Shown: piece after piece, positions 1-54,470 of the stretch
How the letters are laid out: each line of letters starts with the position of its first letter
How positions within the stretch are numbered: position 1 is the stretch's first letter
Assembly (NCBI GenBank): GCA_023433205.1
Contig: JAEZDS010000007.1
Span: 1-54,470, forward strand
Direction of reading: 5' to 3'
Source of the DNA: Bacteroidota bacterium
GTDB taxonomy: Bacteria > Bacteroidota > Bacteroidia > B-17B0 > Aurantibacillaceae
DNA length: 54,470 nucleotides
Program-made: the position numbers and the translations under genes
The notes under the pieces: model-generated
Told to the model about the DNA's origin: nothing
Seen by the model: the letters and a program-made list of their open reading frames with translations, nothing else
Database searches by the model: none

Positions 1-82
1 ATGTAGTAGCGCGCCAGGGAGGGGTGCAATTGTTTCGCTCAGAGGGGGGTGGGTTTATTTTCGCTTATTTTCGCGCAGAGAC

Positions 83-660
83 GCAACGTTTTTAAAAAAT
101 AGTATTGTGTTTCAAGGCACGGGGGAAATTGAGCAGCGCTCAATTTTATAAGACGCAACGTCCAGCACTCTTGACGACATAACAATTTGCGAAGCAATTC
201 CGATATGCATCGGAACCTTTGTGTCGACCACATTTTCTCAGTGTCCTGGCCTTTGTGGTTTATTAAAATAAGTTTCGACAAACGAGTTTTTACCACGAAG
301 TCACAAAGGCACTATTGTGCCTTTTTAAATTGAGCGAAGCTCAGTTTTCTTTGTGTCGTTTGTCATATTTATACTACAATTTCCTCCTATTAACTTTGTG
401 CCTTAGTGCATTTGTGGTTTATTAAAATAAGTTCCGGCAAACGAGCTTTTACCCCGCCCGAACGTAACCTTTCGGTACGGGCGGGCACCAAGTCACACAG
501 GCACTATTGTGCCCTCGTAAATTGAGCGAAGCTCAATTTTCTTTGTGTCGTCTCGTAATACCCTATACCACAATCCCCTCCTATAACTTTGTGCCTTAGC
601 GCCCTTGTGATTTTTTAAATAAGTTCTGACAAAAGGGTTTTTACCACAAAGTCACTAAAT
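83..660. repeat. Mosaic of REP/MITE-like palindromic repeats: a 115-bp dispersed repeat (83-197) plus about 2.4 tandem copies of a ~160-bp unit (252-660)
   Basis: Units start TTTGTGGTTTATTAAAATAAG at 252 and 411, with a degenerate copy at 604. The palindrome AAATTGAGC-n3-GCTCARTTT occurs at 126-146, 327-347 and 519-539. 83-197 is the near-exact reverse complement of 33772-33886. Confidence 0.9.
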
Positions 661-799
661 TCTCGCAGAGACCGCCAATAGCTTTTTGCAGGAGTTGAAT
701 GGAGGGAGAGCACACAATGGTCAATGACAAGCGGATTTGTTTTGGGAAAAGCATCGATGCAGCACGGAATTTTGCGGGCATATTGTATGGCGAACAAAA

Positions 800-2125
800 C
801 TATAACCAGGGTCGCTCTGGCGTTTCGTGCCGGTACTTTAATGTGGGTTCCCGCAGAATGGCAACCCCAATGCCACATTCAAGACAGCGTTTTTGTTCAC
901 AATAACTATCGTAGAGATGTATCAGGCCCTGGCTGCTGGTGGCAGACTTGAGCTTACCCTTTTTCGCAGCAAACAGCCTGGTTTTTTTATTGTCTTCGGC
1001 CCTGCACTCCTCCAGCAGATCAAGGGCCAGTTTCCGGTATTCTTCTTTTGCAAATTTGTGCCCGTAGTAGAAATAAAAAGGCACAAAAGTATTGATGATG
1101 ATTATTTCAGCTGAACTGCGGCCAAGACAGAGTTCCCGACCGCTTACACTGCCGCTTGTCTGGTAATGGTTTTTCCAGTAACTGCCAGGTTCAGCAACAA
1201 TGATTTTTATGATTTGTTCTGTTGAGACAAAACTGAGCGGGGCGGTCAGTATAGTTGGTTCTTTGTGGATCAATGCCGCGAACTGCGCCAGACGTAGCGC
1301 CGGAAAATTGGCGGGCCGCATTTTCGAGAACTTAAAGAGCTCCTTTTTCATTGGATGGAGTCCGTATTTTTTTTGCAGAAATACAAATTCGTTCTGCAGC
1401 GATCGTAAATAGCTGTTTTCAAGCTGTTCGTCAAGCATTCCGGCGCAGCCCAGGAGCAGCGCCTCAAGCTGCGGGAGATTGTTGCTGTGTCGTAGCAGTA
1501 GCTGCGCAGGCAACAGTCTGGCCAGCATTTCAAAAGGGAGGGCATTCACTTTGAAGCCAAAATTGGAAAGCAGCAAAAAGTACATCAGCTGAGTATAATC
1601 TCCGTGACACAACAGCAGCAACTGCTCGATCTTATCGGTTTTTTGTTGCAGCCTTTCCGCGCTCATCCTTTCCGTCCACGATATAAAGGTAAGATCACTT
1701 ACATTTTCCAATGAAGAGCCGCAGGGTAAGTTGTTTTTATTTGATACCAGTCCCTGGTATACCTCAAGCACTTCACGCGGAATGTACGAAGCCAGCTCAA
1801 CGATCTCCACTCCGTTATCTGTATTTTGCGCCAGGTCAACGTCGTGATGAAGGACCACGTGCAATATTATTTTATCATAAGCGGGATCATGCTGATGCCG
1901 GTGTTTGTTCCAGTCGCTGGTTTTAAGGTGAAGCTCAATTTTGCCCGAGAGTTTTAAACCCTGCACTTCGATCTGCCCGTTAAAAAAATCGGGACCGGAG
2001 TCTCGGTTGAGAATGCCCTGGTGTATTACCGTTATCTGATTTCCCCTGCTGCTTAACAGCGGGCCCGGTTTTATCAACCTGTGCTGCCAGATGAACTGCA
2101 GCAGTTCTTCACTGATCTTAAGCAT
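800..2125 (-). CDS. DUF2851 family protein
   Basis: Motifs EELLQFIWQ, N.DSGPDFFN, IELH.KTSDW..H.HQHDPAY and MRPANFP.LRLAQ, plus C-terminal C...RCLECGIG. Start moved to the ATG at 2125, which overlaps the upstream gene's stop. Confidence 0.85.
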   Translation of the reverse strand: MLKISEELLQFIWQHRLIKPGPLLSSRGNQITVIHQGILNRDSGPDFFNGQIEVQGLKLSGKIELHLKTSDWNKHRHQHDPAYDKIILHVVLHHDVDLAQNTDNGVEIVELASYIPREVLEVYQGLVSNKNNLPCGSSLENVSDLTFISWTERMSAERLQQKTDKIEQLLLLCHGDYTQLMYFLLLSNFGFKVNALPFEMLARLLPAQLLLRHSNNLPQLEALLLGCAGMLDEQLENSYLRSLQNEFVFLQKKYGLHPMKKELFKFSKMRPANFPALRLAQFAALIHKEPTILTAPLSFVSTEQIIKIIVAEPGSYWKNHYQTSGSVSGRELCLGRSSAEIIIINTFVPFYFYYGHKFAKEEYRKLALDLLEECRAEDNKKTRLFAAKKGKLKSATSSQGLIHLYDSYCEQKRCLECGIGVAILREPTLKYRHETPERPWL

Positions 2126-2885
2126 ATCCTCTGATTTTATAAACAACATAGCCGCACATTTCATGGAGCAAGAGCTGTAATCCCATTAAAGCGCCAGGGT
2201 CGGGAACAAACAGGTGATCGAAGGTGTAACGCCGCACCCCACTCACTTTGTTGGTAATAAAGGGTTCAACCGACTCATAGCCTGCCTTTTTAAATACAGC
2301 AAGGGCGCGGGGCATGTGAAAGGCTGAAGTAACCAATAAATAATTACCCTTAAACTGCAGGCTGTCGAGCAGCACCTTCAGGTTTCTGGCGTTTTCAAAT
2401 GTATTGCGGCTGGTACTTTCTACGATCAGCGCTGAATCAGGAAAGTTGATGGACCGCAGGTATTTTCTGACAAAGATCCCCTCCTTTTTTTCCGGAAATT
2501 CAATGCTGCCACTTCCGCCTGTAAAGATAATGTGTTCAATTTTTCCACTGTAATAGAGTGGCAGCGTTTGAAAAAGCCTGTCTCCTGAACGCCCAAAATT
2601 AAGCTTCTGTAAACGCAGATCAATGTCGCCCAATCCGCCAAGCACAATTGCTCCTTTGTAAACTGTACTGCTACTGTCATGGTCTGGAGTAACAGGCTCC
2701 CAGTGCCTGAAACATTCGTCAACCAGAAAACTGTTGCTGCAGAGATACAGCAGAACCACTGCCGTAATTCGTAATCGCCTGGTCAGTTTTGCCGGTCCTG
2801 AGAATAACGACCATAGAAGCAGTACCAGCACCCATACCAAAGGCGAGAGCACAAATGCAAGAAGTTTTGAGAGGTAAAAAAACAT
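2118..2885 (-). CDS. YdcF/DUF218 (ElyC/SanA-like) membrane-anchored protein
   Basis: N-terminal TM helices; motifs IVLGG, IIFTGGSG, ES.SRNTFENA and LVTSAFHMPRA. Confidence 0.9.
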   Translation of the reverse strand: MFFYLSKLLAFVLSPLVWVLVLLLWSLFSGPAKLTRRLRITAVVLLYLCSNSFLVDECFRHWEPVTPDHDSSSTVYKGAIVLGGLGDIDLRLQKLNFGRSGDRLFQTLPLYYSGKIEHIIFTGGSGSIEFPEKKEGIFVRKYLRSINFPDSALIVESTSRNTFENARNLKVLLDSLQFKGNYLLVTSAFHMPRALAVFKKAGYESVEPFITNKVSGVRRYTFDHLFVPDPGALMGLQLLLHEMCGYVVYKIRGYA

Positions 2886-3125
2886 TGTGAATTTAAATGT
2901 ACAAAAATTGAGAGTTCTTGCAGAAGGGATATATCAAATATAATGGTGGCAGGAATAAGTGTTGATTTTTACTTGCGTGCGAAAGATGTGCTTCGGGCGG
3001 GCTCCTGCAAAGCTTTGTGCCGGTGTGAAAGCAGAAATGGTTGCTCTCGTTTGCGGCAATCTGTTTTCTCTGAGCAGTATTGATATATTATCTATATTTA
3101 TATTTACAAATCTTGAACTTCTAAT

Positions 3126-4616
3126 ATGAAAAAATTACTGGTAGCGAACCGCGGAGAGATAGCGTTAAGGATTATGCGGAGCGCGAAAGAAATGGGGATC
3201 AAAACGGTGGCAGTATATTCTGAAGCCGACCGCAACGCCTTGTTTGTGAGATTTGCCGATGAGGCGGTTTGTATTGGTGAAGCGCCCAGCAATAAGTCGT
3301 ACCTGAAAGGTGATAAGATCATTGAGGTGTGTAAGGCGGTAAAGGCCGATGCCATTCACCCCGGTTATGGTTTTTTAAGTGAGAACGCCGCTTTCGCCAG
3401 AAGCGTGAAAGAGGCCGGAATTACCTTTGTTGGACCCAGCGCTGAAAGTATGGAAATGATGGGGGATAAGCTCAGCGCTAAAGCAACCGCCAAAAAAAAC
3501 GGTGTGCCAATGATCCCTGGTTCTGAAGGAGCCATCAGCGATGTCAAAGAAGCAGTAAAGGTGGCAAAGGAAACCGGATTTCCCCTGCTCATTAAGGCCA
3601 GCGCCGGCGGCGGCGGTAAAGGCATGCGGCTTGTTGAACGTGAGCAGGATGTTGAAGAACAGATGAACCTTGCCATCAGCGAAGCACGTTCTGCATTCGG
3701 AAATGGCGCTGTATTTATTGAAAAGTACGCCAGCAGACCAAGGCATATAGAGATTCAGGTGCTTGCCGATAACCACGGCAATTGTGTGTACCTTTTTGAG
3801 CGTGAATGCAGCATTCAGCGAAGGCATCAGAAACTTATTGAGGAAGCGCCGAGCAGTGTACTGAGCGAGGAACTGCGTGAACAAATGGGCCGCTGCGCGA
3901 TTGATGTGGCAAAAGCCTGCAACTACAGTGGTGCCGGAACAGTTGAGTTTCTGGTAGATGACAAGCTTAATTTCTACTTCCTTGAAATGAATACCAGACT
4001 GCAGGTTGAACATCCTGTTACCGAACTTATCACAGGTCTGGATCTGGTAAAGGAACAGATAAAAGTGGCCCGTAATGAAAAACTCTCCTTTAGCCAAAAA
4101 GATCTGAAGATCAGTGGCCATGCTATTGAAGTACGTGTTTGCGCGGAAGATCCCATGAATAATTTTCTTCCGGATATTGGCCGGCTGCTTGTATACAAAA
4201 CTCCCGCCGGACCTGGTGTGCGTGTTGACGACAGTTTCGAAGAAGGAATGGAGATCCCGATCTATTATGATCCCATGATCGCTAAACTCATAGTGCATGG
4301 CAAAGACAGGAGTGAGGCCATAGCGCGAATGATCACTGCCATTGAAAATTACCGGATCGTGGGAGTGGAAACCACCCTCGATTTCTGCAAATATGTATTA
4401 AAACATGAGGCATTTGTTTCTGGAAAATTTGATACAGGCTTTGTTAAAAACCATTTTGACCCCTCACAGCTGGCTTCCGACAGCAAGGAGTACGCCGAGG
4501 TTGCCGTCCTGGCCTCAGCACTCATTTTTGGCGGGGAAAAAGCCCTGGCAGCACACAGTGCCGCGGGGCCTGTTAAAAAAAGTAAATGGCGCGCTAATCG
4601 TCTTCAGGGTCAGTAA
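3126..4616 (+). CDS. accC: Acetyl-/propionyl-CoA carboxylase biotin carboxylase subunit
   Basis: Motifs LVANRGEIA, HPGYGFLSEN, KASAGGGGKGMR, ERECSIQRRHQK, FLEMNTRLQVEHPVTE and YYDPMIAKL. Confidence 0.95.
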   Translation: MKKLLVANRGEIALRIMRSAKEMGIKTVAVYSEADRNALFVRFADEAVCIGEAPSNKSYLKGDKIIEVCKAVKADAIHPGYGFLSENAAFARSVKEAGITFVGPSAESMEMMGDKLSAKATAKKNGVPMIPGSEGAISDVKEAVKVAKETGFPLLIKASAGGGGKGMRLVEREQDVEEQMNLAISEARSAFGNGAVFIEKYASRPRHIEIQVLADNHGNCVYLFERECSIQRRHQKLIEEAPSSVLSEELREQMGRCAIDVAKACNYSGAGTVEFLVDDKLNFYFLEMNTRLQVEHPVTELITGLDLVKEQIKVARNEKLSFSQKDLKISGHAIEVRVCAEDPMNNFLPDIGRLLVYKTPAGPGVRVDDSFEEGMEIPIYYDPMIAKLIVHGKDRSEAIARMITAIENYRIVGVETTLDFCKYVLKHEAFVSGKFDTGFVKNHFDPSQLASDSKEYAEVAVLASALIFGGEKALAAHSAAGPVKKSKWRANRLQGQ

Positions 4617-4651
4617 CTTCAGGATACCTTTTACGTATAAGATCAATCAGC

Positions 4652-5281
4652 GTGACACCCCCGAAAATACTCAGAACTTTAATAGCCCTTGTGTGCTTAA
4701 TGGCGGGCATTTCTTTCCCCTTGGCAGCCCAGGATCATGAGAGTATTGCTGCTCCTCCTGTTGAAGGCCAGCTTGCGCATGCACGTATCAATTCACGCGG
4801 CGACACCATTCCCTACGTAAACCTGCAGGCTGTCGACATCAATACACAGTTCGAGTTCAAGACGCGGAAGCAGCAGGAAATGTGGACCCGCACCAGACAC
4901 AATGTAAAAGTTGTTTATCCGTATGCGATTCTGGCCGCTGCAAAACTCAAGGAGTACGATAAACAGCTTGCTCTTATTGAGGATGAAAAGCTGAAGAAAA
5001 AGTTCATCAAGGATTGCGAACGCGACCTTCGCAGCGAATTTGAGGATGAACTGAGTAATCTTACTGTATCTCAGGGAAAGATTCTGATGAAGCTGATCGA
5101 CAGGGAGAGCGGAAAAACCACATACGAAGTAGTAAAACAGCTGCGTGGTGCTTTTCAGGCTGCCATGTGGCAAACAGTGGCGCGGGTATTCGGTCATAAC
5201 CTGAAATCCGAATACGATGCCAGTGTGGAGGACATCATGATTGAACGGGCTGTGAAGCTTGTGGAATCAGGTCGTTTTTAA
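4652..5281 (+). CDS. DUF4294 family exported protein
   Basis: Signal peptide; NVKVVYPYA and LTVSQGKILMKLIDRE...WQ..AR.FG.NLK..YD motifs; GTG start. Confidence 0.8.
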   Translation: MTPPKILRTLIALVCLMAGISFPLAAQDHESIAAPPVEGQLAHARINSRGDTIPYVNLQAVDINTQFEFKTRKQQEMWTRTRHNVKVVYPYAILAAAKLKEYDKQLALIEDEKLKKKFIKDCERDLRSEFEDELSNLTVSQGKILMKLIDRESGKTTYEVVKQLRGAFQAAMWQTVARVFGHNLKSEYDASVEDIMIERAVKLVESGRF

Positions 5282-5310
5282 TTGTTTTCCAGATTGTTTA
5301 TTTTCGCCGT

Positions 5311-5970
5311 ATGCGAAGTTTACTCATTTTATTGATGGCGCTATTGCAGCTTGTTGCTGCAGCACAAACAAAAAGACCGGTAAAAAAGCCGGTTCCCGGC
5401 ACAGCCACAGACAGTGTCGCAAATAAGGCACTTATTGACAGGAACGATACGCTTGACCCCAGAGACGTGCAGGTGAAGGCCGGCAGAGAATTCGCCGTTT
5501 ACAATAAAAGAGAAAGAGGTGTTGACAAACGTCTGAAACTCTGTTTTCAGCTTACGGGAGATACTGTATTCAACTTTTGTTTTAATGACTCGACTGTGCG
5601 TGACCCAGAATATTATGATGAGATCTTCAGAAAAAAGGATGGTGATACCACATACGTGTTGTTGTTTATTGATGCATTCACCAAAGCAACAGAAAAATTA
5701 TGTGATGGCGGCAAAGAGACAAGACTGCTTTTTATTGAGTGGAATACAAAGAAAAACACTGCTCAGATCCGGCAGCGGACTATTTCTTCCTGTATAAAAG
5801 CCATTTCAAACATGACAAAGATGGATATCCGGGAATGGGATAAAAAAAGTCCTTTGGTGGTGAGTTATCACAGGGGAGGGCAGAAATTTATTGATGCCAG
5901 ATTTGATCCATCTGACTACAAAAAAGGGATGCAAACCATCTCCAGCGACGACCAGGAAGAAGAACAATAA
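5311..5970 (+). CDS. Hypothetical exported protein
   Basis: 219-aa ORF with a signal peptide ending AAA-Q. Fills the gap between the DUF4294 gene and lpxK. No family recognised. Confidence 0.75.
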   Translation: MRSLLILLMALLQLVAAAQTKRPVKKPVPGTATDSVANKALIDRNDTLDPRDVQVKAGREFAVYNKRERGVDKRLKLCFQLTGDTVFNFCFNDSTVRDPEYYDEIFRKKDGDTTYVLLFIDAFTKATEKLCDGGKETRLLFIEWNTKKNTAQIRQRTISSCIKAISNMTKMDIREWDKKSPLVVSYHRGGQKFIDARFDPSDYKKGMQTISSDDQEEEQ

Positions 5971-6008
5971 TTTTGAGGCTTTAAAAAAAAGCGGCATATT
6001 TAACCTGA

Positions 6009-7097
6009 ATGAACCAGGGGTTAAAAATGTTGCTGATGCCATTCGGAGTGGCCTATGGTACAATTACCATGTTGCGCAACCGCCTCTACGATCTGCGCTT
6101 ACTTCGCGAAAAAAAATTTGAGATCCATACCATTGGCGTGGGAAATCTTGCGGTAGGCGGGGCGGGCAAAACGCCTCTTATTGAGTACCTCATCAGGTTG
6201 TTAGTAAAAGAAGGTGTTGCTGCCGCCACATTAAGCAGGGGTTATAAACGTAAAACATCGGGTTTTGTGCTGGCCAACGATGCCAGCGTAGCGGCGGATA
6301 TAGGCGATGAGCCGCTTCTCTACAAAACCAAGTACAATGTTACGGTGGCCGTTGATGCCAACCGCGTAAACGGGATCAGAAATATTATCCGCATCTGCGG
6401 ACAAAAAGCTCCGGTTATATTGCTTGATGATGTTTTCCAGCACCGTGCTGTAAGAGCGGGACTCAACATTCTTGTGACCGAATATGGCAACCCCTATTAC
6501 AATGACGTAATGATGCCTGCCGGTACCCTCCGCGAGTTCAGCAGCGGCGTAAAAAGAGCTGATGTGATTGTGGTTACTAAAACGCCTGACAGAACTACTG
6601 CGGTTGAGATGCGGACCGTGATCAAAGACCTGAAACCGCAGGCGCATCAGAAAGTATTTTTTTCGTTTTTGAAGTACGGAGAACTTTACAGCATCAATAA
6701 TGAACAGATAAAACTTGATACGCTCAATGATCTTTTCCGTTACCGGGTGATCGTGTTTTCGGGAATCGCCAACCCTGCTCCCATGGTGAATTATTTGAAG
6801 GAGTACGCCGCCGACTTAAAACATCTGCCCTTTGCCGATCATTACCAGTATGAGCCGAAAGATCTGAAGGTAATTGAAAAATACTATCACTCATTCGAAG
6901 GAGGCAACAAAATTCTTGTTACTACCGAAAAGGATCTCATGCGATTAAAGATGCCCGATCTGTGGCCAATAGCGCGATTAATGAACATTTATATTTTGCC
7001 GGTGGAAGTGTCTTTCAGAGACAAGGAAGAAGAGTTTAATGAACTGGTGATGCATTATGTTCACAGCAGGCGGATCTATCATGAGAAGTATTCTTAG
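6009..7097 (+). CDS. lpxK: Tetraacyldisaccharide 4'-kinase
   Basis: Motifs VGNLAVGGAGKTP, LSRGYKR, GDEP, LDDVFQH, P.GTLRE, FSGIANP, F.DHY and TTEKD. Confidence 0.95.
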   Translation: MNQGLKMLLMPFGVAYGTITMLRNRLYDLRLLREKKFEIHTIGVGNLAVGGAGKTPLIEYLIRLLVKEGVAAATLSRGYKRKTSGFVLANDASVAADIGDEPLLYKTKYNVTVAVDANRVNGIRNIIRICGQKAPVILLDDVFQHRAVRAGLNILVTEYGNPYYNDVMMPAGTLREFSSGVKRADVIVVTKTPDRTTAVEMRTVIKDLKPQAHQKVFFSFLKYGELYSINNEQIKLDTLNDLFRYRVIVFSGIANPAPMVNYLKEYAADLKHLPFADHYQYEPKDLKVIEKYYHSFEGGNKILVTTEKDLMRLKMPDLWPIARLMNIYILPVEVSFRDKEEEFNELVMHYVHSRRIYHEKYS

Positions 7098-7209
7098 CGA
7101 GAAGCATAGGTTTGTATCTGATACTATCTGTTAGTATTTCTTGTGTTGTATTTTGCGCCGAACAACTAAATTCCAAATCGTATCCTCATTGCTATCGGGC
7201 CGTCAATTG

Positions 7210-7335
7210 CACTTTACTTCGTACCTCGTACTTTGTACTTTGTACCTCGTACTTCGCACTTTACTTCGTACTTCGCACTTTACTTCGTACTTCGTACTTC
7301 GTACTTTGTACTTCGTACCTCATACTTAACACTTA
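7210..7335. repeat. Degenerate heptamer tandem repeat, (TACTTCG)n
   Basis: About 15 units of TACTTCG/TACTTTG/TACCTCG interrupted by CACTT pentamers, between the convergent lpxK and helicase genes. Confidence 0.95.
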
Positions 7336-9258
7336 CCCGCTCCATTCCCAGGCCGAACGGTAAAGTCCATGCTGCTCACAGTATTCCAGAAACTGTTTAT
7401 AGAACGCGCTGGAACCGATGGTGGCGCTGTCGCCAACTACAACCAGTTTCTTTTTTGCACGGGTTATGGCTACGTTCATCCTGCGAAGGTCATTCAGAAA
7501 ACCTATTTCCTGCCTGTCGTTGCTTCGAACCAGACTGATATATATCACGTCGCGTTCTTCTCCCTGAAAGCCGTCAATTGTTTTGATACTTAACGAAGCA
7601 AGTTTTTCACTGTCGAAGGCCGGGAGGTTATCTTTTAACCACTCGCGCTGTTCTTTGTAAGGTGAAATAATTCCTATGTGGAGGGCGGGGGAAGATTTAA
7701 ACTGGCTGTATTGTGTGATGAGCTGGGTGAGATGCTCAAACATTACGCTGGCTTCCTGCGGGTTACTGTAGCTGAGGGTTTCAGGATTTTGTATTTCATC
7801 AAAGCCGCAGCCGGCGGTATCAATAAATTCAATACAACTGTACAGGCTGCTCTCGGTGTCGTTTACCAGGTGTTGGGTGGCTACCGATTCGTCGGCTATT
7901 AGCTGGCTGTTATAAAAGTAAGCATTGCTGAATCCCATGATGATCTTGTTCATCCGGTATTGACGGTTCAGTAAAACTGTGGTGCCCGGCAGTTCTATAC
8001 AACGGTCCAGCAGGGTTTTATCGAGTCCGCCGGCCTTTGCCTGCTGGCTTTTCACAACCGGTGGAAGCTGAAAATGGTCACCTGAAAGGATGATCCTGTT
8101 GCATTTAAGGAGCGGGATCCACACCATGGGCTCGAGGGCCTGCGATGCCTCATCAAAAAATAGGGTATTAAATGATTTGCGCTGCAGTCCCCGGTGAGTG
8201 CTGGTAACGGGGGTGCAGCAGATCACCTGCGCAGTTCTGAAAAGTTCGTCAACAATGAAATCTTCCAGCAAACGGGCTTCTTTAAGATTGCCGCGTGCCT
8301 CAGCATAATAGGCCGCGCGTTGTTTTGCATCTTCCTTGCCAAATACACGTTTGTATTTGCCGGCCATACGGAAGTATTCTTCTGCATTACGACGCAGGTT
8401 CTTTACGTCCTTAAAATAAGGTGAGGCGAGGCTTTTACCGTCGAGGCTGCTGCTGAACAAAGCATCGTTCATTCGCGCGGGATGGCCGAGCCGCAGCACA
8501 TCAACACCCTGTGCGCTGAGCTTTTCTGTTAGCAGGTCAACTGCCGAGTTGGTGGGTGCGCAAACCAGTATCTGTTTTTCATATTGTAACGTGTAACGGA
8601 TAGCAGCCACGATACTCGTGGTTTTGCCGGTGCCGGGCGGACCGTGTATCACCGCCACATCGCGGGTGTTCAGCACATGCCGAACCGCGCGGTTCTGAGA
8701 GAGATTGAGTCCGGGTACCACTATCGGTTCCGCGTTTTTTTCAAATTCCGGTTGTGAGGCGCCTTCAAAAATTTCGCGCAATTCCGCCACCCGGTTATTT
8801 CGTGCATGTATTACCTCATCTAGGGCACGCTGCATCTCTGTGTAACTGTTATCATCGAACTGGATATTTATACCAAGTTTTCCTTCGTAACACCAGTCAG
8901 GCAGCTCATCTGCATGCATGATTAATCTGATGGAATTTTTACCAACACTTTTAATGGTGCCGGTAACCTCAAGCTGTTCGCCGGGGGTATTGTGAAACAG
9001 ACTTACGTTTTTGCCGCTGCTGAACTGGTGCGGCTGATCGGTGTAACCGGTGCGTTCAATCTCAAGGTGCAGCAATTCACCGGAACCTATCTCTTCGTTA
9101 TTTATTTTTACCGGGTACCAGGTTACGCCATTTTTTCTTCGCTGCTCGAGATTTACCCGCAGAAAAAGATCGTTGTATTGCCTGAAGTCTTCCTCGCGTT
9201 CAATAACAAGTAGTTTTTTCAGTTCTTTCAGACGGTTAATAGCAGCGGCAGTACTCAT
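7333..9258 (-). CDS. Superfamily 1 Upf1/IGHMBP2-like helicase
   Basis: Walker A GPPGTGKT, CAPTNSAVD, DEASQ, GDHFQLPP, QYRM, ISPYKEQ, TIDGFQGEERD and RRMNVAITRAK. Confidence 0.92.
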   Translation of the reverse strand: MSTAAAINRLKELKKLLVIEREEDFRQYNDLFLRVNLEQRRKNGVTWYPVKINNEEIGSGELLHLEIERTGYTDQPHQFSSGKNVSLFHNTPGEQLEVTGTIKSVGKNSIRLIMHADELPDWCYEGKLGINIQFDDNSYTEMQRALDEVIHARNNRVAELREIFEGASQPEFEKNAEPIVVPGLNLSQNRAVRHVLNTRDVAVIHGPPGTGKTTSIVAAIRYTLQYEKQILVCAPTNSAVDLLTEKLSAQGVDVLRLGHPARMNDALFSSSLDGKSLASPYFKDVKNLRRNAEEYFRMAGKYKRVFGKEDAKQRAAYYAEARGNLKEARLLEDFIVDELFRTAQVICCTPVTSTHRGLQRKSFNTLFFDEASQALEPMVWIPLLKCNRIILSGDHFQLPPVVKSQQAKAGGLDKTLLDRCIELPGTTVLLNRQYRMNKIIMGFSNAYFYNSQLIADESVATQHLVNDTESSLYSCIEFIDTAGCGFDEIQNPETLSYSNPQEASVMFEHLTQLITQYSQFKSSPALHIGIISPYKEQREWLKDNLPAFDSEKLASLSIKTIDGFQGEERDVIYISLVRSNDRQEIGFLNDLRRMNVAITRAKKKLVVVGDSATIGSSAFYKQFLEYCEQHGLYRSAWEWSG

Positions 9259-10151
9259 TCTGATGGAGCCGGTTGTGCCTCACTTTTAAGCTGCCTGCTG
9301 GTTTTACGGCTTCCGTCGTGGCTCCAGCCGGGAGGTCCGAATACATACATTAATTTGTGACGGAAACTGCATTTTTTATGCCTGAGATCCTTAAATATTT
9401 CGCGCCATTCGTGAAAGATGAGAGTGAAAGGGCTGTCTGAATGAAGAGGATGGGTGAGCCCGTATTTTATCTTCTCGTTTTTATCTTCTTCTTCAAATGT
9501 TCCAAAAAGCTTGTCCCAGAAAATAAAAAGCATACCCATATTTTTGTCGAGATAGCGGGTGTTGCTTGCGTGATGTACCCGGTGATGGCTGGGGGTTACA
9601 AAGATATATTCCAGCCAGCCCAGTTTTCCTACAGTTTGTGTATGCGCGAGTATACCAACAATCTGCGCAGCGCTGTAAGCGAACATAATATCCAGGGGTT
9701 TAAAGCCGCAAAGTGCTATGGGAATAAAATAAATAAATCTGTACAAAGGCTGAAGCACGGAGGAACGGAAGCCAACACTCAGATTAAATTCTTCGCTGCT
9801 GTGATGTGTAACATGTACCGCCCAGAAGATGCGGCAGTAATGATCGACCCTGTGTAACCAGTAGAACATAAAATCCTCAAAAAGGAACAATACGATCCAG
9901 TAAATAACAACCAGATTCGAAAGATCAATGATATGATACTCGTAGGCCTGGTGAAGCACCAGGAGACAGAGACCGCGGATAAGTATATCAAGCCCCATGT
10001 TGAGACCGGATAAGTAAAGATTGGTGAAGACCCCTTTGGCGGAATAGAGCTTTTTGCCGTGGAAATAAGAGAATAAGATCTCTGCTCCGATCACAAGCAC
10101 ATATACCGGCACCGAAAATAGTACCAGCAATGATTCTCTAAACTCAGCCAT
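9255..10151 (-). CDS. Sterol desaturase / fatty acid hydroxylase family membrane protein
   Basis: Histidine boxes HRVDH, HVTHH and HHRVHH, plus DKNMG..FIFWDKLFGTF. Confidence 0.9.
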   Translation of the reverse strand: MAEFRESLLVLFSVPVYVLVIGAEILFSYFHGKKLYSAKGVFTNLYLSGLNMGLDILIRGLCLLVLHQAYEYHIIDLSNLVVIYWIVLFLFEDFMFYWLHRVDHYCRIFWAVHVTHHSSEEFNLSVGFRSSVLQPLYRFIYFIPIALCGFKPLDIMFAYSAAQIVGILAHTQTVGKLGWLEYIFVTPSHHRVHHASNTRYLDKNMGMLFIFWDKLFGTFEEEDKNEKIKYGLTHPLHSDSPFTLIFHEWREIFKDLRHKKCSFRHKLMYVFGPPGWSHDGSRKTSRQLKSEAQPAPSE

Positions 10152-10252
10152 TTTGTACGAAGATAATATTAAGCCCCGGTGCAGTTATGGCCCGTGTACA
10201 CAAAGTTTTAAGCAAAAGGTTCTTATTAGAAAATGGTTGTTAATCTGTCGCC

Positions 10253-11227
10253 TCAAATTCCCCGCAAAAGGTCATAGAGGCCATACCAGGCTGGTTTTGG
10301 CAGATAGTTTTCGTCAAAAAGAAGGGGAAAATCAACGCGGTTCAGATCCAGCGCCAGCCAGGAGTCAGCATCGCCCACACCCCAGAAGGTTATGCCGAAC
10401 CTTTGGGGGGGCGGTACGTGCAGATACGCTTCCACAAGAAACTGAAGTATTTTGGCCTGCTTCATAAAAAGCTCTTCTTTTCCCGAGACTTCTCCCTCGA
10501 AAGGGATCACCGATATGTCGAGTTCGGAGATGTGCACCAGATACCCTTCGCGTGAAATGTCCTCAAATACTTCAGCGAATTCTGCGGGTCTTGCACTGCT
10601 GATGTTCAGGTGCATCTGAAGGCCTATTCCATCAACCTTTATGCCCTGGTTTCTGAGATCGTTCAGGTAATTTAGTACAGCTTTTCTTTTCACCGGATTG
10701 GTTTCCAGGTCGAAATCGTTGTAAAATAAAAGAGCGGCGGGATCTGCTGCAGCGGCACAGGCAAAGGCCTGCCTGATGTAGTCGGGGCCCGCTACCCTGA
10801 ACCACGCACCCTGTTTAACAGCCCCCTCTTCAGTAAAAGCCTCGTTAACCACGTCCCAGCTCCCAATCTTTGACCTGTAACGCTGAACAAGGTTTGAAAT
10901 ATGGCTGCAAAGCAGTGCCTGCTGATTACTCTTTTGCAACATCCACTCCGGCAGCTCATGGTCCCAGATCAATGTATGACCATGGATCTTTTTTTTATGT
11001 TGTAATGCCAAATCCACAAAACCATCTGATTCAGTCCAGCTAAATACCCCTTCCTGGGGCTGTATAAAAGATGCTTTCAGACTTTTCTCGGGAGTAAAAC
11101 AACTGAATTGCTCTACTGCACGGCTGCGGTACACTGTGTTGTTCTGTATGTTGGGAAATTTTATAACAGTGCCTATGGGGAAAGGACTGATATCGCAAAG
11201 TTTGCCGGAAGGTTCTGGGGCCGGCAT
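10253..11227 (-). CDS. Glycoside hydrolase family 10 (endo-1,4-beta-xylanase-like)
   Basis: TPEKSLK, HGHTLIW, WDVVNEA (acid/base Glu), YNDF, GIGLQMH, ISELDI (nucleophile Glu), FWGVGDADSW and PLLFD...PKPA. Confidence 0.9.
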   Translation of the reverse strand: MPAPEPSGKLCDISPFPIGTVIKFPNIQNNTVYRSRAVEQFSCFTPEKSLKASFIQPQEGVFSWTESDGFVDLALQHKKKIHGHTLIWDHELPEWMLQKSNQQALLCSHISNLVQRYRSKIGSWDVVNEAFTEEGAVKQGAWFRVAGPDYIRQAFACAAAADPAALLFYNDFDLETNPVKRKAVLNYLNDLRNQGIKVDGIGLQMHLNISSARPAEFAEVFEDISREGYLVHISELDISVIPFEGEVSGKEELFMKQAKILQFLVEAYLHVPPPQRFGITFWGVGDADSWLALDLNRVDFPLLFDENYLPKPAWYGLYDLLRGI

Positions 11228-11229
11228 TG

Positions 11230-11940
11230 TCAGATGTCCGGCTGCTGCTGTCTGATGCCCTCCTCAGCGAGGGTATAGTAGGCTGTTCTTACCATTTTTC
11301 GGGCGGCGATGTATTGCCGGTATGGTTCAGAGTTGTTTTTCCTGGCATTTATCACATGATCATACTCGCCGCCAAGTGCAATAAGCAGTTCTGTGGCCTC
11401 ACGCAGGGCAAATTTTCCTCCGTGGGAAGCGGTAAGGTAATCAACCAGTTTATGCCTGGTACAATAGTCTGCAAACAGGGGATTGCTCTGCTGGTTTATC
11501 TGCACCCGCAGTCCGCACTTTTCTGCAATGGGGATGTCGAGCACGTCGTCAAAAAAATAGCATACCTGCGAGGGATCAATTTTTTCCTGCTCGCAGAGGA
11601 AGTTCAGGGCGTGGATCTTATGCGCCACCTTATAAAAAGAATAGTTAAAATTTTCGCGTTCGCTGTAATAAAAAGCGGTTTTATTGGTTTCGCCGCTTAT
11701 GGCAAGTGTCAGAGGCAATTCGCCATGAACCCTGAAGTAGGAAAATCTTAAAAGATTAACCCCCATGCTGTCAACTTCGCTGAAATTACTGCCGCCGGAA
11801 GAACTTTTATAACCACCGTTGAATACACCGTCCCAGTCGAACACAAAAGCTTTTACCCCCCTGAGCCTTCTGGTGATTTCAGCCGGAGAACTGATAAAAC
11901 GCCCTCCGAGACTGGTGTATAATTTAACGATCTCGTCCAA
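11230..11940 (-). CDS. KdsC/YrbI-like HAD-superfamily phosphatase
   Basis: FDWDGVF (motif I); D.MGV, FDDVLD and GG..ALRE segments parallel those of Kdo-8-phosphate phosphatases. Confidence 0.8.
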   Translation of the reverse strand: MDEIVKLYTSLGGRFISSPAEITRRLRGVKAFVFDWDGVFNGGYKSSSGGSNFSEVDSMGVNLLRFSYFRVHGELPLTLAISGETNKTAFYYSERENFNYSFYKVAHKIHALNFLCEQEKIDPSQVCYFFDDVLDIPIAEKCGLRVQINQQSNPLFADYCTRHKLVDYLTASHGGKFALREATELLIALGGEYDHVINARKNNSEPYRQYIAARKMVRTAYYTLAEEGIRQQQPDI

Positions 11941-11952
11941 TGGTTGTATTTA

Positions 11953-12963
11953 TCAGGGTTTAAGATCCTGAATATCGAGCATTCCAAGAGGTTTGCCGTT
12001 TTCAGTCACTACAATAGTATCTACCAGTGTTTTTTTGAAAAGCGCATTGGCTTCATTAAGCAGGTGTGAACTTTCTATGCTGATTGGTTCACGGTATTCG
12101 AGCTGGCTGAGTTTTTTGCTGAGAACATCACGTCCGCCGTCCATCAACAATTTACGAAGAGAACCATCGGTGAAAACACCTTTTATTGATCCATCTTTTT
12201 TAACTACAGTGATAGCACCGAAATTATATTCAGTCATTTTTACCAGAGCATCGCTAATGGTAGTGTCCTCGTTCACTATTGGATTAACGCCGTTAATGGC
12301 GTCTTTCACTCGAACCATCATAAGGCGCGTATCCATTATGAACTGATCGGTTCCGAGTGTGGTAAAATTGTTTTCGGTAAGCTGTTTAAGCACTTTCAGG
12401 GGCACCGTAATTGTGTGAACCCCGATATTGATTGCATTGCGTACATGTTCTGCATGGCGCACCGAGCTGAACATGATCCTGGTATCATAACCGTAATTTT
12501 TTACCGCGTTTACACATTGTTCTACCAGCGCCAGGGCATCATGACCCTGGTCCTGCAGGCGGCCTACAAGCGGGCATACGTATGATGCGCCGGCCTGCAT
12601 GGCCATATATGCCTGCTGGAGCGTGTAAACAAGGTGCACATTTACCAGGTAGCCTTTGTTTCGCAGCATTTTACAGGCTTTCACCCCTTCGAGTGAAACG
12701 GGGATCTTAAAAACGGTCTTATTCTTGTCAAGTCCCAGAGCAAGCTGTCGTTCCGCTTCGGCCAGCACCTCTTCGGCTGTGTTTCCCAGTGCCTCAATCT
12801 GCAGAACAGGAACTATCTTGCTGAGTTTAACGATGGTTCCGTCGATATCGGTGATGCCTTCCTTCTGCATGAAGGTGGGCGTGGTGGTTAAGCCATTTAA
12901 AAAACCCAGCCTGAATCCTTCTTCGATCTCTTTCAGGTTGGCTGAATCCAAATATAATTCCAT
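11953..12963 (-). CDS. TalC/FSA-family transaldolase fused to a C-terminal CBS-domain pair
   Basis: LYLDSAN, GLTTTPT, FKIP (Schiff-base Lys), YV.PLVGR and S.RH. C-terminal ~120 aa carry GVFTDGSLRK and GMLDIQDL, typical of CBS pairs. Confidence 0.88.
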   Translation of the reverse strand: MELYLDSANLKEIEEGFRLGFLNGLTTTPTFMQKEGITDIDGTIVKLSKIVPVLQIEALGNTAEEVLAEAERQLALGLDKNKTVFKIPVSLEGVKACKMLRNKGYLVNVHLVYTLQQAYMAMQAGASYVCPLVGRLQDQGHDALALVEQCVNAVKNYGYDTRIMFSSVRHAEHVRNAINIGVHTITVPLKVLKQLTENNFTTLGTDQFIMDTRLMMVRVKDAINGVNPIVNEDTTISDALVKMTEYNFGAITVVKKDGSIKGVFTDGSLRKLLMDGGRDVLSKKLSQLEYREPISIESSHLLNEANALFKKTLVDTIVVTENGKPLGMLDIQDLKP

Positions 12964-13032
12964 TCTCGGCGTTTAAAATTGGCTGTAAAGAAACGAAAAA
13001 TCGCTGAGCCTGCCTAGTATGACCGCTGAGGG

Positions 13033-13068
13033 AAAAAAGAAGAGGCCGTCTCGTTTGGGACGGCCTCT
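13033..13068 (-). terminator. Intrinsic terminator
   Basis: 10-bp stem AGAGGCCGTC/GACGGCCTCT followed by TCTTTTTT on the minus strand. Confidence 0.8.
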
Positions 13069-13069
13069 C

Positions 13070-13281
13070 ACAATGCAGTTTGGTGAAGGATTCGCCTACG
13101 GTCAGCAAATTGGTGCTGAAATCTGACACAAGTGTACCGGTTATGTATAACAACATCGCCGGCATCAACGGTAATGGCTCTACTGACCGACGCCTTGGAT
13201 CGTCATTTCAAAGGTTGTTGCCTGAGCGTTGTTTAGAAAGGGGCTGACGAGCAGGCAAAGAAGGCGGGCAGTATTTTTCAT
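13070..13281 (-). pseudogene. Probable decayed remnant of an exported beta-propeller (SBBP-repeat-like) protein gene
   Basis: ATG at 13281 gives MKNTARLLCLLVSPFLNNAQATTFEMTIQGVGQ* (signal-peptide-like, stop at 13180). Downstream, AITVDAGDV and LYITGT lie in adjacent frames. Confidence 0.4.
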
Positions 13282-13393
13282 TGGTTTGGCAGTAAAGTGT
13301 ATGTTAAGTGAGCAGTAATAAAACTGAGTTTCGAAGAAGCCCTAAACCTGAGCTCTGGGATTTTCAGAAAGATGAGGTTTAATTATCAGGATT

Positions 13394-14158
13394 TTAATGG
13401 ATTATAAGTCTGCGCATTGAATTATAATCGCCGGCCTTAATAGTAACAAAATACAGACCTTTGGTGAGAGATTCGATATTGAGCGGTACAGTATTTACAC
13501 CGGCAGAAAGTGGCAGATCGTTGCCGCCAACCCTGGCCCCAAGGCTGTTATAAATGTTTATTGAACAATCTTCGTTCCGGCTGAGGTTAACAAAGGCGCT
13601 GGCATAGCGCTGCGCCGGGTTGGGGGCAATTGAAAATCCGTTCTTATAGAGGTGGTTGCCTCCCAGGCCTGCAAAGGGATCGTTGTAACGGATCGAGAAT
13701 TGTATGGAGTCCTGAGGGTTTGCCTCGTTATATACCGTATATTTTACATGACTGAATCCCGCGGGATCAATTTCATCTATTTCTGCCAGCAGCATCTGAA
13801 AATCTCCCGGCACTTCCGAACTCCTTGCGCCCGCCGACAAGGTTAACGGGTCAGGTGATTCGAGCAGAAAAGGCGTAAAACATCCTCCTGCGAAACAAAA
13901 AAAGGCAGCTGCAGTTTCTGTGGAACTTGCGTTTAAAACAATATCGTAACGTTTTACGTGGTACGACTGCGTGCTGTTGCTTGTGTTGATGATGTCAATA
14001 TTTATTGAATGGGTAGGGTCGGCCTGAGCGGTAACGTATATGGCACTGTTGGGCGATATAACTTTGGCGTTGTCGTCAAAGTTCTCAAGCCTGAAAGTGT
14101 TTTGGGCTGTTGCAGAAAGGCCAAGGGCCAGAACCAGTGAAGTACAAATACTTTTCAT
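13394..14158 (-). CDS. T9SS type A sorting domain-containing exported protein
   Basis: Signal peptide MKSICTSLVLALGLSATAQ; C-terminal domain I.PNPA...IYNSLG...L.KGLYFVTI......RRLII. Confidence 0.85.
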   Translation of the reverse strand: MKSICTSLVLALGLSATAQNTFRLENFDDNAKVISPNSAIYVTAQADPTHSINIDIINTSNSTQSYHVKRYDIVLNASSTETAAAFFCFAGGCFTPFLLESPDPLTLSAGARSSEVPGDFQMLLAEIDEIDPAGFSHVKYTVYNEANPQDSIQFSIRYNDPFAGLGGNHLYKNGFSIAPNPAQRYASAFVNLSRNEDCSINIYNSLGARVGGNDLPLSAGVNTVPLNIESLTKGLYFVTIKAGDYNSMRRLIIH

Positions 14159-14164
14159 GAGAAC

Positions 14165-14191
14165 AAAAAGGCCCGCCATCTCAGGCGGGCC
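14165..14191 (-). terminator. Terminator-like hairpin between two co-oriented T9SS cargo genes
   Basis: Stem GGCCCGCC/GGCGGGCC with a 6-nt loop, then TTTTT on the minus strand. Confidence 0.7.
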
Positions 14192-14198
14192 CGTATTA

Positions 14199-16142
14199 TT
14201 AATGTGTTAGTGTTATTTTGTTGTGAAAGGAGCCGGCATCACTCTCAAGTGAAACATGGTAGATTCCCGAAGCCTCGTTTTGCAGATCAAGTACAAAACT
14301 ATTCTGGCCTTCAGAAAGCTGAACGGTTCGTTCGCTTACAAGCTGCCCCAGGTTGTTGCTTACCCTGATCACTGCTCCTGTTTTGAGCGGAGAGGTTACG
14401 GCAAACTGAACATTTCCTGAACTTGGATTGGGGAAAAGTGTGGCTGATAAACCCGCCGATTTTTCTTCCTTAATTCCAACAGAGGTAGGCTGACGAAGAT
14501 TTATGTCGTCAAGGTAAAGGTTATTTCCCCCGCCATATACTCCTACAAATTTGAGCAGGAGCGTAGGTGAATTAAAGTTGTTAAGTGTAATTGATTCCTG
14601 CCTCCACTGATGAGGCTCCGGAATAAAAGTGGTGTTGGTAGTGGTAAACACACTGGCCAGAGAATTACCGCTGCGTTCAAAGATCTTTGTCCATGAATTC
14701 CCGCAATCGGTTGAAGCAAGTATCCTCATAGTATCGCTGTCGTTTGCAGCTTTCTGAGAGTGTGCATAAACAAAATCCAGAATTGGCGCTTCGTTACCTG
14801 AGTAATCTACCGGCGGTAACATCAGCTCCTGGGCATCACCCACTTTGGTGCTGGTATAAAAGCTCAGCATGGCAGATTCTGTACTAAGTCCGGAAGCACC
14901 CACGCCTGAATTTTTGATCCACTGTTTGCCTTTAGAATCGCCAATCACAGCCCAGTCGGCAGGCGGGAATGAACCAACAAATCCTTCCTGCACTGCAACC
15001 GCGTTGTAATCTTCCACCACCATAAATTGTGTGGAATTTCCATTGTTTGCGGGCTCAAAGTCAGTATTATCCATACCTGTAATGGTATAAGAGAAAGTGT
15101 GAACGCCGGTTCCTGAGGGACTTGGCACGGGATCGAGGCTGATGGTAGTTTCGGCCCCCGGCGCAAGTGATCCGTTCCAGGTTGTAATGTTGGCGGCAGT
15201 ACCATTAACATAGGGGGTAATGGTAAGCGATGAAATTGTATTAAGGCCGGTATTCTTAACGGTTACAATGGGGTCAAGCGAGGTGGTGCAGGTTGTAGGC
15301 ACTTTTGGTGTAAGCGCGCTGGCATCGTACGGGAAACCTTCTTTATCTGCCCTGTATGCCTGGTGAACTTTTCTGTCGCCGTCATCCTGGATAAATCCAA
15401 CAAAAGCGATCTGGGTCTTGTCTCTGGCGTACGATGGAATTACGCAGTTAAGTGTAAATGTTTGGGTCTGACCGGTTGTCCAGTTGCTTGGCAGGGAAGT
15501 GCCATTCTGGATGGAAGGAAAAGATTTGATGGCGACATCGTGAAAAATTTTCTCACCATTGCTGCCGGGAGCCACATCAAATTCGATCTTTCTTTCGATC
15601 ATCACCGTACGGAAGACCAGGTTGCCCACAGCGTTAAAGTTGCTGGCCGCCTGAACAGTAATGGTAAGGGTAATTGCCGTGGCAGTGCTGTTCCATGCCC
15701 TGGCCATTGTAATTGAGAATGGCGCCGACACGTTTACCGCGTTTGTAATTACTGAATTGTTGAGATTGCCGGGATGATTACTGGAGGCGCCGAATACCGT
15801 CACGTTCTGTCCGTCCATTTTTCCTGAAGGCGCAGAATTGATGGCATAACCATATCCGCCCTGAGCCACAGACCTGTAACGCCAGTCGATCTCTGTTTTG
15901 TTGGTCTGGTAAAGCGAGGTGGCCTTGCTTGGTGCTGAAGGAATAGGCACCTGCCATTTGATGGCCGCTAAACGGGTATTGTTTGCCGGTTGTGCAAGCA
16001 GGGCGTCAAGCGCCGGATTTGTGGCGGCACAGGGACCACAATTCTCTCCTGTGAACTCTTCATAAAGCGCCATTCTCTGAACCTGGGCGGTGAACTCAAG
16101 CGAAAATGCAGCGACAGCAATTAATAATAAATGTTTTTTCAT
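14199..16142 (-). CDS. Omp28-like thioredoxin-fold T9SS cargo protein with Ig-like and adhesin-like domains
   Basis: Signal peptide; EEFTGENCGPC (CxxC); Ig/CARDB-like middle region; NNLYLDDI adhesin-like end; C-terminal domain LFPNPS...SGIYHV. Confidence 0.82.
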   Translation of the reverse strand: MKKHLLLIAVAAFSLEFTAQVQRMALYEEFTGENCGPCAATNPALDALLAQPANNTRLAAIKWQVPIPSAPSKATSLYQTNKTEIDWRYRSVAQGGYGYAINSAPSGKMDGQNVTVFGASSNHPGNLNNSVITNAVNVSAPFSITMARAWNSTATAITLTITVQAASNFNAVGNLVFRTVMIERKIEFDVAPGSNGEKIFHDVAIKSFPSIQNGTSLPSNWTTGQTQTFTLNCVIPSYARDKTQIAFVGFIQDDGDRKVHQAYRADKEGFPYDASALTPKVPTTCTTSLDPIVTVKNTGLNTISSLTITPYVNGTAANITTWNGSLAPGAETTISLDPVPSPSGTGVHTFSYTITGMDNTDFEPANNGNSTQFMVVEDYNAVAVQEGFVGSFPPADWAVIGDSKGKQWIKNSGVGASGLSTESAMLSFYTSTKVGDAQELMLPPVDYSGNEAPILDFVYAHSQKAANDSDTMRILASTDCGNSWTKIFERSGNSLASVFTTTNTTFIPEPHQWRQESITLNNFNSPTLLLKFVGVYGGGNNLYLDDINLRQPTSVGIKEEKSAGLSATLFPNPSSGNVQFAVTSPLKTGAVIRVSNNLGQLVSERTVQLSEGQNSFVLDLQNEASGIYHVSLESDAGSFHNKITLTH

Positions 16143-16179
16143 GTGTTTTAGTTTATTGGTAAAAATGAAGAACGACTAA

Positions 16180-16187
16180 CAAATATA
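16180..16187 (-). promoter_or_regulatory. Bacteroidota primary-sigma -7 box for the Omp28-like gene
   Basis: TATATTTG on the minus strand matches TAnnTTTG, about 40 nt upstream of the ATG. Confidence 0.6.
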
Positions 16188-16264
16188 CAAAAGCATTGCC
16201 CCGCATTACCCGCACCAATGTTAAAATTTAGGACTCTTTTGCCTGCGGCAGAGATTATTGTAAG

Positions 16265-16272
16265 TATTTTTG
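16265..16272 (+). promoter_or_regulatory. -7 box for the mfd operon
   Basis: TATTTTTG matches TAnnTTTG. It argues that mfd starts at 16282 or 16294 rather than 16270. Confidence 0.55.
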
Positions 16273-16281
16273 CCATGCAAA

Positions 16282-19200
16282 ATGAGGGGGGACGTGAAGC
16301 TGAGGGAGATCTTTGACACTAAAATAAGGTCTTTGCCAATTGACAAAAACTGCTGGCTGCAGGGTTTGAACGGGAGTGCTTTGGCGTTTTTTCTGCAATC
16401 GCTGTACCGGCAGCGTCCCTTACCCTTGCTGCTGATCGCCAACGACAAGGAGAAAGCAGCCTACCTGCTTAACGACCTGCAGGCGCTGCTGGCAGATACC
16501 CTGGTGCTTTTTTTTCCTGAAACCTACCGTCAACCCTACCAGGTTGAAAAAACCACCAACGCAAATATCCAGGAACGGGCCGAGGTGCTGAGTTATCTTA
16601 ATGGCAATAGCTTTTCGGGCATCGTGGTTACTTACCCGCAGGCCCTGTGCGAAAAGGTGACACTGAAAAAACAGCTGAGCAGCAACACGCTAACGGTTCG
16701 CAGGGGTGAGAAGCTTTCTGTTGACTTCCTTTCTGAATTTCTGCTGGATTACAAGTTCGAGAGGGTTGATTTTGTTTATGAACCGGGTCAGTACAGCATC
16801 CGTGGCGGCATAATTGATGTGTATTCATTCGCCAATGAAATGCCCTACAGAATAGAATTGTTTGGCGACGACATTGAAGCAATACGGAGTTTTGACCCCG
16901 CCTCCCAGCTTTCCAGATCCGTTTATGATTTTATCACCATCATTCCAAACATCAACTCCTCGGTTTTCAGCGATGAAAAGGCTCTGCTTTTTGAGTACTT
17001 TGACCCTGTAAAGGCGCTTGTTTGTATTGAGGACACAAAGTATTGTGAAGATATATTCGAGAGAAAACTGCTGCAGGCGGTAAAGATCTACGGGGACCTT
17101 GAGTCCGGCATCCGTCAGATGGTTCCTGATAAACTGTTCGCTGGCGGCAATGAGCTGAGAGAACAACTTTTACATTACCGTTGCTTTGAATTTGGTATGC
17201 GTGCCGTTCTCTCTGATGAAAAACTCAGTTTCTTGCAGCGTCCCCAGCCGGCCTTTCAGAAGAATTTTGACCTGCTGATCAACAACCTTAAAGAGAACAA
17301 GGCAAAGGGCTATGAAAATTATTTCCTTACCGATAATGTTAAGCAGGCCGATCGTCTCATCAGCATCTTTAACGATCTTCTTGCAAAAGAACACCGCAGC
17401 TACGACAGCATTATTAAGTATGTGGCGTTAAATGTGCATGAAGGGTTTATCGACGAGGAGTTAAAGGTGGCGGTTTACACCGACCATCAGATCTTTGAGA
17501 GGTATCACCGGTTCAGGCTTAAAGAAGCCAGACAAAGAACTGCCGAGGCCTTTACGCTGAAAGAACTGCTGATGCTGAACCCGGGCGATTATGTTACTCA
17601 CATCGATCATGGTATAGGGCGGTTCGCCGGCCTGCAGAAACTCAACATCAATGGGCGCGAACAGGAAAGCGTTAAACTCCTTTTTAAAGATAACGACGCT
17701 CTGTATGTGAGTATTCACAGTCTGCACAGGATCAGCAAATTCAGCAGTAAAGAGGGGCAGGTGCCGCGCATCGATAAGCTGGGCAGCGGCACCTGGCAAA
17801 CGCTCAAACAAAAGACCAAACGTAATGTTAAGGAACTTGCCTACGATCTCATTAAACTTTATGCCGAACGCAAATCAAGACCTGGCCATGCCTACCCGCC
17901 CGACAATTATCTGCAGCATGAGCTCGAAGCCTCTTTTCTTTTTGAAGACACACCCGACCAGGTGAAAGTAACTGCCGACGTAAAGCGCGACATGGAGAAG
18001 CCCCACCCGATGGACCGGCTTGTTTGTGGGGATGTAGGATTTGGCAAAACAGAGGTGGCAATACGCGCGGCCTTTAAAGCGGTTTGCGATGGCAAACAGG
18101 TGGCAGTGCTTGTTCCAACTACCATACTTGCTTATCAGCATTACAAAACTTTCAGCGAACGGCTAAAAGATCTACCCTGTAAAGTGGAATACATTAACCG
18201 TTTCCGTACCGCAAAAGAACAGAAAGAAACTGTGAAGTCGCTTGCAGACGGCAAAACGGATATTATTATAGGAACTCACAAGCTGGTAGGCAAGGAAGTT
18301 GTATTTAAAGAATTGGGTCTGCTGATTATTGACGAAGAACAAAAATTCGGAGTAGGTGTAAAGGATAAATTGAAGACCTTTAAGGCGAATGTTGATACAC
18401 TTACGCTTACGGCAACACCAATACCCCGCACGCTGCAGTTCAGCTTAATGGGCGCGCGTGATCTTTCTGTGATAAGCACTCCGCCGCCAAACCGTTATCC
18501 GGTGCAGACAGAGTTGTTTAGTTTTAATGAGGAGGTAATTCGCGATGCAATAAGTGAGGAGCTGAGCAGGGGCGGACAGGTGTTTTTTGTACATAACAAG
18601 GTTCAGGATATCACAGATATTACCGGCATGATCCAGAGGCTTGTTCCTGATGCCCGCATTGCCATCGGCCATGGTCAGATGGATGGAAAACGCCTTGAGG
18701 ATGTGATGCTCGGTTTTATGGAGGGTGATTATGATGTGCTTGTGGCAACAACCATCATTGAGAGCGGACTGGACATCAGCAACGCCAATACCATTATAAT
18801 AAACAACGCGCAGAATTTCGGCCTCAGCGATCTGCACCAGATGCGGGGAAGGGTGGGCCGCAGCAACAAGAAAGCTTATTGTTACCTGATTGCTCCCCCA
18901 ATGATTTCATTAACCGACGAGGCGCGTAAACGTTTAAAGGCTATTGTTGATTTCAGCGATCTGGGCAGCGGCTTTCAGATAGCAATGAGAGACCTTGATA
19001 TAAGGGGAGCCGGCAACCTGCTGGGCGGAGAGCAAAGCGGTTTTATTAATGACATGGGTTTTGATACCTACATGAAGATTCTTAATGAGGCCATTGAAGA
19101 GCTTAAACAGGAAGGCTGGTACAAAGAGGCTGTGGGTGAGGGTGCGGAAGCCGACAAATCTGTCTTCTCGCGACAGTTTGTGCGCGACACGGCGGTTGAT

Positions 19201-19668
19201 ACCGATCTGCAGCTGCTGATACCTGAAGAATATGTAAGCAGTTTAACCGAAAGGCTGGTGCTTTACCGTGAACTCGACAATATTACCAGGGAAGAAGAGC
19301 TTGACGGTTTCCAGGGCAGCCTCCGCGACAGGTTTGGTCCGTTGCCCCGCGAAGTTGAAGAACTGATCAATGTTGTAAGGATGCGCTGGCGTGCCATGCG
19401 TCTGGGCTTTGAAAAGATCACCCTCCGCGGAGGCAAAATGCTGGCCTATTTTCTCAGCAAAAAAAGCAGCGATTATTTTGCCAGTCCTTTCTTTCAGGGC
19501 GCTCTGGCGTTTGCACAGAAATATCCTAATCTTTGCACCTTAAAGGAGCAAACCAATAAACTTTATCTTACTGTTGAGGATGTAAATTCGATTCAGCAGG
19601 CAACAAAAGTGCTTGTACAGATTGAAATGCAGGTAAAAACAGAAAGCGAGCCCGCTGATGAAGGCTAA
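16282..19668 (+). CDS. mfd: Transcription-repair coupling factor
   Basis: UvrB-homology N-terminus, RID (GDYVTHIDHGIG), GDVGFGKTEVA, DEEQKFGV, TATPIPRTL, QMRGRVGRS, RDLDIRGAGNLLG and a TRCF C-terminus. Start codon uncertain (16282 ATG or 16294 GTG). Confidence 0.96.
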   Translation: MRGDVKLREIFDTKIRSLPIDKNCWLQGLNGSALAFFLQSLYRQRPLPLLLIANDKEKAAYLLNDLQALLADTLVLFFPETYRQPYQVEKTTNANIQERAEVLSYLNGNSFSGIVVTYPQALCEKVTLKKQLSSNTLTVRRGEKLSVDFLSEFLLDYKFERVDFVYEPGQYSIRGGIIDVYSFANEMPYRIELFGDDIEAIRSFDPASQLSRSVYDFITIIPNINSSVFSDEKALLFEYFDPVKALVCIEDTKYCEDIFERKLLQAVKIYGDLESGIRQMVPDKLFAGGNELREQLLHYRCFEFGMRAVLSDEKLSFLQRPQPAFQKNFDLLINNLKENKAKGYENYFLTDNVKQADRLISIFNDLLAKEHRSYDSIIKYVALNVHEGFIDEELKVAVYTDHQIFERYHRFRLKEARQRTAEAFTLKELLMLNPGDYVTHIDHGIGRFAGLQKLNINGREQESVKLLFKDNDALYVSIHSLHRISKFSSKEGQVPRIDKLGSGTWQTLKQKTKRNVKELAYDLIKLYAERKSRPGHAYPPDNYLQHELEASFLFEDTPDQVKVTADVKRDMEKPHPMDRLVCGDVGFGKTEVAIRAAFKAVCDGKQVAVLVPTTILAYQHYKTFSERLKDLPCKVEYINRFRTAKEQKETVKSLADGKTDIIIGTHKLVGKEVVFKELGLLIIDEEQKFGVGVKDKLKTFKANVDTLTLTATPIPRTLQFSLMGARDLSVISTPPPNRYPVQTELFSFNEEVIRDAISEELSRGGQVFFVHNKVQDITDITGMIQRLVPDARIAIGHGQMDGKRLEDVMLGFMEGDYDVLVATTIIESGLDISNANTIIINNAQNFGLSDLHQMRGRVGRSNKKAYCYLIAPPMISLTDEARKRLKAIVDFSDLGSGFQIAMRDLDIRGAGNLLGGEQSGFINDMGFDTYMKILNEAIEELKQEGWYKEAVGEGAEADKSVFSRQFVRDTAVDTDLQLLIPEEYVSSLTERLVLYRELDNITREEELDGFQGSLRDRFGPLPREVEELINVVRMRWRAMRLGFEKITLRGGKMLAYFLSKKSSDYFASPFFQGALAFAQKYPNLCTLKEQTNKLYLTVEDVNSIQQATKVLVQIEMQVKTESEPADEG

Positions 19669-20635
19669 ATCAAAACCAATAGTTATTCTTACTATCCTTT
19701 TTGGTTATGTATTGCTTCAGTTTATCTGGTGGGAGATACTGCTGGTTCGCCAGACAGGCACCATTATCACTGAACGGCAAAAGTTGCTCGAGATAAGCAT
19801 CGCCAATGAGGCGCAACTGAAACGGGAGGTTCAGGAACTGCACGATCGCAAAACGCGGCAAACACTGATGATTGTTGGTGAGGGAACAGTTTTCCTGCTT
19901 CTGTTGTTATTTGGTATCTACAAGATCAGGCAGGCGCAGGACAGAGAGGTGGCTCTCACCAGCCAGCAGAACAATTTTTTTCTCAGCGTTACCCACGAGC
20001 TTAAAACCCCAATTGCAGCTACTAAATTGCAATTACAAACGTTGCAGAAACAAAAGCTTGCTCCTGAGGTGCAGGCCCGGCTGCTTAACAGTGCCATTCA
20101 GGAAAACGACAGGCTGAATACGCTGATTGACAAGGTGCTCCTGGCAAGCAGACTGGGGTCGGGTGTAATGCAGCTTGCAAAAAAAAGAACCGATGCTGCA
20201 GCGCTAAGCAGTAGTATCCTGCAGCGCTATTTCGATGCAGCACTTAAAAACAACAAGCTGCACACGGTGTTTCCCCCCGAACCCGTGTATTGTGATCTCG
20301 ATGAACAGGCCTTTACCTCCATTCTTACAAACCTTGTTGAGAATGCCTTTAAATATTCTGGCAGTAACGCGCCGGTAAAGGTATATTTGAAAAAAGAGAA
20401 AGCTTGGGTTATGCTTCAGGTGTGTGATACAGGTCCGGGCATCAGCAATGCTGAGAAAAAAAAGATCTTCGAGCGGTTTTACAGAACAGGCAATGAAGAA
20501 ACCAGAAGCAGCAGAGGCACGGGCTTAGGGCTGTATATTGTAAACACCCTGGTTAAGCAGCTCGGCGGCAATATTGTGGTGAAGGACAATTCACCTTCAG
20601 GAACTATTTTTGAAGTGAGATTCAATGGTGCGTAG
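19658..20635 (+). CDS. Two-TM sensor histidine kinase (HisKA + HATPase_c)
   Basis: Two TM helices; THELKTP H-box, NLVENAFKYS N-box, DTGPGI G1, IFERFYR F-box and GTGLGL G2. Confidence 0.92.
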   Translation: MKAKSKPIVILTILFGYVLLQFIWWEILLVRQTGTIITERQKLLEISIANEAQLKREVQELHDRKTRQTLMIVGEGTVFLLLLLFGIYKIRQAQDREVALTSQQNNFFLSVTHELKTPIAATKLQLQTLQKQKLAPEVQARLLNSAIQENDRLNTLIDKVLLASRLGSGVMQLAKKRTDAAALSSSILQRYFDAALKNNKLHTVFPPEPVYCDLDEQAFTSILTNLVENAFKYSGSNAPVKVYLKKEKAWVMLQVCDTGPGISNAEKKKIFERFYRTGNEETRSSRGTGLGLYIVNTLVKQLGGNIVVKDNSPSGTIFEVRFNGA

Positions 20636-21779
20636 GATAAAAAAATTTCTGGTAACGCCTGCTTTTCTGCTGTTTTGCAGTTGCGGTACTACCGAATCTT
20701 TTACAGCCGGCAAAAACGAATGGGTGCCCGACAGATCAGTAAAGCACAGCAAACTTTTTGCGGTAGCCAGAAAAGGAGATGCCACCAGCCTTTATTTGAA
20801 GGGCAAACGATATGCGGATGACACAACGGCGGTTTTTGTTCTGTACAACGGCATAAAGCCTGAATACGTGACAGGGACGGCGAGAGTTTATTTTATCAAG
20901 AAGCCCTGCCGTAATATCGCTTCGCTTAGTTCGGTCTATACACAAATGCTGTTTGAGCTGAACAAACTCGATGTTGTAAAGGCAATCGACAACATTGATT
21001 ACGTTAATAATCCCGCCATTCTGAAAAAATGTGAGGAGGAGGAGCTTCCTGAACTTGCGCGTACGCCGAATATAGAGGTGGAACAAACAATTGCGCTTGC
21101 TCCCGATGTGGTTTTTTTTTATGGGATGGGTGATGGGCGGGCGCCTGATCGACGGATAGAAAAGGCTGGAATTCCTGTGGTGGAAAGTGTTGACCACCTG
21201 GAAGAAACACCTCTGGCAAGAGCCGAATGGATAAAGTTTTTTGCGGAGTTTGTGGGACGGCGATCCCTGGCCGACAGCATTTTTGCAGTGTGCGAGGAAA
21301 AATATGAACTATTGAAATGGCGCGTGGAAGAGCTTGACAAAAAACCCACGGTATTCAATGAAATAAAATACTCCGATGCCTGGTATATGCCCGGAGGAAA
21401 AAGTTATGTGGCCAGGCTGCTTAAAGATGCAGGCGCCAGGTATTTGTGGGAGGATAATGACGAGGCGGGAAGTTTGCCGCTAAGTTTTGAAGCGGTATTT
21501 GCAAAAGCAAAAATGGCCGATTACTGGATACACCTCTCTACGGTCAGAAGCAAAAAGGAACTGCTTTCCTATGAGCGGCGTTATGCTGCGTTTAAAGCCT
21601 TTAAAACCGGCAATCTTTATAACAACACAAAGGTTACCAATACCAAAGGTTACAGCACTTACTGGGAAAGCGGGATGGTGCATCCGGAAAGGATACTTGA
21701 AGATCTGGTAAAGATCTTTCACCCTGAAATTGCCGACTCTCTGCAAGAGGAGCTTTTTTATTATGAGCAGATCAGGTGA
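20625..21779 (+). CDS. Iron-chelate/cobalamin ABC transporter substrate-binding lipoprotein (BtuF/FepB-like)
   Basis: Lipobox-like FLLFCSC; E.TPLARAEWIKFF, WYMPGGKSY..LLKDAGA and YWESG..HPE.ILEDL. Confidence 0.85.
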   Translation: MVRRIKKFLVTPAFLLFCSCGTTESFTAGKNEWVPDRSVKHSKLFAVARKGDATSLYLKGKRYADDTTAVFVLYNGIKPEYVTGTARVYFIKKPCRNIASLSSVYTQMLFELNKLDVVKAIDNIDYVNNPAILKKCEEEELPELARTPNIEVEQTIALAPDVVFFYGMGDGRAPDRRIEKAGIPVVESVDHLEETPLARAEWIKFFAEFVGRRSLADSIFAVCEEKYELLKWRVEELDKKPTVFNEIKYSDAWYMPGGKSYVARLLKDAGARYLWEDNDEAGSLPLSFEAVFAKAKMADYWIHLSTVRSKKELLSYERRYAAFKAFKTGNLYNNTKVTNTKGYSTYWESGMVHPERILEDLVKIFHPEIADSLQEELFYYEQIR

Positions 21780-22765
21780 AAATGCAACGCTCACAAGGAA
21801 TAAAGTTCGCCGTCCTGGTCCTGCTGCTGGTGATAGCGCTGCCCGCGAGTCTTTTCTGGGGCGGGGCGGGTTCTTTAGATCTTCAGACAGAAAGCGGCCG
21901 GTTTATTTTTACTGAGATAAGATTCCCGAAAACTGTCACGGCATTACTGGCCGGAACATCTCTCTCGGTGGCCGGGCTTGTGCTTCAGGTCTTATTCAGG
22001 AATCCGCTGGCCGGACCATATGTTCTTGGGATCAGTTCAGGCGCGGCGCTGATTGTGGCCGCCGGTTTGCTGGCCGGCTCCTCTATGGGTATAATACACG
22101 ATCATCTGGCAGGAAGGGCGTTGATGGTGGCTGCGGCTGTAACCGGCGGACTGGTTGTTACCCTAATGATCCTTGCTGTGTCAAAAAAAGTGAGCAATAA
22201 TGTTGTTCTTCTGCTCATAGGATTAATGTTCTCACAGGTGTGCAGCGCGATCCAGAGTTCTCTTGAGTTTTTTGCTGATCCAGGCAGTCTGAAAAATTTT
22301 GTGATCTGGGGAATGGGTTCTCTTTCCGGAACAACCAACACCGATCTTCTGGTTTATCTGCCGGTTACCATCATCTTTCTGGCAGCGCTGTTCTTTTTTA
22401 TAAAACCCCTCAACGCACTTTTGCTGGGTCAGGATTATGCCAGCAGCCTTGGCATTAGTTTTAACCGCAGCCGTTTTTTTCTTATACTGATCTCATCTGT
22501 GCTTACGGGAATTACCACTGCTTTTTGCGGGCCCATAGCATTTATCGGAATCGCTGTCCCTATTTTATCGAGAATGATCTTTAAGTCATCGTCGCAGCAG
22601 CTGCATGTGGTTTCCTGTATATTGCTGGGAAGTATTTTATTGCTTTTTGCCGATGTAATAAGTCATGCCGCCGTGCGGGGAACGAGTCTGCCTGTTAACA
22701 TGATCACTACTTTAATTGGCGCGCCGCTGGTAATTACGTTAATGTTCAGATATAAACAATGGTAA
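21776..22765 (+). CDS. FecCD/BtuC-family ABC permease
   Basis: Q.LFRNPLAGPYVLGISSGA, LLLGQDYA.SLG, G.IAFIGIAVP and LPVN.IT.LIGAP. Confidence 0.92.
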   Translation: MKMQRSQGIKFAVLVLLLVIALPASLFWGGAGSLDLQTESGRFIFTEIRFPKTVTALLAGTSLSVAGLVLQVLFRNPLAGPYVLGISSGAALIVAAGLLAGSSMGIIHDHLAGRALMVAAAVTGGLVVTLMILAVSKKVSNNVVLLLIGLMFSQVCSAIQSSLEFFADPGSLKNFVIWGMGSLSGTTNTDLLVYLPVTIIFLAALFFFIKPLNALLLGQDYASSLGISFNRSRFFLILISSVLTGITTAFCGPIAFIGIAVPILSRMIFKSSSQQLHVVSCILLGSILLLFADVISHAAVRGTSLPVNMITTLIGAPLVITLMFRYKQW

Positions 22766-23505
22766 ATACCGAAACCGGCATAAAGATCAGCGATGCCCTT
22801 ACCGGATACCGGAAGGGGAAGCGCGACCATAAGCTGGTGAGGATAGAAGACCTCGAATTTAAAGCCGGTGAGCTGGTGACCATAGCCGGTGCCAACGGAG
22901 CAGGAAAGTCAACGTTGATACGGAGTATCTGCGGGTTGCTGCCGCTGCTTGAGGGACATATTTTTATCAATAAAAAAGATGTGGCGCTGATGTCACCCGC
23001 TGAGCTTGCCACCCAGATTGCCGTTGTGCTCACTCACAAGGTGGGCGGTTTTAACCTGAAAGTTAAGGACGCGGTGGCTGCCGGTCAGATGCCATACACA
23101 AACGCCTTTCACCGGCTGGAAAATGTGCACAATGAAGCGGTGAAACAGGCAATGATCTTGTGCAACATAAAGGATGTGGCCGACACGCTGCTGGATGAGT
23201 TAAGCGACGGCATGTTTCAGAAAACCATGATAGCAAGGGCCCTTGCTCAGCAAACGCGAATTCTTCTGTTAGATGAACCCAGCGCATTTCTTGATTATTC
23301 TTCCAAACACCAGCTTTTTGTGTTGCTGAAGGAGCTGGCACATAATCAAGGCAAGTGCGTGCTGATAAGCAGCCACGAACTCGATCTTGCGTTGAAATAC
23401 AGCGACAGGATGTTGCTGATGGGAGCGGGTACCGTACAGTTACTCGATCCTGATGCTGCGAGAGAAGATCAGTTATTTAAAGAGATGAGTGGCGGATTCC
23501 TGTAG
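22759..23505 (+). CDS. ABC transporter ATP-binding protein (FecE/BtuD-like)
   Basis: GANGAGKST, signature variant LSDG, LLLDEP and SSHE. Confidence 0.92.
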   Translation: MVNTETGIKISDALTGYRKGKRDHKLVRIEDLEFKAGELVTIAGANGAGKSTLIRSICGLLPLLEGHIFINKKDVALMSPAELATQIAVVLTHKVGGFNLKVKDAVAAGQMPYTNAFHRLENVHNEAVKQAMILCNIKDVADTLLDELSDGMFQKTMIARALAQQTRILLLDEPSAFLDYSSKHQLFVLLKELAHNQGKCVLISSHELDLALKYSDRMLLMGAGTVQLLDPDAAREDQLFKEMSGGFL

Positions 23506-23575
23506 CGCTGCAACTTTCAAACATTTATTAAAAGAACTGCATAAAGCCAGATTATAACATATTTTTGTCGGCACT

Positions 23576-24004
23576 ATGGCACTTATTGTAAAGCGTTCCC
23601 GTCTGCCAAAGGCGGGAAAAGGGTTGTTCACTGATAAACCCATAAAAAAAAATGAAAAGGTGATTGAATACAGAGGTGAGATCATTAACTGGAAGGAATA
23701 CGAAAAACGGGTGGCTGAAGACAAGGACGGATATCTGTTCTTTATTAACAAGAACCGTTGTATTGATGCTTACAGCACTCCTCAGTACAAAGCCCGTTAT
23801 GCCAACGATGCCGCTGGTTTAAGCAAGGTGAAAGGTCTCAGAAACAACTGCAGTTATGAGATCTTTGGCGACAAATGTTTTATTGTGGCTGACCGCGACA
23901 TAAAAGCAGGAGAAGAAATTCTGGTTGATTACACCAGGGAATACTGGGATTGTGTAAAATATAATCTCAGGAACAACCTGTACAAGACCAAGAAACCCAT
24001 GTAG
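23576..24004 (+). CDS. SET-domain protein (putative lysine methyltransferase)
   Basis: GKGLF...I......IEY.GE, ARYAND and RDIKAGEEILVDY. A TATTTTTG -7 box lies at 23560-23567. Confidence 0.88.
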   Translation: MALIVKRSRLPKAGKGLFTDKPIKKNEKVIEYRGEIINWKEYEKRVAEDKDGYLFFINKNRCIDAYSTPQYKARYANDAAGLSKVKGLRNNCSYEIFGDKCFIVADRDIKAGEEILVDYTREYWDCVKYNLRNNLYKTKKPM

Positions 24005-24007
24005 CTG

Positions 24008-24574
24008 ATGAGCAAATTCCTGATTGCTGGTTTAGGAAACATCGGCGAAGAGTACGCTGAAACCCGCCACAATATTGGTTTCAGGATCGCGGACAAACTG
24101 GCCGCGGATGCGGGGCAATCTTTTCTCCCCTCAAGATATGCCGATGTAGCGGAACTGAAACACAAGGGCAGGCTGCTGGTGGTGATAAAACCCACAACTT
24201 ATATGAACCTGAGCGGAAAAGCCGTTAATTACTGGATGCAGAAGGAAAAAATACCTATTGAGAACCTGCTGGTGCTTGTTGATGAACTTGCACTGCCGTT
24301 CGGGAAGATCAGGATAGGACCCAAAGGAAGTGATGGCGGGCACAACGGTTTAAAAAATATCCAGGAAGTACTGGGCACCAGTGTGTATGCAAGGCTGCGT
24401 TTTGGCATCGGAAATGAATTTAACAAAGGAAACCAGGTGAATTATGTGCTGGGAAGGTGGGATACCACTGAACTTCAGACACTGGATGCACGCGTTGAGG
24501 TGGCCGCCGATGCGGTGAAGGCTTTTGTATTTGCAGGGCTGCAAAGATGTATGAACGAGTTTAACAACAAATAG
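24008..24574 (+). CDS. pth: Peptidyl-tRNA hydrolase
   Basis: GLGNIG..Y..TRHNIGF, KP.TYMNLSG, GGHNGLK and RLRFGIG. Confidence 0.96.
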   Translation: MSKFLIAGLGNIGEEYAETRHNIGFRIADKLAADAGQSFLPSRYADVAELKHKGRLLVVIKPTTYMNLSGKAVNYWMQKEKIPIENLLVLVDELALPFGKIRIGPKGSDGGHNGLKNIQEVLGTSVYARLRFGIGNEFNKGNQVNYVLGRWDTTELQTLDARVEVAADAVKAFVFAGLQRCMNEFNNK

Positions 24575-24592
24575 TACTGTTCAAATGCTGTG

Positions 24593-25741
24593 ATGGAAAC
24601 TGCCAGATTAACTCATGAATTGTTGTATGAGGCCATTGTTGGTCAGGAGGAGGCCTGTGGCAGGCTGCGGGCAATGGTAAACGACAACAGGGTTCCGCAC
24701 GCGCTTATGTTCACAGGAAGATCGGGGAGTGGCAATCTTGCCGCAGCATTTGTATTTGCACGTCATCTTTTTTGTAAGTCGCCCCGGCCGCAAGGACCCT
24801 GCAACAGCTGCAGCTCATGTAGCCAGGTGGGAAAACTGGCGCATCCCGATCTGCACCTGGTTTTTCCAATCATCAAAAGTAAAAATACCGGCAGCAGCGA
24901 CAATTTCCTGCCTGAATTCAGAGAGGCCATTCTTGATGATATGTACCTCACAGAAAATAAGTGGACAGGGTTAATGGATGCCGGCAACAAACAGCCGGTT
25001 ATTCCTGTTGAAGAGGCCAACAGTATTCTGCGGAAATTAAGCTACACCAGTTACGAGGGCTCATATAAAATGATGGTGATCTGGCAGCCTGAAAGAATGA
25101 ACGCCGAAAGCGCCAACCGTTTGCTGAAGATACTGGAGGAACCGCCGGAAAAAACTGTATTTGTGCTGGTTTGTCACCAGCCGGATAAGTTGTTGCCTAC
25201 CATTATCTCGCGGGTGCAGCAGGTGCCATTTTATCCGGTGCAGGAGGAGGCAATAACCGAAGCTTTAATAAAAAGATTTAACGTTGGCGCGGAGGCCGCA
25301 CGGCAGGCGGCATTGCTGGCCGATGGAAATTTCGCAGAGGCGGTTGCCAGTCTTTCACAAGACGACGAAGGGGTTTCTCTGCTTGCCGGTTTCCAGGCTT
25401 TTATGAGGCTGGCGGTGCGTTTTGATGGTATACAGGCAGTTAACTGGGTGGAAGAAAAAGCAACTGCCGGACGCGAAAAACAAAAACAGTTCCTGCAGTA
25501 CGCACTTCAGGTATTTCGCGATAGCCTGATGTTCAATTACGGCGACAAAAGCCTGGTGAGGCTGAGCGGTGCCGAGCTGCAGTTTCTGGAAAAATTCGGC
25601 CCCTTCATTAATCGGCGAAATTACGAGGAGCTTGTTGAAGAATATAACAACAGCTACTATTACATTGAACGCAATGCCAATGCAAAGGTGGTATTTCTCG
25701 ACCTGCTTCTAAGAACAGCTGAACTGCTGGGAAGAAAATAA
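24593..25741 (+). CDS. holB: DNA polymerase III delta-prime subunit
   Basis: R.PHA.MF.G, Zn cluster C...PCNSCSSC, HPDLH, ANRLLKILEEPP and LLPTIISR. Confidence 0.88.
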   Translation: METARLTHELLYEAIVGQEEACGRLRAMVNDNRVPHALMFTGRSGSGNLAAAFVFARHLFCKSPRPQGPCNSCSSCSQVGKLAHPDLHLVFPIIKSKNTGSSDNFLPEFREAILDDMYLTENKWTGLMDAGNKQPVIPVEEANSILRKLSYTSYEGSYKMMVIWQPERMNAESANRLLKILEEPPEKTVFVLVCHQPDKLLPTIISRVQQVPFYPVQEEAITEALIKRFNVGAEAARQAALLADGNFAEAVASLSQDDEGVSLLAGFQAFMRLAVRFDGIQAVNWVEEKATAGREKQKQFLQYALQVFRDSLMFNYGDKSLVRLSGAELQFLEKFGPFINRRNYEELVEEYNNSYYYIERNANAKVVFLDLLLRTAELLGRK

Positions 25742-25770
25742 AAAAGCTGCCGTCCGACAGCTCTTTTTTT
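25741..25770. terminator. Probable bidirectional terminator between convergent genes
   Basis: A-tract, short AGCTG/CAGCT stem, then T-tract. Confidence 0.55.
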
Positions 25771-25797
25771 AAGCAGATATCATACTAAACATGAAGC

Positions 25798-27993
25798 TTA
25801 TCTGCCCAGGATCAGTTTTCTGGTGATGTTTTCCCCACCAATACTCAGTCTGATCATGTAGAGCCCCGGCGGCTGGTCTGAAAGATCAATTTTTTTTCCG
25901 CCTGGGTCATAGCTGCTTGCTGAACCCCGCTGAACGGTTCTTCCCAGCGCGTCGCTGATAACATAGTCAATATTGCCTTCGAAATTTGTTACCGAGAGAA
26001 CTAAAAAGTCTTCTACAGGATTGGGATACAGATTTAACTCAGCGCCGCTCCACTGATCTTCAGCAATGTCAAGCACAACCGTAGCTGGACTTACTACATT
26101 CACATGATAAAGTGTGCCGCCTGATCTGTAAACGCTGTAGGATGAACAGGCGGTGGCTGTGGAACCGCAGCTGGCGGTAACAGTAAGACAGATATTGTAA
26201 TTGCCAGAGGCAGTATAAGTGTGCGAAGCGTACATGCCGTTTGAGGTAGTGCCATCGCCCCATGACCAGTTCGCTGCACTCACATTCCACGGGTACGAGG
26301 GAACTGCATGCCAGTGCTGAGGGAGTGAAGCAGGATATAATTGAAACCCTGCATTTGCAGTACATGGTACTCCGGTTACATTTATGGCCTGCACAATGCT
26401 GTCGGAACACTGAGGATCGGTAGCGCTCACTACTTTGTGCAGCACGTAGTGTGTGCCACCATTGGCGTAAATGTGCGAGGTGGTTTTCCCCTGTCCCGTT
26501 GTGCCATCACCAAATTTCCAGAAATAAAAGCCGGCAGAAGTAGTATCGTTGTTCTCAAATATTACGTTGCCTGACTGTGTTAGGGTGTGGGTGATGACAG
26601 CCTTTATATTGCACAGATAAGTGTTCACCAGAATCGTGTGGCTGATGCTGGAACTGCAGTTTGCAATAGTGGGATGAGTGGCGGTAAGCATTACAGTGTA
26701 GAAACCATTGGCCGGGAATATATATGAAGGTGATACTGCAGTACTTGTTGCTGAGCCGCTGCCGAAATTCCACAGATAGCCGGTACCTGATACCGTGCCT
26801 GTACTTGTATTGCTGAAAGTTACACTGCCCTGTTGTGTCTGCGAAAAGCTGAAACCGGCACTCAGCTGGCAGGGATTGACGTTGTTTACAGTAATTGTGT
26901 CAACAATGGTGTCGTTGCAGCCGCCGCTGGTTACAAAGTACAAGGTAACCGTTTGTGTGCCGTTGGCTGTGTAGGTGTGGGCGGCCTGCTGGTTGCCAAT
27001 TGCGGTATAGTTAACTGCACCGAAGGTCCAGTTGTAATAGGTTGATCCGGTTGCGGGTACTGACGTACTTGTAAAATTAATGGTGCCATTTGAACCTGCA
27101 GAATAAATAAATGAGGCATTGCAGGTATAGGTATTTATCAGCAGCTGTAGCGTTTTGGTTGAAATGCATGACGGAGAGGTGTTGTTGTTCACCAGTAATT
27201 GTATGGTGTAAGAGCCATTCTGCGCGTACGTGTGGGTGGGTGATGTCAGTGAAGAGTTCCCTCCATCACCAAAATTCCAGGTGTAACTGCTGGTTGCAAC
27301 GGTTCCGGTTGAGGTATTGGTAAACAGTATCTGCCCGTTTGGCTGCTGGGTATAGGTGAAGTCGGGCAGCAGGTTGCAGACATTGCTCACCGTTACTGAC
27401 TGTGATATAGAATCGATACAAAGCGGGGTGGTGCTGTTTGTCATGTATAGTTTTACAGTGTAGGTGGTGTTGGCTGTGTAGGTTATATTTGGCGATGTTT
27501 GGCTGCTGGTTTGTCCGTTGCCAAAATCCCAGAAATAGGTTGTTCCGCTTACTGAGCCAGATGACAGGTTGCTGAAGAAGACTTGTCCGTATGGCCCTGT
27601 GGTCCACGAAAAATTGGGAGTCGCGGTACAGATATTGTTAACCAGAAGTGTGTACGCGGCTGTGGAAGAGCAGGTGGGAAGAGATGTAAAAATGGTGACA
27701 TTCACCGTATAGGTGCCGTTGTTTGTGTATTGTGCGCTTGCAGTGAGTGTACTGGCCGACAAAAATGTGTTATTGCCGAAATTCCACTGAAGGGTGTAAG
27801 TGGCTGCAGGCGTCACTGAAACGCTGAATGCAACAAAGCCGTTGGGGTGTAAACTGGAGCTGACCACCGGAGTGCAGGTTTGAGCAATTGAGGCTGTTCT
27901 TATTGCTGCAAGCAGTATCACTGTTGCCGTGCGGAAAGCCGCCGGACAACTATGTTTCAGGGAAACGATCAGGTTCAAAATTTGTTTCATCAT
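25798..27993 (-). CDS. Multi-PKD-domain T9SS cargo protein
   Basis: About 7 repeats of W.FG.G...S....P.H.Y..NG.YTV.L; C-terminal domain LYPNPV...D.LGR...PPGLYMIRL......RKLI. Start set at MMKQ, just past the upstream stop. Confidence 0.88.
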   Translation of the reverse strand: MMKQILNLIVSLKHSCPAAFRTATVILLAAIRTASIAQTCTPVVSSSLHPNGFVAFSVSVTPAATYTLQWNFGNNTFLSASTLTASAQYTNNGTYTVNVTIFTSLPTCSSTAAYTLLVNNICTATPNFSWTTGPYGQVFFSNLSSGSVSGTTYFWDFGNGQTSSQTSPNITYTANTTYTVKLYMTNSTTPLCIDSISQSVTVSNVCNLLPDFTYTQQPNGQILFTNTSTGTVATSSYTWNFGDGGNSSLTSPTHTYAQNGSYTIQLLVNNNTSPSCISTKTLQLLINTYTCNASFIYSAGSNGTINFTSTSVPATGSTYYNWTFGAVNYTAIGNQQAAHTYTANGTQTVTLYFVTSGGCNDTIVDTITVNNVNPCQLSAGFSFSQTQQGSVTFSNTSTGTVSGTGYLWNFGSGSATSTAVSPSYIFPANGFYTVMLTATHPTIANCSSSISHTILVNTYLCNIKAVITHTLTQSGNVIFENNDTTSAGFYFWKFGDGTTGQGKTTSHIYANGGTHYVLHKVVSATDPQCSDSIVQAINVTGVPCTANAGFQLYPASLPQHWHAVPSYPWNVSAANWSWGDGTTSNGMYASHTYTASGNYNICLTVTASCGSTATACSSYSVYRSGGTLYHVNVVSPATVVLDIAEDQWSGAELNLYPNPVEDFLVLSVTNFEGNIDYVISDALGRTVQRGSASSYDPGGKKIDLSDQPPGLYMIRLSIGGENITRKLILGR

Positions 27994-27994
27994 T

Positions 27995-29098
27995 TCATTT
28001 ATAAGACACGGCGATAACGGTTTCGGCATTTTCTATTTTTACAGTCTTTGTGCCATCCGAAACCACACAGCTGAATCTTATTTTTAATTTCCGGGTTGGT
28101 TCACCTTTTTCGTTCAATGTGTACGGTTCGCTGCCGGTAATTTCGAAATAGCTATCGGCGGGCTGTTCAGCAAGGGCGGAAGTTAAGGTTGCGCCACTTT
28201 TGTCGCGCCACGCAATGGTGCAGGCCGAGAGCTGATTTGCCGGAAGATAAACAGGTGAATCAATAGTGTAATTTGTTGTGCAGGATGAAACGTCGTTGCC
28301 GGTTGCAGCGTTGTATTTGCTGGTTACCGTGCGCCCTTCGCTGTCGGTTACACGTAAAGTAACCGCGTAACTGCCTGCTATGCCGAATTGGTGCATTGGC
28401 GAAGGTTCTGTGCTGCGGCTGCCATCGCCAAAACTCCAGTCATAGGTAAAAGGCGCTTTACCTGTGGTTTTCTGAGAGAACAGAATGGTGCTGGCATCAA
28501 TTGATTGCGCCGAAATTTCGGTGCGTAAAGCGTCCCGCGAAAAGTCAATAACATTGCAGCTGGTTCCTGTACATCCGTTACTGCCTGTAACCGTCAGGCA
28601 TACATTGTATCGGCCTGCCTTTGTATAGGTGTGCTGGGGCTGCGCGATATTGCTTTGCGAACCATCGCCGAAGTCCCAGTTATAACTGATCGCGGATTTA
28701 TTATAAAGGCCGTTAAATTTAACCGTTGTTTCCGAGGCGTCGCTTATGGCAAACTCGCGGTAATCAGCAGCAAAAGCACTGTCGGCCAGTACAGGTGCTG
28801 AAGCAGCGGAAAGCTGGCTGTTGTTTAGCGAAAGCTCGAATGTTTCACCGCAGTCAGCGCAATCAGTTCTCTGCAGTTTTCCGTTAAAAGAGTAAAGGCC
28901 TTCGGAATTCTGGCTGTACGAAGAATACATATAATAATTGTCGTGACCCGCTTTTAACTCCACACTTTCTCCGCCGAGCACAGCCTTAAAGCTAAACACT
29001 GCTTCGTTCTCTATGAAGTTTTCCGGATAGCGTTTCTTTTCACAACCCAGTACAAGCAGCAAGATAAGCGAAATGGATATTTTACCTGTGGTTTTCAA
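27995..29098 (-). CDS. PKD-domain lipoprotein
   Basis: Lipobox LVLGC; two WDFGDG/WSFGDG PKD domains; TTG start overlapping the upstream TGA. Confidence 0.82.
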   Translation of the reverse strand: MKTTGKISISLILLLVLGCEKKRYPENFIENEAVFSFKAVLGGESVELKAGHDNYYMYSSYSQNSEGLYSFNGKLQRTDCADCGETFELSLNNSQLSAASAPVLADSAFAADYREFAISDASETTVKFNGLYNKSAISYNWDFGDGSQSNIAQPQHTYTKAGRYNVCLTVTGSNGCTGTSCNVIDFSRDALRTEISAQSIDASTILFSQKTTGKAPFTYDWSFGDGSRSTEPSPMHQFGIAGSYAVTLRVTDSEGRTVTSKYNAATGNDVSSCTTNYTIDSPVYLPANQLSACTIAWRDKSGATLTSALAEQPADSYFEITGSEPYTLNEKGEPTRKLKIRFSCVVSDGTKTVKIENAETVIAVSYK

Positions 29099-30507
29099 TA
29101 TTGTTTAAACTTATAACTTAACATCAGCCTTGCGCCCTGATTACGTTCATTATGCGGTGCGGCAAAAAACCCGTTATTTTTTACATCACTAAGGCCTAAA
29201 TAAAATTCGGCATGTAAGACGAACCGCGCCGCGAACTGATGCCGGTAAAAAAGAGAGAGCTGCGAGTCGAACATGGTAAATCCATCGGTATAGCCCCTGG
29301 TTGAATATATTTTTTGATTTTGTCGTGCGCCCATTTTTGTGGAATAGGTGGTTACCTCTGATTCCACATCAAACAGGTAGTAAAGACCATAACCTGCTCC
29401 AAGTTGTTGTCGGCCATTGATCTCATAAGAAATACGCAGTGGCAAACCCAGGTAGTGTAATTTTACCGGTGTTATCTCAGTTACTTCACTTTCTTCACCA
29501 AATGAATACCTGGCAGTTTTTGAGCTGTGTGTGTAAGATGACAGGTGGCCGGTACGCCTGTATTGAAAACCAAAGGAGAGCAATACTTTCTGGGCAGCCT
29601 GGCTCTGATAGTGTATTCCCGCTGCCAGATTGAAACCTCTTGCTTCATTAGCCCCCTGCCACCCCATTACGTAATCAGTTCCTGCTTCAAGGTTGAGCTG
29701 ACTGTAGGTGGTTTTTTTGGCAAGCAGACTGTCGGGCACCAATAAACCGCTGTTGACCGATGCTGACTTTGCAGCTGCGGCCGTTTGCTGTGTCTGCCCT
29801 GCGGTACTGGTGGTTTCGTTCGCCTGCTTCTCCGTAATGGTATCTGCAACGTTTGTTATAGCATCAGTTGCAACCTGGCTTGTCTGCTCATTTTCTTTAA
29901 GTGCGCCGGTTTTTTCCTGATGGTCATTTTGGATACCCGCTGAAGGGGAATGAAGACCTTCGTTCACCGCTGCTTTTTTCTCAATGCCTGCAATTTTATT
30001 GTCGTTTGCAGAAACGGTATTCTTCCTGCTGAGTAAAATTTGCGCCTCAGGTGCAAATTGTTGCAAAAGGGCTGATACAGCATCATCATCGCGTTTGTAC
30101 GGAGCTTTTGATGAGGCCGCACCCGACTTTGTTATAGTCGCTTGGTTGTTAATTCTCACGTTTGCTGACTGTGCAGGTTCTGCAGAATTTGGTTCGGCCA
30201 CAGATTGAAGAGCATGCTTCGGCCTGTTTGGAGTTGCTGCATTTATATAATCGTTATTACTGGGGGTGGCTGAAGCGGCCAGCGGCGTGGTACCGTCTTC
30301 AGGTGATGCCGGTTGCTGAATATAGAGCGCCGTTACAAAAATGATCAGTCCTGAAAATAACAATGCGCCAGGGAGCAGTATATTTTTCCAGTTTCTTTTT
30401 TTATCCAGCAATGCAGCCGCTTTTTCCCATTCCTTCTCCTCAAATGGAAATTCCTTTGATTCTACGAGAGAACGCAGTGTTGCTTTAAATTTATCCTCGT
30501 TATTCAT
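29095..30507 (-). CDS. Putative anti-sigma factor with single TM, low-complexity linker and C-terminal outer-membrane beta-barrel
   Basis: Short N-terminal domain (..F.EKEWEK..ALLD), TM at about aa 43-63, A/S/T/N/Q-rich linker, alternating aromatic beta-strands (YLGLPLRISY; C-terminal LSYKF). Overlaps the sigma gene end. Confidence 0.65.
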   Translation of the reverse strand: MNNEDKFKATLRSLVESKEFPFEEKEWEKAAALLDKKRNWKNILLPGALLFSGLIIFVTALYIQQPASPEDGTTPLAASATPSNNDYINAATPNRPKHALQSVAEPNSAEPAQSANVRINNQATITKSGAASSKAPYKRDDDAVSALLQQFAPEAQILLSRKNTVSANDNKIAGIEKKAAVNEGLHSPSAGIQNDHQEKTGALKENEQTSQVATDAITNVADTITEKQANETTSTAGQTQQTAAAAKSASVNSGLLVPDSLLAKKTTYSQLNLEAGTDYVMGWQGANEARGFNLAAGIHYQSQAAQKVLLSFGFQYRRTGHLSSYTHSSKTARYSFGEESEVTEITPVKLHYLGLPLRISYEINGRQQLGAGYGLYYLFDVESEVTTYSTKMGARQNQKIYSTRGYTDGFTMFDSQLSLFYRHQFAARFVLHAEFYLGLSDVKNNGFFAAPHNERNQGARLMLSYKFKQY

Positions 30508-31063
30508 CCGCGCTCACTTTAATGGTTTGGTCCTGCAAAATCATTTCTTTTAATTTTTCCCTTGCCGCATTCAGGTGCCATTTTGATGTGCCTTCTGAGA
30601 TAGCGAGCATTTCAGCTATTTCCCTGTGTTTATATCCATCGATAAAATACAGATTAAACACTTGTCTGCTTGCGGGGGGCAATTTCGCTATAAAGGCGTA
30701 GATCTGATCGGCGTTAATTTTGGCTACAGCCTGATTCATATCGGCATAGTCGGCATCATCAAAATAGCTGTCTACATAGTTGATGTTTGAAGTGTGGTTT
30801 TTGTCTTTTTTATATTCGTTTATGAGCGTGTTGATCATTATTTTCCTTGCCCAGGGCTTAAATGGCGTGCCTGCATTAAAAGAGTCCAGATGTTTGAGGA
30901 TCTTGTAGAAACCAAGGTTCAGTACTTCCTTGGCCCTGTCCTGGTTGTGAGTATATCTTAAACAAATACTCATAAAATAACTATATGTGGCCTTGTAAAG
31001 GGCATATTCAGCCTTTCGCTCTTTTCTGATGCAACTTTCTATTAGCGCTTGCTGAATGTCCAT
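30500..31063 (-). CDS. ECF (sigma-70 group 4) RNA polymerase sigma factor
   Basis: Region 2 (ICLRY...A.EVL..GF.KI...F..W..KIMINT) and region 4 (LP...RQVFNLY.IDGYKH.EIAEML.ISEGTSKWHL..AR). ATG at 31063. Confidence 0.92.
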   Translation of the reverse strand: MDIQQALIESCIRKERKAEYALYKATYSYFMSICLRYTHNQDRAKEVLNLGFYKILKHLDSFNAGTPFKPWARKIMINTLINEYKKDKNHTSNINYVDSYFDDADYADMNQAVAKINADQIYAFIAKLPPASRQVFNLYFIDGYKHREIAEMLAISEGTSKWHLNAAREKLKEMILQDQTIKVSADE

Positions 31064-31257
31064 AGAGCAGGGGTCTTTCCACCATACAAGTGGAAATTGC
31101 ATTTAGTTGGGTGGATATTTTAAAAAAATTGCCTGTGAGTATGTTTTAATACCCATTACCCAAACATAAGACATTTTGCCGCTCTTTGTACACGGTACAG
31201 CATTCAGAGCGCTTGTCTGGCAATACAAAGATCAGGGGCTGTTGGTTGGGGCGGTTG

Positions 31258-32529
31258 CTATTCGTTTTGGGGAATATTAAGAATAAATCTCCGCAGCATG
31301 TCAGCGGCGGCATTTGCGCTGGTAATGATGTTGTACTCACGGTTATCGCCAAACCTGAATTTTCTAGTAAGGATCTGAGCGCTGTTAGCAACCGCTATCC
31401 ACACGGTTCCCACAGGTTTTTCAACAGAGCCGCCGGTAGGACCGGCAATTCCGGAGATACTAATTGAATAATCGCTGCCGAATTTCTGCAGCACATTGGC
31501 GGCAAGTTCCCGCACACATTCTTCGCTCACTGCCCCCTTCTGTTCAAAAATGTGCGGGTCAACGTGAAGCAGCTGGTGTTTGGCGCTGTTGTTGTACGGA
31601 ACCACCGAACCCCTGAATATTTCCGATGCGCCGGGGTGGGCGGTAATCAGCGACGAGAGGTAGCCCCCGGTACAGCTTTCTGCAAGCGAAAGGGTGTTTT
31701 TTCTTGAACGCAGCAGCTCAAACAGCACGGTAACTATGCCCCTGCTTTCTTCACCATAATTTTCCTCGCCATAAATGTATTTGCCAATCAATTCACGTAG
31801 TTCGCCGGTTTTCTTTTCAATAAGCGAGCTGAGTTCAGTGGCCGATGAGCCATATCCGCTAATTCGCAGGCGAACCTGCCCTGGCTGGGGAAGGTAAGCG
31901 AGCTGAAGCTGCTTATCCCGCAGGTCGTTCTCCCACATTGCTATTTTTTCCGCCAGCTCGCTTTCCCCAACGCCAATGGTAAGAATTGTACGGTGGCAGA
32001 TGGCCGGCAGGCTGGTTACTTTTACAATTGAAGGTATAATGAAGTCGTTCACCATGGGCTTCATCTCATAGGGTACGCCCGGCAAGCTGAAAAATTGCGT
32101 ATTGTTTTTTTTCAGCCACAAACCCGGTGCCGTTCCCCGCGGATTGCGGATGATGGTGCAGCCTTCGGGAACCAGCGCCTGACGGCGGTTAAGATCGTTG
32201 AGTTCGTGGCCGCGGAGAGCAAAATAGGCTTCAACATCTCGCAGTGCCTGGTCATTCAGAACAAGCGGAACATTAAAAAACTCCGCCAGCACATCTTTGG
32301 TAATGTCGTCGCGGGTGGGACCCAGGCCACCTGTAATGATCACAAGATCGGCCCTTCGCAGCGAAAGTTCCAGGGCTTCGAGTATCGCTGCGCGCTCATC
32401 GGCCACTGTACACATGTAACGCACCCTTATGCCCTTAAGGTTCAGTTGACGGGCTATCCAAACGGTATTCGTATTGGTGATCTGACCGATCAGAATCTCG
32501 TCTCCTATACTGATAAGTTCAGCGTTCAT
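31258..32529 (-). CDS. cinA: CinA: MoCF-biosynthesis-like domain plus NMN deamidase (PncC) domain
   Basis: IGDEILIGQI.NTN, GGLGPT.DD.T, GTAPG, LPGVP.EM, AESCTGG, GAVSEE and SGIAGP.GGS.EKPVGTV. Confidence 0.93.
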   Translation of the reverse strand: MNAELISIGDEILIGQITNTNTVWIARQLNLKGIRVRYMCTVADERAAILEALELSLRRADLVIITGGLGPTRDDITKDVLAEFFNVPLVLNDQALRDVEAYFALRGHELNDLNRRQALVPEGCTIIRNPRGTAPGLWLKKNNTQFFSLPGVPYEMKPMVNDFIIPSIVKVTSLPAICHRTILTIGVGESELAEKIAMWENDLRDKQLQLAYLPQPGQVRLRISGYGSSATELSSLIEKKTGELRELIGKYIYGEENYGEESRGIVTVLFELLRSRKNTLSLAESCTGGYLSSLITAHPGASEIFRGSVVPYNNSAKHQLLHVDPHIFEQKGAVSEECVRELAANVLQKFGSDYSISISGIAGPTGGSVEKPVGTVWIAVANSAQILTRKFRFGDNREYNIITSANAAADMLRRFILNIPQNE

Positions 32530-32630
32530 ACTTTTGTTTCTAAATCCTGCCTTCGCAAGTTAAATAAAATAGATGCTTGCGCTCCTAACAATTTTTGGCA
32601 CACAACGCTTTCTGTAAGTGGTACTTTAGC

Positions 32631-33353
32631 ATGATGAACAAAACAATTTTAAAATTATCTACCCTGGCTTTTGTTGTAGTTTTTTCGTTAAGCAGTTGTG
32701 CTCAGCTTGATAAAATACTGGGAACCATAAAAAAACCTCAGGCAGGTTCGGGTCTCAGCAACGAGGAGGTTATAAATGGGCTGAAAGAGGCACTCACCGT
32801 TGGAACCGGCAGTGCAGCCGCAAAGGCCGGACAATTAAATGGTTTTTATAAAAATCCCAGGCTTTTTATTCCCTGGCCGGAGGAGGCGCTTAAAATGAAG
32901 GAAAGACTGGTGGCGCTGGGCTTTCAGTCGCAGATCACGGCCTTCGAGGAAAGCCTTAACCGCGCGGCGGAAGAAGCTGCCAGCCACGCCAAACCGGTTT
33001 TTGTAAGCGCCATCACCAACATGTCGGTAGGCGACGGATTTAAGATCTTAAAGGGCAGCGATACAGCCGCTACGGCCTATCTGCGAAAGACAACATACGA
33101 TCCGCTTCGTGAAAAATTCCTTCCGGTAGTGCGTGAGGCGATTGAAAAGGTTGATGTAACCAGTTACTGGAATCCACTGGTTACGGCCTATAACCGCATA
33201 CCTGGTGTGCAGAAACAAAACCCCGACCTTGATGATTATGTTACCGGCAAGGCTATAAATGGACTGATGTTACTGATCGCCGATGAAGAGATCAGGATCA
33301 GAAAAGACCCTAAGGCAAGAGTGACGGAGCTTTTAAAAAAGGTGTTTGGATAA
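32631..33353 (+). CDS. DUF4197 family lipoprotein
   Basis: Lipobox LSSC; GLKEAL..G, S.NRAAE.A, IL.GSDTAAT.YL and EE..IRKDP.AR..ELLKKVFG. Confidence 0.88.
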   Translation: MMNKTILKLSTLAFVVVFSLSSCAQLDKILGTIKKPQAGSGLSNEEVINGLKEALTVGTGSAAAKAGQLNGFYKNPRLFIPWPEEALKMKERLVALGFQSQITAFEESLNRAAEEAASHAKPVFVSAITNMSVGDGFKILKGSDTAATAYLRKTTYDPLREKFLPVVREAIEKVDVTSYWNPLVTAYNRIPGVQKQNPDLDDYVTGKAINGLMLLIADEEIRIRKDPKARVTELLKKVFG

Positions 33354-33429
33354 ACAGCTTTTCAGACTCAATAGAAACAGTACATTTTACCTGGACCAGA
33401 ATTTACATAGAACCGCTTCGATGTTAATC

Positions 33430-34066
33430 GGAATTGCTTCGCAAATTAAAAAGACGCCAAGAGCACCAGGCTTTGCGACTTTTTAAATTGAGCTTGCTCA
33501 ATTTCCCTCGCGACGCATCGCGATGCCTTTGCGCCTGTCCCGGCGAATGCCGGGAGTTTCTGCCTCTAACCAGCCGGTCGCATCAGAATTTAGAGGTGCA
33601 GTTTTCAAGAGAAATTTAGTATTATGCGCTTTATTATTAGTATCAACTGTCCACTTAAGCGCAGAGACGCCAAGACGCTAAGACGCAAAGTAGATTTGTG
33701 GGTCGACCCCGGCCTGCGCCGGGCCAGGCCCGACCGAACGGCTGCGTTGAGCCGGGCGGGCGCAGGGGAATTTGCTTCGCAAATTGTTATGACGCCAAGA
33801 GTGCTGGACGTTGTGTCTTATAAAATTGAGCGCAGCTCAATTTCCCCCGTGCCTTGAAACACAATACTATTTTTTAAAAACGTTGCCTTTATGCAAACTT
33901 TGCGGCTTTGCGGTTTCTGCCTTTAATTGGCCGGTCCTCTTAAGAATTTGAGGTGTGAAATATTCGAGATAAATTTGGAATTCCACACAGAATCTTTACG
34001 CTTACGCCATAGCTTCGCGTAGGCGCAGCCACTATTCCGGCGAAGGCCGGGAGTTTCTGCCTCTAA
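33430..34066. repeat. Second mosaic of REP/MITE-like palindromic repeats
   Basis: AAATTGAGC..GCTCAATTT at 33485-33504 and 33823-33843; TTGCTTCGCAAATT near 33434 and 33772; a 30-bp repeat at 33540-33569 and 34037-34066 (29/30 identical); 33772-33886 is an inverted copy of 83-197. Confidence 0.9.
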
Positions 34067-34121
34067 TGAGCAGGCCCTATATAGGAAAGAAATGCTCTAA
34101 AAAAAAAAGGATGTTCCAGCC

Positions 34122-35708
34122 CTATTTACGTTGAGGTAATGCCGGCCTCACAAAATAGTACAAACCCGCAAGCAGAAGAAATACAATTGCCGGCGCCCTG
34201 TATCTGAAAATAGCACCGCTGTTGGGTACGGTGAGGCCAACAATTAGGCACACAGATAAAGTAATACATAAAAAACAAACCGGTACCAGTCTCGATCTTT
34301 TACTGGTGAAAAGTCCTTTAATAAGTATGATAAATACAAGGATGAGAACCAGGTTTTCCATTGAAGCCAACATCTGAAGATCGGAGTCGGCATTTAAGAA
34401 GAAAGGAAAAAAAAGAGTGTTATAAAGCGCTTGTATTATTGCTTTTACGGGTCTGCCTCCTATCCCTATCATCTCCAGATCTGAATTCGCAGGCGGGGTC
34501 ATAAAAGCCAGATCATAAATTGTACTGGTGTCGGTGTTCGAAAGCTTATAAAGTGTATCGCTATTGTGACTGTCTTCCCAATACATGTAAGGCACCCCCT
34601 CTTTTATCCTGAAACGCTGAGCGCTGCCAGGCACTTTCTGCACCAGGCCGGTGTCAAAATCAAGACGCAAGAAAACCGTATCAGAAGATAAGTAGATGCC
34701 ACCGCCAGAGGCGCCCTTAAAAGATTGCTGGTGAGCAATTGCCGCGGTTCTCAGACTTTTATTTTTGAGGGCAATAGAAAGGCTGTTTGCCAGCAAAGCC
34801 CCCCCAACAAAAGCTGCCAGAAAATAAACCGATCTGAACCTGATGTTTGGAATTGACTGCAGGGCAAATAACAAGAGAAAACAAAATACAGTGGTAATGA
34901 GAAAATAGGGTTTGAGCAACACGCTGATAAATAGCAGGGAAAATAACCAGCAATATCCTGCAACTGACAGTTTCCGGCGAAAAGCCTCATGTATAAGCCA
35001 CACCACATTTCCCAGAACAAAAAGCAGCAGGCCTTCCTTTAATAGGGCACCTGTATGAAACCAGAGCGATGGCAGAAAACAAAGAATCAATAAGACGCCT
35101 GATTCTTTGTCCCGGAAAAATTCCTTCACCGATCTATACAGAAAAAAAATGCCTGTGAAGCTCAAAAAACAACTAAAGAAGGCATGTACAAACCAACTGT
35201 CAAAGGCTATAAAATGGAGCAGACTATGAACTCTGATCACAATCCTGTTGTCGTTATAAAAGAATTTTTTAGCGCTGCCTGTTTCCCAGTTTTGGGTTTG
35301 GGCAAGACAATAATTATGTTCTTCCGTGGCGATTGAATTACCGGTGTCAAAACCAAACAGAGTACGTACAAAAACGGCAGTGTGTTTGTAGGCGCAGTTA
35401 TTAAGGATCTTTGCATCGTTATAGAATTTGCCGGTATCAGATTGCGAAAAGCCACCGTAATAATTCGTGTAAACAAAATAAAAGAGAGGGATGGCGCAGG
35501 CCTTCAAAACCAGCAGTATTGCCATGCGACCGCGGCTTATCTGCTCATCACTGAACAAACCAAAAAAGCCGTTCCGCAAAACAAGTGCTATGGCAACAAG
35601 TAAATATAAGCCTGCAATCAGCACCTTAAATTGATCAGAGATTGTCTGTAACCACAAGATATTTTCCTTTGTTGTCAATAACAAATCGGCCAGGCTTGTG
35701 TAAACCAT
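34122..35708 (-). CDS. Polytopic membrane protein, possibly GT-C glycosyltransferase or polysaccharide polymerase-like
   Basis: About 11-13 hydrophobic segments; D...FY in the first loop, PSLWFHT..LLKE and N.GAIFRYR. True start uncertain and probably downstream of 35708, since the ORF overlaps the upstream gene by 74 nt. Confidence 0.6.
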   Translation of the reverse strand: MVYTSLADLLLTTKENILWLQTISDQFKVLIAGLYLLVAIALVLRNGFFGLFSDEQISRGRMAILLVLKACAIPLFYFVYTNYYGGFSQSDTGKFYNDAKILNNCAYKHTAVFVRTLFGFDTGNSIATEEHNYCLAQTQNWETGSAKKFFYNDNRIVIRVHSLLHFIAFDSWFVHAFFSCFLSFTGIFFLYRSVKEFFRDKESGVLLILCFLPSLWFHTGALLKEGLLLFVLGNVVWLIHEAFRRKLSVAGYCWLFSLLFISVLLKPYFLITTVFCFLLLFALQSIPNIRFRSVYFLAAFVGGALLANSLSIALKNKSLRTAAIAHQQSFKGASGGGIYLSSDTVFLRLDFDTGLVQKVPGSAQRFRIKEGVPYMYWEDSHNSDTLYKLSNTDTSTIYDLAFMTPPANSDLEMIGIGGRPVKAIIQALYNTLFFPFFLNADSDLQMLASMENLVLILVFIILIKGLFTSKRSRLVPVCFLCITLSVCLIVGLTVPNSGAIFRYRAPAIVFLLLAGLYYFVRPALPQRK

Positions 35709-36495
35709 AGGGGGTTAAATCAACGAGTTGCTGCCAGCCCTTTGACGGATCAAAATACATGATCATCTTATTTATTATAATGCAGAGGCCATGCCTCGGC
35801 TGCCAGCACAGGTCTTCGGGTCCCTGTTTGTGAGTAGCGTAAGGAATGATCTTTTTCAGCTGCAGGTCATAGATCAGGTAATTTGTGCCCTCAACAGTTT
35901 TTTTGCTGAAGAGGATCTGCCTTCTGTTAATTGCGGCAAAACCCCTCTCTACAGAAGAGGCGACAAATTGTTCAGTACTGTCCGGCAGGCTGGTAAATAC
36001 CAGAGAGTGTGGTTCAGTGAGTTTATAAAAAACCACGGTGTCGCGGTTCAGAAAACAGTAGTATCCAACGCTGTCCGCTGCCGGTGCTCCGGACAGTTCT
36101 TCTCCGGTTTTGCTGATGAATCGGATCTTCTGCGAACTGTCTGATTCTACTCTCACGACTGAAAGAATGCCGGCTGCGGAATAAACCCGGGGAGAAAATT
36201 CGCTTTCCGGCGTGGTGGTGACCTGGATATTTTTTCTTTTTTTGATCTGGTACTCCACTATGTCGCTTTGGCTGTTTTCAGCACTGCTGTAATAAACCGA
36301 TCGCGAATCGGTGCTGAACGAAGGCTGATTGTTGTATCCTGCCTTACTGTTGATCTTCTCAGGCAGTGAAAGCCTGCTGCTGCCATCATGTAGTTTTTCT
36401 ATCTTAAAAAGATAGAGGTCGCAGCGGGGAAGCTGTGCCTGTACAGACAAAGTGCAGAGAAAAAAACAGAAAATATTTTTATGTCTGCTGATCAT
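35635..36495 (-). CDS. Exported TolB/PD40-like beta-propeller protein
   Basis: Signal peptide ending VQA-Q; GYNNQPSFS.D...VYYSS and T.TPESEFSP repeats. Confidence 0.72.
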   Translation of the reverse strand: MISRHKNIFCFFLCTLSVQAQLPRCDLYLFKIEKLHDGSSRLSLPEKINSKAGYNNQPSFSTDSRSVYYSSAENSQSDIVEYQIKKRKNIQVTTTPESEFSPRVYSAAGILSVVRVESDSSQKIRFISKTGEELSGAPAADSVGYYCFLNRDTVVFYKLTEPHSLVFTSLPDSTEQFVASSVERGFAAINRRQILFSKKTVEGTNYLIYDLQLKKIIPYATHKQGPEDLCWQPRHGLCIIINKMIMYFDPSKGWQQLVDLTPYGLHKPGRFVIDNKGKYLVVTDNL

Positions 36496-37057
36496 TGGTT
36501 TTGAGGAAAAAAGAACTGATGATAAGGTACCCGATCCAGCCGAAGAAAAGGCCGCTCAGCATTCCGGCAAAAACATCGCTGGGATAATGAACGCCAAGAT
36601 ATACCCTGCTGTACATTACCAGCAAAGGATAAAGGAATAACAAAAGACGGTATTTCCTGTGGATATATTTAAGGCAAAAAAACATATAGGTCACCGCTCC
36701 CATGGTATTGGAAGCGTGTGCTGAAAAAAAGCCATACTTGCCCCCGTGGTAACTGTTTACCACATGAACCTTGCCCTTTATTTCAAGATTATGAGTGGGC
36801 CGGTACCTTTTGGTGCTGTGTTTAATGAGGTTTGTACTTAAATCGGTACAGGCCACAACCATGGCACAACCCAGGACAAATTCAACGGCTTTTTTTAAAT
36901 TATAGCGGCGATAAAACGTATAGGCGAAGATCAGTACAAACAAAATAGTGGGCCAGGTGAAACTTAAGAACCACATTACAGCATCAAGCGCCGGGTGATG
37001 GTAAGAATTAATGCCAAGCAGGATTGACCTGTCAATGCTCTCGAGCCATTCAGTCAT
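36479..37057 (-). CDS. PAP2-family membrane phosphatase
   Basis: K......RP, FSAH and SRVYLGVHYPSDV motifs. Confidence 0.92.
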   Translation of the reverse strand: MTEWLESIDRSILLGINSYHHPALDAVMWFLSFTWPTILFVLIFAYTFYRRYNLKKAVEFVLGCAMVVACTDLSTNLIKHSTKRYRPTHNLEIKGKVHVVNSYHGGKYGFFSAHASNTMGAVTYMFFCLKYIHRKYRLLLFLYPLLVMYSRVYLGVHYPSDVFAGMLSGLFFGWIGYLIISSFFLKTNDQQT

Positions 37058-37086
37058 GCCTAAAAATAAACAAAAATAAACGCCCG

Positions 37087-38481
37087 CTATTGAGGGCCTG
37101 CTGTTACTTCAGCTGCCGGTTCAAGTTTTGAGATTGCGCCATAACCGCCTTCCACATTGGTAAGATGATGGAATCCTGCGGCTTTCATTATTGAGATGCC
37201 GATCATGCTGCGGTAACCGCCCTGACAGTGAACCAGGTAGGACCGTTGTTTGTCGAGGTCTTCCACCCAGTTTTTAATTAGGTCAAGCGGCTGGTTTTTG
37301 GCAAATTTCAGGTGCGCTTTGTCGAATTCTCCGGGCTTTCTCACATCCAGTGTGAATTCTCCTTTGTGATATCTGCTAAGAAACTCCGCTGCTGATATTG
37401 AATCCACGGTGTCAACATTTTCACCGGATCGGGTCCAGGATTCTATGCCCCCATTTAAATAGCCCCTGCAGTTATCGTAACCCACACGCGAAAGCCTTTT
37501 TACTGCCTCTTCTTCCCTTCCTTCAGGGGCAACAAGCAAAATGGGTGTTTCAAGTGATGGCAGCACAGCGCCGGCCCAGGGTGCGAATTGCCCGTCGAGA
37601 CCTACGAAAAGTGAACCGCGTATATGACCTTTGGCAAATTGTTCGGCTGTGCGAACATCAAGGATAACCGTGTCTTTTTCTGCAGCTATCATTTTAAAGG
37701 TGCTATGGTTAAGCGCAACCACGCCCTCCTCTATCACCTCTGAATAATTCTTGTAGCCTGTTTGGTTCAGTTTTGCGTTCCCCGCGAAATAGCCCGGAGG
37801 GGGCAAAATACCTGATGTGAGCTCTCTTATAAATTCCTGTTTGCTGATGTTACTCAGCGCGTAGTTTGTTTTTTTCTGATTACCAAGTGTGTCACTTGTT
37901 TCCTTGCTCATGTTTTTTCCGCAGGCCGAGCCGGCACCGTGGGCAGGGTAAATTGTCACATCATCGCGAAGCGGCATTATTTTATTTCGTAAACTATCGT
38001 AAAGCATTCCTGCCAGGTCTTCCTGGCCCAGGCCTGATTTTATTGCAAGGTCAGGACGGCCCACATCTCCTATAAATAAAGTGTCGCCACTGAAAAGGCA
38101 CAGTTCTTTGTGGTTTTTGTCAAGCAGCAGGTAGCAGGCCGACTCTGGCGTATGGCCAGGGGTGTGCAGGACCTTTATTTTCAATTCACCTATGCTGAAA
38201 AGTTCTCCGTCTTTGGCCGTATAACTGTCATAATTGGTTTTTGCTCCAGGGCCAAACACAATAGTGGCGACGGTAGCCCCTGCAAGGTCTATGTGTCCGC
38301 TCACAAAATCGGCGTGGAAATGGGTTTCGAAGACGTATTTTAGTGTATCTCCGTTTTTTTTCAGCATTTCCAGGTAAGGGGCGGTTTCGCGCAGGGGATC
38401 AATAATGGCTGCTTCGCCGTTGCTTGCAACATAGTAGGCGCCCTGTGCAAGGCAATTGGTATAAAGCTGCTGAACATTCAT
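37087..38481 (-). CDS. MBL-fold hydrolase / rhodanese fusion (persulfide dioxygenase-sulfurtransferase-like)
   Basis: THFHADFVSGH, HTPGHT, GDTLF..DVGRPDL, PAHGAGS.CG and two rhodanese domains (the last with HCQGGYRS). A TAACTTTG -7 box lies at 38502-38509. Confidence 0.9.
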   Translation of the reverse strand: MNVQQLYTNCLAQGAYYVASNGEAAIIDPLRETAPYLEMLKKNGDTLKYVFETHFHADFVSGHIDLAGATVATIVFGPGAKTNYDSYTAKDGELFSIGELKIKVLHTPGHTPESACYLLLDKNHKELCLFSGDTLFIGDVGRPDLAIKSGLGQEDLAGMLYDSLRNKIMPLRDDVTIYPAHGAGSACGKNMSKETSDTLGNQKKTNYALSNISKQEFIRELTSGILPPPGYFAGNAKLNQTGYKNYSEVIEEGVVALNHSTFKMIAAEKDTVILDVRTAEQFAKGHIRGSLFVGLDGQFAPWAGAVLPSLETPILLVAPEGREEEAVKRLSRVGYDNCRGYLNGGIESWTRSGENVDTVDSISAAEFLSRYHKGEFTLDVRKPGEFDKAHLKFAKNQPLDLIKNWVEDLDKQRSYLVHCQGGYRSMIGISIMKAAGFHHLTNVEGGYGAISKLEPAAEVTAGPQ

Positions 38482-38616
38482 GGTGCGGGATCTGAGGAGG
38501 CCAAAGTTACGTAAATAATGCTCAGACCCCTTCGGGGGACTGGCCCGGTTATTGCAAGTAAGCTCGGGTTAAGGTTGTTGTTTGGAATATCGTTAATTTT
38601 GAATCAAAACAGAAGT

Positions 38617-39033
38617 ATGGACAAACAGATTGAATCCTCAAAAGCACCAGAACCCGTTGGTTTATATCCGCATGCAAGAAGGGTTGGGAATTTTTTGTTT
38701 CTGAGCGGGGTAGGGCCCAGGGAGCGCGGTACCAGTAAAATTCCTGGTGTAGAGCTCGATGCATCGGGTCAGATCTCGGCTTATGACATAGAGGCGCAGT
38801 GCCACAGTGTTTTCCGCAACGTAAAGAACATTTTGGAGGATGCCGGCAGTTCATGGGACAGGATTGTAGATGTAACCGTTTTCCTTACCAATATGAAAGA
38901 CGACTTTGCTGTGTATAACAGGGTGTGGGCTGAGTACTTCAGTAAAAATCCCCCCTGCCGTACCACTGTAGAGATCAACAAACTGCCTACGCCAATAGCC
39001 ATTGAATTAAAAGTTTTGGCCACTGTTGATTAA
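38617..39033 (+). CDS. RidA/YjgF family deaminase (2-aminomuconate deaminase-like)
   Basis: P.PVG.YPHA, FLSG, VTVFLTNM, PP.RTTV and IELK..A. A TAATTTTG -7 box at 38594-38601 supports the ATG at 38617. Confidence 0.88.
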   Translation: MDKQIESSKAPEPVGLYPHARRVGNFLFLSGVGPRERGTSKIPGVELDASGQISAYDIEAQCHSVFRNVKNILEDAGSSWDRIVDVTVFLTNMKDDFAVYNRVWAEYFSKNPPCRTTVEINKLPTPIAIELKVLATVD

Positions 39034-39133
39034 TGCTTTACAACTTTCCGAATGGGCCGTTTAAAAACTACTAAACGCTTGTAATTTTAACATTTATCAA
39101 TATTTTTGTCTAAATTAAGGCCAAACGAGCGTT

Positions 39134-39970
39134 ATGATAATTAAAGAAAACCAGTCGATATTGATTCCGGTTGATTTTTCTAAGCAATCTTACATTGCTG
39201 TGAAACAAACCTACAACCTGGCCAGGTACACTAAGTCTAAAATTATTCTGATGCACGTATCTGAAGTTGGTTCAGAAGAACGTGCCGCCGACCTTGCAGC
39301 GCTCGCTCAAACAACCCGTGAAGAAAGTGGATTAGTGGTTGAGTCTCTTAATTTACAAGGGGATGTTTACGACATCACCAACAAAAAAGCGGAAGAGCTG
39401 GATTGTTCACTTGTTGTGCTGGCCCTTGATGAAAACGCCAAGTTCAAAACCGGTTTTTTTGGTGGCGGAAGTTCTGTTCCCAAATTCCTCCAGGCCGCCA
39501 ACTGCCCTGTAATCACACTGCGGTCAACTGAGAACCGTGATGGCCTCAAAAATATTGTAATGCCTTTTGACCTTACGCCTGAAAGCCGCGAGAAGGTGTC
39601 GTTTGCTGTGCAGCTGGCCCATTATTTTAAGGCCGACATCCGGATAGTTTCTGTTTTTAAGCCCAATGATGATGAGTACGAAAACAAGCTGCTGCCCTAT
39701 CTGCAGCAGGTAAAAAAATTCATCAAGGCCGAAGGGGTACACTGTACCAACCGTTCACTGCCCAGTACAAAACCGGCAGAGGCCATTGTTGAGTACGCGG
39801 TAAAGAACGATTGTGACCTTATCATTCAGATCAATCAGAAGGACTTCAGCATCGGCGAAAAGCTCAGCGGTGCAATGGGACATAGGATAGTGGAATTAAG
39901 CCCCATACCGGTACTTAACGTGCCGCCAATGAAACGCGAAAGTATGAGCCATTTTGGTAGCGGTATGTAA
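39134..39970 (+). CDS. Tandem-domain universal stress protein
   Basis: ILIPVDFS..S, CPVITL, NIVMPFDLT.ES and IPVLNV. Confidence 0.88.
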   Translation: MIIKENQSILIPVDFSKQSYIAVKQTYNLARYTKSKIILMHVSEVGSEERAADLAALAQTTREESGLVVESLNLQGDVYDITNKKAEELDCSLVVLALDENAKFKTGFFGGGSSVPKFLQAANCPVITLRSTENRDGLKNIVMPFDLTPESREKVSFAVQLAHYFKADIRIVSVFKPNDDEYENKLLPYLQQVKKFIKAEGVHCTNRSLPSTKPAEAIVEYAVKNDCDLIIQINQKDFSIGEKLSGAMGHRIVELSPIPVLNVPPMKRESMSHFGSGM

Positions 39971-40107
39971 TTGCCTGTAACAGGTTCTTGGTCAAACTGC
40001 ATTCCACTGTTGATGCAAAAGTGACATAAAAGAAATTCCACATTCGGTCAATTACAAATAGTTGTTTGGTGTAAAGTTAATAAAACATCTTCCGCTTAAT
40101 TACAGCT

Positions 40108-42687
40108 TCACCTCATCAGCAGCACATGCCCGCTATATTCTTTAGGCGTCCCTCTTTTTGAGGTAATAGCGGCCTTCCAGGTATAGCTGCCCTCAGGACA
40201 GGCATAACCTTTAAATGTCCCATCCCAGCCCTGCTCAACTTTTTCTGAGCTGAATAGCAGCGTGCCCCACCTGTTATAAATTTCTATACTAAAAGATCTT
40301 AGTCCGTGCACTACTGCACTAAACACATCATTTCGTCCATCATTGTTTGGGGTAAAAGTATTTGGTATATAAAACAATAGGTCTTCTGCCACCTCTACAA
40401 CTTTTGTCAATGTGTCGGCACAGCGCCATTGGTTGGTGCTTACAAGCGTTACAGGATAGTTACCGGCTGATAAAAATCTTAATAACATTGCCTCTGTCTC
40501 ACTGCTTTTTGTTTTTCCAGTTTCCGGGTCGGGCCAGTACCATTTATTGGTTTCTGTATCTGTTGTATTACTCTCAAAAAGCACTTCGTCCCTGCCTTCT
40601 ACCGGCTGAAGCGGATTAAACGAAAAGTCTGCCAGCGGCTTGGGATGCACATTTAAGATGTACTCAAAACCATTGTTGCATGTGGTGTTTGTATCAGTAA
40701 GTATAGCGTTTATGGTGTAACTGCCAGGGCTCGCGAAACAGGGTTTTAAGAGGGCACCTTCAAAGTGCTGGTTATTCGCTGTCCAGGTACTTATGATCGA
40801 TGCAGGATCAGCGCTAAATGATTCAAAGTTCAGTTCAGGGCATTGCCCTGCGCAAACTGCCTCATGAGGTTTTATTCTTCCATTGTGCAAAGGGAATACA
40901 TCAACATAGAAAGTTTGAGGTGGTGTATGGCAGCCATATTTATCTACACCCTGTACAGAATACGAGGCGTTTTTATTAACTGTAACCTGCACGTTATTAT
41001 GTTGTACCCAATCAAATGCCTGCAACGGAAACCATGTATAACTCTCTGCACCTGTTGCGCTGAGTTGAATTTTTGAATTGCTGCAAACGGTGGTGTGCGA
41101 TGGAATTGCGGAAAGTGTGGTAACAGGCAGCACGCTGAAATTTGTCACAGTGGAACCAGTACACACCCCGTTGCCTCCTATAAGTGTGGCGCTTGCTGCC
41201 CCTGTGATGCTTGGCGGAGCATGTGTCTGATAAAGTACTATAGGTTGTGAAGGCAGCAGACTAATAGAAAAGCCCGGGCTCAGTAGCAGGGTGTAGGTAT
41301 CGGCACCATTGTAACTTAAAGTTGCTTTGTCTTTTCCGTAAACTGAATACACGCAAAGGGTAGGACTGCTGATGCCCAGCTCTGGCAGGGGCACCGGCAA
41401 TATGCTGGTACTGGCAATTCCCGAACAGCCATTTTCAGGATTGGTAACAATCAACTCATACTTACCGGTGTCGTTAATTGTAACAGTTGCTGTGCCTTGC
41501 CCTGCAGTGATATCTGGCCCGCTCCACTGGTAGTTGTAATTACCGGGGTTAACTGTAGCAGTAAGTTTCATGGCAGGGCTTAAACAAAGTAATGAGCCGG
41601 GTAGTATAGAAGGCATCACCGTTGTGGTATTGCTGGTAACGGTGGTAACAAGGGTTGCGAGTCGGTAATCACAACTTCCTTCAAAAATATGGCAGGTAAA
41701 AATACCGGCGCTGTTTACGTTCATTACCGAAGGGCCTGGTACTGCACTGCCAATACCAGGACCGCTCCACTGATAACTGGCGGGGTTGAGCGTAGTGCTT
41801 GCTACAAGGTTAAGCGTGGATGGATTGCAGCCAAGTGTACCGGAGTTGATAGTTGCAGAAACGGTGGTGGTGGTGGCTACGGGGCAGGAAGCATAATCTG
41901 TTCCCGAGAAGTTTAAATTTAAGGGAGTAAGTGAAAAGCTGGAACCGGAGATGTCAGCAGAGTAGACGGTAGAACTATAATCCACATAAAGCGTGTTGCC
42001 AATGATAGTGAAAGCCTGGGCCACGGTATTCAAATAGGCTGATGAAGGAACAAAGGAGAGTACATTGCCATTCTGATCGTATTTTCTAAGCCCATCTCGG
42101 TGTAGCAGGTAAATATTGCAATTACAATCACAGACAAGTTCCTCTGCTGCAATTTCTGCTTGTGCAGTGAAGATCGGCACTGCCTGGCCGAGGGTACCAC
42201 CGGTTCCGTAGTTAGCGTAAACCACATATTGCACCGACCCTCCACCGATAGGCTTCTTGTATAAACTAAACAGTGCGCTATTGCAGCCGGCAATGCTAAA
42301 ATTGATATAGCCAGGGTTTTGTGGTATAGGTGTCCCCGTATCCACCCATGAGGTTCCGTTCCAATAGCAATAATGGATCACTGTAGGTGAAGGCCAAGAA
42401 CTGATGACCATCGAACTGTATAGAGTTGGAGATGGCTGCCCTCCATTCAAATTGGGCAACAAAGCAAGGCCACGGGCGTGGGAAAGTGTAGGTGAACTTA
42501 CAGGCATAGTTGAAAATGACGGGTTATTAACCGAAATCGGCTGATTTGGATTGAAAACCCGGACCGTCGCCGTTGGAGAGTTCCCAGAACTTACAACGTA
42601 GATCATACTGTCGGGGCAACTGAACTGCGCCTCAACATTAAAGAGTGCATTTGTAAAAATAATTAAATAGGCGGTGCTTATTTTCAT
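40108..42687 (-). CDS. Large T9SS type B (gliding-motility-associated C-terminal domain) surface protein
   Basis: Signal peptide; propeller-like N-terminus; Y.WSGP Ig-like repeats; PKD-like domain; YIPNTFTPNNDGRND...IYNRWG...WDG..KG...PEGSY...GHVLLMR. Confidence 0.9.
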   Translation of the reverse strand: MKISTAYLIIFTNALFNVEAQFSCPDSMIYVVSSGNSPTATVRVFNPNQPISVNNPSFSTMPVSSPTLSHARGLALLPNLNGGQPSPTLYSSMVISSWPSPTVIHYCYWNGTSWVDTGTPIPQNPGYINFSIAGCNSALFSLYKKPIGGGSVQYVVYANYGTGGTLGQAVPIFTAQAEIAAEELVCDCNCNIYLLHRDGLRKYDQNGNVLSFVPSSAYLNTVAQAFTIIGNTLYVDYSSTVYSADISGSSFSLTPLNLNFSGTDYASCPVATTTTVSATINSGTLGCNPSTLNLVASTTLNPASYQWSGPGIGSAVPGPSVMNVNSAGIFTCHIFEGSCDYRLATLVTTVTSNTTTVMPSILPGSLLCLSPAMKLTATVNPGNYNYQWSGPDITAGQGTATVTINDTGKYELIVTNPENGCSGIASTSILPVPLPELGISSPTLCVYSVYGKDKATLSYNGADTYTLLLSPGFSISLLPSQPIVLYQTHAPPSITGAASATLIGGNGVCTGSTVTNFSVLPVTTLSAIPSHTTVCSNSKIQLSATGAESYTWFPLQAFDWVQHNNVQVTVNKNASYSVQGVDKYGCHTPPQTFYVDVFPLHNGRIKPHEAVCAGQCPELNFESFSADPASIISTWTANNQHFEGALLKPCFASPGSYTINAILTDTNTTCNNGFEYILNVHPKPLADFSFNPLQPVEGRDEVLFESNTTDTETNKWYWPDPETGKTKSSETEAMLLRFLSAGNYPVTLVSTNQWRCADTLTKVVEVAEDLLFYIPNTFTPNNDGRNDVFSAVVHGLRSFSIEIYNRWGTLLFSSEKVEQGWDGTFKGYACPEGSYTWKAAITSKRGTPKEYSGHVLLMR

Positions 42688-42780
42688 GCAAGTAACCTCA
42701 CGATCTACGGCAAATTATATACAATAAAGTTACAAAAATTGTGCCTTATTGCTAAGACGCAGCGAACATTTTAATACGAA

Positions 42781-42804
42781 AGCAGCTCCGGTACAGGAGC
42801 TGCT
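42781..42804 (-). terminator. Hairpin after the 599-aa T9SS gene
   Basis: 9-bp stem AGCAGCTCC/GGAGCTGCT with a 6-nt loop; weak U-tract. Confidence 0.5.
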
Positions 42805-42830
42805 CTCTTAGATTTTATGAACCAGGACGC

Positions 42831-44630
42831 CTAGTGCTGAACTACGATCTTATTCACACGTTTCTCGTCGTTCAAACTGCAATTAAGACTATAAACTCCT
42901 TCTGCCAGGCCGCTCACCGGAATCGTGATGCTACATTTCCCGGCACTAATACGTTCTTGGCCGGAAAAAACACAGGTCCCGCGCGCATCATAGAGACGCA
43001 GTTGCATCTCACCGCTCTTCTTTGAAGTGAAGGTTATTGTCAACATTTCTGAAGCCGGTACGGGATAAATCCCCGCACCACTATGCCTTTCACTTTCGAT
43101 AATCCCGGTTTTAAGTCTTGCATTGCTGCCCCCGGGTACACTCGAGCCGCTGCAATCCACATGAAAAGCTGCTGTGCTGTTAAAATTGTCGTCTATTGTA
43201 AGTTCCGGATTTAGCATCGTCACATCTGGGTCTAACACAGGTGGATTCAAGGGCTGAGAGGGACCGGGGCCCTGGCTGCCTATGATGTTAATAGATTCGT
43301 TACATCCACTATAGCCATTGTAATACGCTTTTACCATATAGGTATCGGAGGTTCCGCCGCTCACATCAGTGCCGAATACCTGTATCCCGTCACCAGAGGC
43401 GGCTCCCGCGCTCGTTTTGGTGATGAAGGCCGGCCCACCACCTGCCAGGGTATATTCAAATTCGTTTTCTCCCGTACCCGCTGTGAATAAAGCTCCCGTA
43501 TGATCGAGCTTAAATACGGTCATTTGTGCCATACCTGTGCTTGTTGCACCGTAATATTCATAATCGCCAGAGGTGTTTTGCCTTTCAATGATACCAGTGA
43601 TCTCTTTATTGGTAGCAGAAGTACCAGTTATCAGTGTGTTCCAGATGATAGTGCCGGTCTGATCAACTTTTATCATCCACGAATCACCAAAACCACCAAC
43701 CGGATCGCTCACTCCACCAATCGCGAAACCAGGCCCCCCTCCCCAAGGGGAATTTGCAACAGTTAATGAAGTAAAAAACTGAGAGTTTTGGTCGCCGTAT
43801 ATCTGACATGAGCCTGGAACGTAAAAACCAGTCGCAGGATCTAGTTTCATAAAAAAACCATCAAGTCTCCTGTTCAATGAAGGATCAGGTTGATTCAGTC
43901 CCGCCACAACCAACTCAGCCGGATTAAAAGGAGATTGGAGAAGGCCATAAGGCACCAACGCTTCGTCGCATTCATATTCTAACTCCCAGTTTGTGACGAG
44001 AGTATTCAAGGAAAATCCATACATTTTTGTTTTGTTTATGTTGCTATCGTAATACGATCCCAATACTATGTAGTTTCCGGTATTCGTAACGTCTTCAATC
44101 AATAAAGGCTTACTAAGGTTCGAAGCCGACGAAGGCAATTCATAGTACTTAGTAAATGTCACCAATCCATCCACATTAAGAATCAGGAAGAAGTAGCCAC
44201 GACTGGTGTTAGCAACATTACTTACCGCACCCGCAACGGCAAAATTGGGGCCCGGAACACTAGGAGTCTGGCCTGTTTCAATTACTGAGATGCCGTGCGT
44301 GTTTTCCATTGGAACATTACTAAGCAAAACGTTATATCCATTAAAAAATGAAATGTGATAGTAAGGTGGGGTCCAACCTACTGAATACTGACCCAACTCA
44401 TCTAATTTTCTTATTTCAAAGTTGTAGTTGCCGGTGTTTGGAGTAGTTTGGTACGAGCCTATTATGTATTGATCAACAGGCATAGTGAGACCCTGGGAAG
44501 TACAGACGGCAGAGCAGACCTCATTTGGGCCGGAGGTTGTTGTTGTAGGGTACAGGTGCTGGAAGTACACTTGCGCGTTGGCGTAAAAACTACCCAACAG
44601 CATGTAGGTAAAAACACATAGTTTTTTCAT
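42831..44630 (-). CDS. T9SS type A sorting domain protein with beta-propeller-like repeats
   Basis: Signal peptide ending ANA-Q; repeats such as DGFFMKLD and DSWMIKVDQTG.IIW; C-terminal domain IYPVPA...LYDARG...GLAEGVYSL......KIVV. Confidence 0.85.
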   Translation of the reverse strand: MKKLCVFTYMLLGSFYANAQVYFQHLYPTTTTSGPNEVCSAVCTSQGLTMPVDQYIIGSYQTTPNTGNYNFEIRKLDELGQYSVGWTPPYYHISFFNGYNVLLSNVPMENTHGISVIETGQTPSVPGPNFAVAGAVSNVANTSRGYFFLILNVDGLVTFTKYYELPSSASNLSKPLLIEDVTNTGNYIVLGSYYDSNINKTKMYGFSLNTLVTNWELEYECDEALVPYGLLQSPFNPAELVVAGLNQPDPSLNRRLDGFFMKLDPATGFYVPGSCQIYGDQNSQFFTSLTVANSPWGGGPGFAIGGVSDPVGGFGDSWMIKVDQTGTIIWNTLITGTSATNKEITGIIERQNTSGDYEYYGATSTGMAQMTVFKLDHTGALFTAGTGENEFEYTLAGGGPAFITKTSAGAASGDGIQVFGTDVSGGTSDTYMVKAYYNGYSGCNESINIIGSQGPGPSQPLNPPVLDPDVTMLNPELTIDDNFNSTAAFHVDCSGSSVPGGSNARLKTGIIESERHSGAGIYPVPASEMLTITFTSKKSGEMQLRLYDARGTCVFSGQERISAGKCSITIPVSGLAEGVYSLNCSLNDEKRVNKIVVQH

Positions 44631-44814
44631 GATATTTTTATTTTAAATGAATTTGAGAACCGCTTTTTTCAGGGTGGCAGTCCAGTACATCCGCAATTGC
44701 GCTACAAACCTCTGGCTACTACAGTGAAATTCCTAGTAAATAAAATTTCCTATACGGAAAGTTTCGGCCTTTAATTTCCTATGGAGAAATTTCTCTGTTA
44801 AAATTGCACGCTGA

Positions 44815-45186
44815 TCAGTCCTCAGAATTATTGATCAACCCACGCAGCGTACTAATGATCTTATCTTTAGGCCAGGAGAGTTTAACCTCTCCTTTTTCCA
44901 ATGCATTAAATAAATCAGCGAGCGCATGAGAAAGTGGTGTAATAGAATAAGTGGGATCAAAACAGGCATCAGCAATCGCCAAAATATGTAGATGCGAAAC
45001 TCCAATCTGTTTGCCAATCATCCTGAGCTGGCTACAGGTGAAAGGCCGCAGCCCTGTGGCTTTTTTTGAGTATTCGCTTTCAGAAATGCAGAGCACATTA
45101 GCCAATAGTAATTGTTTAATGCCTCTTGCCTTTCTAAGATTTTCAACTACAATACTAAGCTTTTGATCGTATCTTGAAGGTAACAT
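44815..45186 (-). CDS. XRE/Cro-C1 helix-turn-helix protein
   Basis: LRKARGIKQ..LA..L.ISESEYSK..TG pattern. A TATTTTTG -7 box lies at 45250-45257 on the minus strand. Confidence 0.75.
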   Translation of the reverse strand: MLPSRYDQKLSIVVENLRKARGIKQLLLANVLCISESEYSKKATGLRPFTCSQLRMIGKQIGVSHLHILAIADACFDPTYSITPLSHALADLFNALEKGEVKLSWPKDKIISTLRGLINNSED

Positions 45187-46300
45187 GCGTTGAGTGTTTT
45201 ACAAGAGCAATGAGAAGAATAATTCATAATAAAGACTTTTGGTTCGATCCAAAAATAGTATTCTGAGTGATTCTGTTTGACTCAGGGGTACCTGAAGTTT
45301 AGCCTTAGGGTACCTGAAATAAATAAATGCTCAGGAAGGAGATTTCAATTTTGCGCAGGCAGCTAAAAAAGTGAAAACCGTGGTTAAGCTGCAGCGAAAA
45401 AAAATGATTGCAGGTACAAGCTTTAGTTTTCGTATCTTTAATGTGGGTTATTAAATTCGCAATTTTCTTCACTGGAATTGTCACTGCCACCCTGATTGCG
45501 CTTCTCTGCAGCGCCCCCCCTCGCCACAAGATGTTCCAGTGATGTCCCAGGTATGCCCCAGAGATGTCCCGGTATCGCCCCAGAAGTAAAGCCAGTTTCA
45601 TTCCTCGATGCTTACTGGCTTAGCAGCAGATTACCCTGGTTTCCTTTGTGCTTTATTCTGTCATAAATTGTGGCAACCGCACACCTCATCTGATCTCTGC
45701 AAATTCCGTAGTGGCTTACCAGCCTTTTGTAAAACCCAGGTAAATGTTGCAAGTGCTACAGTCACGCTTCTTTTAATGAGGGGTTCTGATCAAAAGTTCC
45801 AGTACCCCCCCACCCCTAAATCCAGTACCCTTTTTGTTGACAGCTCCATTCATTAGCAATACCTTAGTGCTGCCCAAAAAAAGAACGTTTCTTTCCCAAA
45901 TGCGGAAGCCGCCGAAAATCCAATACCAGAGTAGGCGCCATTTAACACACAATCACCATGAGTGTTTTAAAGGAAAGGGGGGTTACCGGACAAAGATGCC
46001 AGGTAAGCGGGATTTATTACTGTATACGGCACACAGCTTATGTTATACCGCTGTCAAATGGAGAAACTTTTCCTCCCTGCTCGCTGTATGGCGGTCATGC
46101 CACAACATGGATTCTCAAACAACGGGCCTGAAGACAAAAACAAAAACTAAAAAATCAAGTAGTATCGATTCAAGGAGTCGGCATTTCCATAAACCGATGG
46201 TGCAAAGCTTGTGCTGTATCGGAATTGCTTGGGCGCAAACTTACGCTTACGCCGTAGCTTCAGAGTAGGAGCACAGCGCAGGCACAACTGCACTCTCCCC

Positions 46301-46969
46301 TCAGATAATATTCACAATATTATGCTTTATCGCAAATATGGTAAGTGCATCAATGTCGCCACTTTGTATTTTCGTTACTTTCCAGATATGACTGCGGTGT
46401 CCGTCGATGGTTTTTTCGGCCTTGTTCAGCTTTTCTGCAATCCTGGCAGTAGTGTAACCAAGGCACATGTACTTTACGATCAATATTTGCATCATATTGA
46501 GTTGCAGGTCCACTCTTTGTTCCCTTATTTCATCATTTTCGCGAACCAGGTTCTGGCGAATAAGCTTATAAACCGACTCGTCAACAAATTCGCCAACGCG
46601 CTGAACAGTTTCTATCGCTTCCACAATTTTGTGGATCGGCCAGGTTTTTCCTATCACCGCCGGAAAATCTTTTTTGATGTACTGTAAGGCTAATCCTGGT
46701 TTAAAATAACCACTAAACAATATCGCTTTTACTGCAGGGAATTTTTCCTTGATCTTATGAAACGTTGCTTCTCCATCCAGTACAGGCATGTCGAGATCAA
46801 GCAGCACAATATCCACCGGCCTTTCCTTTAGTTTATTAAGAACTTCCTGCCCGTTGTCTGCAGTAAATTTTACCTCCAGATGTTTATAGCGGCCAAGCAG
46901 ATTTACCAGTCCTTCATACACTACAGGGTGGTCATCTGCGACCCCTAATGTTATCTTTTCCATGTGCAT
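46301..46969 (-). CDS. NarL/LuxR-family response regulator
   Basis: REC domain (VADDH, LLDLDMP phospho-Asp, S, K) plus a LuxR-type HTH (G.TT..IAEKL..AEKTIDGHR..I). Confidence 0.92.
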   Translation of the reverse strand: MHMEKITLGVADDHPVVYEGLVNLLGRYKHLEVKFTADNGQEVLNKLKERPVDIVLLDLDMPVLDGEATFHKIKEKFPAVKAILFSGYFKPGLALQYIKKDFPAVIGKTWPIHKIVEAIETVQRVGEFVDESVYKLIRQNLVRENDEIREQRVDLQLNMMQILIVKYMCLGYTTARIAEKLNKAEKTIDGHRSHIWKVTKIQSGDIDALTIFAIKHNIVNII

Positions 46970-46970
46970 A

Positions 46971-47801
46971 TTATTTTCCTTCTACCTCTTCATTGGTCCT
47001 GAATGGCACTTTTAACTGAATGGCTGGTTCTGCGTCCTGCTGATAGGATATGGATGCTTTAATGATACTTCCGCGGGCGTTCATTGATTTTAAACCAAGC
47101 CCTGTGCCTGCAATTAAACACTCCTGTGCCTGCATATTGCTGAATTTGCTGCCATTGTGATCAATGTTTATTTGCAGTTCATTTGCTCCCTCTGCGGCCG
47201 TAATGGTAATTTCATCGGGACGACCATGTTTAAGAAGATTATTGATTAATTCCAGACAGATCCTGTATATGTGCAGTACCTCCTGTTTTCCAAAAGTATG
47301 TTGTTTTTTCCGCCCCTCAATCACTTTGAAGGAGGCTTTGATCTTACCCGCGCAATTGAGCTGCACTATTTGATCCTCCAGCGCACTCATCAGACCTTTT
47401 TTAATTAAATAAGCAGGAACAAGGTCTGAGGCGCAATTGTTAATGGCATCACGCAATACATCAAGCTTTTCTATTTCATTTCGCAGTTTTTGGGCCTCTT
47501 CCGGCACCTTATCCTCAAGATCGAACACAATATTTTCAAGTATCTGCTTATTAACAGTGAGTTTCAGACTAATTTCGTCGTGAAGATTGTTCGCAATCCT
47601 CTCCCGCTCCTTTTCTTCTGCTTCACAGGCAGCGCTAAAACTGAGGAGTCTTTTTTCTGACTCCAGTTGTTCAATCTTTTTCCCTTTTTCGATAAGGCTC
47701 CGCCGGTACACTACTACGAACAAAATGATCCCCCAGGCCATGATAAACATCATAAGGCTGGCGAATACAATAATCAGCTCAAAGTTTGGTTCTTCAGCCA
47801 T
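46971..47801 (-). CDS. Single-TM HisKA_3 (NarX/DesK-type) histidine kinase lacking a sensor domain
   Basis: One N-terminal TM, a coiled coil, EE.ERERIA.NLHDE H-box, ELINNLLKH N-box and GTGLGL G2. Confidence 0.88.
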   Translation of the reverse strand: MAEEPNFELIIVFASLMMFIMAWGIILFVVVYRRSLIEKGKKIEQLESEKRLLSFSAACEAEEKERERIANNLHDEISLKLTVNKQILENIVFDLEDKVPEEAQKLRNEIEKLDVLRDAINNCASDLVPAYLIKKGLMSALEDQIVQLNCAGKIKASFKVIEGRKKQHTFGKQEVLHIYRICLELINNLLKHGRPDEITITAAEGANELQINIDHNGSKFSNMQAQECLIAGTGLGLKSMNARGSIIKASISYQQDAEPAIQLKVPFRTNEEVEGK

Positions 47802-48442
47802 ACAGCTCTTGAAATGAGTAAGTAAAAGACGATGGTCACAGCCAGTAAAATTGACCAGTTTACACGCGCAATTGTGCTGGAGCTTTGCGTTAAACTATCA
47901 TACAATAACACAAAAAAAGTGCTGCTGAAAAAAAGCATCACCGCAGTTATAACCAAAAAGGGTTCTGAATTCCACAGATTGGTTTCATCTAATGTTTCTT
48001 CTTTCACCATCAACAGATAATATACTCTTATAGCTAGTGCGACGAAAAAGCACCCGCTAAAGCCGTTGTAAAATAGTGAAGCCAGGCCGCTGCCAATAAA
48101 CAATAACAAGGTAAGTGTACCACATGTCACAAATATCCGTCCCAGAACTATAACAGTCCTGTCTGTGGTTTCATGAACGTTCAACCTCAGAATAATCTCG
48201 GTTATTAAAAAAAACTGCGCTATCGAGTAGCAGATATCTACTGCATCGTTCAGGAAAATAAAATGCCGCGAAAAAAAATATCCTGCCTCAGCAATAACAC
48301 AAGTAACCAAATATAGGAGAATGACCCTATGCAGCGGGTCGTTCCAGGCTGCCTTTGCACGTTGTAAAAGCAGGATCAATGGAATGAAAACAGTTGCTGC
48401 GGTACAATACGCGAATATTGGATATATGCGATCGAAAAACAC
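47774..48442 (-). CDS. Hypothetical ~7-TM membrane protein
   Basis: About 7 hydrophobic segments. The GTG start overlaps the upstream TAG (TAGTG), and the 3' end overlaps the kinase start by 28 nt. Confidence 0.8.
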   Translation of the reverse strand: MFFDRIYPIFAYCTAATVFIPLILLLQRAKAAWNDPLHRVILLYLVTCVIAEAGYFFSRHFIFLNDAVDICYSIAQFFLITEIILRLNVHETTDRTVIVLGRIFVTCGTLTLLLFIGSGLASLFYNGFSGCFFVALAIRVYYLLMVKEETLDETNLWNSEPFLVITAVMLFFSSTFFVLLYDSLTQSSSTIARVNWSILLAVTIVFYLLISRAVWLKNQTLS

Positions 48443-48762
48443 TATGAGTTCAGCGCATTCTGCACTCCCTGCATGGGTGGAGATTTCAGCGCTCTCTCTG
48501 CCAGAATCCCATGCTCCAGGTCATCCTCATTCGCCTTTACGCCGGCGATCACCAGCTGTCTTTTACCATCCTCATCCAGAGCGTGATATACTCTTATGCC
48601 CACACAATCTTGCTGAGCAAGGATGTCCTCAATAAATGACTTACTGAAGTAATGGCCAATTGTAGGATCGATAGCAGCATCTATAGTATCCCGGAAATTC
48701 CTGGTCCATTGTGAGGCAGTAGCCAGTGTTATTGTGTGATCTTCATTTCCTGTAAATGGCAT
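48442..48762 (-). CDS. Hypothetical 106-aa soluble acidic protein, first gene of the cassette
   Basis: MPFTGNEDHTITL..A.QWT.NFR...GIRVYHALDEDGKRQLVIAGV...D...KSPPM...NALNS. Start set at ATG 48762, which follows an A-rich leader; the longer ORF extension covers the repeated promoter boxes. Confidence 0.8.
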   Translation of the reverse strand: MPFTGNEDHTITLATASQWTRNFRDTIDAAIDPTIGHYFSKSFIEDILAQQDCVGIRVYHALDEDGKRQLVIAGVKANEDDLEHGILAERALKSPPMQGVQNALNS

Positions 48763-48889
48763 ATTAGTGTGGTTTAATTGGTTTCGATTCCAAAATAAAT
48801 AAAATATGTGAGCTGCGGGTAGTGTTATAATGTACTGCTTGTTGAGAGAAAACAGTAAACACTTTATCGTCAATAATTTGTCTCCTGCT

Positions 48890-49035
48890 TTCAGTACACT
48901 TAATCCAAGTTTTCCAGTACCCTTGAGGGATAAATCAAGTACCCCACAGATGACTTTTGTGAAGCCTGCGGATGCAGTGCAGGGAGCAAAGGATATTAAA
49001 ATCAGTACCTGATAATACCTGTTGAAGTACCCCAT
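48890..49035. promoter_or_regulatory. Array of five AGTAC(C) boxes phased at 22-23 bp upstream of the cassette
   Basis: AGTAC starts at 48893, 48916, 48938, 49004 and 49026 (spacings 23, 22, 66, 22). Confidence 0.6.
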
Positions 49036-49205
49036 AATTCTAAAACCTGCTTGCTGCCCCAGTGCGGTTGCCGATAAAATCTGTTAAAAGGCCAGACTCG
49101 GTGTAAACCCGCAATACCCAAACCTTTCGGTACCACGCCCGGCCCATACTTTGGGCGGCTGTCCCCGCCTTACTGCACGTGCCCCATGGCATTCGGCAAG
49201 TCCGG

Positions 49206-49238
49206 CCATAAAGGCAGGCTGCTTAGCCTGCTTTATGG
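49206..49238. other. Strong hairpin between the divergent cassette and ileS
   Basis: CCATAAA-G-GCAGGCT gctt AGCCTGC-TTTATGG: 14-bp stem with one bulge. Confidence 0.6.
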
Positions 49239-49369
49239 TCATCTGGTTCACCCTTTCAAATCCACAGGAATTTAGTAAATTCGCTCTCCTTTTTTAAAAG
49301 GGATGGGCGCTAATTTAGTCCGCGAACCACGTACGGCCTGGCTCCAATAAGATTTTGTACCGCAATTGT

Positions 49370-52300
49370 ATGAAGAAATATCCTGAATATAAGAAGCTTG
49401 ATCTTCCAGCTATCTCAAAAGAGATACAGCAAAAGTGGCAGCAGGAAGATACATTCAGGCAATCGGTTGAGAGCCGTGAAGAAAGCAAACCCTGGGTGTT
49501 CTATGAGGGACCGCCCAGCGCAAACGGCATGCCCGGTATTCACCATGTAATGTCGCGGGCCATCAAAGATATTTTCTGCCGTTTTAAAACCATGCAGGGT
49601 TTTCAGGTTAAACGTAAGGCCGGCTGGGATACGCACGGTTTGCCAATTGAACTGAGCGTGGAAAAAACACTGGGAATTACCAAGGAAGACATAGGCAACA
49701 AAGAAAGCCCCAGTTTCATCTCCGTTGAAGACTACAACAAAGCGTGCCGCCGTGAGGTGATGAAATACACCGACAAGTGGGAGGAGCTCACTCAACAGAT
49801 GGGTTACTGGGTGGACATGAGTCAGCCCTACGTTACCTATGATAACAAATACATTGAAAGCGTTTGGTGGCTCCTGGCCAATATGGCAAAAAAAGACCTG
49901 CTTTACAAAGGTTATACTATTCAGCCATATTCTCCTGCTGCGGGGACAGGCCTTTCAACACACGAATTAAACCAGCCCGGCTGTTACCGCAATGTAAAAG
50001 ACCGCACAGCCGTGGTGTTGTTTAAAGCCACCAACTTCAAAAAAGTTTCCGGCTTTAAGGGTGAGGTGTTTTTTATGGCATGGACCACCACGCCCTGGAC
50101 ACTGCCATCCAACACGGCACTAGCTGTAGGTGCAAAAATCACCTATGTACTGATTGAAACCTACAATCCGTTTAGCGGATACAGGCAGGGCGTTATTCTG
50201 GCCAAAGATCTGTCTGCTGTATATTTTCCGCCGAAAAACAAAGACCTGATTTTTGACGATTATAAACCAGGCGATAAAAACATTCCATTCCGGGAGATCA
50301 CTGAATTTCAGGGAGAAGATCTTAAAGATCTTGAATACGAACAACTGCTGAAATTTGTTCAGCCACAAGGAAAAGCCTTCAGGGTGGTTACCGGCGACTT
50401 TGTAACTACCAGCGATGGTACGGGCATAGTTCATATTGCGCCAAGTTTTGGGGCAGATGACTTTAAGGTGGCCAGGGACAATGATATTGATTCCCTTACC
50501 CTTGTTGATAAACGAGGTCGGTTTTTGCCTGAGATAAAAGATGACATCTTTTTGTATGGCGGCGAATACGTAAAAGAAGCCTTTCATACCGAGGAGGAAA
50601 AGCAGACTGAGTTTTTGAAACAGAAACTTATACTTGAAGAGAAAGGAAAAATAAAGGAGCTGAAGAACTACCTCAGTGTGGATGAGCGTATTGTTCTGAA
50701 ATTGCAGGAAGAAGGAAAGCTGTTCAAAAAAGAAACCTACGAACACAGTTATCCTCATTGCTGGCGTACCGATAAACCTGTTCTGTATTATCCGCTCGAC
50801 AGTTGGTTCATAAGATCAACCAGCATGAAGGAGCGTTTGATCAGTTTAAACAATACCATCAACTGGAAACCCGCTTCTACAGGAAGCGGTCGTTTCGGTA
50901 ACTGGCTTGAAAATCTGAACGACTGGAATTTATCGCGTTCACGTTTCTGGGGAATTCCAATCCCGATCTGGAGAAGTGATGATGGCAAAGTGCAGATAGT
51001 GATTGAAAGCGCCGAACAGCTGAAAAAGGAAATTGATAACGCAGTTGCAAAGGGAGTGATGGATGAAAATCCACTTGCCGCTTTTGAACCAGGTAATTTT
51101 TCGGATGGGAATTACACAACTTTTGATCTTCACAAACCTTACGCCGACGCAATTGTTCTTGAAAGAGACGGGCAGCGGTTGTTCAGGGAAAATGACCTCA
51201 TTGATGTTTGGTTCGACAGCGGTTCAATGCCTTATGCCCAGCTGCATTATCCCTTTGAGAACAAAGAGTTGATTGATTCAGGAAAGAGCTTTCCTGCCGA
51301 TTTTATTGCTGAGGGTGTTGACCAGACACGGGGCTGGTTTTTCACTCTTCATGCCATTGCCGCCATGAATTTCGATTCTGTGGCTTATAAAAATGTAGTA
51401 TCTAACGGTCTGGTGCTTGATAGGTTTGGGAATAAAATGAGCAAGCGCCATGGAAATACTGTTGATCCCTTTGAAACCATCAATGAATTCGGCGCGGATG
51501 CCACCCGCTGGTACATGATCTCGAATGCTGCCCCCTGGGATAACCTGAAGTTCGACAAAGAAGGTATCAGGGAGGTGCAGCGAAAACTTTTTGGCACGCT
51601 TTACAATACCTACGGCTTTTACGCCCTTTACGCCAACGTTGACAAGTTTATCATCAGCGAAAACGACATCATCCCTGTAAAAGACCGGGTAGAACTTGAT
51701 CGCTGGATCATCAGCAGGCTGCATACCCTTGTAGGTGAGGTTACCGCTTTTTATGAAAATTTTGAACCTCACCGTGCGGCAAGGGCCATTGAGGACTTTG
51801 TTGACGAGCACCTGAGCAACTGGTATGTACGTTTGTCGCGCCGCCGTTTCTGGAAGGGCGAGATGAGCAGGGATAAAAAAGCCGCGTACGAAACTTTACA
51901 CGAATGTTTGCTGGTAACTGCGCAGCTTATGAGTCCGGTTGCCCCATTTTTTGCCGACTGGTTATACTGTAACCTCACCGGTGTTCTCCGCCATGAGGCT
52001 GTAAAAAACAACACGGCTTTACAATACCCTTCTGTGCATCTCAGCTACCTTACAAAAGCTGAACCCTCAAAACAGGATGCTGATCTTGAGGAAAGAATGT
52101 TGCTGGCGCAGCAGATATCATCAATGGTACTGTCTATCCGCAAAAAGGAGAACATCAGAGTGCGTCAGCCTTTGCAGCGCATCCGCATCCCGGTGCTTGA
52201 CGAAGCCAGCGCTGAAAAGATAAGGCAGGTGCAGGAGCTGATCCTGAGCGAAGTAAATGTGAAGGAGATTGAACTCGTTGACGAGCATACTGCACAGATA

Positions 52301-52834
52301 GTAAAGAACCTGAAGCTTAACTTCAAGACCCTGGGTAAAAAATGCGGGCAGCACATGAAGGCGGTGCAGGCCTATGCAAAAGACAATGGGGCTGCCATTA
52401 TCGCTGCAGTTGAAAAGGAGGGGCGGGCCAGGCTTTATATCAACGAAGCGGAGATAGTTTTGGAGGAGGAGGACGTTGAAATTGTACCTGTTGACATACC
52501 GGGATGGAAGGTGGTGAACAATGGAGGGTTAACCGTTGCGCTTGATGTTACGATCTCTGAGGAGCTCCGTAATGAGGGATTGGCGCGTGAAGTAGTTAAC
52601 CGCATCCAGAACCTGAGAAAGGACAAAGGACTGGAAGTAACGGATCGCATTTTGGTTAAAATTCAGCAAAATTCAGACCTTGATAACGCTATTAAAAACA
52701 ATTTAGGGTATATTTGTTCTGAAACTTTAACCAGCGACTTACAATTGGTGCAATCCGTGTCAGCAGCTAATGCCAGCACAATTGAAGTTGATGAGCTGAT
52801 CACCACTTTAATATCGATTGAAAAATTAAACTAA
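49370..52834 (+). CDS. ileS: Isoleucine--tRNA ligase, type 2 (GIHH variant)
   Basis: EGPPSANG.PGIHH, GWDTHGLP, WTTTPWTLPSN, GTGIVH.AP, HSYPHCWR, SRSRFWG, EGVDQTRGWF and KMSKR. Type-2 C-terminus without a Zn finger. Confidence 0.97.
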   Translation: MKKYPEYKKLDLPAISKEIQQKWQQEDTFRQSVESREESKPWVFYEGPPSANGMPGIHHVMSRAIKDIFCRFKTMQGFQVKRKAGWDTHGLPIELSVEKTLGITKEDIGNKESPSFISVEDYNKACRREVMKYTDKWEELTQQMGYWVDMSQPYVTYDNKYIESVWWLLANMAKKDLLYKGYTIQPYSPAAGTGLSTHELNQPGCYRNVKDRTAVVLFKATNFKKVSGFKGEVFFMAWTTTPWTLPSNTALAVGAKITYVLIETYNPFSGYRQGVILAKDLSAVYFPPKNKDLIFDDYKPGDKNIPFREITEFQGEDLKDLEYEQLLKFVQPQGKAFRVVTGDFVTTSDGTGIVHIAPSFGADDFKVARDNDIDSLTLVDKRGRFLPEIKDDIFLYGGEYVKEAFHTEEEKQTEFLKQKLILEEKGKIKELKNYLSVDERIVLKLQEEGKLFKKETYEHSYPHCWRTDKPVLYYPLDSWFIRSTSMKERLISLNNTINWKPASTGSGRFGNWLENLNDWNLSRSRFWGIPIPIWRSDDGKVQIVIESAEQLKKEIDNAVAKGVMDENPLAAFEPGNFSDGNYTTFDLHKPYADAIVLERDGQRLFRENDLIDVWFDSGSMPYAQLHYPFENKELIDSGKSFPADFIAEGVDQTRGWFFTLHAIAAMNFDSVAYKNVVSNGLVLDRFGNKMSKRHGNTVDPFETINEFGADATRWYMISNAAPWDNLKFDKEGIREVQRKLFGTLYNTYGFYALYANVDKFIISENDIIPVKDRVELDRWIISRLHTLVGEVTAFYENFEPHRAARAIEDFVDEHLSNWYVRLSRRRFWKGEMSRDKKAAYETLHECLLVTAQLMSPVAPFFADWLYCNLTGVLRHEAVKNNTALQYPSVHLSYLTKAEPSKQDADLEERMLLAQQISSMVLSIRKKENIRVRQPLQRIRIPVLDEASAEKIRQVQELILSEVNVKEIELVDEHTAQIVKNLKLNFKTLGKKCGQHMKAVQAYAKDNGAAIIAAVEKEGRARLYINEAEIVLEEEDVEIVPVDIPGWKVVNNGGLTVALDVTISEELRNEGLAREVVNRIQNLRKDKGLEVTDRILVKIQQNSDLDNAIKNNLGYICSETLTSDLQLVQSVSAANASTIEVDELITTLISIEKLN

Positions 52835-52839
52835 GTAAG

Positions 52840-53907
52840 ATGGCTAAAAAGAAAGATAAAAAAGCGGCCGTGAAAAAAGCCAAGCCAGTGAAAAAAACAA
52901 ACAAGCCTGCGGCTAAAACTGCAGGAAAAAGCAGTGCGAAGTCCTCGCCAAAATCACAGCAGAAAAATAAACCTGCTGCCAGGCCTGCTAAATCAGCTAA
53001 GCCGGCAAAGGCAGCGGCAAAAAAGAACGATAAAAAAATGAGCAAACCGGTTCCTAAACCAGTGACTAAGAAAAAAGAGGAGCCAAAGAAAGCCTCCAGT
53101 AAAAAAGCAGCGCCTGCTGCAAAAAAAACAGCCGGTAAACCTATTGATGCTATTGCGAAAACTAAAAAAGGCAAAGCAGACAGCAAGAGCAAGTCAGGCA
53201 AACGCGCCAAAGGCGGCGATGATGATGACGACGGTGACGAAGACGTTAAAGACGATTACGAGAAGCCCGAAGAAGAAGAGAGTGGCGATTCTACTCTTGA
53301 CGATGATGCGGGCATGGTTGATCTTGATGGTCCTCCGGCGTCAGACATTGACGACGACGACGATGAAGTGCCTGAAAAACGCGGCCGCGGAAGAAGAAAA
53401 AAGAATGAGGGAAAAAGTTCCGGTGGCACCATGGAAGCCTATATCCGTAACCGCCCACTGCAGATCGATATCAGCAAGCCACTTATCAAAAAGGGAGCTG
53501 CGCCTGCGCCTAAGCCTTTTGTGAATACAGAAGACAAAAGAACCAGGTATTCAGATAAAGAACTCGCAGAATTTAAGGAACTGATCCTTGAAAAACTTCG
53601 TGAGGCCCAGGCCGATTACGACCTGCTGAAACAAACGCTCAGCAATGAAGACAACCACGGCACCGACGATACCTCTCCTTCATTTAAACTGCTTGAAGAT
53701 GGCAGTGATGTAATGAGCAAGGAAGAGACCGCTCAGCTGGCCTCCCGTCAGGAGAAGTATATCGTGAATCTTAAAAATGCCCTGGTGCGGATCGAAAATA
53801 AGGCCTATGGCATTTGCCGTGTTACCGGCAAACTTATCCCTAAGGAAAGGCTCCGTTCAGTGCCTCATGCCACACTTGGTATCGATGCCAAACTGGGACA
53901 GGGTTAA
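52840..53907 (+). CDS. TraR/DksA-family transcription factor with a long charged N-terminal extension
   Basis: C-terminal ~125 aa: RYSDKEL.EFK..I..KL...RQEK....LKNAL.RIENK.YGICRVTGKLIPKERL..VPHATL. Located between ileS and lspA. Confidence 0.88.
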   Translation: MAKKKDKKAAVKKAKPVKKTNKPAAKTAGKSSAKSSPKSQQKNKPAARPAKSAKPAKAAAKKNDKKMSKPVPKPVTKKKEEPKKASSKKAAPAAKKTAGKPIDAIAKTKKGKADSKSKSGKRAKGGDDDDDGDEDVKDDYEKPEEEESGDSTLDDDAGMVDLDGPPASDIDDDDDEVPEKRGRGRRKKNEGKSSGGTMEAYIRNRPLQIDISKPLIKKGAAPAPKPFVNTEDKRTRYSDKELAEFKELILEKLREAQADYDLLKQTLSNEDNHGTDDTSPSFKLLEDGSDVMSKEETAQLASRQEKYIVNLKNALVRIENKAYGICRVTGKLIPKERLRSVPHATLGIDAKLGQG

Positions 53908-53924
53908 ACTTTGTTTACACTAAT

Positions 53925-53960
53925 TAAAAATTGCCTTCCGGAGCTGGGAGGCAATTTTTA
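53925..53960 (+). terminator. Intrinsic terminator after the dksA-like gene
   Basis: TAAAAATTGCCTTCC / GGGAGGCAATTTTTA inverted repeat. Confidence 0.8.
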
Positions 53961-53986
53961 TATAAAGCCTGCCTGTCTTATTTCCC

Positions 53987-53994
53987 TATCTTTG
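53987..53994 (+). promoter_or_regulatory. -7 box for lspA
   Basis: TATCTTTG matches TAnnTTTG, 13 nt before the ATG and downstream of the terminator. Confidence 0.65.
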
Positions 53995-54007
53995 CAGACA
54001 ATAAAAA

Positions 54008-54470
54008 ATGTTCCAACGTTACAGAATACCGCTGATCACGATCTTTCTGGTGCTGCTGATTGACCAGTTTATTAAGATCTATATTAAACTCAATTATCCG
54101 CTGGGTGAAGTGGCGCGAATTGCCGACTGGTGTATACTGCATTTTACAGAGAACCCGGGCATGGCTTTCGGATTTGAATTTGGAGGACAGGCCGGTAAAT
54201 ACGCGCTCAGTATTTTTCGTGTGCTTGCCTGCATTGGCGGTGTATTTTATATCAGGCACATTATCAGGCATCGCGAGCATCCGGGTTTTATATTTTCTGT
54301 GTCGTTGATACTGGCAGGTGCCCTGGGCAATATTTTTGACAGCGCTTTTTATGGTCTTCTCTTCGACAGAGGTACCAGCCTGCATCCTGAATACAACGAA
54401 TATATCCCTTATGATGGAATAGCGCAGATTGGAAACGGCGGTTATGCCTCTATGATGCAGGGCTGTGTGG
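54008..54470 (+). CDS. lspA: Lipoprotein signal peptidase II (runs off the window; absent from the ORF track)
   Basis: Manual translation gives MFQRYRIPLITIFLVLLIDQFIKIYIK...HFTENPGMAFG...LILAGALGNIFDS. Confidence 0.93.
   Translation, partial: MFQRYRIPLITIFLVLLIDQFIKIYIKLNYPLGEVARIADWCILHFTENPGMAFGFEFGGQAGKYALSIFRVLACIGGVFYIRHIIRHREHPGFIFSVSLILAGALGNIFDSAFYGLLFDRGTSLHPEYNEYIPYDGIAQIGNGGYASMMQGCV

Follow-up and report, generated by a model that had tools for sequence, protein, structure and literature searches.

A transaldolase-type barrel fused to a KdsD-type CBS pair and a KdsC-like phosphatase: a candidate module in place of kdsD and kdsC in Kdo biosynthesis

The window, that is, the whole stretch of 54,470 nucleotides analysed here, belongs to contig JAEZDS010000007.1 of a Bacteroidota genome of the family Aurantibacillaceae. 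A fusion gene and a phosphatase gene lie next to each other on its reverse strand, with the following features.

11953-12963, reverse strand: fusion gene, an open reading frame of 336 aa with a TalC/FSA-type barrel and a KdsD-type CBS pair
12328..12963, reverse strand: barrel, fusion residues 1-212, a TalC/FSA-type (beta/alpha)8 barrel (PF00923, PDB sequence matches, AF2, Foldseek)
11956..12327, reverse strand: CBS pair of KdsD type, fusion residues 213-336 (TIGR00393, PDB 4o9k, motif scan, tree)
11953..11955, reverse strand: stop codon TGA of the fusion
11941..11952, reverse strand: spacer of 12 nt that separates the two genes
11230..11940, reverse strand: divergent KdsC/YrbI-like HAD phosphatase of 236 aa with a TTG start (NCBIfam, PDB, AF2)
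13040..13069, reverse strand: terminator-like hairpin (a stem of 11 pairs, then a run of T), some 75 nt upstream of where the fusion gene starts

The hairpin would mark the end of the preceding transcription unit; the scan matches a consensus only and found 5 such sites against 3.7 expected in shuffles. The gap of 12 nt which a preliminary description had given between the two genes is confirmed between the stop codon and the TTG start.

The fusion matches PF00923 (TAL_FSA) at residues 3-201 with 3.1e-37 and carries two CBS domains (PF00571, 1.5e-14), so that the fused architecture read earlier from the letters stands. A search with the fusion protein gives at least 3928 proteins at E <= 0.001, and the best 120 of the 3928 all combine TAL_FSA and CBS. 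Representatives of 211-221 aa with the barrel signature of the family exist as well. A single one of 221 aa (P0155) as locus-search query found no relative, and an alignment-based locus search for the short signature-bearing form returned three loci, each with a full-length fusion. The short representatives may thus be fragments, and a stand-alone form of the barrel is not claimed. Our literature searches turned up papers on FSA, and no description of a TAL_FSA-CBS fusion was found.

The barrel is matched in sequence by the PDB chains 1vpx (6e-38) and 3s0c (3.5e-32). Its AF2 model (pLDDT 94.1) superposes on 1vpx with an rmsd of 1.4 Å and a TMt of 0.92 in Foldseek. The barrel itself, the Schiff-base Lys on strand 4 and its Asp and Glu/Gln partners place it in the transaldolase/FSA superfamily PF00923. 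It falls outside TIGR00875, the equivalog of TalC-type transaldolases and FSA, with 166.2 bits versus a cut-off of 245.95, and the active-site set Thr110, Ser(Ala)130 and Phe(Tyr)132 of that family is replaced by H110, C130 and L132. Residues D6, E57, K86, N108, R135, S167 and R169 are retained. In particular, K86, E57 and D6 align with K86, E60 and D6 of TacTal, in agreement with the earlier reading that the Schiff-base Lys and a transaldolase-type Glu are kept. H110, C130, L132 and S166 form the signature of the family, and only five positions (31, 110, 130, 132 and 166) separate it from canonical TalC. The departures H110, C130 and L132 are as invariant as D6, E57, K86, R135, S167 and R169, in 80/80 close and 77/77 more distant fusion loci. 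The comparison covers N28, T110, S130 and F132 of TacTal/TalB, which we take to be active-site positions. The variants named before are all found: Asn is replaced by T28, Thr by H110 and Phe or Tyr by L132. A further replacement is that of Ser by C130. C130 presumably corresponds to residue 129 of FSA. That residue tunes the F6P affinity of FSA according to one study (PMC7767278). Fusion-like proteins without the Lys (P0125 type) are represented by one close relative, L198, and this single case is not found beside kdsA, the phosphatase or kdsB. A place in Kdo operons would have spoken against Schiff-base chemistry, and with n = 1 its lack weighs little.

KdsD/KpsF/GutQ arabinose-5-phosphate isomerases consist of a SIS domain and two CBS domains, as described in PMC10448790. 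In NCBIfam the CBS part of the fusion is matched best by KpsF/GutQ (TIGR00393, positions 151-267, 7.9e-16) and KdsD (NF008141, 2e-14), and the next CBS-bearing family after these, PrdR, follows at 1.2e-8. The C-terminal CBS pair of the two KdsD-type models is therefore present in the fusion and their N-terminal SIS domain is absent, the match being confined to model positions 151-267 and no PF01380 being found. Furthermore, PDB 4o9k, a chain of 130 aa named 'Arabinose 5-phosphate isomerase', matches fusion residues 218-334 at 4.4e-14. Residues 262-271 read GVFTDGSLRK, and the consensus of the fusion family at this motif is GIFTDGDLRR. The resemblance to KdsD/GutQ that had been pointed out here is borne out by a scan with GIFTDGDLRR, in which all 80 loci hold a fusion, a KdsD or a KdsD-like ORF: 16 fusions, 63 loci with a KdsD-like ORF and one KdsD beside a canonical TalC. 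The last of these (L114) was considered as a barrel linked to KdsD and rejected, since it is a canonical TalC (T/S/F) adjoining a normal KdsD. In a tree of CBS pairs the fusion groups with the pairs of KdsD, apart from the four other CBS pairs of the same genome, with an SH-aLRT of 87 in a quick IQ-TREE run on 130 columns with a small outgroup of four long branches and many open forks. The HMM and PDB rankings agree with this grouping. A third fusion partner of the KdsD-type CBS pair was also glimpsed.

KdsC/YrbI, the phosphatase of Kdo (3-deoxy-D-manno-octulosonate) 8-phosphate, and the KDN-9-P phosphatase of B. thetaiotaomicron are C0-type HAD enzymes of subfamily IIIA. The phosphatase downstream of the fusion has no match in Pfam. 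In NCBIfam it matches KdsC NF007019 at 1.7e-12 (47.4 bits vs 208) and TIGR01670 at 3e-8 (33.8 bits vs 106.95). The C0 HAD fold and the DxD, Ser/Thr, Lys and DD motifs of KdsC/YrbI are present at scores below the curated cut-offs. The motifs D35-W-D37-G, K108 and D131-D132-x-x-D135 are invariant in the family alignment. A profile search of the PDB gives 23 matches at E <= 0.001, the best being 4um5 (4.6e-17). Those named as enzymes are KdsC/YrbI or KDN-9-P phosphatase entries, and the others comprise HAD proteins without a name, hypothetical proteins and weak matches to designed TIM barrels. The AF2 model (pLDDT 93) gives a TMt of 0.77-0.85 in Foldseek, where the matches listed are again KdsC/YrbI and KDN-9-P phosphatase, besides a small number of HAD or hypothetical chains without a name. 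About 25 N-terminal and 40 C-terminal residues extend beyond the matches to solved KdsC chains of 162-211 aa.

The window genome (91% complete) encodes KdsA (333 bits) and KdsB (226 bits), along with a Kdo transferase and a canonical TalC that is separate from the fusion. No TIGR00393 match beyond CBS parts and no canonical KdsC is found in it, and the SIS proteins that it encodes are GlmS, GmhA and a PGI/PMI. Among 121 genomes sampled from the window's order the fusion is found in 119. In G389, a genome of 93% completeness and 2% contamination, fusion and phosphatase occur alongside KdsD and canonical KdsC. Our sample of 301 genomes of the phylum contains KdsA in 221, KdsD in 216 and the fusion in 4, and the phosphatase in the same 4. 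All four fusion holders have KdsA and lack KdsD and canonical KdsC, and G182, from the same genus as two of them, has KdsD and canonical KdsC and no fusion. Five further fusion genomes come from other lineages. Among them are the isolate Plebeiibacterium marinum D04 (L115) and Gammaproteobacteria-labelled MAGs, of which one is a single chromosome of 4.7 Mb. Chitinophagaceae bacterium LGM1 (L210) is another cultured holder of the fusion. Whether fusion genomes keep kdsD had been asked in the preliminary description; they do not, since KdsD is present in 1/121 genomes of the order, in 0/3 fusion holders of the phylum sample outside the window's family and in 0/5 of the further genomes. Taken as a whole, the module occurs in many Bacteroidota, as well as in MAGs or single-cell genomes labelled Gammaproteobacteria, Desulfobacterales and Pelagibacteraceae. 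Because the fusion is present, with its own phosphatase, in Kdo-making bacteria without KdsD, it probably feeds the Kdo pathway by an undescribed route.

The gene neighbourhood points in the same direction. Outside the window's family the usual operon order is kdsA-fusion-phosphatase-kdsB, as in L095. The kdsA gene lies directly upstream of the fusion in 13 of 16 diverse loci, and also in three of three loci which come from two single-cell genomes labelled Pelagibacteraceae and a MAG labelled Saccharibacteria. Among the 77 more distant fusion loci, kdsA is upstream on the same strand in 64, the phosphatase downstream in 65 and kdsB present in 48. The adjacency of fusion and phosphatase is thus conserved, with 67/80 close loci besides these 65/77. 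In the window's own family kdsA adjoins the fusion in 0/80 loci. The KdsA proteins of fusion genomes, including the unlinked copy of the window genome, form one group that is split from the KdsA of KdsD-type Bacteroidota (SH-aLRT 99). Compared with A. aeolicus KdsA (1fwn), active-site positions are changed in this group, with KDNRS in place of KANRS, M in place of R106 and H in place of K124. The intermediate might therefore not be exactly arabinose-5-P. These changes would also suit a variant pathway, such as the Kdo8N-type clusters, in which the fusion acts on an eight-carbon or modified sugar and not on the substrate of KdsA. The loci scanned for such a pair (L095, L108 and L115) carry a DegT aminotransferase and an Fe-ADH next to kdsA and the fusion. 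In Shewanella, Kdo8N synthesis begins with KdnB, which is likewise an Fe-ADH (PMC5125639). However, the pair is missing in the window's family and in many other loci where KdsD is missing too, and the KdsD step is the missing one in all these genomes. We regard the variant sugar as very improbable.

Eight genomes of the phylum sample have KdsA and lack KdsD, and four of them (G078, G150, G282 and G076) lack the fusion as well. The complementary distribution and the operon slot of the fusion speak for a role in place of KdsD, whereas these four genomes speak against it as the only candidate for the step. They contain canonical TalC only and no extra SIS protein, their set of SIS proteins being that of the fusion holders. 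Since they have KdsA and neither KdsD nor the fusion, there is some other unrecognised source of arabinose-5-P, on which the fusion holders could draw as well. The fusion might then belong to the pentose-phosphate network, as a transaldolase or FSA under nucleotide control, and be no more than a companion of Kdo genes, with arabinose-5-P made by an unrecognised isomerase, for example a SIS protein of PGI/PMI or GmhA type. The closeness of the barrel to TalC enzymes (34-35% identity, rmsd 1.4 Å) would fit this as well. But a separate canonical TalC is encoded in the fusion genomes checked (G000 and G124), and T110, S130 and F132, which define TAL, are all replaced. Furthermore, the fusion co-occurs with the absence of KdsD (G389 excepted), with a matching phosphatase and with a matching KdsA clade, and it fills the operon slot between kdsA and the phosphatase. 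Because of the separate TalC and of the Kdo operons elsewhere, this option, which the preliminary description had left beside the replacement of the SIS domain, has become less likely, and we consider it improbable.

Kdo is an outer-membrane sugar. Its synthesis is near-universal in bacteria that make LPS, and KdsD, KdsA and KdsC are textbook steps of it and drug-target candidates. Our proposal is that the two genes act as a module in place of kdsD and kdsC. The 336-aa fusion would form arabinose-5-phosphate, the aldose-phosphate substrate of KDO8P synthase, and its re-tooled transaldolase/FSA barrel would do the job of the SIS isomerase domain; we infer such a functional replacement. The C-terminal CBS pair of KdsD would be kept, presumably as the ligand-sensing regulatory part of the pathway, and the downstream HAD enzyme would be the Kdo-8-phosphate phosphatase of the module. 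The most likely chemistry would be a class-I aldol addition of a glycolaldehyde unit to D-glyceraldehyde-3-phosphate through a Schiff base on Lys86, with H110, C130 and L132 reshaping the donor pocket and supplying acid-base function. A precedent for this route may be seen in the in vitro reaction of E. coli FsaA, which gives only Ara5P from glycolaldehyde and GA3P (PMC9947464). As FSA makes Ara5P with Thr at the equivalent position, the invariant His110 may be a sign of another chemistry.

A barrel that turns Ru5P into A5P as an isomerase, or R5P into A5P as a 2-epimerase, could also supply arabinose-5-P in place of KdsD. In it, E57, H110, C130 and K86 would shuttle protons or provide aldimine catalysis. 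Residues of these kinds (Glu/His/Lys and Cys) are in use in other sugar-phosphate isomerases, and H110 and C130, which FSA can do without when it forms Ara5P, have been gained at the catalytic centre and are invariant. No glycolaldehyde would be required; to our knowledge free glycolaldehyde is not an abundant metabolite, we know of no source of it, and the operons examined show no conserved glycolaldehyde-forming gene beside the fusion, whereas pentose phosphates are abundant. Phyletic and operon evidence is identical for both chemistries. Against isomerisation, the aldol machinery D6, E57 and K86 and the F6P-type phosphate site are invariant and only five positions differ from TalC, a pattern that is expected for a change of donor and not of reaction type. 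We know of no member of the TAL family that catalyses isomerisation, and the single close Lys-less relative found (L198) lies outside a Kdo context. An isomerase or epimerase thus appears doubtful to us. Replacement of kdsD and kdsC by the fusion and its phosphatase, with aldol chemistry, is taken jointly a likely reading. Also, the interpretation of the preliminary description is supported, because the absence of kdsD, the grouping of the CBS pair and the adjacency of the phosphatase, its computable tests, all speak for it. More tentatively, and about as open to doubt as to belief, a dedicated arabinose-5-P-forming enzyme on a transaldolase barrel (a C2-donor aldolase or a new isomerase/epimerase) may replace KdsD within a complete and horizontally mobile alternative Kdo module, which would include a KdsA clade of its own, remodelled at the phosphate site, a dedicated KdsC-like phosphatase and often kdsB as well. 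Intermediates or regulation may differ from the textbook Kdo route.

If the proposal is true, the first Kdo step has been swapped for an unrelated catalytic domain widely and across lineages, and an essential pathway would gain an enzyme activity, and possibly also a metabolic input, that are new. Many genes now called 'transaldolase' or 'CBS domain-containing protein' would have to be re-annotated, metabolic reconstructions that score such organisms as without arabinose-5-P synthesis would be mended, and the CBS pair of KdsD would be a portable regulatory module. Pathway engineers state, in the discussion of PMC9947464, that a natural arabinose-5-P-forming aldolase is lacking; the fusion could offer one to biocatalysis.

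A comparison with TalC/FSA shows that the barrel shares their fold (rmsd 1.4 Å, TMt 0.92-0.94, 33-35% identity), the Schiff-base Lys86, Glu57 (E60 in TacTal), Asp6, Asn108 and the phosphate-binding Arg135, Ser167 and Arg169. It differs from them by Thr110 to His, Ser130 to Cys, Phe132 (Tyr in FSA) to Leu and Ala166 to Ser, by the C-terminal CBS pair and by its place in Kdo operons, while canonical TalC is encoded elsewhere in the genome. With KdsD the fusion has in common the C-terminal CBS pair with its GIFTDGDLRR-type motif and the position upstream of a KdsC-type phosphatase and, outside the window's family, beside kdsA and kdsB. Unlike KdsD it has no SIS domain and scores 58 bits versus a cut-off of 203.7; its catalytic domain is unrelated, and its presumed reaction is aldol chemistry and not isomerisation. 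The phosphatase differs from KdsC and KDN-9-P phosphatase by its identity of only 18-26%, by scores below the curated cut-offs and by the extra N- and C-terminal segments, and from KdsC by occurring only together with the fusion (the same 4/301 genomes). It shares with both enzymes the fold and the HAD motifs, and it takes the operon position of KdsC.

The distribution of the fusion and its operon slot suggest that it does the job of KdsD, the supply of arabinose-5-phosphate to KdsA. The window holds three adjoining genes:

11953-12963, minus strand: fusion gene, an ORF of 336 aa
11230-11940, minus strand: phosphatase gene, an ORF of 236 aa with a TTG start 12 nt past the fusion stop codon
10253-11227, minus strand: GH10 xylanase gene, starting 2 nt past the phosphatase stop

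About 75 nt before the start of the fusion gene stands a terminator-like hairpin. Given its 2-nt distance, the xylanase gene may be co-transcribed in the window; it is found in none of 80 related loci.

The own genome (91% complete, 267 contigs) encodes KdsA, KdsB and Kdo transferase. No KpsF/KdsD match beyond CBS parts and no KdsC besides the window's phosphatase are found in it, and its SIS proteins are GlmS, GmhA (inside a gmhA cluster) and PGI/PMI. Among 121 genomes of the order, each at least 90% complete and all from one family with ten genera, 119 carry the fusion and one carries KdsD; the two in which no fusion was matched have a completeness of 92-93%. The sole KdsD holder, G389 (family f1; 93% complete, 2% contamination), carries the fusion and its phosphatase too, along with a canonical KdsC, a combination that may reflect either contamination or recent transfer:

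C87:34412-35191, C77:1280-1723 and C214: KdsD/KdsC and fusion-set loci of G389

Across 301 genomes of the phylum, KdsA is found in 221 and KdsD in 216. Comparison of the lists by hand gives eight genomes with KdsA and no KdsD. Four of these, the own genome (G000), G194, G266 and G124, are exactly the holders of the full-length fusion in this sample and exactly those of the divergent phosphatase. The genus of G194 and G266 also includes G182, which lacks the fusion and carries KdsD with a canonical KdsC. The other four (G078, G150 and G282 of family f9, G076 of family f34) are complete genomes with canonical KdsA and solely canonical TalC; neither fusion nor additional SIS protein is found in them, which implies some other arabinose-5-phosphate source. 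KdsA is absent at E <= 1e-60 from 80 of the 301 near-complete genomes, including families f28 (0/49), f18, f23, f26, f27 and f30. KdsD is also absent from 77 of the 80 (hand comparison), which suggests whole lineages without Kdo. The TAL match is canonical in all 13 checked genomes lacking both, and five checked genomes without KdsA show only DAHPS-like matches or none. No KdsD above cut-off is found in five further fusion genomes, of unstated completeness, from other lineages.

Of 80 close relatives of the window locus, 67 have the phosphatase downstream of the fusion in the same orientation, with a gap below 200 nt in 62, of 304 nt in one and of 0.6-2.1 kb in four; the phosphatase is missing in 13, two of which are sequences ending just past the fusion. 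Identity across these loci is 84-90% for the fusion and just 39-65% for the phosphatase; kdsA is found in 0/80 and kdsB in 8/80. Beyond the window's family the genes mostly run kdsA, fusion, phosphatase, kdsB, with all four in locus L095, and kdsA is immediately upstream of the fusion in 13 of 16 diverse loci. In a further set of 77 loci, 40 have a same-strand kdsA no more than 200 nt before the fusion and 24 have one 0.24-3.6 kb before it; 65 carry the phosphatase at most 300 nt past the fusion, and 48 contain kdsB. The order kdsA then fusion also occurs in two Pelagibacteraceae-labelled single-cell genomes and one Saccharibacteria-labelled MAG, and in one Gammaproteobacteria-labelled MAG Kdo transferase genes stand on either side.

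The phosphatase has no Pfam match and only weak NCBIfam matches, to KdsC (1.7e-12, 47 bits, cut-off 208) and KDN-9-P phosphatase. D35-W-D37-G, K108 and D131-D132-x-x-D135 are invariant across 19 orthologues. Of 23 PDB profile matches at E <= 0.001, the enzyme-named chains are entries for KdsC/YrbI or KDN-9-P phosphatase; HAD chains without a name, hypothetical proteins and weak designed-TIM-barrel matches make up the remainder. KdsC/YrbI structures align with the AF2 model of the window's phosphatase (pLDDT 93) at TMt 0.77-0.85, with 18-26% identity.

The nearest NCBIfam models of the fusion's C-terminal 120 residues are the CBS halves of KpsF/GutQ (7.9e-16) and KdsD (2e-14); the family with CBS domains that ranks next reaches 1e-8. 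Among PDB CBS chains, 4o9k alone matches at E <= 1e-8; it has 130 aa and bears the name 'Arabinose 5-phosphate isomerase'. A collection scan with a pattern derived from the fusion-family consensus GIFTDGDLRR gave 80 loci. Full-length fusions account for 16 of them and a KdsD next to a canonical TalC for one; each of the remaining 63 has a KdsD-like ORF, near full length in 53. In a quick maximum-likelihood tree of 130 columns, 32 fusion and 54 KdsD CBS pairs split from the own genome's four other CBS pairs (SH-aLRT 87), with fusion rows interleaved among KdsD rows. The simplest reading of the CBS pair is a regulatory module that was kept.

A third fusion partner of the KdsD-like CBS pair is seen at locus L197 (G198:C6:161000-171000); neither KdsA nor KdsD is found in that genome at the thresholds used:

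4334-5338, plus strand: Ribul_P_3_epim barrel (PF00834, 1.9e-22) with CBS pair, 334 aa
5335-6333, plus strand: DAHP_synth_1/KdsA-like synthase, 233 bits in Pfam and just 121 bits to the KDO8PS model
6335-6802, plus strand: HAD phosphatase, 155 aa

In the fusion, Pfam places TAL_FSA at residues 3-201 (3.1e-37) before two CBS domains; the nearest NCBIfam model, fsa_talC_mipB, scores 166 bits, below its cut-off of 246. The AF2 model (32-row alignment, pLDDT 94.1) superposes on 1vpx and 3s0c at 1.4 Å. Alignment to solved structures gives a numbering nearly identical to that of T. acidophilum transaldolase. D6, E57 (TacTal E60), K86, N108, R135, S167 and R169 are kept, and N28 is replaced by Thr, T110 by His, S130 by Cys and F132 by Leu; the family has either Asn or Thr at position 28. 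Just five columns are fixed differently between 36 fusion-type and 20 TalC-type sequences (31 F/L, 110 H/T, 130 C/S, 132 L/F, 166 S/A), two to three TalC-type rows actually bearing the fusion signature. That signature (D6, E57, K86, H110, C130, L132, R135, S167, R169) is unchanged in 80/80 close loci and 77/77 loci at 66-85% identity. The own genome's second TalC, on contig C97, is canonical with T/S/F at positions 110, 130 and 132.

Full-length TAL-like proteins with CBS domains that lack the Schiff-base Lys and D6 were also seen (P0125, P0127, P0135, P0149, L198:5001-5999; 334-339 aa, 30-42% identity to the window's fusion). They may be pseudoenzymes or users of different chemistry. L198, with no adjoining Kdo genes, is the sole close genomic relative found for this form.

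With Lys, Glu, Asp and the phosphate site kept and the changes confined to the donor side, the fusion would suit an aldol reaction that uses an aldose as donor. Arabinose-5-phosphate bound via C1 would have the same distance to the phosphate as F6P bound via C2. FsaA converts glycolaldehyde and GA3P to Ara5P (PMC9947464), and FSA residue 129 tunes F6P affinity (PMC7767278). Glycolaldehyde supply is the weak point of the aldol reading, and with its invariant His and Cys the barrel may instead act as an isomerase or epimerase. A literature search found no paper on the barrel-CBS fusion.

KdsA itself co-varies with the fusion. The own genome's copy is unlinked to it:

G000:C94:2394-3161: KdsA of the own genome

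In a tree of 40 KdsA from fusion contexts (this copy, L095, L101-L115, L199-L278) and 20 from KdsD-type Bacteroidota, one branch parts the two sets (SH-aLRT 99), part of which may be plain phylogeny because the comparison group is Bacteroidota only. The KdsA of G194 shares 45% identity with that of G182, from the same genus, and 70-73% with fusion-linked KdsA of Gammaproteobacteria-labelled MAGs. The two sets have different fixed residues in nine columns. Read against A. aeolicus KDO8PS, these include the active-site changes KANRS to KDNRS, R106 to Met and K124 to His, as well as one Gln to Arg; R106 binds the phosphate of arabinose-5-phosphate. R106G entries among the matches show that this site has been studied.

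A DegT-family aminotransferase and Fe-ADH pair stands beside kdsA and the fusion in all three loci scanned for it:

L095:9109-11419, minus strand: DegT and Fe-ADH pair
L108:1747-4074, plus strand: DegT and Fe-ADH pair
L115:6159-8573, plus strand: DegT and Fe-ADH pair

The pair resembles KdnA and KdnB, the enzymes for 8-amino-Kdo; KdnB is described in PMC5125639.

Follow-up and report, generated by a model that had tools for sequence, protein, structure and literature searches.

How does a histidine kinase that appears to carry no sensor of its own receive its signal? The question is raised by a four-gene locus in an Aurantibacillaceae genome (Bacteroidota; GenBank assembly GCA_023433205.1), which was analysed within a 54,470-nucleotide stretch of contig JAEZDS010000007.1, hereafter the window. 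Its four co-oriented open reading frames (ORFs) encode, in gene order, a 106-aa acidic protein, a 222-aa seven-helix membrane (7TM) protein, a 276-aa HisKA_3 kinase and a 222-aa NarL-type regulator. The features of the locus are the following:

48442..48762, minus strand: gene 1, small protein; 106 aa, starting at the Met of MPFTGNEDH; acidic, leaderless alpha/beta protein of an uncatalogued family
47774..48442, minus strand: gene 2, 7TM protein; 222 aa, GTG start; stand-alone seven-helix membrane protein with very short loops
46971..47801, minus strand: gene 3, kinase; 276 aa, one N-terminal helix, HisKA_3-type box H74-D75, HATPase_c
46301..46969, minus strand: gene 4, regulator; 222 aa, receiver and NarL/LuxR (GerE)-type helix-turn-helix
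48893..49031, minus strand: GTACT-core repeat array; five direct repeats, 133-266 nt upstream of gene 1; putative operator array
45801..45832, minus strand: second GGTACT pair, 23-nt spacing, about 470-500 nt past the regulator stop
44815-45186: ORF of an HTH protein

The genes are tightly coupled, as a preliminary description of this DNA had it. Genes 1 and 2 are joined by the sequence TAGTG, in which the G of the gene 2 GTG start is the last base of the gene 1 TAG; genes 2 and 3 share 28 nt, with the kinase start lying inside the 3′ end of the 7TM gene; and a 1-nt gap separates the kinase stop from the regulator start. The reading frame of gene 1 is open upstream as far as 49035, and a 197-aa long form with a hydrophobic start was considered and rejected. 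Of 18 related loci, 16 have no possible small-protein start ahead of the Met in the conserved N-terminal motif, and the other two (L011 and L014) have one two codons upstream of it. The open frames measure 69-167 aa among the 33 matches listed outside the window versus 213 aa in the window, and the repeat array lies in the extra stretch; the long ORF is therefore probably not real. An Rfam search of positions 44500-49500 returned a sole match, DUF805b-like, at 45902-45937 with 27.3 bits, under the gathering score of 35.6 bits, and a scan for sigma-70 promoters and terminators gave sites no more numerous than in shuffled sequence. A full-text literature search found no paper on the cassette in the journals that it covers; a description in some other journal is possible.

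The kinase possesses a single hydrophobic helix at approximately residues 7-31, preceded by an outside stub of about six residues. The phospho-acceptor (DHp) helix follows ~43 residues on with no Pfam domain such as HAMP in between, and Pfam detected no sensor domain anywhere in the protein. These features agree with the single N-terminal transmembrane segment described earlier and support a kinase that would lack a sensor of its own. The HisKA_3 match covers residues 65-112 (E 0.0022; 18.9 bits, below the Pfam cut-off of 24 bits) and the HATPase_c match (PF02518) residues 176-253 (28.2 bits, above the cut-off of 26.4 bits). All 49 aligned cassette kinases have the H74-D75 phospho-acceptor box unchanged, and in 80% of related kinases helix position 14 holds a small residue (G, A or S). 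All 12 kinases recovered through the small-protein search scored above the HisKA_3 cut-off, one of them being truncated. The regulator carries a Response_reg domain (66 bits) and a GerE domain (22.1 bits, slightly under the 23.5-bit cut-off). It can be aligned from end to end with NCBIfam models of the NarL family, each at a score far below the cut-off. Among the 11 related-locus regulators examined, GerE passed in all except the truncated copy of L003.

The same arrangement recurs well outside this genome. A search with the small protein recovered 18 loci in Bacteroidota, Ignavibacteria, Neomarinimicrobiota and Zixibacteria records. A multi-pass membrane ORF lies next to the small protein in all 14 loci with enough downstream DNA (in L017 the membrane ORF is split in two), the membrane ORF is succeeded in 12 of these by a HisKA_3 kinase gene and in the remaining two by one for a single-helix PAS-GerE regulator, and REC-GerE regulators come after in 11 loci. 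Within the family to which the window belongs, the small protein is present in 29 of 61 genomes, and the order small protein, 7TM protein, kinase was kept in 19/19 retrieved loci. A search with the 7TM protein gave matches in 57 of 301 Bacteroidota genomes, with up to seven copies apiece. Of 30 loci from this search, window included, 22 have an ORF with the small-protein domain adjoining the 7TM gene, and four more have an unmatched upstream protein bearing a similar Cys-Pro tail. A kinase comes after the 7TM gene in 27 of the 30 (22 recognised by the kinase profile and five more by Pfam as 1TM-PAS-HisKA), and the input genes adjoin kinases in all three sets of loci, as the preliminary description had expected. 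The gene order is far beyond chance and supports the four genes as one conserved unit.

The partner encoded after the 7TM gene differs by lineage, being a single-helix HisKA_3 kinase, a HisKA kinase or a single-helix PAS-LuxR regulator. Most partner proteins have a single N-terminal helix (none was detected in the kinases of L005 and L010), and by first-start ORF calls the kinase gene overlaps the 3′ end of the 7TM gene in most related loci too. Viral contigs scanned with small-protein patterns gave 65 pattern matches, none of which was confirmed.

An AlphaFold2 (AF2) model of the 7TM protein shows seven helices (pLDDT 91.3, pTM 0.88), the 222-aa protein being built of helices only, in line with the approximately seven transmembrane segments reported earlier. 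The predicted topology places the N-terminus outside and the C-terminus inside, with 9.7 K+R inside versus 2.7 outside, and this bias points the same way in 46 of 46 7TM proteins. A word-index search returned the protein's own sequence only; a profile search returned at least 10,285 clusters (50% identity) at E<=1e-3. No Pfam or NCBIfam family was matched by the window copy or by 136 relatives, apart from isolated weak hits to HlyIII or MnhB (1/136 or 1/14 members only). Searches for fused 7TM-kinase or small protein-7TM chains found none among the best 150 relatives (188-262 aa) or in a word search over 460-2000 aa, which is weak evidence.

Structural comparison with VIA-align gave Z scores of 11.6-13.6 for the 7TM model (rmsd about 4.2 Å, about 195-222 residues aligned), a range in which values below about 13 can mean a shared helical arrangement only. 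The best 50 rows are nearly all GPCR-type receptors, together with LYCHOS, microbial rhodopsins and designed GPCR-like folds. Since Z values of 11-14 are common among helical bundles, these matches are no proof of common descent with GPCRs or with 7TMR-DISM proteins. Foldseek against the PDB, as the preliminary description had suggested for both input proteins, returned no match at E<=0.001 for either model (E values of 0.14 or worse for the 7TM protein), and a PDB sequence search with both profiles reached a best E of 0.35. Among the Atlas structure look-alikes of the 7TM protein are 7TMR-DISM_7TM proteins and a GGDEF protein matched in its N-terminal 7TM part, each at TM 0.71. Overall, the fold is predicted to be GPCR/7TMR-like, that is, receptor-shaped. 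In helices 2, 3, 5, 6 and 7, the E, N, H, Y and W residues conserved in the family occupy the outer half and extend as far as the helix middle.

The small protein is acidic and leaderless, as first described: its pI is 4.8, with 16 D+E versus 9 K+R and one Cys, and its N-terminus is not hydrophobic and carries no signal peptide. No Pfam or NCBIfam match was found for it or for 22 relatives, and neither input gene falls into a catalogued family; a match to a characterised family of unrelated function would have counted against the first interpretation of the locus. Its AF2 model (pLDDT 82.1) reached a best Z of 2.4 and so matched no solved fold. In the family, the consensus of the tail is CPPxC (alignments A3 and A5), the motif that the preliminary description had given for similar proteins. 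In the window the tail reads KSPPMQ; both tail cysteines are lost and Cys53 is retained. Comparison of a lipoprotein-like protein from a second cassette with the small-protein profile by hhalign aligned only the 17-column tail, at a probability of 6%.

By eye, 12 of 21 homologues encoded beside 7TM genes have a signal peptide, a lipobox or an anchor directly before the domain, which would put the domain on the same face as the 7TM N-terminus. The whole clade of the window's small protein lacks an export signal. With the window clade leaderless and many relatives exported, a single docking mode cannot hold for all members, unless leaderless copies leave the cytoplasm by an unrecognised route. 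An inverted 7TM topology that would reconcile the two groups was rejected, as both show the same K+R bias. When the small protein and the 7TM protein were modelled as a complex (alignments A4 and A5), the prediction had a score of 0.00 and a mark of 0.32, which counts neither for nor against binding.

The array at 48893..49031 consists of four GGTACT repeats and one TGTACT, stepped by 22-23 nt. The entire 3.58-Mb genome contains just five same-strand GGTACT pairs spaced 21-24 nt, three of which lie at the cassette, and none of 20,000 random placements in the window reached three such pairs. The upstream repeats are a putative autoregulatory operator array. The second pair (45801..45832) falls inside an ORF-poor 1.1-kb stretch and possibly marks a second regulated promoter. 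The arrays could instead serve another DNA-binding protein, e.g., the HTH protein encoded at 44815-45186.

The analysis itself shows the order and coupling of the genes, their conservation and domains, the folds and topology predicted for their products, and the repeats; all physical contacts, the direction of control, the regulator binding site, the compartment of the leaderless protein and the stimulus are what we infer. Our preferred reading, to which we assign a probability of about one half, is that the cassette forms a three-part membrane sensor joined to a two-component switch, with the small protein as an accessory subunit, and that the operon is probably self-regulated. The 7TM protein would be the sensing subunit, as suggested by its outside N-terminus, its receptor-like fold and the position of the family's polar residues in the outer half. 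Its state may be passed laterally, helix to helix, to the lone transmembrane helix of the kinase, and the sensor-less HisKA_3 kinase would phosphorylate the NarL-type regulator. The GGTACT arrays, one ahead of gene 1 and the other past gene 4, are probably where the regulator binds, in which case the operon would regulate itself. The small alpha/beta protein would serve as a co-sensor or modulator of the 7TM-kinase pair and not as a diffusible pheromone. The preliminary description had taken the 7TM protein for a split-off receptor; it is indeed the obvious trans-acting input and its modelled fold is receptor-like, whereas binding between any pair of these proteins is the part that we infer.

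A bolder version, which we regard as doubtful, would make the small protein and the GPCR-shaped protein a dedicated protein-ligand and receptor pair, coupled in trans to two kinase classes and to membrane-anchored one-component regulators, and existing in thousands of variants across the FCB group. Leaderless copies would then be exported to the outer face by an unrecognised route or act at the inner face, as transducers linking the receptor to the kinase.

An unlikely explanation, close to the first interpretation of the small protein as a ligand or a ligand source, is a protein or peptide signal circuit, in which the small protein or its tail is released as the ligand of the 7TM protein and the regulator boosts small-protein synthesis, thereby closing an autocrine or quorum loop. 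The small gene does head the operon, its tail and extreme C-terminus are conserved in the family, the likely operator arrays upstream of it fit autoregulation, and more than half of the homologues inspected carry the export or anchoring signals noted above. However, the small protein is the most conserved part of the cassette and the putative receptor the least (mean pairwise identity 48.7% versus 17.5%), the reverse of pheromone-receptor diversification. The prediction for the product is a folded domain of ~100 aa (pLDDT 82) in place of a short precursor. Near the cassette, there are no conserved genes for AgrB- or AgrD-like proteins, peptidases or exporters, and the copy in the window shares the leaderless state of its clade. 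Taken together, these observations speak against the ligand role.

We consider it quite unlikely that the 7TM protein is an enzyme or transporter monitored by the kinase (flux sensing), or that it makes or moves a small molecule with the small protein as a carrier or cofactor. Transporter-dependent kinases have precedents in the flux sensing of BceAB-BceS and in UhpC-UhpB, the conserved E, H, N, Y and W residues are buried and spread over five helices, and the family is very large, with several paralogues per genome. Nevertheless, the best structural rows are all receptor- or rhodopsin-type seven-helix bundles with no transporter or hydrolase folds among them, and the HlyIII and MnhB matches are single and weak. 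Moreover, the window copy keeps only 4 of 16 conserved polar or aromatic positions, and yet its frame and operon are intact.

A third alternative, very unlikely in our judgement, gives the small protein the role of a thiol or metal sensor in the cytoplasm, built on Cys53, the tail cysteines and His9 of the leaderless copies, that modulates the kinase from inside, the 7TM protein being a mere scaffold. In the leaderless set A3, Cys53 is present in 22 of 22 members, the tail pair in all except the window, P0001 and P0002, and His9 is common. The two tail cysteines disappeared jointly in the window clade and a second time in L074, as expected of a functional pair. Against this, exported relatives often lack Cys53 while keeping the tail pair, and no fold of a metal or redox protein was matched; the mechanism cannot operate in the window copy, in which only Cys53 remains. 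The idea that the tail cysteines and the 7TM polar residues are lost in step was also considered and rejected: the window and L047 fit it, whereas L074 and others do not, since L074 has no tail cysteines yet keeps 12/16 of the 7TM positions and several CPPxC partners score low on these positions.

The window copy clearly departs from its family, with the tail cysteines gone, 12 of the 16 conserved 7TM positions changed, and HisKA_3 and GerE scores below the cut-offs. It is nonetheless highly improbable that the cassette is decaying or silent, a recently acquired accessory island with input parts devoid of function (a search upstream of ileS did not find it at any of 11 same-genus loci, and family members have it elsewhere), given that the four frames are intact and still coupled, that the H74-D75 box and a well-scoring receiver domain are present, and that the nearest relatives, P0001 (75% identity) and P0002 (65%), likewise lack the tail cysteines in an otherwise conserved tail, pointing to a subclade that is being maintained.

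Under the three-part sensor reading, the cassette can be compared with several known systems. 7TMR-DISM receptors (e.g., RetS/LadS-type kinases) combine an extracellular DISMED domain, a 7TMR-DISM_7TM module and a cytoplasmic output in one chain. As in these proteins, a seven-helix receptor-like module would feed a histidine kinase or another output, and the extracytoplasmic domain that precedes the helices there has a counterpart in a separate, often exported protein encoded just upstream. The Atlas look-alikes of the window 7TM protein (TM 0.71/0.60 over 203 residues) are a lead and not a test of this resemblance. Unlike these receptors, the cassette consists of three polypeptides, the kinase contributes an eighth helix, and the 222-aa 7TM protein has no DISMED or output fusion. 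Furthermore, PF07695 was matched at E<=0.01 by 0 of 136 cassette 7TM family members, and the small protein lacks a DISMED-like fold, its window copy being leaderless.

The LiaFSR and VraTSR systems of Firmicutes, which respond to envelope stress and are autoregulated, likewise pair a NarL-type regulator with a HisKA_3 kinase that has no extracytoplasmic sensor, and encode a separate membrane accessory protein upstream in the operon. The NCBIfam LiaS model aligns to the cassette kinase core with an E of 7.9e-12, far below its cut-off. In contrast to these systems, the cassette has two accessory genes, whose products have no relation to LiaF or VraT and match nothing in Pfam or NCBIfam, its kinase has one helix in place of two with a short loop, and its range is the FCB group. 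In the UhpC-UhpB-UhpA system of Escherichia coli, a HisKA_3 kinase and a NarL-type regulator are also fed by a separate polytopic membrane sensor, and UhpB is the best NCBIfam alignment of the cassette kinase, for the core only (E 1.8e-17; 63 bits versus a cut-off of 408 bits). UhpC is a 12-helix MFS protein and UhpB has a multi-helix domain of its own, whereas the cassette sensor has seven helices, a GPCR-like shape and no MFS match, the kinase has one helix, and there is an additional small protein.

The layout had also been likened to agr (AgrB-AgrD-AgrC-AgrA of staphylococci), which shares the set of four genes for a small protein, a polytopic membrane protein of ~200 aa, a kinase and a regulator. 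This likeness proved weak: the cassette has no AgrB, AgrD or LytTR match, its regulator is of the GerE type, its kinase has no polytopic sensor, and its small protein is a conserved folded domain in place of the variable short precursor of agr. We would place the cassette as a new variant among accessory-protein-dependent two-component systems, with the mechanism proposed here.

Overall, these results position the cassette as a widespread signalling unit. Single-helix histidine kinases that lack a sensor abound in Bacteroidota and allied groups, and for many of these the cassette suggests, in concrete and testable form, where the input may come from. The candidate is a family of receptor-shaped seven-helix proteins that stand alone and number at least 10,285 clusters, together with the small partner; neither is represented in Pfam, NCBIfam or the PDB. 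The window alone is of smaller value: the one member that it contains is divergent and has lost the tail Cys pair and most residues of the conserved pocket. Should the proposed binding hold, many "hypothetical membrane proteins" would gain a role, as components of an input module serving HisKA_3 kinases, HisKA kinases and LuxR-type one-component regulators alike, and a bacterial GPCR-like bundle would be signalling through lateral helix contact.

Four minus-strand open reading frames (ORFs) occupy positions 46301-48762:

48442-48762, minus strand: gene 1, small protein, an ORF of 106 aa beginning MPFTGNEDH
47774-48442, minus strand: gene 2, 7TM membrane protein, an ORF of 222 aa with a GTG start
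46971-47801, minus strand: gene 3, kinase, an ORF of 276 aa
46301-46969, minus strand: gene 4, regulator, an ORF of 222 aa

The last base of the gene 1 TAG stop is the G of the gene 2 GTG start, and 1 nt separates the gene 3 stop from the gene 4 start. Genes 2 and 3 overlap by 28 nt (22-52 nt in relatives, by first-start calls), which fits coupled translation of the 7TM and kinase subunits. The four-gene cassette noted in the preliminary description was borne out by the ORFs, the Pfam/NCBIfam matches and the helix content; genes 1 and 2 themselves matched no Pfam or NCBIfam family. The gene 1 frame stays open for 107 further upstream codons, with a hydrophobic run at their start. We consider this extension unlikely to be coding because the Met of the conserved motif is the first possible start in 16 of 18 related loci (in L011 and L014 it is preceded by a possible start 2 codons upstream), because the 33 listed matches beyond the window have open frames of 69-167 aa vs. 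213 aa here, and because a DNA repeat array lies inside that stretch.

A word-index search with the small protein returned only three relatives, one with a CPPxC tail. When one genome of each species was scanned by pattern, 18 loci emerged, whose records bear the labels Bacteroidota, Ignavibacteria, Neomarinimicrobiota and Zixibacteria. Downstream DNA was sufficient in 14 loci, and in all of these the small gene is directly followed by a multi-pass membrane ORF (~180-220 aa), in two pieces in L017; the third gene encodes a HisKA_3 kinase in 12 of them and a single-helix PAS-GerE one-component regulator in two (L004 and L017). REC-GerE regulators come next in 11 of the loci derived from the small protein. 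The order small protein, 7TM, kinase was kept in 19/19 loci fetched from the window's own family, Aurantibacillaceae. A profile built from 14 membrane proteins had matches in 57 of 301 Bacteroidota genomes, representing 40 of 144 genera; a single genome carries as many as 7 copies. Among 30 loci fetched via the membrane protein, the window's own included, a small-protein-domain ORF adjoins the 7TM gene in 22; in L029, L040, L043 and L048, the upstream protein was missed by the small-protein profile and ends in a similar Cys-Pro tail. A kinase follows the 7TM gene in 27 of the 30 (exceptions: L023, L032 and L041), 22 found via the kinase profile and five more being 1TM-PAS-HisKA(-REC) by Pfam. 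Outside the four genes, no conserved neighbour was found in related loci, and extra REC-GerE genes recur near them. By these synteny counts, the core is the pair of small protein and 7TM protein, which plugs into any single-helix transmitter downstream.

We propose, with a probability of about 0.5, that the cassette is a three-part sensor: the 7TM protein would be the sensing subunit, the single-helix kinase would read it laterally, the small protein would serve as an accessory co-sensor or modulator, and the regulator would feed back onto its own operon.

Averaged across one set of ten loci (nine in the case of the regulator), pairwise identity is 48.7% for the small protein, which makes it the most conserved product of the cassette; the regulator stands at 30.4%, the kinase at 25.0% and the 7TM protein at 17.5%. 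In the family consensus, the N-terminus, (M)AFTGNEDH, is strongly conserved, the core, CVG(I)R.Y, is invariant, and the C-terminal tail reads CPPxCG..N.LNS. The window's copy is acidic (pI 4.8; D+E 16 vs. K+R 9), with one Cys. Its predicted structure (pLDDT 82.1) comprises, in this order, two helices, three strands and a tail of lower confidence; against solved structures, Foldseek gave nothing at E ≤ 0.001 and the top VIA-align Z was 2.4, none of its Atlas neighbours was named, and 22 family members had no Pfam match. No leader precedes the small protein in the window's clade. Among 21 homologues adjoining 7TM genes in other classes of the phylum, 12 bear a cleavable signal peptide, lipobox or N-terminal anchor, called by eye and each directly ahead of the small-protein domain. 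The Lys+Arg bias of the 7TM proteins revealed no topology flip between the leaderless and exported groups. An agr-like or protein-ligand circuit, as the preliminary description had proposed, would be consistent with the export of relatives and with where the small gene sits, but the conservation pattern, the folded domain, the lack of conserved processing genes nearby and the leaderless copy in the window make this doubtful, and the resemblance to agr is one of layout only. Separately, L026, a related locus, contains a single open frame (507-1316) with two tandem small-protein domains, the first minus one tail cysteine and the second retaining CPPWC.

The 7TM profile, searched against 1.84 billion representatives, matched 10,285 clusters at E ≤ 1e-3, of which 4,897 also reached E ≤ 1e-10; since each of the best 150 has a length of 188-262 aa, these relatives are stand-alone proteins. 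No common Pfam or NCBIfam family was matched by 136 members, and no solved structure matched by sequence. The AlphaFold2 model is confident (pLDDT 91.3, pTM 0.88) and has seven helices joined by very short loops. Foldseek found nothing at E ≤ 0.001, its top rows being nearly all GPCRs, while in an exhaustive VIA-align search, 50/50 top entries were GPCR- or rhodopsin-type seven-helix bundles (Z 11.6-13.6, rmsd about 4.2 Å, 195-222 residues aligned): mostly GPCRs, along with the LYCHOS GPCR-like domain, microbial rhodopsins and designed GPCR-like folds. We claim a GPCR shape and not descent, because helical bundles can reach such Z values by arrangement alone. The ESM Atlas model shows two resemblances, each at TM 0.71: to 7TMR-DISM_7TM proteins and to a GGDEF protein, the latter in its seven-helix N-terminal portion. 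These model-based likenesses provide a possible lead towards bacterial receptor modules.

Loops 1, 3 and 5 and the C-terminus are predicted to lie inside (Lys+Arg 9.7 vs. 2.7, same direction in 46/46 proteins). The family-conserved residues map to helices 2 (Glu), 3 (Glu, Asn-Asn and His), 5 (Glu), 6 (Tyr) and 7 (Trp, His and two Asn), from the outer half of the membrane to its middle, a placement that suggests an outward-facing polar pocket. Buried polar residues could also belong to a transporter or enzyme under surveillance by the kinase, an unlikely reading given the receptor-type fold. The window's copy retains 4 of the 16 conserved positions. Tandem duplicate 7TM genes precede one kinase in L024 (768-2127) and L042 (1456-2893), and 7TM paralogues are clustered on contig C7 of genome G189, with at least three per cluster in some genomes.

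Gene 3 has an HATPase_c domain above the cut-off (28.2 bits), a HisKA_3 match of 18.9 bits, under the 24-bit cut-off, and a single N-terminal hydrophobic helix, with no sensor domain found by Pfam or NCBIfam. Gene 4 combines a receiver domain (66 bits) with a weak GerE helix-turn-helix (22.1 bits vs. the 23.5-bit cut-off). Across 49 cassette kinases, H74-D75 is invariant, a stub of ~6 residues lies outside the membrane, helix position 14 is G/A/S in 80%, and a conserved F-V...Y-Q-R-K boundary marks the helix end; in the ~43 residues from there to the His box, no Pfam domain (e.g., HAMP) was found. Judged from sequence, this anatomy is that of a kinase that would have to be driven via its membrane helix.

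In exported copies of the small protein, Cys53 is often replaced and the tail Cys pair is kept. Both tail cysteines were lost together in the window's copy and its two closest relatives, P0001 and P0002, and separately in L074. That the small protein acts as a cytoplasmic thiol or metal sensor is quite improbable, being inapplicable to the Cys-poor copy of the window. Decay of the window's cassette is very unlikely, as the intact frames and the shared Cys-less subclade suggest maintenance.

The feedback step of the proposed three-part sensor concerns the DNA around the cassette, where the following features were found:

48893-49031, minus strand: five GTACT-core direct repeats in steps of 22-23 nt, upstream of gene 1
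45801-45832, minus strand: GGTACT pair (45801/45824), below gene 4
44815-45186, minus strand: 123-aa HTH_3/BetR-like protein (weak matches)
42831-44630, minus strand: 599-aa protein with a type IX secretion C-terminal sorting domain

The five repeats start at 48893, 48916, 48938, 49004 and 49026 (four GGTACT, one TGTACT). GGTACT occurs 1,683 times in the 3.58-Mb genome, yet same-strand pairs at a spacing of 21-24 nt number just 5, of which 3 lie at the cassette; when sites were placed at random within the window 20,000 times, 3 pairs were never attained. Own-family relatives (L057, L061, L062, L063, L064, L071, L072 and L074) carry tandem 14-nt GTAC-core palindromes, spaced 23 nt, that precede the small gene by ~204 and 181 nt. 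Of 17 upstream regions, 4 contain exact GTACT pairs, vs. 0.008 in shuffles. The repeats are likely an operator array, to which, we infer, the NarL-type regulator binds. The pair below gene 4 may control genes downstream of the regulator, making the HTH_3/BetR-like and type IX proteins possible targets. The ~1.1 kb below the regulator gene (45187-46300) holds no convincing ORF; it contains an 11-nt tandem repeat at 45531-45574 and several dispersed short repeats, and at 45902-45937 a DUF805b RNA match that stays under the threshold (27.3 bits vs. 35.6).

Within the family, the cassette is patchy, its small protein occurring in 29 of the 61 genomes (9 of the 11 genera), and it occupies differing genomic sites in relatives. 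None of 19 family loci has ileS beside the cassette, and in 11 of 11 same-genus loci (L077-L087) no cassette was detected ahead of ileS. In most of these 11 genomes, its place there is taken by a co-oriented ~280-aa open frame, from which it follows that the window carries an insertion or a rearrangement. The same genome carries a second, distant cassette on another contig (C257, locus L075, 906-3983), comprising a 294-aa lipoprotein-like protein whose C-terminal tail reads CPPxC, a 7TM paralogue of 215 aa (hhalign E 1.9e-5, 193 columns) and, judged from the sequences only, a HisKA_3-type kinase with a single helix as well as a NarL-type regulator. A viral scan found no phage copy.

In its proposed working, the cassette is akin to LiaFSR/VraTSR and UhpABC, two-component systems dependent on accessory proteins, and it looks like a three-chain split form of a 7TMR-DISM receptor kinase. 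By their defining sequence tests, it falls outside all of these. No description of it was found in a literature search covering titles and abstract openings. The window represents one divergent member, with putative contacts among 7TM protein, kinase and small protein, of an important family: the cassette is a real, conserved and uncatalogued input module for sensor-less kinases, with the mechanism proposed here.
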